UHGV virus genome: UHGV-1847238
DNA length: 13,618 nucleotides
Origin: a virus
Direction: 5' to 3' (one strand)
Shown: positions 1 through 13,618 of the stretch, one piece after another
How positions within the stretch are numbered: the stretch's first letter is position 1
How the letters are laid out: each line of letters begins with the position of its first letter
Notes under the pieces: model-generated
Told to the model about the DNA's origin: nothing
Databases searched by the model: none
Seen by the model: only the letters and a program-made list of their open reading frames with translations
Translations under genes and position numbers: made by a program

Positions 1-248
1 CAGGCCCCTCAATCTTGTTTTTTTCTTGTGGTCTTATAATACCATGCTCATACAATAAAACAGTATCTCACCTGTAGCTATTGCTCTTACCTCCACTAAG
101 ACAATGCGGATGGTAGCAATATCAATCCAGTGTTAGGCTCATGCTTCTGTTGGGCACGCCACTGCTAGACAAAATCCGCTATTGTGCGGCGTGTTCAAAA
201 GGAGCTCTCGGCAAGTAATAATCTCCCACTACGAACACAAAAAATCCA

Positions 249-271
249 TTGGGGGTATCTTTGGGGGTATC
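249..271. repeat. Tandem direct repeat TTGGGGGTATC x2 (249-259 and 261-271) in the putative att region next to the integrase 3' end; candidate integrase arm-type binding sites
   Basis: Two identical 11-bp copies one base apart read directly from the sequence, about 100 bp beyond the int stop codon, where arm-type sites usually lie. Functional assignment is inference. Confidence 0.3.
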
Positions 272-360
272 AGCAAAGATGAAACAGATAGTTTTTATTA
301 GTAATCAATAAAATAGTGTATAGGTGTTGTTCCTATTATCGCACCATTAAAATCAATAAG

Positions 361-1524
361 TTACACATCATTAGTACCTTCCTTATTTTTTGACTGGGAC
401 AAATTTGGGACCGATGGGTTCAGGATCGAGTCTATTTGCCGTGCGTGTTCGGTAAGGTGATTAGGTGCAAGGTGAGCATATCGACGAACCATTTCGATAG
501 ACTCCCAGCCTCCCATTTCCTGTAACACTGACAACGGGACTCCGGCTTGAACCAGCCAACTTGCCCAGGTGTGTCTCAAGTCGTGAAATCTGAAATCATC
601 AATACCAGCCCGTCTCAGCGCCGCTTTCCAGGCTGTGTTTGCGTCATACCGCATCTTCCTTACTGTTGGCGCTTTCGTTCCGTCTGGTTTGGTACAGCTT
701 TCCTTGTACACAAATACCCAACGGTGATGATTCCCGATTTGTTTTTTCAAAACGCGACATGCAGTATCATTCAGCGCAACGCCAATTGCGCGGTTTGATT
801 TACTCTCTTCCGGGTTTATCCATGCCACCCGGCGCTGCATATCTATTTGTTGCCATTCAAGGTTGATGATGTTCGAGCGTCTTAAGCCTGTTGCCAGTGC
901 AAATTCAACAACAGACTTTAATGGCTCCGGACATTCATCAATCAGCCTTTGTGCTTCATGGGGCTCCAGCCAGCGGATCCGTTTATTCTTTGGTTGAGGC
1001 ACTTTAATAATTGGTGCCTTATCCAGCATTTTCCATTCACGCTCTGCGGCTCTTAGTAGGGCCTTTATAAATGAAAGATGCGTAGCCTTCGTTGCAACGG
1101 ACGCTGGTTTTGGCGTGTATTCTGGAACAGGTTTCCCTTTTTTTCTGCATGCTTCTGCCCTGAGTCTCCAGTTTTCCTCATGACGCCGGTTCGTCATTTT
1201 CTGCATTGCTGAATAAATTTTTGATTCAGTAATGTCTCTTAGTTGCATTCCTGCGAAATGTTGAAGCCAGAATCCGATCCGGCTTTTGTCATCGTCCAGT
1301 GATTTTTTATGTGCTTTCTCTTCAAGCCACCTGACACACGCTTCCTCGAACGTTATATCAGGTATTTCACCAAGTTTGCTGACCCGCCATGCTTCAGCCT
1401 TTAGCTTGTCATGGAGTTCTGTCGCCTGCCTTTTGTCCTTTGTTCCAAGAGACTGTTTAAATCTTTTACCGTTCGGCAATGTGAAACTGGCGTACCATAT
1501 TTCACCTCTGCGGAAGAGTGACAT
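361..1524 (-). CDS. int: Tyrosine-type site-specific recombinase (phage integrase), 387 aa
   Basis: ORF of 387 aa; C-terminal catalytic region [40 protein letters not shown] carries the His/Arg and Tyr residues of tyrosine recombinases. SD-like AGAGGA lies 7 nt upstream of the ATG at 1524. Confidence 0.93.
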
Positions 1525-1751
1525 TTTCTTTCCTCTGTTATGCCATCACCCGCGCTCACCTGGACAGTATGCAGCGGAGACTGAAGAGCCGCAATGCAGG
1601 CTTGTCGTGTTGTGAGGTAAGGAGATTTATTCTTAGTGGGATCTTTGCGTGTTGCCTGAAGACGCCCTGTGCGTATCCAGTTAATGGCAGTCGGTCTGGA
1701 TATCTTGAGAAAATGACAGGCCTCATCGAGTGTGAGGCTGTATGGCTCCAT
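1401..1751 (-). CDS. xis: Excisionase / recombination directionality factor (HTH DNA-binding), about 116 aa; 3' end overlaps int by 124 nt
   Basis: N-terminus [33 protein letters not shown] resembles the Xis/AlpA-type helix-turn-helix. ATG at 1751 overlaps the stop of the upstream gene (TAATG). The ORF track gives a longer 144-aa version from 1835; the exact start and the true 3' end are uncertain. Confidence 0.6.
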
Positions 1752-2056
1752 TATTTCACCTCTTGCTGTGACATTGTTGAAAAATGGATACCAGCTCGTT
1801 GCTGCCAGACGATCCAACCGAGAGTCATATCCCATGCCATGTATTCGTTATCGCCGTTTTTTGCTCTCCGACGATCTACTAAGTCACCGAAACGCTTTTC
1901 CATGAATAATTCATAAGCTTCGCGTTCATCTGGTTCTACTTCCAGAGATAGGAGTGCGATTTCATAAGCACGGCGCTCAATATCGTCTCGCACGTCAAGG
2001 CTGCTGATACGCTCTTTAATTTCTTTAATCAGTTCTTTGTCGGTAAAAGTGGTCAT
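1751..2056 (-). CDS. yfdT: Small acidic phage protein of unknown function, 101 aa (YfdT-like by position and size)
   Basis: 101-aa ORF, translationally coupled to neighbours on both sides (TAATG overlaps). Symbol is from recalled co-linearity with the K-12 CPS-53 yfdP-T block, not from a search. Confidence 0.55.
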   Translation of the reverse strand: MTTFTDKELIKEIKERISSLDVRDDIERRAYEIALLSLEVEPDEREAYELFMEKRFGDLVDRRRAKNGDNEYMAWDMTLGWIVWQQRAGIHFSTMSQQEVK

Positions 2057-2418
2057 TATGCTCCAGCCTCCGGTGCTTTTGGCATTACTGCCCAGTGAGT
2101 GATATTGACGTTTTCAAGGTCCCCGACCTGAAATGTCCATTGCCATTCTCCGGTTTCTTTTTGTCCCCAGGTGTACCAGAGAGAACGCCAGCCAATTAGC
2201 CAGCCTTCTCCGTTAGCATCGAATAACAAAACACTTTCATTTGCTGGTGGCAGTTCAGTTGACACTGGTATTACTTTGTTTTCCTGTGCTGCACATTTAG
2301 CTTCAAGCGCATCGAATTTACGCACCAGGTATTCAGCATCTGTTTCATTTACTTTCAGATCTCGCGGTACACATCTCCCACGAAGAAACCCTTCCATTTC
2401 GAAAACATTCATGCGCAT
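2056..2418 (-). CDS. yfdS: Phage protein of unknown function, 120 aa, Trp-rich C-terminal region (possibly DUF551-like; YfdS-like)
   Basis: 120-aa ORF; start overlaps the upstream gene's stop by 10 nt and its stop overlaps the next start. The DUF551 suggestion is a tentative pattern match. Confidence 0.55.
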   Translation of the reverse strand: MRMNVFEMEGFLRGRCVPRDLKVNETDAEYLVRKFDALEAKCAAQENKVIPVSTELPPANESVLLFDANGEGWLIGWRSLWYTWGQKETGEWQWTFQVGDLENVNITHWAVMPKAPEAGA

Positions 2419-2945
2419 TTGCGTAACTCCGATAACTCGTTAAAGCGTTCCATAAACATCCCGTAGGCATGGCCCGGTGCCAGTGGAATCACGTTGAACA
2501 TCTCTGTTGCCGGGATACCTTCCAGTACAGGCCAGAAAGAGCCATCATCAAGCCCGAGATCGCGGCGTTCGGTTGCCAGCATGATGAGATCGGCATATTT
2601 CACGGGCGTACTCATAACTGGGGGTAACCCGTATTTCTCACGGATTACGGCGTCTATTTTTTCTTCCATTTGTTTATAGTCAGGAAGAAGGCGTTTCAGT
2701 GGTGCGGGAATGTCCTGGCAATACGCTTCTGTTGCATCATGCATTAACGCTTCAAAAGCAAATTCCTGCGGCACCAGCTGGCTGCAAAGAACCGCATGTT
2801 GGGCGACGCTGTAGAAGTGCGAAAGATGACCGGCAAAGCGACAGATATTTGAAAGGGAAACCGCGATATCGTTAATATCGATGTCGTCTTTATTTATCCT
2901 GTCATAATAAAAATGCTTCCCGGAAAAAGTTTTAATAAATGACAT
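2409..2945 (-). CDS. yfdR: HD-domain metal-dependent phosphohydrolase (5'-deoxynucleotidase-like), 178 aa
   Basis: HD-superfamily His...His-Asp motif (RFAGH ... LMHDATEAY). Start taken at the second Met (ATG 2945) because GGAG lies 7 nt upstream; the ORF track's 187-aa version starts at 2972. Confidence 0.75.
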   Translation of the reverse strand: MSFIKTFSGKHFYYDRINKDDIDINDIAVSLSNICRFAGHLSHFYSVAQHAVLCSQLVPQEFAFEALMHDATEAYCQDIPAPLKRLLPDYKQMEEKIDAVIREKYGLPPVMSTPVKYADLIMLATERRDLGLDDGSFWPVLEGIPATEMFNVIPLAPGHAYGMFMERFNELSELRKCA

Positions 2946-3072
2946 TTTGTTCTCCACGTATATGCGCTGCACCGCGCTGAATTCTGGTAAAAAAAATCCC
3001 TCACCATCCGGCGATTATTGAGTAAATTACGTTTCCATAAATGCCCCCGCAGGGGCATTTGCAGTAATGAAA

Positions 3073-3897
3073 TCAGGCGATGAAAGTACCAATAAAGGTT
3101 TCTACTTTGCTGTCCTTGAATTTCTCAACAAGCAGATCACGAAATTCGTTAGCCATTTCTTCCTGCACCGCCTCCAGCTGAATAATGCGCAGAACCAGTA
3201 CAGGACGATCGCCAGTGATAATACTGAGGCGTAATTTAAACGGACGTTCTTTCAGACCTTCAAACGGAACGCATTTAAATTCAAATGCCACTGGCATAAT
3301 GTCTTTGGTCTTCGCTTCGACAGACTCCATCAGGGAGCGTTTGCCGCTGAAGTCATTATCTTCAAAATCAGCGGTCTGGTTTGCTTCAATCGTGATTTTA
3401 CGGACAGCCGCAGCCGCTTTTGTTGCCTGAATAGCGTCACCATTAGCATCAAAGCCCACAAGATAGTCGGCCCAGTCTTCAATCCATTCTGCTAGTGACT
3501 TCTGGGAGTTACGCTCGCCGTTAACAGACAACAGAGCAGAGAACGGTGCTGTCTTTTTCAGTTTGAGTGTGGCGGTGTTATCTGCGTGACCTGGTTCATC
3601 AATAGTACCCAGGTTAAGCACACTGACGGCACGCATATTATCAGCATCGATAAAGCAGCGGGTGCCTTCATCTGCAAGATCTTTAGAATAACGGGTAAAG
3701 TCATCGATGCTGGCAGTGGAAAGCGCACCACGGAAACGGAAGCGATTTAAATTAAATTTTTCCAGATCATGAATGCGGAAATTCTCAGGCAATGCCACAG
3801 CATCGGCACCAATCTTACTGATAATTTCATTAACACCCTGAGCAGAAATAAGGGCATGGATTTGATTAATTGCGGTTGCGTCTAAGTTCTGAGACAT
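3073..3897 (-). CDS. yfdQ: Phage protein of unknown function, 274 aa (YfdQ-like)
   Basis: 274-aa ORF with SD GAGGA 6-7 nt upstream of ATG 3897. No catalytic motif recognised. Symbol from recalled size and position in CPS-53. Confidence 0.7.
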
Positions 3898-3962
3898 AAT
3901 AAGTCCTCACTATATAAAGATATTCAGTGATGAGATAAATAATCAGTTAATTAAGAACGATA

Positions 3963-4325
3963 TTAATGACCTGCTGCGCGAAGTTTTCCGTCAGGTTCAC
4001 CGGCAAGAGTCAGTAATTGTCCCTGGTCTTCCTGCAGAATAGTCAGGCGACCACCGCGATTGACATACATCGGTGTTTCGGTGGTGTCTTCTTCAGAAAT
4101 TTTCCCGCGGTTAGTCGGGCGAACATATGAGAGTTTGTGTTTGATTTTCACACGGTTCTCATCAAACGGTTCGATTTCCAGGTTGAGCGAGACCTTACCT
4201 TTGGTTTTCGTGTTCATCACACCGGAAGCGACTTCACTGAGAACAGCGCCGATTTTGGTTTCAAATACGCCGCCGTCCAGCTCCCCGATAAATGCCTGCA
4301 CATCAGTACTGCGTTCGCTAGCCAT
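3963..4325 (-). CDS. yfdP: Phage protein of unknown function, 120 aa (YfdP-like); first gene of the leftward early operon
   Basis: Start chosen at ATG 4325 (MASERSTDV...) because AGGAG lies 8 nt upstream. The ORF track's 197-aa version starts upstream inside the leader and has no SD. Confidence 0.6.
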   Translation of the reverse strand: MASERSTDVQAFIGELDGGVFETKIGAVLSEVASGVMNTKTKGKVSLNLEIEPFDENRVKIKHKLSYVRPTNRGKISEEDTTETPMYVNRGGRLTILQEDQGQLLTLAGEPDGKLRAAGH

Positions 4326-4461
4326 TTTGCTGCTCCTCATCATATCGACCCTGCAAGGTCGGTTGGTTTCTCCACAAAACAGAGAAGAACACCTGCGGTG
4401 ACTGCCGCCCGGATGGATTGGGTTATGAGCCCGTCGTCCGGTGATGCTCTTCTCTGTTTTG

Positions 4462-4508
4462 TAAAAAGAGCGGTACCAGCCGGAAGCAAGGGTACAAACT
4501 GGTACCGC
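4462..4508 (-). terminator. Intrinsic terminator (tL-like) in the PL leader, just upstream of the early-left genes
   Basis: Perfect 10-bp GC-rich inverted repeat GCGGTACCAG (4470-4479) / CTGGTACCGC (4499-4508) with a 19-nt loop; on the minus strand it is followed by TCTTTTTAC. Confidence 0.5.
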
Positions 4509-4920
4509 CAAAGCAGTGGCTGTTGTGGTGGGGTTGTCACTCAGGCGTATGGTCAACCTGACAATCCGGTGTCCTCAACGGGGAAAGAGTAACCCCGCCA
4601 TACTTACCGCCGCGCCATTTCGCGGATTACCACAACGCTGAGAGCACTTAGCCAGTTACGGCACCACACTTTGTCGCGGCTCCATAAATGCCCTCATCGT
4701 TGCACCCTGGTCTCTTCCCAGGCGTCAAACCGAATCGCCACGCTGGTTAGGCGTCTTATCAGCATCATCATTGACTTGCACATTCCGGCTACCTGGTTTG
4801 TTTGCTCGAGCAAGGAGTGGATTGTCCCCTTTAACGTCACCAGACCGCTAACGACGCATGTGCCATACGCCGTGTTACAACCAAATTTTGTTTTAATCTT
4901 GCCTGTGTTATGTTTCTTTT

Positions 4921-4954
4921 AGATACATTATGTATCTCATGGGTACATTGTCAA
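4921..4954 (-). promoter_or_regulatory. PL-like leftward early promoter with overlapping operator (OL)
   Basis: Minus strand: -35 TTGACA (4949-4954), 16-bp spacer, -10 CATAAT (4927-4932). Imperfect palindrome ATGTATC-N5-GGTACAT (4929-4947) fills the spacer, and a 17-bp palindrome AGATACATTATGTATCT (4921-4937) overlaps the -10. Confidence 0.5.
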
Positions 4955-4957
4955 GTA

Positions 4958-4980
4958 TAAAAAAACCTGCCGAAGCAGGT
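4958..4980 (-). terminator. Intrinsic terminator downstream of the repressor gene
   Basis: Hairpin ACCTGC-CGAA-GCAGGT (4965-4980) followed on the minus strand by a run of 7 T (plus-strand A7 at 4958-4964), 14 bp after the repressor stop. Confidence 0.65.
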
Positions 4981-4993
4981 TCATAAACATTGA

Positions 4994-5668
4994 TTAGGCT
5001 TTGATTTTGTATCTTCTTGGTTTTCCTGAGAAAATCACTGTACCAATTATAGAGCAATTACCGTTGATCTTAATGTAAGGCTCAGGCCAGTTTGGGTTTA
5101 ACGCTTTGAGATAACGCTGTGTCCCATCTTCTATCAACCTTTTGAAGGTGGTTTCACCTGTATCGTGCATCAATGCAATAACGTCGTCACCGTGGCAGGC
5201 AGGTACTTCAGGATCGACAAAAATCATGTCTCCCGGGCGGTACTCATCAATCATTGAATCACCTATCACCCGCAAGATATAAGTCATTTCCCCACAGGGT
5301 ACAGGGCAGGGATACGTTTCTGCTGTGCTCAAATCAACCTCAGAATATCCAACTTCTTTCCATGCTCCGGCCTGTACCCATGATATGACAGGGACTAATG
5401 TGATTTGTTTATTAGTGATTGAAACATCAGGTTTTTTTGTGATGTTCGTTGTCTGGTGTTCTTGATCGAGCCATCCGACAGGCAGGTCGAAACATTTTTC
5501 GATGTGTCGTGCCATGCTGTCACCGATATTTTTAGTAGCACCATCTCCCATAAACCTGCTGGTCTGGGTTGGCTCGCGATCAATCATAGTGGCAAAGGAA
5601 GAATTCCCGCCAACACCATCTCTCAGTTTTCTGGCGTTAGACCGCCGGATGTCATGGATTGTTTTCAT
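4994..5668 (-). CDS. cI: CI-type prophage repressor with C-terminal S24 (LexA-like) self-cleaving peptidase domain, 224 aa
   Basis: C-terminal VIGDSM (Ser nucleophile) and TFKRL (Lys general base) match the LexA/lambda CI S24 dyad. VQAG in the linker resembles the Ala-Gly cleavage site. N-terminal region resembles an XRE-type HTH. Transcribed divergently from cro. Confidence 0.88.
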   Translation of the reverse strand: MKTIHDIRRSNARKLRDGVGGNSSFATMIDREPTQTSRFMGDGATKNIGDSMARHIEKCFDLPVGWLDQEHQTTNITKKPDVSITNKQITLVPVISWVQAGAWKEVGYSEVDLSTAETYPCPVPCGEMTYILRVIGDSMIDEYRPGDMIFVDPEVPACHGDDVIALMHDTGETTFKRLIEDGTQRYLKALNPNWPEPYIKINGNCSIIGTVIFSGKPRRYKIKA

Positions 5669-5683
5669 AACGAAATTAAAACC

Positions 5684-5704
5684 CTTGTACCGTTAAGGTA
5701 CAAG
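5684..5704. promoter_or_regulatory. Operator: perfect palindrome CTTGTACC-GTTAA-GGTACAAG in the cI/cro intergenic region
   Basis: 21-bp perfect inverted repeat read directly from the sequence, 16 bp upstream of the repressor start codon. Confidence 0.6.
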
Positions 5705-5708
5705 TATC

Positions 5709-5755
5709 TTGAAGGTTCATTTCAATCATGTAATATGTACACCGGAGGTACATAT
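5709..5755 (+). promoter_or_regulatory. Putative pR promoter (-35 TTGAAG 5709-5714, -10 TAATAT 5731-5736) with a second operator palindrome ATATGTAC-N7-GTACATAT (5733-5755) overlapping the -10 and the cro RBS
   Basis: Palindrome read directly; it shares the TGTAC/GTACA half-site core with the 5684-5704 and 4929-4947 sites. Promoter hexamers are an approximate by-eye call. Confidence 0.4.
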
Positions 5756-5758
5756 TGT

Positions 5759-5959
5759 ATGAAAGCGTATTGGGACTCTTTAACCAAAGAACAGCAGGGC
5801 GAGTTGGCCGGAAAAGTTGGCTCAACACCTGGCTACTTACGGCTGGTTTTCAATGGTTATAAAAAAGCCAGTTTTGTGCTGGCGAAAAAACTTGAGCAAT
5901 GCACGTCAGGTGCAATTACGAAATCTGACTTAAGACCGGATATCTATCCGAAAGATTAA
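5759..5959 (+). CDS. cro: Cro-like (YdaS-family) HTH transcriptional regulator, 66 aa
   Basis: 66-aa ORF divergent from the repressor; GGAGG 8 nt upstream of ATG 5759; small basic HTH-like protein at the Cro position. The ORF track's 167-aa version starts upstream inside the repressor gene. Confidence 0.7.
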   Translation: MKAYWDSLTKEQQGELAGKVGSTPGYLRLVFNGYKKASFVLAKKLEQCTSGAITKSDLRPDIYPKD

Positions 5960-5990
5960 CAGAACACCTTCAATTTTTAACCACAGAACG

Positions 5991-6554
5991 ATGAGGCTAA
6001 CCGTGGGTAAGTATCACTGGAAAGTAGAAAAACAGCCTGAGTGGTACGTGAAAGCTGTCAGAAAAACTATCGCAGCGTTGCCGGGTGGTTACGCTGAAGC
6101 AGCTGACTGGCTGGATGTAACAGAGAACGCATTATTTAACCGCCTTCGTGCCGATGGCGATCAGATTTTCCCGCTGGGATGGGCAATGGTTTTACAGCGC
6201 GCGGCTGGCACTCACTACATTGCGGATGCTGTCGCACAGTCTGCTGGTGGGGTGTTCGTATCGCTTCCTGAAATTGAGGAAGTAGAGAACGCCGATATAA
6301 ACCAGCGCCTGCTGGAAGTCATCGAACAGATCGGGAATTACTCAAAGCAGATTCGTTCGGCAATCGAAGATGGGGTCGTGGAGCCACACGAGCAGACAGC
6401 AATTAATGATGAGTTGTATCTGTCAATTTCGAAGCTCCAAGAGCATGCAGCACTGGTCTACAAAATCTTTTGCGCTCCAGAAAAGAGTGACGCCCGCGAG
6501 TGTGCAGCTCCGGGCGTCGTGGCGTTTTGTGTCTGTGGAGAAACTAACGCATGA
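5991..6554 (+). CDS. CII-like regulatory protein (phage 186 CII/CP76- or YdaT-like family), 187 aa
   Basis: Sits immediately downstream of cro, as cII does in lambdoid phages. Family assignment is a low-resolution pattern match. Stop overlaps the next start (ATGA). An alternative GTG start at 6003 has a better SD (GAGG). Confidence 0.5.
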   Translation: MRLTVGKYHWKVEKQPEWYVKAVRKTIAALPGGYAEAADWLDVTENALFNRLRADGDQIFPLGWAMVLQRAAGTHYIADAVAQSAGGVFVSLPEIEEVENADINQRLLEVIEQIGNYSKQIRSAIEDGVVEPHEQTAINDELYLSISKLQEHAALVYKIFCAPEKSDARECAAPGVVAFCVCGETNA

Positions 6555-7714
6555 ACAGTTTAACGGCAAATAACCGTTTGTCGCAACAGCTGGTGGTCAG
6601 TGTCGCTGAACACCTGTTGTTACGGCATGAATGCAGATTACCAAATCACCTGGCTGTAAGTAACCACAGAGAACTTTACCTGACTGTGGGGGGCGAGTTG
6701 TGCAGGAACTTAACCGCTGGTTTCGTGACGGAAGAGGGCTTTATGTCCATGTTATTCGTTGGGAGCCAGAAACACAGCGCGTTATCTATCTTCGCAAAGA
6801 CTACCCGCATGAGTGCTTTAGTCCTTTGTGGAAATTCAGGCGTGATTTTGTTGAGTGTGAAGGACCACCAGCACATTGATTCTGCCATTCCGGGACGTTA
6901 CACTGTTCAGGCACCTTATAAAGCGGGTGCCGGGATTGGCGTCCTGAAATTGATTACTGAGCATAACCGCGCTCATGCGGTTTTTTCGTGTCATGAGCAT
7001 TGCTACGCCCAAATTATGGTGGGGCGTACAGGGCCGACTTCGGTCGGGCCGGGTTCGGTAGTCTCCGGTAACGCCAACCCTGTACGTCTCACCACCTCTG
7101 TGATTGGCGTCCCATGTGGTGAGTTTTCTAAAAAACTGACTACCGGGGCTGTCACTATGACTACTCTCCCAACCCTCTCTCAACCTGAAATTGCCATCGT
7201 TGATGGTCAGGCTGTTACATCTTCTTTGGCTGTTGCTGACTTCTTCTCTAAACGTCATGACGATGTTCTGAAAAAGATTCGCATTTTGGATTGTTCTCCA
7301 GAGTTTTGTGCCCGCAATTTTGCGGAGACATCAATTTTGGTACGCCAGCCCAACGGCGGTACTCGCAAACTACCTTGCTATCAAATAACCCGCGATGGCT
7401 TTGCGTTTCTTGCTATGGGTTTCACGGGTAAACGTGCTGCCCAGTTCAAAGAGGCATACATCAATGCCTTTAACCAGATGGAGAAACAGCTTTCAAAGCC
7501 CGCTGTACCGAGCGACGTTGCACATAACGCCAGTGTTCTCTATTCCTACATTTCATCAATTCATCAGGTCTGGTTGCAGCAGCTTTATCCCATGCTGGAA
7601 AAAGCTGAATCACCTCTGGCTGTAAGTCTGTATGACCGAATTAACGATGCGGCATTTCTTGCCCGTCTTATTCATTCGTCGCTGAACTCTTCAGAGGTAA
7701 GGGGGCGCAAATGA
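6551..7714 (+). CDS. Rha-family phage regulatory protein ORF, 387 aa; the Rha-like domain begins at internal Met 7157 and the N-terminal ~200 aa are unassigned
   Basis: Residues from MTTLPTLSQPEIAIVDGQAVTSSLAVADFFSKRHDDVLKKIRIL onward resemble the Phage_pRha domain. The frame is open from 6551 and that ATG overlaps the upstream stop (ATGA), but the N-terminal half has atypical composition; see findings. Confidence 0.6.
   Translation: MNSLTANNRLSQQLVVSVAEHLLLRHECRLPNHLAVSNHRELYLTVGGELCRNLTAGFVTEEGFMSMLFVGSQKHSALSIFAKTTRMSALVLCGNSGVILLSVKDHQHIDSAIPGRYTVQAPYKAGAGIGVLKLITEHNRAHAVFSCHEHCYAQIMVGRTGPTSVGPGSVVSGNANPVRLTTSVIGVPCGEFSKKLTTGAVTMTTLPTLSQPEIAIVDGQAVTSSLAVADFFSKRHDDVLKKIRILDCSPEFCARNFAETSILVRQPNGGTRKLPCYQITRDGFAFLAMGFTGKRAAQFKEAYINAFNQMEKQLSKPAVPSDVAHNASVLYSYISSIHQVWLQQLYPMLEKAESPLAVSLYDRINDAAFLARLIHSSLNSSEVRGRK

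Positions 7715-13618: not shown

Follow-up and report, generated by a model that had tools for sequence, protein, structure and literature searches.

The early-left yfdP-yfdT block of an SfV/SfIV-like lambdoid prophage: an apparently intact form of genes known from E. coli K-12 CPS-53 and its possible action on host DnaA

What are the five genes that a lambdoid prophage carries in its early-left arm at the place where lambda has exo, bet, gam and kil, and what would they do there? The question is raised by the window analysed here, a stretch of 13,618 nt of the virus genome UHGV-1847238, in which a first-pass annotation had seen an uncharacterised five-gene module in that position. The position was borne out: in tblastn searches with exo, bet, gam and kil of lambda and with gam, recT, exo and ssb of P13374, no homologue of these queries was found in the window, nor did they match anything up to 6 kb from yfdQ in 80 related loci. 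The word "uncharacterised", however, is outdated, since the binding of YfdR to DnaA and the inhibition of initiation have already been published (PMC4776307).

An ORF check agreed with the five minus-strand genes as first called, which are yfdP (3963-4325, 120 aa), yfdQ (3073-3897, 274 aa), yfdR (2409-2945, 178 aa counted from ATG, while the mechanical ORF with an upstream GTG start has 187 aa), yfdS (2056-2418, 120 aa) and yfdT (1751-2056, 101 aa), with a Shine-Dalgarno-like purine run 5-10 nt 5' of all five starts. The block (1751-4325) is flanked by a cI-type S24 repressor gene (4994-5668) and by xis-int (361-1751), of which xis (1401-1751, minus strand, 116 aa) matches HTH_17 and the excisionase phrog_2907, and int (361-1524, minus strand, 387 aa) has a Phage_integrase match; both would be distal genes of the block's leftward transcription unit. 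The tight coupling that had been ascribed to the five genes applies to yfdR-yfdS-yfdT-xis, where successive genes share 10, 1 and 1 nt, with yfdT coupled translationally to yfdS and xis via TAATG overlaps according to the junction sequences, but not for yfdP and yfdQ or for yfdQ and yfdR, which are separated by 65 and 127 nt.

Judged by its sequence, the block appears to be the intact phage-borne form of yfdP-yfdT of E. coli K-12 CPS-53. Co-linearity with this K-12 segment, noted in the first-pass annotation, was confirmed, as the order is the same, the DNA is 96.6% identical across 2575 bp, and YfdP, YfdQ, YfdR, YfdS and YfdT are of equal length and 99.2, 98.9, 97.8, 95.8 and 96.0% identical to their K-12 counterparts. 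Identity to the proteins of SfV orf32-orf28 is 98.9-100%, and RefSeq labels in this stretch read yfdP/Q/R/T. Because of the DUF2303 match, the PHROG matches (7e-31 to 7e-120 for the block proteins) and these identities to K-12 and SfV, the five ORFs are real genes. Of 5426 complete E. coli genomes, 1038 have 80% or more of the 3.6-kb stretch, and 4985 have part of it. In short, the five genes are a phage accessory block that has been described before and is very common, real and not new. They make up the early-left accessory arm in an SfV/SfIV-like lambdoid prophage.

Leftward transcription under repressor control, which had been suggested for the block, is plausible in silico. A consensus scan places a candidate PL-like promoter, TTGACA-16 nt-CATAAT with 11/12 matches, on the minus strand at 4954-4927, just 3' of the cI terminator, and in phage Ayreon a promoter is annotated at the equivalent position. 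An operator-like palindrome, TGTACC-N5-GGTACA with 1 mismatch, overlaps the promoter within its spacer (4931-4947), and two more copies lie in the cI/cro intergenic region (5686-5702 and 5736-5752); the pattern search gave 4 matches against 0.28 expected, and 4 were reached in 0/200 shuffles. The leader that follows on the minus strand has two parts. The first, from PL to the conserved leader (4511-4926), is variable, occurring in 25-44 of the 80 related E. coli loci, with 34-36 across the greater part of it, and contains short ORFs only and no convincing gene. The second, directly 5' of yfdP (4340-4510), is a conserved structured leader RNA, with the hairpin GCGGTACCAG/CTGGTACCGC plus U-run (hairpin at 4470-4508), a long stem of about 25 bp (4374-4398 / 4438-4462) that encloses two small hairpins, and then, ahead of the ribosome binding site, a small GC hairpin. 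Its fold reaches -92.9 kcal/mol (z = -7.8), compensatory pairs are present in the Citrobacter, Mangrovibacter and Serratia versions, and identity is 96% in SfV and 86% in phiNP. The 3' 140-150 nt or so (to about 4480) are found in at least 77 of the 80 loci, the 5' edge in 44. Searching Rfam gave no match for the leader at gathering thresholds and chance-level ones only at E up to 10, and no N-like gene was recognised in the window. Further downstream on the same strand, 12 nt past the yfdQ stop, there is a 9-bp GC-rich hairpin, AAAUGCCCC-UGCG-GGGGCAUUU (3039-3060), after which the scan gives a weak terminator-like site with a T8 run at about 2991-3014, and phage Ayreon has a terminator annotated at the place equivalent to the yfdQ-yfdR hairpin. 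This site may possibly be an attenuation point between yfdPQ and yfdRST-xis-int.

The idea of one five-gene module did not survive the comparison of related loci. Among the 80 loci, yfdP and yfdQ occur together in all 80 and yfdR in 78, while yfdS and yfdT are variable; of the phage records, 184 contain YfdQ and 180 contain YfdP, with equal host distribution, and YfdR, in 324 records, has a distribution unlike theirs. YfdS belongs to phrog_583 (1e-82), with an N-terminus that matches other PHROGs, i.e., it is itself mosaic, and the DUF551 profile (PF04448) that had been proposed for searching gave a borderline match at residues 50-117 (22.2 bits against a cut-off of 22). YfdT belongs to phrog_660 (7e-31) and was assigned no Pfam family in the Pfam scan. 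It has been reported that yfdS and yfdT are interchangeable in the replication phenotype (PMC4776307), but we detected no sequence similarity between YfdS and YfdT (best E 0.34), and homology therefore does not explain the genetic interchangeability. The block is thus a mosaic of a P-Q pair, an independent and widespread phage HD gene, and the exchangeable S and T genes.

The HD gene is yfdR, whose product is an HD-domain phosphohydrolase annotated as 5'-deoxynucleotidase (phrog_318, 3e-110). The earlier phosphohydrolase call is upheld by the PHROG, by the nearest solved relative, PDB 2gz4 (Agrobacterium Atu1052, 3e-14), and by the aligned ligands. YfdR has the H...HD...D metal-ligand motif of the HD superfamily; H50, H69-D70, E73, D78 and D119 are invariant or nearly so in an alignment of 37 sequences, and they line up with the HD...E...D and VKxAD motifs of YfbR. 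All six ligands being kept, the ligand check gives no sign of a catalytically dead protein, a possibility that the first-pass annotation had raised. YfbR, the E. coli dCMP phosphohydrolase / 5'-deoxynucleotidase (PDB 2paq), and Atu1052 share the HD fold and motif with YfdR, and the HD, the Glu and two Asp align, but identity between YfbR and YfdR is just 29% across 45 residues. Equivalence to YfbR was considered and ruled out, as YfdR scores below the cut-off of the YfbR-like Pfam family PF12917 (25.2 against 25.9 bits) and far below that of the NCBIfam equivalog NF003009 (20.5 against 122 bits). By these scores YfdR represents an HD family related to, yet distinct from, YfbR. According to PMC4776307, nucleotidase properties of K-12 YfdR were measured by Zimmerman et al. 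[quoted passage not shown] With a complete HD metal site, YfdR is therefore probably still a low-affinity 5'-deoxynucleotidase.

From here it could be argued that the phosphohydrolase chemistry of YfdR, acting on dNMPs or on a specific or non-canonical nucleotide, reshapes precursor pools early after induction, and that its binding to DnaA is a side effect of over-expression. The conserved ligand set and the affinities cited from Zimmerman et al. speak for such an enzyme, as do the naming by PHROGs and RefSeq (dNMP phosphatase / 5'-deoxynucleotidase) and the size of the family, which counts 22,995 clusters at 50% identity and extends over both lytic and temperate phages whose hosts are unrelated. 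However, the sub-cut-off NCBIfam and Pfam scores weigh against it, and it leaves unexplained why yfdQ and yfdS/yfdT are needed in the replication phenotype and why binding depends on Phe46 of DnaA; we consider it unlikely.

The best-documented activity of the block is the blocking of the host initiator DnaA, which for the present copy we infer from its K-12 orthologues. Purified K-12 YfdR binds DnaA domain I, for which Phe46 is needed, and multicopy yfdQ and yfdR together with yfdS or yfdT inhibit initiation at oriC; this gene set is the minimum to suppress over-initiation, with yfdP dispensable, and oriC replication in vitro is inhibited in extracts oversupplied with YfdQRST (PMC4776307). The authors of that study propose a role in the ancestral phage, pointing to SfV. 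By their own account, what is seen on over-expression could be artefactual. Deletion of yfdQRST left both initiation and hydroxyurea resistance unchanged, YfdR by itself competed only moderately, YfdQ, YfdS and YfdT did not co-purify with DnaA or YfdR, and the functional data come throughout from multicopy plasmids in K-12 (PMC4776307). YfdR homologues are also found in Bacillus, Caulobacter and Rhizobium phages, for which a specific fit to E. coli DnaA is unlikely, and the ancestral role of the family can therefore be argued to be enzymatic.

To hypothesize how the block would act, loss of the cI-type repressor would derepress the leftward promoter at about 4954-4927, and transcription would pass through the leader of about 600 nt into yfdP, yfdQ, yfdR, yfdS, yfdT, xis and int. 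YfdR, if it behaves like its K-12 orthologue, would then bind host DnaA domain I at the Phe46 surface, which is used by DiaA and DnaB helicase, and, with YfdQ and one of YfdS and YfdT as partners, it would block initiation at oriC. The outcome might be a host takeover in which new chromosome rounds are stopped, and DnaB, replisome components and precursors are freed for phage DNA. We give the explanation as a whole, i.e., an intact yfdPQRST block of mosaic composition in the early-left arm that inhibits DnaA, about an even chance of being correct.

YfdQ is a member of the DUF2303/YfdQ family (PF10065), an orphan fold, and the profile search that had been proposed for DUF2303 gave a clear match (309.7 bits against a cut-off of 26.6; 2e-92, residues 7-272 of 274). 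YfdP, the obligate partner of yfdQ, probably belongs to the YfdP family (PF27127); our Pfam scan, run on a version older than PF27127, assigned it no family, and precomputed PF27127 annotation is present on the 99%-identical database protein P0121 and on every YfdP homologue listed. Homologues of yfdP sit 5' of yfdQ in Vibrio, Xanthomonas, Halomonas and Acinetobacter phages, and the two proteins form an ancient obligate pair. Stx2a-type, Vibrio and Xanthomonas phages have the pair but no YfdR, so the pair must serve some function independently. As for structure, that of a YfdQ homologue (9o7m) has been solved, and the 36 chains of this single PDB entry suggest a large oligomer; no publication on it came up in full-text searches for YfdQ, DUF2303 and 9O7M, and a PDB search gave no match for the YfdP homologue of Xanthomonas phage Tabio or for its 471-aa neighbour.

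The surroundings of the pair may point to what it does. The order is gam-recT-exo-ssb-yfdP(split)-yfdQ in P13374, ssb-abc2-yfdP-yfdQ in a Salmonella prophage and DnaQ-like exonuclease-yfdP-yfdQ-ssb in Vibrio phage 34E29.1, and in Tabio a lambda-Exo-like gene lies 3.5 kb 3' of the pair. These neighbours, the suggested oligomer and the reported sensitivity of a yfdQ deletion to MMS and H2O2 (PMC4776307) would fit an accessory of DNA replication or recombination, which acts on DNA intermediates or on SSB and replisome proteins, with recombination-dependent replication being supported in some other manner in phages without exo/bet/gam. Against this, both proteins are acidic (computed pI of 5.0 for YfdQ and 5.7 for YfdP), and the cluster co-exists with a complete Rec module in P13374 and, according to PMC12315714, in ArgO145, which is cited there when a hidden recombination system is called unlikely for the cluster. 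Such a role is, in our opinion, quite improbable. A broader proposal joins two parts, namely that YfdP-YfdQ is a two-protein orphan-fold unit, a large oligomer acting on DNA ends, SSB or the host replisome, and that the leader RNA is a new cis-acting element; taken jointly, these are doubtful. If true, YfdP-YfdQ would make up a new class of DNA-metabolism factors encoded by temperate and lytic phages across Gammaproteobacteria, and the leader could be, e.g., an N-independent antitermination or attenuation device gating the early-left operon including xis and int. The deposited 9o7m structure and the repeated SSB and exonuclease neighbours keep the pair of value.

It has also been suggested that one or more of the five proteins serve anti-defence or superinfection exclusion. 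This is pure speculation drawn from position, as genes of this kind are frequent in lambdoid early-left arms (lambda has ral, sieB and gam there); one may add that S and T show the mosaic and variable character of other accessory "ea" genes, and that in a preprint over-production of YfdQ provoked plaques of another resident phage, SW1. All five proteins, however, gave 0 PADLOC-DB v2 families at E <= 0.01, full-text searches for the gene names brought up no anti-defence or exclusion report, and the deep conservation of the P-Q pair across phages of Gammaproteobacteria fits a core phage function better than a gene caught up in an arms race. We regard this role as very improbable.

Returning to inhibition of DnaA, small DnaA-binding blockers of initiation are known in lambda P, SirA of Bacillus subtilis and Dps of E. 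coli (PMC4776307). SirA contacts the domain I residue equivalent to Phe46, as YfdR does with Phe46 itself, whereas lambda P binds domain III and doubles as the phage helicase loader (PMC4776307). YfdR has no sequence relationship to any of the three, and unlike them it is an HD enzyme that needs YfdQ and YfdS or YfdT in vivo (PMC4776307).

Lambdoid phages without a Rec module, and this gene cluster in them, were described in PMC12315714. These LLS-type phages resemble the window in that their early-left arm lacks exo, an annealing protein and an anti-RecBCD function and has the HD-yfdQ-yfdP trio in their place; ST64B and phiNP come closest to it in their early-left operons, and the trio is treated as not specific to Rec-less phages (PMC12315714). 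The window has yfdS, yfdT and a P22-type xis-int in addition.

In K-12 CPS-53 (KpLE1) the same five genes (b2359-b2363) have the same order and orientation, and P-Q-R-S-T-xis-int of the window corresponds to P-Q-R-S-T-ypdJ-torI. There, however, a deletion has removed the upstream leader except for the last 19 nt before yfdP, and xis is reduced to the N-terminal remnant ypdJ, followed by torI, while the window has an apparently intact immunity and early region with cI, PL, the conserved leader and a full xis-int. The sole functional study used this decayed K-12 copy on multicopy plasmids; the window, like SfV, offers the intact regulatory context of repressor, promoter, leader and xis-int, in which DnaA shutdown by a temperate phage on induction can be tested directly. 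The Shigella flexneri serotype-converting phages SfV (orf28-orf32), SfIV and SfII have 99-100% identical proteins, and the SfV type, a functional temperate phage, shares the layout int-xis-yfdT-S-R-Q-P-...-cI. SfV differs in the interval from cI to orf32, in which it has an additional orf33 together with annotated terminators; the window is about 400 nt shorter there and of different sequence.

A mechanical ORF list returned the five co-directional genes that the first-pass annotation had called, all on the minus strand, namely yfdP (3963-4325, 120 aa from the ATG), yfdQ (3073-3897, 274 aa), yfdR (2409-2945, 178 aa from the ATG, or 187 aa from an upstream GTG), yfdS (2056-2418, 120 aa) and yfdT (1751-2056, 101 aa). 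The co-linearity with yfdP-yfdT of CPS-53, the cryptic prophage of E. coli K-12, which that annotation had suggested, is correct: the block is 96.6% identical to K-12 MG1655 DNA across 2575 bp, with protein identities of 99.2% (YfdP), 98.9% (YfdQ), 97.8% (YfdR), 95.8% (YfdS) and 96.0% (YfdT). The five proteins are 98.9-100% identical to orf32-orf28 of Shigella phage SfV. E. coli chromosomes match the 3.6-kb stretch 1401-5000 at 99.9% identity, and RefSeq annotates yfdP, yfdQ, yfdR and yfdT on them; the serotype-converting phages SfV and SfIV match it at 98.8-99.2%. At least 80% of this stretch is found in 1038 of 5426 complete E. coli genomes, and some part of it in 4985 of them, at a median of three places per genome; the block is already known and very common in E. 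coli. Since its inhibition of replication (PMC4776307) and the presence of the HD gene/yfdQ/yfdP trio in early-left operons (PMC12315714) have been published, the label "uncharacterised" and the novelty it implied do not hold; the observation itself stands, while its interpretation is only partly supported.

The window is the early region of a lambdoid prophage. The block is flanked by an excisionase (116 aa) and a tyrosine integrase (387 aa) on one side and by an S24-peptidase repressor (224 aa) on the other, and the right arm encodes YdaS-type Cro-like, CP76/CII-like, Ash and Rha domain, PerC, Dam, LexA-like DNA-binding, KilA-N, DUF968 and Q antiterminator families, with RusA annotated in a near-identical relative. 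Each of the five ORFs has a Shine-Dalgarno-like purine run at its start, and the distal genes are translationally coupled (yfdR and yfdS overlap by 10 nt, and TAATG is common to yfdS/yfdT and yfdT/xis), with spacers of 65 nt between yfdP and yfdQ and 127 nt between yfdQ and yfdR. In the latter spacer, a 9-bp GC hairpin (3039-3060, minus strand) lies 12 nt past the yfdQ stop, and after it comes a weak terminator-like site that includes a T8 run (about 2991-3014); phage Ayreon has an annotated terminator at the matching place; as read from the sequence, expression of yfdR-S-T-xis-int may be lower than that of yfdP and yfdQ.

Several other features of the window were noted. The xis ORF, intact in the window (1401-1835, minus strand), matches in its N-terminus and upstream extension K-12 YpdJ (46 aa, gene at 12095-12235 of the K-12 record), which database annotation labels a "putative uncharacterized protein", so that ypdJ is a truncated CPS-53 remnant of a P22-type excisionase gene. 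On the plus strand, isrK (6911-6987, 59.3 bits) and a C4 antisense RNA (7012-7099, 82.3 bits) were matched at Rfam gathering level within the long ORF 6551-7714, which also carries the Ash and Rha domains; this region looks like a P1/P7-type (immI-like) antirepressor region controlled by antisense RNA, and its 387-aa ORF is therefore probably not a single real gene. At 12986-13609 (minus strand) an ORF running towards the window end resembles, on reading its translation, a DNA cytosine methyltransferase in its C-terminal portion, in opposite orientation to the Q antiterminator gene (12606-12962); a related genome has a DNA methyltransferase annotated beyond its antiterminator, with both on one strand.

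In silico scans placed a terminator after cI at 4982-4963 and a leftward promoter (TTGACA-16-CATAAT) at 4954-4927, and the annotation of phage Ayreon has the same two features. The promoter spacer overlaps a 17-bp palindrome, TGTACC-N5-GGTACA, of which two further copies lie in the cI/cro intergenic region (four matches to the pattern versus 0.28 expected), and together these predicted elements support repressor-controlled leftward transcription. The leader between promoter and yfdP is about 600 nt long. Among 80 IMG/VR loci with near-identical yfdQ, its promoter-proximal part (4511-4926) is variable, being present over most of its length in 34-36 and replaced in SfV by orf33, whereas most of the roughly 185 nt directly upstream of yfdP (4326-4510, minus strand) is found in at least 77, with its 5' edge in 44. 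This conserved, non-coding part is 96% identical in SfV; in Citrobacter phage phiNP its identity is 86%, compared with only 59% for the YfdQ protein. The leader fold has an energy of -92.9 kcal/mol (z = -7.8 versus shuffled sequence), and the prediction for 4340-4510 comprises a hairpin and then a U-run, a stem of about 25 bp with two small inner hairpins and, ahead of the ribosome binding site, a small GC hairpin. Compensatory changes maintain the stem in Citrobacter and Mangrovibacter versions, and the Serratia leader keeps the architecture and the flanking CUUUUUACA...UGUGGAGA motifs, yet its stem sequence is almost wholly different; as about four lineages were compared, this covariation is suggestive, not proven. 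No Rfam family was matched in the leader region, and the window showed no recognisable N-like protein. The element at 4340-4510 could serve as a terminator/antiterminator or a translational control for the early-left operon.

The profile searches proposed earlier found DUF2303 along the full length of YfdQ (Pfam, 2e-92), an HD domain in YfdR and a borderline DUF551 in YfdS (22.2 bits, cut-off 22). The N-terminal 50 residues of YfdS match other PHROGs, which makes YfdS a mosaic. Database homologues of YfdP carry the recently defined family PF27127, whose model is newer than the Pfam version scanned; YfdT had no family in the Pfam scan. When YfdR was aligned with 36 diverse homologues, from a family that forms 22,995 clusters at 50% identity, H50 and D78 were invariant and H69, D70, E73 and D119 nearly so. 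All six are present in the window protein, so the metal ligands whose loss would have spoken for a dead enzyme are there, and, judged from this alignment, the HD site is intact. H69-D70-E73-D78 and VKYAD119 align on HD..E....D and VKQAD of the E. coli 5'-deoxynucleotidase YfbR by BLASTP and profile comparison. A main role as nucleotide-pool enzyme would agree with this site and with the match to phrog_318, "deoxyribonucleoside 5' monophosphate phosphatase" (3e-110); the nearest solved relative is Atu1052 (PDB 2gz4, 3e-14). YfdR nevertheless falls below both curated YfbR cut-offs (PF12917, 25.2 versus 25.9; NF003009, 20.5 versus 122), so that it should not be classed as a YfbR equivalog, and its nucleotide affinities are much below those of YfbR, according to the passage of PMC4776307 that cites Zimmerman et al. 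(2008). We consider this role unlikely.

The block is a mosaic, and not the single five-gene module first proposed. In the 80 loci yfdP occurs in all and yfdR in 78, while yfdS and yfdT come and go, sometimes with Ea22-like genes in their stead. Among 50,697 phage records YfdQ matches 184 and YfdP 180, with practically identical host distribution (Escherichia, Vibrio, Stx phages, Xanthomonas, Salmonella, Shigella, Pseudomonas, Acinetobacter), and in seven phages (of Citrobacter, Halomonas, Xanthomonas, Acinetobacter and three of Vibrio) the ORF directly upstream of yfdQ is a YfdP homologue of 26-40% identity. YfdR matches 324 records distributed quite differently (Bacillus, Caulobacter, Rhizobium, Pseudomonas and others) and is missing beside the pair in Stx2a-type, Vibrio and Xanthomonas phages. 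Prophages of Serratia, Mangrovibacter and Citrobacter share the arrangement repressor, leader, yfdP, yfdQ, yfdR, variable genes, xis and int.

DNA-metabolism genes repeatedly adjoin the YfdP-YfdQ pair in other phages: gam-recT-exo-ssb-yfdP (frameshifted)-yfdQ in P13374, ssb-abc2-yfdP-yfdQ in a Salmonella prophage, exonuclease-yfdP-yfdQ-ssb in a Vibrio podophage, and a lambda-Exo-like gene downstream of yfdP-yfdQ in Xanthomonas phage Tabio. In P13374, which also has gam-recT-exo, a frameshift seems to break yfdP (5591-5937) into ORF19 and ORF18, two small annotated ORFs immediately flanked by ssb and the DUF2303 gene, apparently as in Stx2a-converting phages. Such neighbours would suit a replication or recombination accessory. 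Searched by tblastn with exo, bet, gam and kil of lambda and with gam, recT, exo and ssb of P13374, the window showed no lambda-type recombination (Rec) module; no lambda-type exo/bet/gam or RecT was found within 6 kb in the 80 loci, and any Rec module is lacking in 22% of one Enterobacteriales lambdoid phage panel (PMC12315714). That paper, which names the trio as common in early-left operons, argues against its being a hidden recombination system, since ArgO145 carries the trio alongside a complete Rec module. An accessory role for the pair seems to us quite improbable. PDB entry 9o7m, titled "YfdQ Protein" (36 chains, one sequence), is about 95% identical to the Tabio YfdQ homologue (locus 4004-4828) and homologous to the window YfdQ (E = 3.8e-44 by single sequence, 8e-58 by family profile); a full-text literature search found no paper describing it, and neighbouring Tabio proteins had no PDB match. 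AF2 models of YfdQ (pLDDT 77) and YfdP (pLDDT 67) gave no informative fold match, and 9o7m was not among the Foldseek PDB matches (best E 0.07, library releases up to April 2026). That the pair has an unrecognised DNA-metabolism function and the leader is also a new cis-regulatory RNA is, taken jointly, a doubtful proposition.

An anti-defence or exclusion role, as suggested earlier, is the least probable reading, although a preprint reports that YfdQ over-production provoked plaque formation by another resident phage; none of the five proteins matched a PADLOC defence model. The observed block, with its HD site, operon layout, mosaic make-up and missing Rec module, can instead be read against experiments on orthologues of 96-99% identity. 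[quoted passage not shown] Purified YfdR bound DnaA, dependent on domain I Phe46, and extracts inhibited oriC replication in vitro. Deletion had no phenotype, and the authors caution of a possible over-expression artefact; deletions of yfdQ and of yfdS are listed as sensitive to H2O2, and the yfdQ deletion to MMS (PMC4776307).

On these data YfdR would bind DnaA domain I at the DiaA/DnaB surface and, with YfdQ and YfdS or YfdT, would block oriC initiation. In the phage we suspect that this block would occur at high expression after derepression of the leftward promoter and would serve host takeover, with the HD chemistry of YfdR and the function of YfdP-YfdQ as additional, separable activities. 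To this host-takeover reading we give about an even chance. It agrees with the proposal of Noguchi and Katayama, who named the SfV homologues, that the genes had a role in the ancestral phage analogous to that of lambda P (PMC4776307).

Follow-up and report, generated by a model that had tools for sequence, protein, structure and literature searches.

How does a lambdoid phage that lacks N begin its early-left operon? In lambda, the stretch that follows the PL promoter holds nutL and the N gene, and a preliminary description of the locus considered here had pointed to this equivalence of map position, which is correct. The DNA analyzed (UHGV-1847238, 13,618 nt, called the window below) is part of an E. 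coli lambdoid prophage of the SfV/mEp460/cdtI/Ayreon type. Its leader is 98-99% identical to the leaders of Stx2c-converting phages, cdtI, and Ayreon, and 100% identical to DNA in several E. coli chromosomes. A PL-like promoter had been proposed at about 4927-4954, and this proposal is borne out by a sigma-70 match that lies directly 3′ of the repressor gene and of that gene's terminator, at a position whose homolog in phage Ayreon is annotated as a promoter. The following features frame the leader.

5668-4994, minus strand: S24-type repressor gene, with its terminator at 4982-4963
4954-4927, minus strand: PL-type sigma-70 promoter, TTGACA-16 nt-CATAAT, matching 11 of 12 consensus positions
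4936-4922: operator-like 15-bp palindrome GATACATAATGTATC, overlapping the -10 element
4892-4897, minus strand: mosaic junction, with the immunity module on one side and the leader modules on the other, set by the limits of SfV and mEp460 similarity
4325-3963, minus strand: yfdP (120 aa), the first early-left gene, from the RefSeq annotation of identical DNA

Beyond yfdP, the minus strand continues with yfdQ (DUF2303), further small genes, and the integrase gene (1524-361). The yfdP product matches no Pfam family, and YfdP homologs were found in 31 loci. The PR operon, on the opposite strand, contains cro, a CII-like gene, an Ash/Rha ORF, and replication genes. The sole Rfam matches obtained, isrK and C4, both fall in this operon.

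The leader could, in principle, code for protein. On the transcribed strand, a 66-aa frame with a GTG start (4540-4340) had previously been reported as the only ORF of at least 60 aa. This frame does pass through the terminator hairpin as claimed, but it has company in a longer version of yfdP that had gone unmentioned, extended in frame to a TTG at 4556 (197 aa). Frames of 83, 41, and 151 aa are open on the opposite strand, and in cdtI, mEp460, Ayreon, and 2H10 frames of this strand have been called as hypothetical proteins. One might suppose that the interval encodes one or more small proteins from the 48-aa and 66-aa frames of the transcribed strand or from the opposite-strand frames, since open frames of 41-83 aa are present and coding sequences are annotated here in deposited genomes. 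Homologs speak strongly against this possibility. Among 33 homologs of 4873-4701 and 19 homologs of 4520-4323, no reading frame is conserved, and the longest open frame switches strand and phase from one homolog to the next. Indels in the alignments are not multiples of three, substitutions within stems are compensatory, and RefSeq annotates nothing here in identical E. coli DNA. We regard a protein-coding function as extremely improbable, and the hypothetical proteins called over the leader in several deposited phage genomes are probably spurious. The absence of a convincing coding frame on the transcribed strand, as first described, is thus upheld. The expectation that there is no N-like ORF agrees with this lack of a conserved frame and with a Pfam scan of ten ORFs, none of which is N-like (the window is part of the phage). 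A mini-ORF running through GUGGAGAAAC was also considered and was rejected, as its frames and stops differ between the window and other genera.

As judged by comparative sequence analysis, the ~595 nt from promoter to yfdP are instead a modular chain of conserved RNA structures, arranged as follows in the direction of transcription.

4873-4701, minus strand: Element A, a pseudoknotted RNA of ~170 nt (33-sequence alignment A3)
4703-4632, minus strand: stem C, a long imperfect stem of CAACGAUGAGGGCAUUUA with UAAGUGCUCUCAGCGUUG, bearing an apical hairpin (MFE fold and Qin alignment)
4636-4522, minus strand: Element B, cloverleaf-like in outline, with closing stem GUUGUGGU (4636-4629) paired with ACCACAAC (4529-4522)
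4521-4510, minus strand: 12-nt linker AGCCACUGCUUU (alignment A2 with Qin)
4509-4463, minus strand: predicted DicF-type intrinsic terminator, with an 11- to 13-bp stem, a 15- to 19-nt loop, and U5
4467-4369, minus strand: long hairpin, with a 25-bp stem (4467-4443 with 4393-4369) and a fold of -50.2 kcal/mol
4375-4326, minus strand: yfdP 5′ UTR, with conserved GUGGAGAAACCAAC (4375-4362), a hairpin, and a Shine-Dalgarno sequence

Compared with shuffled sequence, the fold of the whole leader (4920-4326) gives z = -4.55 and that of 4515-4326 gives z = -6.47; the fold of 4705-4510 is thermodynamically not unusual (z = -0.86). The most conserved parts are a 19-nt core within Element A and the loop ACGGGCUCAUAACCCAA of the long hairpin.

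The preliminary description had placed a strong terminator before the early-left genes, and this feature is confirmed. Its stem, GGCGGUACCAG/CUGGUACCGCU, spans 4509-4469 (-20.7 kcal/mol) and is followed by U5 at 4467-4463. The loop is pyrimidine-rich and carries a CCCUU motif, and an automatic scanner missed the terminator only because this loop exceeds 8 nt. Alignment A1, which comprises 19 sequences from loci fetched with YfdP (one genome per species), supports three helices: the terminator stem, a 22- to 25-bp stem that begins in the U-run, and an inner variable hairpin. Five of the nine terminator pairs show compensatory changes across these sequences from ~12 genera, and the T-run after the stem is invariant in 19 of 19. 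With its G+C-rich stem, U-run, and conservation, 4509-4463 has the character of an intrinsic terminator, at which termination is predicted to occur.

The long hairpin starts inside the terminator U-run. Its interior consists of a branched arm with ACGGGCUCAUAACCCAA (4434-4418) at the tip and a variable hairpin (4408-4395). In A1, 98.6% of its cells are paired and 10 of its 22 pairs are compensatory. For terminator and long hairpin together, 97.4% of cells are paired and 19 of 37 pairs are compensatory, values that none of 500 shuffles matched; controls slid along the alignment were 40-54% paired. The folding and covariance analysis that had been proposed as a check therefore comes out in favor of structure kept in relatives, with compensatory pairs in excess of all 500 of 500 shuffles. 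Because several positions are U-G in nearly all sequences, the conserved RNA is that of the minus strand, and the other strand is ruled out.

Conservation of this module also extends far. The DNA upstream of yfdP (4512-4326) is 75-89% identical among relatives, a range above the 57-76% identity of the YfdP protein, which indicates selection on the module at the nucleic-acid level. The module is kept in Mangrovibacter, Enterobacter, Atlantibacter, Leclercia, Superficieibacter, Phytobacter, Kosakonia, Scandinavium, and Pseudocitrobacter, and in outline in Providencia, where the interior of the long hairpin is unrelated. A yfdP locus of Buttiauxella carries the Qin type of long stem, so these stems appear to be interchangeable. 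At 25 bp with strong covariation, the stem reaches the length of double-stranded RNA (~20 bp or more) that is expected of an RNase III substrate, and by analogy with Qin it is probably cut by this enzyme in read-through transcripts. The yfdP 5′ UTR that follows contains the hairpin CGACCU-UGCA-GGGUCG (4361-4346) and the Shine-Dalgarno sequence GAGGAG, ahead of the ATG at 4325. The idea that the CUCAUAA loop pairs with the start region of yfdP was rejected; such pairing reaches at most 5 bp in the window and is missing in homologs.

The tip of the long hairpin invites a different explanation for the module. The segment ACGGGCUCAUAACCCAA matches CGGGCUCAUAACCCGA of E. coli tRNA-fMet, and the tip might mimic the anticodon arm of the initiator tRNA. 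It would then act, as operator or decoy, on a factor recognizing this arm (MetRS, the 30S P site together with IF3, or a toxin that cleaves initiator tRNA, such as VapC), and would either control yfdP translation or protect host tRNA-fMet. The stretch GGCUCAU at the tip is the best conserved of the module (16 of 19 sequences), and the stems flanking it covary. However, CUCAUAA is replaced by CUCAUUC in three genera, so that the purine at position 37 is lost, the number of G-C pairs drops to two in four sequences, the interior of the Providencia homologs is unrelated, and ARAGORN reports no tRNA. The likeness, moreover, was spotted post hoc, and we consider mimicry of this kind very unlikely to explain the module.

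A second explanation concerns antitermination. The preliminary description had pointed to a boxA-like CGCTCTTTTTAC after the terminator, and this observation did not stand: one match occurs in the window against 2.25 expected, and homologs carry CGCCCTTTTT, CGCAATTTTTT, or CGCATTTTTT at the same position. According to the corresponding hypothesis, the RNA string CGCUCUUUUUAC would be part of a lambda-type nut site that recruits Nus factors and an N-like protein encoded elsewhere. The map position of nutL suits this idea, as does the CGCUCUU that the string has in common with lambda boxA. Yet, besides occurring at chance level and not being conserved in homologs, the string coincides with the foot of the terminator stem and the U-run and forms the 5′ arm of the long hairpin, and it lies downstream of the very terminator hairpin that it would need to override. 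The 25-bp stem takes the place in which a boxB-type hairpin would follow, and none is present. The PR operon has no second copy; indeed, no second copy of the leader, whether nutR- or putR-like, exists anywhere in the window. With no N-like protein among the ten ORFs scanned, the nut-site hypothesis is already largely refuted, and we give it next to no credence.

Relatives of the leader reveal a mosaic. SfV, which has the same immunity, is similar up to 4897 and again from 4510; in between, ~790 unrelated bases with orf33 replace 4896-4511. (The orf33 product was considered as an N-like protein and rejected, for it has no arginine-rich motif.) In mEp460, which has a different repressor, similarity begins at 4892 and continues onwards. 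Since one match ends at 4897 and the other starts at 4892, the DNA from 4892 to 4326 consists of modules whose movement is independent of that of the immunity region. The mosaic draws on modules that Qin, P1, and Uetakevirus phages also carry.

The most informative of these relatives is the dicF locus of the Qin prophage of E. coli K-12. Over 123 nt, window positions 4636-4514 share 89% identity with the sequence that immediately precedes dicF (Qin L157 2252-2374) and forms the 5′ part of the 190-nt DicF species, and a hairpin with a U-run occupies the position of DicF itself, with the hairpin base UUUGGCGGUA(C/U)CAGUUU shared. The map place is likewise the same: 3′ of the repressor gene, on a PL-type transcript, before the first small early-left protein gene. 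A long stem precedes the hairpin in both loci, and a long inverted repeat directly follows dicF, analogous in position to the long hairpin of the window although without sequence similarity. Of the three options that had been offered for the leader, a regulatory sRNA thus comes closest, through this homology to the DicF region, whereas the nut site and the put RNA find no support. The suggested search against Rfam returned nothing in the leader, and no similarity to HK022 put was found.

The transcription and processing of the Qin locus have been described. Its promoter, dicBp, is PL-like, and both a terminated 1146-nt transcript and a 1608-nt read-through transcript are seen (Ragunathan et al. 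2023, PMC10448788). DicF occurs as species of 53 nt, with a 5′ end made by RNase E, and 190 nt, with a 5′ end made by RNase III, both ending at the terminator (PMC10448788). Balasubramanian et al. (2016, PMC5069750) cite earlier work in which RNase III also generates a 72-nt DicF, whose 3′ end arises by cleavage of the full-length mRNA directly behind the terminator. The 5′ end of the 190-nt species lies a few bases ahead of GUUGUGG, within the 3′ strand of the long stem. Stem C (~18 bp) is the counterpart of this stem, and from the Qin equivalence we infer an RNase III cut near 4643/4642.

Element B, which begins in the same region, is closed in Qin by GUUGUGGC/GCUGCAAC, where the window has the stem given above. 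Stem C and this closing stem compete for GUUG (4636-4633). Within Element B are three arms, which include a CCGCG-N6-CGCGG hairpin and two further ones. The first of these had been singled out at the start as a GC-rich stem-loop, and it proves to be real and conserved in both Qin and P1. Variants of Element B show compensatory changes, but few variants are available, and the proposed fold rests on few such changes because sequence diversity is limited. Other phages, mEp460 among them, have an interior of a different type within the same closing stem, and N-CCA often follows. Despite the cloverleaf-like outline, ARAGORN reports 0 tRNA genes and Rfam gives no tRNA match in the window.

The window departs from Qin most clearly after Element B. 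Where Qin has 31 nt that include the DicF seed UUUCUGGUGACG and the RNase E site, the window has only its 12-nt linker, which is variable among relatives, and is 19 nt shorter. The seed, which pairs with ftsZ mRNA, is missing from the window in alignment A2. In agreement with this, the Rfam DicF model (RF00039) has no match in 4200-5100, either at E up to 10 or at the gathering score, and none in Ayreon, SfV, or mEp460; the positive control, Qin, scores 76.7 bits. The hairpin loop differs as well, and dicB follows in Qin where yfdP follows here. On the upstream side, ydfABC precede the locus in Qin, and Element A, which Qin lacks, precedes it here. Without the seed, the RNA should not act on ftsZ as DicF does. 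A trans-acting role for the RNA of ~180 nt considered below would be hypothetical, the seed being missing and the linker variable. More generally, because DicF-type hairpins carry differing 5′ segments or none, a “dicF-like” locus alone is no predictor of ftsZ control.

With these likenesses and differences in mind, we think it fairly probable that the interval makes up the highly structured 5′ portion, without translation, of the PL transcript in a prophage of the SfV/mEp460/cdtI type, built like the Qin dicBF operon. The 5′ to 3′ order of modules would be Element A, the long stem, Element B, the DicF-type terminator, the 25-bp hairpin, and the yfdP ribosome-binding site. On loss of repressor, an RNA of ~460 nt would be transcribed. 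Some transcripts would stop at the U-run (4467-4463), with an efficiency that the Qin analogy suggests to be partial, and the remaining ones would read through without a dedicated antiterminator, as in Qin. RNase III may then cleave the long stem near 4643, and the 25-bp hairpin as well wherever a transcript has read through. The expected products are an RNA of ~180 nt that contains Element B and the terminator hairpin and corresponds to the 190-nt DicF species, an Element A RNA from farther upstream, and a separate yfdP mRNA; the released RNAs would presumably be stable. We propose that, through termination and release by RNase III, the leader would be a source of stable non-coding RNA and would also determine how strongly the early-left genes are expressed. 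A lambdoid phage without N would thereby start its early-left operon with a DicF-type RNA locus rather than with nut or put, and, by the Qin analogy, a leaky terminator and RNase III processing would stand in place of dedicated antitermination.

Upstream of the part related to DicF lies Element A. Its parts are the following.

4872-4852, minus strand: H1
4848-4841 with 4795-4788, minus strand: H2
4793-4775, minus strand: invariant 19-nt core GGUAGCCGGAAUGUGCAAG
4754-4751 with 4743-4740, minus strand: H4
4748-4745 (H4 loop) with 4731-4728, minus strand: pseudoknot
4722-4706, minus strand: H5

Alignment A3 (33 sequences, <95% identity) supports the four helices and the pseudoknot, in which a CACC loop pairs with a downstream GGUG (AACC/GGUU in the window). 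Here, 96.5% of cells are paired and 12 of 28 pairs are compensatory, values reached by 0 of 500 shuffles, with slid controls 27-51% paired. RNAalifold also pairs GCACAU with AUGUGC; this pairing was left out of the model because both sides are invariant and it competes with the covarying H1. A covariance model of Element A, R1, scores 137.7 bits in the window, where it finds a single copy.

Element A is both widespread and overlooked. It is present in 1834 of 5426 complete E. coli genomes, with 554 places on plasmids, and is unannotated in every match listed. An exact scan of IMG/VR for a 16-nt core gave at least 120 stretches. Matches lie in unannotated DNA of P1, P7, and their relatives, directly 3′ of trnI and 5′ of ban, and in Uetakevirus phages directly 5′ of tRNA-Arg; the covariance model detects independent copies ahead of yfdP in Phytobacter and Kosakonia, whereas SfV, Qin, HK022, and the majority of yfdP loci give no match. 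Among the matches listed, a same-strand tRNA adjoins Element A in 42 of 122 viral loci. Sigma-70 matches of at least 10 of 12 positions occur within 200 nt upstream in 17 of 94 contexts versus 2 of 94 for a control region, and a DicF-type hairpin with a T-run follows at a distance of 246-918 nt in 64 of 99 loci. Rfam 15 gives nothing for Element A in the window at E up to 10, or at the gathering score in 12 diverse carrier loci. The RNA is also undescribed in the literature on yfdP, “dicF-like” regions, the core sequence, and prophage sRNA surveys (AgvB, Pas sRNAs), although an earlier mention in older work on dicF or P1 is possible.

Could Element A be the missing antiterminator? A put-like RNA acting in cis, as the first product of PL, would bind the transcribing RNA polymerase and carry it past the DicF-type terminator and later ones, in a phage without N. 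Several observations fit such a role: Element A is promoter-proximal, a DicF-type terminator lies downstream in the majority of loci counted above, the ten scanned ORFs include no N-like protein, and the fold is complex and conserved, with invariant unpaired bases. In addition, in two relatives (L116 and L059) Element A is immediately followed by an rrn-type boxA, GCTCTTTAACAA or GCTCTTTAATAA, which suggests pressure on these leaders to resist termination. Other observations are difficult to reconcile with this role. By blastn, the putL/putR and immunity region of HK022 shows no similarity to the leader. The window holds one Element A, with none in the PR operon. The module of terminator, long hairpin, and yfdP occurs without Element A, or any upstream structured element, in SfV and most genera examined, and Qin reads through its own terminator without it. 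The copy in P1 lies mid-operon, between trnI and ban, and the flanking tRNAs and long stem are more like the surroundings of a released RNA than of a tethered one. We hold a put-like function to be unlikely. The terminator/yfdP module and Qin that do without Element A, its mid-operon place in P1, and its bracketing by tRNAs or a long stem together favor a released, stable RNA.

What such an RNA might do can be suggested in general terms. The modeled fold, with invariant bases left unpaired, suggests a specific biochemical role over simple base-pairing; candidates are the binding of RNA polymerase or of a host factor, or catalysis. We tentatively entertain, without thinking it the likeliest outcome, that Element A represents a previously undescribed class of phage structured RNA, ~150-175 nt in length, that is made early, under the control of repressors at its promoters, and excised beside tRNAs, and the same possibility, held no more firmly, would make the initiator-tRNA-like loop of the long hairpin a second functional mimic. 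Carriers would include a third of complete E. coli genomes, P1-like plasmid prophages, and several unrelated groups of temperate phages. Element A, a domain without annotation that E. coli, P1, and other phages commonly carry and that covariation supports well, offers a ready target for RNA biology.

Comparison with known systems helps to place the leader. Like nutL/N of lambda and putL of HK022, it is the first RNA made from PL and lies ahead of terminators. Unlike the lambda region, it has no boxB, no conserved boxA-like string, and no N-like product among the ORFs scanned, and both lambda and HK022 differ in having a partner site, of which there is none in the PR operon within the window. 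In the Uetakevirus type (E. coli O157 typing phage 9, TL-2011b), the modules follow the same order, promoter, Element A, long stem, and DicF-type terminator, with 83% identity over Element A and the long stem, but a real tRNA-Arg fills the Element B slot between long stem and terminator, and another gene lies downstream. The CI RNA of P4 and the C4 RNA of P1/P7 are tRNA-like processed phage RNAs. They resemble Element B and its variants in that these have an acceptor-like closing stem and replace a tRNA in the same slot. No sequence relationship or Rfam match connects Element B to them, however, and the 5′ end in Qin depends on RNase III, not RNase P (PMC10448788).

In the ban operon of P1, both elements recur. 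An annotated “dicF-like region” after the P1ban promoter is 75% identical to Element B, matching 4625-4530, and 185 unannotated nucleotides between trnI and ban are 79% identical to Element A. The differences between P1 and the window in the two elements are compensatory hairpin by hairpin. The elements are ~2.3 kb apart in P1 and their order is reversed, with Element A after a tRNA and directly before ban and no DicF-type terminator following it. On sequence grounds, the leader belongs with the Qin dicF locus and the dicF-like stretches of P1, as a seedless variant that stands before yfdP and carries an extra RNA domain. This relationship to DicF makes most of the leader an RNA of a known kind, from which Element A and the long hairpin, with its initiator-tRNA-like tip, stand out.

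Hypothetical-protein genes have been annotated across the leader that separates the PL-type promoter from yfdP (4326-4920, minus strand) in the records for cdtI (NC_009514), mEp460 (JQ182728), Ayreon (MF807953) and 2H10 (LR595862), and several of these coding sequences lie on the strand that is not transcribed. Because the leader exhibits RNA covariation and lacks a conserved reading frame, these annotations are probably spurious.

Element A, the conserved pseudoknotted RNA of this leader, includes a segment (4857-4826, minus strand; 401-432 in the compared locus L160) that is 100% identical to a 32-nt CRISPR spacer from E. coli strain 2012C-4502. Also located within Element A, and partly in its helix H2, is UCUGGUGACGUU (4844-4833, minus strand), which is identical to 12 nt of the DicF seed, the very seed that is absent beside the terminator of the window. 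The presence of this string in Element A is limited to the P1 and lambdoid subfamily, and it could be either a chance occurrence or a remnant of the origin of DicF. Two viral contigs, L116 (near 3345-3375) and L059, carry a small hairpin downstream of Element A and, after this hairpin, an rrn-type boxA, which reads GCTCTTTAACAA or, in L059, GCTCTTTAATAA. The occurrence of this boxA suggests that some of these noncoding leaders are subject to antitermination by Nus factors.

Just upstream of the DicF-type hairpin, the place of the DicF seed is taken by a conserved segment, GCUGUGUGUAGUCUUGGCGG, in many relatives (compared loci L040, L042, L069, L112 and L004, the last being SfV), and other relatives carry further variants at this position. 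DicF-type terminators seem to be paired with several alternative 5' segments. The module formed by the terminator and the long hairpin that follows it can also be replaced: in two E. coli yfdP loci resembling CPS-53 (L005 and L013, 2800-3000), iteron-like repeats of GATTTTGACGGGTCAGATTTTGATGCGTCAGATTTTGACGGGTCAGAG are present instead, and similarity to the window begins only 20 nt upstream of the yfdP ATG. Within Enterobacteriaceae, the best conserved stretch of the module is GGCUCAU, which varies in some genera. This stretch forms the tip of ACGGGCUCAUAACCCAA (4434-4418, minus strand), a sequence that ends the inner arm within the long hairpin and resembles the anticodon arm of the E. coli initiator tRNA-fMet.

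Additional repeats and RNA matches are present elsewhere in the window:

8276-8391, plus strand: CATCGGGTCAAA(A/G)TG in three to four copies, within ORF 7932-8924
6911-6987, plus strand: isrK (Rfam, 59.3 bits)
7012-7099, plus strand: C4 antisense RNA (Rfam, 82.3 bits)

The repeats look like origin iterons inside a replication initiator gene. The two Rfam hits, isrK and C4, adjoin each other in the PR operon, and both are enclosed by a 387-aa ORF (6551-7714). The DNA of the two RNAs is also covered by the Pfam Phage_ASH match of this ORF (residues 117-212, approximately nt 6899-7186), and C-terminal to this match lies a Rha domain. One possibility is that translation does not cover the 5' portion of the ORF; the other is that the Ash family in part models RNA genes. 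The pair is also found in Ayreon, SfV and mEp460, and the adjacency of isrK and C4 in the PR operon of the window resembles the arrangement of immI in P1 and P7.

Follow-up and report, generated by a model that had tools for sequence, protein, structure and literature searches.

In phage lambda, Rz/Rz1 provides the case of a complete small gene that lies inside another open reading frame (ORF), in a different frame and with its own start. The Pfam family 'Ash', which takes its name from P4, is one of the labels commonly met in the type of ORF examined here. In P4 itself, translation of the eta ORF from an upstream promoter reportedly prevents termination, in work attributed to Forti et al. in 1999, and the immI region of phages P1 and P7 is said, in work attributed to Citron & Schuster in 1990 and to Biere et al. 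in 1992, to consist of the c4 antisense RNA, icd and ant.

In Gifsy-1 of Salmonella, the isrK promoter drives isrK-orf45-anrP, where orf45 is conserved in its nucleotides but not in its amino acids and its translation is required for anrP (Hershko-Shalev et al. 2016, PMC4825925). P4 Ash has been equated with the epsilon derepression protein (PMC8628076), so some members of the Ash family may be real proteins. The ymfM gene of e14 has been published as the 'cell division inhibitor YmfM', SfiC (Ansari et al. 2020, bioRxiv 10.1101/2020.11.19.390815). A Z-ring block on expression is published only for the K-12 ymfM ORF, within which DUF4222 also lies.

Here we analyzed a window of 13,618 nucleotides, the whole stretch presented from virus genome UHGV-1847238, in which a 387-codon ORF ends in a Rha-family gene. 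With a probability of roughly three in four, we consider 6551-7156 to be a run-on frame laid over four elements of a lambdoid early-right operon, and not the N-terminal half of a protein.

Results

The long open reading frame

An ORF check of the window found 387 codons open on the + strand from 6551 to 7714. This confirmed the coordinates of the preliminary description, according to which ATG 6551 overlaps the preceding stop codon as ATGA and the frame is open for 606 nt upstream of 7157; the stop codon is that of ymfL. Given the base composition of the region, 202 stop-free codons have P ~7e-5. The features assigned to this segment are collected in Table 1.

Table 1 Features of the segment, with the evidence on which each assignment is based.
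Feature	Positions	Strand	Evidence
ymfL (CII/CP76-like regulator)	5991-6554	+	Pfam PF06892, E 1.2e-14; PGAP 'protein YmfL' in identical DNA
YmfM-type N-domain, coding part in the long frame	6551-6699	+	homology, pN/pS, ymfL junction
G6 run, Shine-Dalgarno-like for the DUF4222 GTG, slippage-prone	6688-6693	+	sequence, relatives
DUF4222 gene (59 aa, starting with GTG), embedded in the -1 frame of the long ORF	6700-6879	+	Pfam/PHROG, pN/pS, AlphaFold
Long frame reading across DUF4222 (aa 50-102)	6700-6856	+	unconstrained amino acids, free of stops
Promoter-like site for the IsrK/C4 transcript	6876-6904	+	sequence reading; near-invariant in 11 diverged alleles
IsrK-like sRNA (seqA / a1-b1 equivalent)	6911-6987	+	RF01394, terminator
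Predicted C4 antisense RNA, P1/P7 type	7012-7099	+	RF01695, compensatory stems
Predicted C4 target sites a2 (TTGGCGT, 7104-7110) and b2 (GACTACCGGGG, 7138-7148)	7104-7148	+	co-variation, duplex energy
Rha-family gene (antirepressor-like, AnrP/Ant-type), 185 aa	7157-7714	+	PF09669, coding signal

Residue and codon counts agree with the earlier portrayal of the N-terminal half as His/Cys/Ser/Gly-rich, poor in charge and marked by rare codons. Residues 1-202 contain 5.4% His, 3.0% Cys, 8.9% Ser and 9.4% Gly, and charged residues make up 13.9% of this part versus 20.5% of aa 203-387. Codons 1-102 include 12 rare ones (AGA, AGG, TTA and others), and the next 100 include 1. AlphaFold prediction for the whole ORF assigned pLDDT values of 56-66 to the Rha domain and of 20-26 to aa 1-212, with confidence climbing only at aa 223; because the underlying alignment was shallow (19 rows), the low values are weak evidence.

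The ORF is widely distributed. A prophage of E. coli strain EC4 is 100% identical to the window, and the segment is present in 3085 E. coli records, with 510 records covering at least 80% of the query. In many Stx phages, and in E. coli, Shigella and Salmonella genomes numbering in the thousands, the ORF is labelled as a 'Rha family regulator' or as a 'peptidase' of 321-387 aa that has an 'Ash domain'. Identical DNA carries differing annotations in different genomes. A mutation as the reason for the shorter annotation in strain 219 was ruled out, the DNA being identical across the ORF. Papers on Stx-phage typing handle Rha/Ash as a protein architecture.

Comparison of synonymous and nonsynonymous changes in each frame, as had been proposed, reveals that constraint switches frame along the ORF: it lies in the long frame over the N-domain and in the DUF4222 frame over 6700-6879. 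The suggestion that the upstream half is a novel domain fused to Rha gives way to a three-part reading, in which aa 1-49 correspond to a YmfM-type N-domain, aa 50-102 to an unconstrained, out-of-frame read of DUF4222, and aa 110-202 to what would be translated IsrK, C4, promoter and terminator sequence.

Homology indicates that 6551-6699 encodes a YmfM-type N-domain, with predicted translational coupling to ymfL. GGAG lies ~10 nt 5' of ATG 6551, within ymfL, and the product shows homology to the initial 50-60 aa in e14 YmfM and in 40 enterobacterial relatives. The e14 gene shares with it both the ATGA junction with ymfL and the N-terminus MNSLT, then NRL.Q. For the commonest type, pN/pS is 0.36 in the long frame and 1.24 in the two other frames; polymorphisms within the window's own lineage (14 synonymous, 22 non-synonymous) point to weak constraint. 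Outgroup phages carry the N-domain as a separate gene of 58-69 aa. Neither Pfam nor NCBIfam holds a family for it, and the phrog_1170 match of the YmfM-type ORF is confined to the overlap part.

The embedded DUF4222 frame

Profile, diversity and structural evidence together identify 6700-6879 as a genuine, separate 59-aa DUF4222 gene with its own predicted Shine-Dalgarno sequence and GTG start. An alternative frame had been singled out earlier as more protein-like, with a possible GTG start at 6700 preceded by GGGGGG, and this proved correct: the frame is open throughout 6700-6879, encodes exactly the peptide quoted at that time, and has its GTG 6 nt 3' of the G run. The ORF matches positions 3-51 of the 53 in the PF13973 profile with 50.4 bits (cut-off 27) and phrog_1343 over its full length (positions 1-59 of 59, E 3e-36). 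AlphaFold models the product as an SH3/Tudor-like small beta-barrel with a pLDDT of 85.6.

Selection on this frame is visible in pN/pS (0.24 in the ingroup, 0.13 in the outgroup) and in codon-position diversity (0.21/0.14/0.48). Over the same stretch, the long frame and the third frame have pN/pS of 1.42 and 1.75, respectively, and in the outgroup the long frame reaches 2.37 versus 0.13 for the DUF4222 frame. Among 66 haplotypes of the window's own type, polymorphisms are 12 synonymous and 10 non-synonymous when read in the DUF4222 frame; read in the long frame across 6700-6856, they are 3 synonymous and 19 non-synonymous.

Relatives start DUF4222 with ATG, GTG or TTG, always at the same position, and carry GGAGG or AAGGAG where the window has its G6 run; homologues are 59-70 aa long. 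An Stx1 phage carries DUF4222 with an ATG start and without the YmfM N-domain. Two overlapping genes, another of the arrangements suggested earlier, thus holds for 6700-6879, where DUF4222 is a real and conserved gene. The literature yielded no link between DUF4222 and ymfM. The 74-aa gene at 7711-7935 was considered as a DUF4222 paralogue and is unsupported as such (hhalign probability 4%).

The IsrK/C4 region and the start of Rha

Covariance-model matches and compensatory changes identify 6876-7148 as a predicted antisense-RNA immunity switch of the P1 c4 / P4 cI / Gifsy-1 isrK kind. The RNA genes in 6880-7156 had been missed by the preliminary description. The promoter-like site consists of a -35 element TTGATT (6876-6881), a 17-nt spacer and a -10 element TACACT (6899-6904); it agrees with the consensus at 8 of 12 positions, too few for the threshold of the promoter scan. 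The putative -35 contains the DUF4222 stop codon, and the Rfam IsrK match begins 7 nt 3' of the site. That match is full length and scores 59.3 bits against a gathering score of 50. Within the IsrK-like sRNA lie the putative C4 target sites a1 (TTGGCGT, 6936-6942) and b1 (GATTACTGAGC, 6952-6962), followed by an intrinsic terminator made up of a stem at 6965-6982 and a T run, and the terminator stems vary between alleles yet keep pairing.

The C4 model fits over its full length (positions 1-87 of 87) with E 4e-16 and a score of 82.3 bits, compared with a gathering score of 45. Its stems pair in 351 of 351 cells, and both partners have changed in 8 pairs and 39 cells, a level reached by 0 of 500 shuffles; slid controls pair at 34-49%. 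Both the IsrK and the C4 match recur in all seven related loci tested. ATG 7016, inside C4, corresponds to the start of the orf45 leader in Gifsy-1 and is in frame with Rha. The single-stranded element of C4 co-varies with a1 and a2, giving four classes. The b2 site overlaps the Shine-Dalgarno region of ATG 7157, and the loop of C4 hairpin 2 is predicted to form a duplex of -18.7 kcal/mol with 7137-7150, a site 8-10 nt before that ATG. Mean energies of the C4 loop/b2 duplex are -20.4 kcal/mol for cognate and -15.0 kcal/mol for non-cognate combinations.

The Pfam family PF10554 ('Ash') matches aa 117-212 of the long ORF at 43.1 bits against a cut-off of 26, a stretch of low predicted confidence (pLDDT 20-26) that coincides with the IsrK and C4 RNAs. 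Over 6880-7156, pN/pS is 0.85, 0.91 and 0.90 in the three frames, and codon-position diversity (0.254/0.250/0.254) has no periodicity; neither measure gave any sign of protein-coding evolution in the 'Ash' stretch. Its conservation is fully explained by the predicted promoter, terminator, RNA stems and antisense/target co-variation.

Protein-coding signal resumes only at 7157, which makes Rha a protein of about 185 aa. Counted from this ATG, the Rha frame has a pN/pS of 0.30 and the two other frames have 1.1 and 1.5; diversity at the three codon positions is 0.11/0.08/0.22. PF09669 matches at 94.3 bits (cut-off 29.9) over aa 223-312 of the long ORF, beginning 20 residues after Met203, the residue encoded by ATG 7157, and TIGR02681 matches at 90.9 bits. 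Other alleles carry GGAGG 8 nt 5' of the same ATG. The coding signal, the conserved Shine-Dalgarno sequence and the position of the antisense-RNA target all agree with the earlier placement of the Rha start at Met 7157. An 'Ash-Rha' start at GTG 6857, initially favored because the phiP27 ORF begins exactly there, was superseded by the RNA genes and the absent coding signal.

Openness of the run-on frame

Across DUF4222, all 37 diverse sequences keep the long frame free of stops, compared with a null expectation of 0.10-0.35, a stop avoidance that rests on few codon columns. Codon choice at these columns depends on context: GTY/CTY is used exclusively where GTR/CTR would create a stop in the long frame, and codons ending in R are common at control sites. 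By parsimony, at-risk Val codons underwent 12 Y-to-Y and 0 Y-to-R changes, in contrast to 23 and 18 at control sites. In the RNA region, 11 alleles of ~72% identity have 0 stops in the long frame versus 2.4 and 4.8 in the other frames (P ~0.015 per shuffled allele), and length differences are exclusively multiples of three. The openness of 6880-7015 is partly not independent evidence, because it is inherited with near-invariant sequence. On the reading favored here, selection keeps the frame open while being indifferent to the encoded product.

A frame without any function is the alternative that survives best, and we judge it unlikely. Openness would be a by-product of DUF4222 codon usage and conserved RNA sequence, and the locus would yield nothing beyond a YmfM N-domain that carries a junk tail, DUF4222, the RNAs, and Rha started at 7157. 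The lack of amino-acid constraint in the run-on parts agrees with this explanation, as does the DUF4222 antisense in-register frame, which codon usage keeps open at 86% versus a null of 42-75%. An outgroup lineage (L312-L330) has a stop in the long frame across DUF4222, and much of 6880-6950 is invariant, hence open by inheritance. A by-product is difficult to reconcile, however, with the openness of all 37 sequences, with codon choice specific to stop-risk sites, with parsimony counts of 12:0 versus 23:18, or with the open frame of every RNA-region allele.

We regard it as quite improbable that the 387-aa ORF is a true multidomain protein (YmfM N-domain, linker, Ash, Rha) in a dual-coding region. 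Homologues with stops throughout 6551-7156, so that only Rha would be coding, were not found. All relatives examined keep the frame open, with indels only in multiples of three, and this speaks for such a protein. ATG 6551 has both a Shine-Dalgarno sequence and the ATGA overlap with ymfL, PF10554 exceeds its cut-off, the long ORF is annotated by PGAP and by phage annotators, and the phiP27 Ash-Rha ORF has an ATG start exactly at the equivalent of aa 103. Against a multidomain protein stand the missing codon periodicity of the 'Ash' part with its pN/pS of ~0.9 in all frames, the long-frame pN/pS of 1.4 over DUF4222 and the low pLDDT at aa 1-212. The RNA features already account for 'Ash' conservation, and the Gifsy-1 equivalent is an sRNA plus a 45-aa leader whose frame differs from that of anrP.

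That the N-domain and DUF4222 form one protein through a programmed -1 frameshift or transcriptional slippage at G GGG GGC (6687-6693) is highly improbable and was rejected as a conserved mechanism: although the heptamer G_GGG_GGC has the register from which a -1 shift would lead to the DUF4222 frame, the G run is unconserved (TACCGGAGGGCAAAAC or CAGAAGGAGACAG stands there in other types), five relatives (L004, L008, L011, L037, L039) have a DUF4222-frame stop 3-6 nt before its start codon, outgroup phages have two adjacent, separate genes with an 8-11 nt overlap, and the Stx1 phage has DUF4222 without the N-domain. The frameshift-linked product put forward in the preliminary description is likewise not conserved. 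Natural one-base variants of the G run do join the two coding parts: G7 variants (P0172, 44 contigs) encode that very fusion. A Salmonella phage reaches a similar outcome by a different one-base insertion.

Discussion

We propose that the stop-free frame most likely lets ribosomes on the lytic transcript read through the switch. In the lysogen, the internal promoter alone would be active and most transcripts would end at the IsrK terminator. Read-through RNA would give C4, which would pair with a1/b1 and a2/b2, and pairing at the downstream site would hide the rha ribosome-binding site and keep Rha off. Upon induction, transcripts would arise from the upstream early promoter, and ribosomes entering at 6551 would keep to one stop-free frame over DUF4222, the terminator, C4 and its targets into rha. 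Translation of the run-on frame would block the terminator hairpin, Rho loading and C4 pairing, with the proposed consequence that Rha is made despite immunity, an effect reported for the eta ORF of P4.

A frame of this type would be a natural case in which openness is selected without selection on the product, indistinguishable from coding for gene finders and for Pfam-style family building. Should 'Ash' prove to be translated sequence of an RNA switch, the actual regulator would be the 185-aa Rha protein under C4/IsrK control, and the RNA specificity classes would define a second immunity system in these phages.

In E. coli K-12, ymfM holds the same embedded DUF4222 ORF (L003, 3502-3681; PF13973, 67 bits), and the C-terminal half of 'YmfM' is an out-of-frame read without constraint. 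The published pBAD-ymfM clone spans all of the DUF4222 domain and provides it with an AAGGAG Shine-Dalgarno sequence and a TTG start. What has been published as the gene for the long-sought division inhibitor sfiC contains a conserved, unannotated gene in another frame. In enterobacterial lambdoid prophages, the frame across DUF4222 may be stop-free purely for ribosomes; in the window's lineage such a conduit may also cross the antisense-RNA switch, so that immunity would no longer affect expression downstream. In K-12 e14, the division block linked to SOS has been ascribed to the 112-aa YmfM protein; it may be due to the embedded DUF4222 protein or to the 55-aa N-domain alone. We advance the two proposals jointly, a ribosome conduit in lambdoid prophages together with SfiC activity from DUF4222 or the N-domain, only as a tentative possibility.

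Comparison with known systems

The window ORF resembles e14 ymfM in its placement after ymfL, its ATGA start and its homologous N-domain. It differs in that the e14 YmfM frame (112 aa) stops 12 nt before the next gene, a stop that the window lacks, its frame continuing instead, and e14 is without the IsrK/C4/Rha module. In lambda Rz/Rz1 both overlapping frames are constrained, in contrast to the window, where the outer frame is unconstrained over the overlap.

Gifsy-1 has the same order of elements: promoter, IsrK sRNA with an intrinsic terminator, STnc1160/orf45-like stable RNA/leader, and antirepressor-like gene. The leader is conserved in nucleotides rather than amino acids in both, and the window's Rfam IsrK match reaches 59 bits. 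Unlike Gifsy-1, where orf45 AUGA-overlaps anrP, the window's leader (ATG 7016) lies in the Rha frame with no stop, and this frame continues ~460 nt further 5' through the promoter, DUF4222 and the YmfM-type gene.

With P1/P7 immI, the window shares the C4 fold, an upstream a1/b1 and a downstream a2/b2 pair, a downstream target that covers the ribosome-binding site ahead of the antirepressor(-like) gene, and specificity classes formed by co-variation of the antisense element and its targets. In contrast to P1/P7, the regulated gene belongs to the Rha family and not to Icd/Ant, an IsrK-type terminator stands between a1/b1 and C4, and the module sits within a lambdoid early-right operon, directly after ymfL-ymfM.

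Finally, as in the P4 cI RNA/eta/kil arrangement, a long ORF starts 5' of the immunity promoter, and like eta it overlaps the antisense-RNA gene, its targets and a terminator and is in frame with a shorter nested gene. The terminator in the window is intrinsic, whereas P4 timm is Rho-dependent, and the run-on frame of the window, with the role proposed here, also crosses a whole embedded protein gene.

Prophage setting and annotation of the 387-codon ORF

The window represents a lambdoid E. coli prophage (e14/SfV type) that is integrated beside a tRNA-Thr gene and has 100 % identity to strain EC4. The early-right operon comprises ymfT (cro-like), ymfL, the 387-codon ORF, a 74-aa gene and further genes. 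Inspection of the sequence bears out what the preliminary description observed: the ATGA overlap at 6551, the 606 nt of open frame preceding Met 7157, an N-terminal half with few charged residues whose rare codons cluster in the first 102 codons, and an alternative-frame ORF with a GTG start preceded by a G6 run. Its interpretation, which offered a novel domain fused to Rha, two overlapping genes or a frameshift-linked product, is right only in part: an overlapping gene exists, and the components all belong to known families (DUF4222, YmfM, IsrK, C4 and Rha). Three points are new: the 387-aa 'Rha/Ash' protein found in many annotations is a run-on reading frame laid across these known parts, this frame stays open although coding constraint is absent, and a conserved gene is concealed in ymfM, a characterised gene.

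Features of the early-right operon in and around the 387-codon ORF (window positions)
Feature	Position	Description
ymfL	5991-6554	early-right operon, directly before the 387-codon ORF
Long ORF	6551-7714 (+)	387 codons
DUF4222 gene	6700-6879 (+)	-1 frame relative to the long ORF
Promoter-like site	6876-6904	TTGATT-17 nt-TACACT; ends 7 nt before the first base of IsrK
IsrK sRNA (RF01394)	6911-6987	full length, Rfam 59.3 bits (gathering score 50)
Intrinsic terminator	stem 6965-6982 + T6	at IsrK end
C4 antisense RNA (RF01695)	7012-7099	full length, Rfam 82.3 bits (gathering score 45)
74-aa gene	7711-7935	phrog_1153, equivalent to SfV orf38

PGAP annotates one 387-aa Rha protein in strain EC4 (L001 6652-7815) and, on identical DNA in strain 219 (L002 1801-2815), a 321-aa Rha protein accompanied by a DUF4222 'pseudogene, missing C-terminus'; the labels 'peptidase' and 'antirepressor' are used for this protein elsewhere. 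The 74-aa gene gave weak PHROG cross-matches to DUF4222 (E about 0.01-0.03), a kinship left unsupported by a profile comparison probability of only 4 %.

A conserved gene is embedded in the long frame

In the alternative frame the peptide is DUF4222 at full length, scoring 50 bits against PF13973 (cut-off 27) and matching positions 1-59 of 59 in phrog_1343. The family is small (81 clusters, mostly 55-80 aa, in a profile search of 1.8 billion representatives), and stand-alone homologues of 59-70 aa are annotated in Escherichia, Salmonella, Citrobacter and Kosakonia. The comparison set comprised 42 diverse genomic loci, 160 close relatives and about 120 further loci. Substitutions in the overlap concentrate at third positions of DUF4222 codons (diversity 0.21/0.14/0.48), and pN/pS over the overlap is 0.24 for the DUF4222 frame, 1.42 for the long frame and 1.75 for the third. 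The outgroup repeats this pattern (0.13 in the DUF4222 frame versus 2.37), as does polymorphism among 66 haplotypes of the window's type, with 12 synonymous and 10 non-synonymous changes in the DUF4222 frame versus 3 and 19 in the long frame. In every locus the start codon (ATG, GTG or TTG) and a Shine-Dalgarno sequence are found at one fixed position, a stop in the DUF4222 frame lies 3-6 nt ahead of that start in five lineages, and an Stx1 phage has DUF4222 with an ATG start and without the upstream YmfM part. DUF4222 is a real embedded gene with its own start.

Single-base changes (proteins P0172 and P0168) also join the YmfM-type N-domain in frame to DUF4222. A G7 variant of the G6 run (6688-6693) yields the 109-aa P0172 (44 contigs), and in Salmonella phage 118970_sal3 a T is inserted (+1) within DUF4222 (L208 1380-1400). 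N-domain/DUF4222 fusions of this kind could reflect true polymorphism or sequencing errors in homopolymers. Opposite DUF4222, the other strand has an ORF of 70-90 codons (window 6676-6888 (-); e14, L003 3406-3678 (-)); it is probably not a gene, because its openness in 86 % of relatives is near the 75 % predicted by the gene's own codon usage.

The first 49 codons constitute a YmfM-type N-domain, where K-12 e14 ymfM matches the start of the ORF, the ymfL junction and the first residues. The commonest type conserves the N-terminal ~55 aa (pN/pS 0.36 vs 1.24 in other frames), and in Yersinia/Serratia-like outgroup phages the N-domain is a separate 58-69-aa gene with its stop 8-11 nt past the DUF4222 ATG. 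The annotated 'C-terminal half' of YmfM, and aa 50-102 here, are thus an out-of-frame read of DUF4222. In most prophages this read stops 12 nt short of the next gene's ATG; that gene shares its frame and has a Shine-Dalgarno sequence formed by DUF4222 codons. In the window's lineage (DUF4222 C-terminus VECE) the stop is missing and the long frame runs on.

In e14-type prophages (L003 3640-3685; L005-L043), the final codons of DUF4222 (…EIE..HEH*) also supply the Shine-Dalgarno sequence (GAGG) and the ATG for the gene that follows, which encodes a replication protein and is always in the YmfM frame; the DUF4222 stop overlaps the second and third codons of that gene (ATGAGCACTAA). Three 78-aa variants (P0196, P0200, P0207) carry in-frame deletions that remove DUF4222, the RNA switch and most of rha, joining the N-domain to the last ~28 Rha-ORF residues (LYDRINDAA...EVRGRK). 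Outgroup loci L292-L311 (e.g. L292 1208-1375) contain a separate 55-58-codon ATG ORF over DUF4222 in the +1 frame, its ATG overlapping the N-domain gene stop as ATGA, with a hydrophobic N-terminus (MKIQIILIGCIWISAVFVFVSYVM) and pN/pS of 2.4; in L312-L330 that frame has a stop at about +107.

The 'Ash domain' is a predicted RNA switch

Pfam assigns aa 117-212 of the long ORF to Phage_ASH (PF10554). A phiP27 homologue with identical start had suggested an Ash-Rha protein starting at GTG 6857, a candidate overturned by the Rfam scan, which detected IsrK and C4 and, as a weak match, the a1/b1 target. Both RNAs were found in all seven related loci tested; neither was found in e14. The -35 element of the promoter-like site includes the DUF4222 stop codon.

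Eleven alleles of the RNA stretch (median identity 72 %) display no codon periodicity (diversity 0.254/0.250/0.254), with pN/pS of 0.85, 0.91 and 0.90 in the three frames. The C4 stems are paired in 351/351 cells, with 8 pairs altered on both sides, a result reached by 0/500 shuffles, and the terminator stems vary in sequence among alleles with pairing kept. The single-stranded element of C4 has four variants (ACGCCAA, TTTCCAC, GTTCCAA and CTGCGAA), and each allele carries the complement in the IsrK loop (here 6936-6942) and downstream of C4 (here 7104-7110). In C4 hairpin 2, the variable loop has its complement at 7137-7150 (-18.7 kcal/mol). This target is the Shine-Dalgarno region of ATG 7157, with GGAGG 8 nt ahead of that ATG in most alleles; loop/target duplexes average -20.4 kcal/mol for cognate and -15.0 for non-cognate pairs. 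Covariation and complementarity point to an RNA switch beneath the 'Ash domain'.

The C4 element and its matching targets define four specificity classes (window 7069-7077, 6936-6942, 7104-7110; L051, L208, L209, L211), and hairpin-2 loop variants are far more numerous, a pattern suggesting that, among E. coli, Shigella and Stx phages, this second immunity system falls into several hetero-immune groups. P2-like phage P88 (L210 813-1010) carries IsrK and C4 just upstream of an annotated 'derepression protein' (epsilon-like) gene, and on that strand no annotated ORF covers them; the Ash match in Pfam thus coincides with the RNA region rather than with the epsilon gene.

Coding evolution resumes at 7157, with pN/pS of 0.30 in frame versus 1.1 and 1.5 off frame and codon-position diversity of 0.11/0.08/0.22. 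The Rha domain begins 20 residues after Met 7157. AlphaFold modeling of the whole ORF (pLDDT 20-26 for aa 1-212, 56-66 for the Rha domain) adds weak support because its alignment is shallow. Together these data indicate that the actual product is an antirepressor-like protein of the Rha family, 185 aa long, with a predicted C4 target as its ribosome-binding site.

The long frame stays open

Although its sequence is unconstrained, the long frame lacks stops across DUF4222 in 37/37 diverse sequences, where synonymous recoding yields an open frame in 10 % (flanking-gene codon usage) or 35 % (the gene's own usage). Wherever a Val or Leu codon could form a stop together with the codon that follows, it is always GTY or CTY, whereas R-ending codons are common at control positions; tree-based changes at these at-risk sites number 12 Y-to-Y and 0 Y-to-R, versus 23 and 18 at control four-fold sites. 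Within the RNA region, the long frame has 0 stops in 11 alleles, versus averages of 2.4 and 4.8 in the other frames (P about 0.015 per shuffled allele), and length differences are multiples of three only. Sequence comparison thus provides good but not overwhelming evidence for an open frame maintained in the absence of coding constraint, because one outgroup lineage carries a stop across DUF4222 and part of the RNA region is near-invariant among alleles.

The best available explanation, by analogy, would be read-through of the P4 eta type. Forti et al. are said to have described in 1999 a long ORF, eta, that starts upstream of the P4 immunity promoter and overlaps the antisense RNA, targets and terminator; its translation on upstream-promoter transcripts reportedly prevents termination. 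On the early lytic transcript, ribosomes starting at 6551 would continue past the terminator and the C4 targets and reach rha; in the lysogen, internal-promoter transcripts would remain under C4 control.

Consequence for E. coli K-12 ymfM

The e14 ymfM gene (112 aa, 'cell division inhibitor YmfM') contains an embedded DUF4222 gene (L003 3502-3681) with a TTG start behind AAGGAG and a PF13973 score of 67 bits. Its assignment as SfiC relied on 'the open reading frame' cloned into pBAD24 plus a deletion, with no frame-specific mutants made (Ansari et al. 2020, bioRxiv 10.1101/2020.11.19.390815), and earlier library clones also contained the whole ymfM region. The cloned ORF includes DUF4222 codons 1-53, the entire folded domain according to AlphaFold. 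The product that blocks Z-ring formation may therefore be the N-domain, the unconstrained tail or DUF4222. Our literature search found no mention of the ymfM/DUF4222 overlap.

Likeness to known immunity loci

The arrangement in the window is the same as that of the Gifsy-1 isrK-orf45-anrP locus. In Gifsy-1, the isrK promoter drives the operon, and some of its transcripts continue past the terminator at which IsrK ends; the stable RNA STnc1160 overlaps a leader of 45 codons that is conserved in nucleotides but not in amino acids; and the antirepressor AnrP requires leader translation (PMC4825925). The same authors point out a resemblance to P4 seqA and CI RNA (PMC4825925). The window's equivalent of the leader starts at ATG 7016, in frame with Rha. 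The P1/P7 immI locus (c4-icd-ant) follows the same logic as the window's switch.
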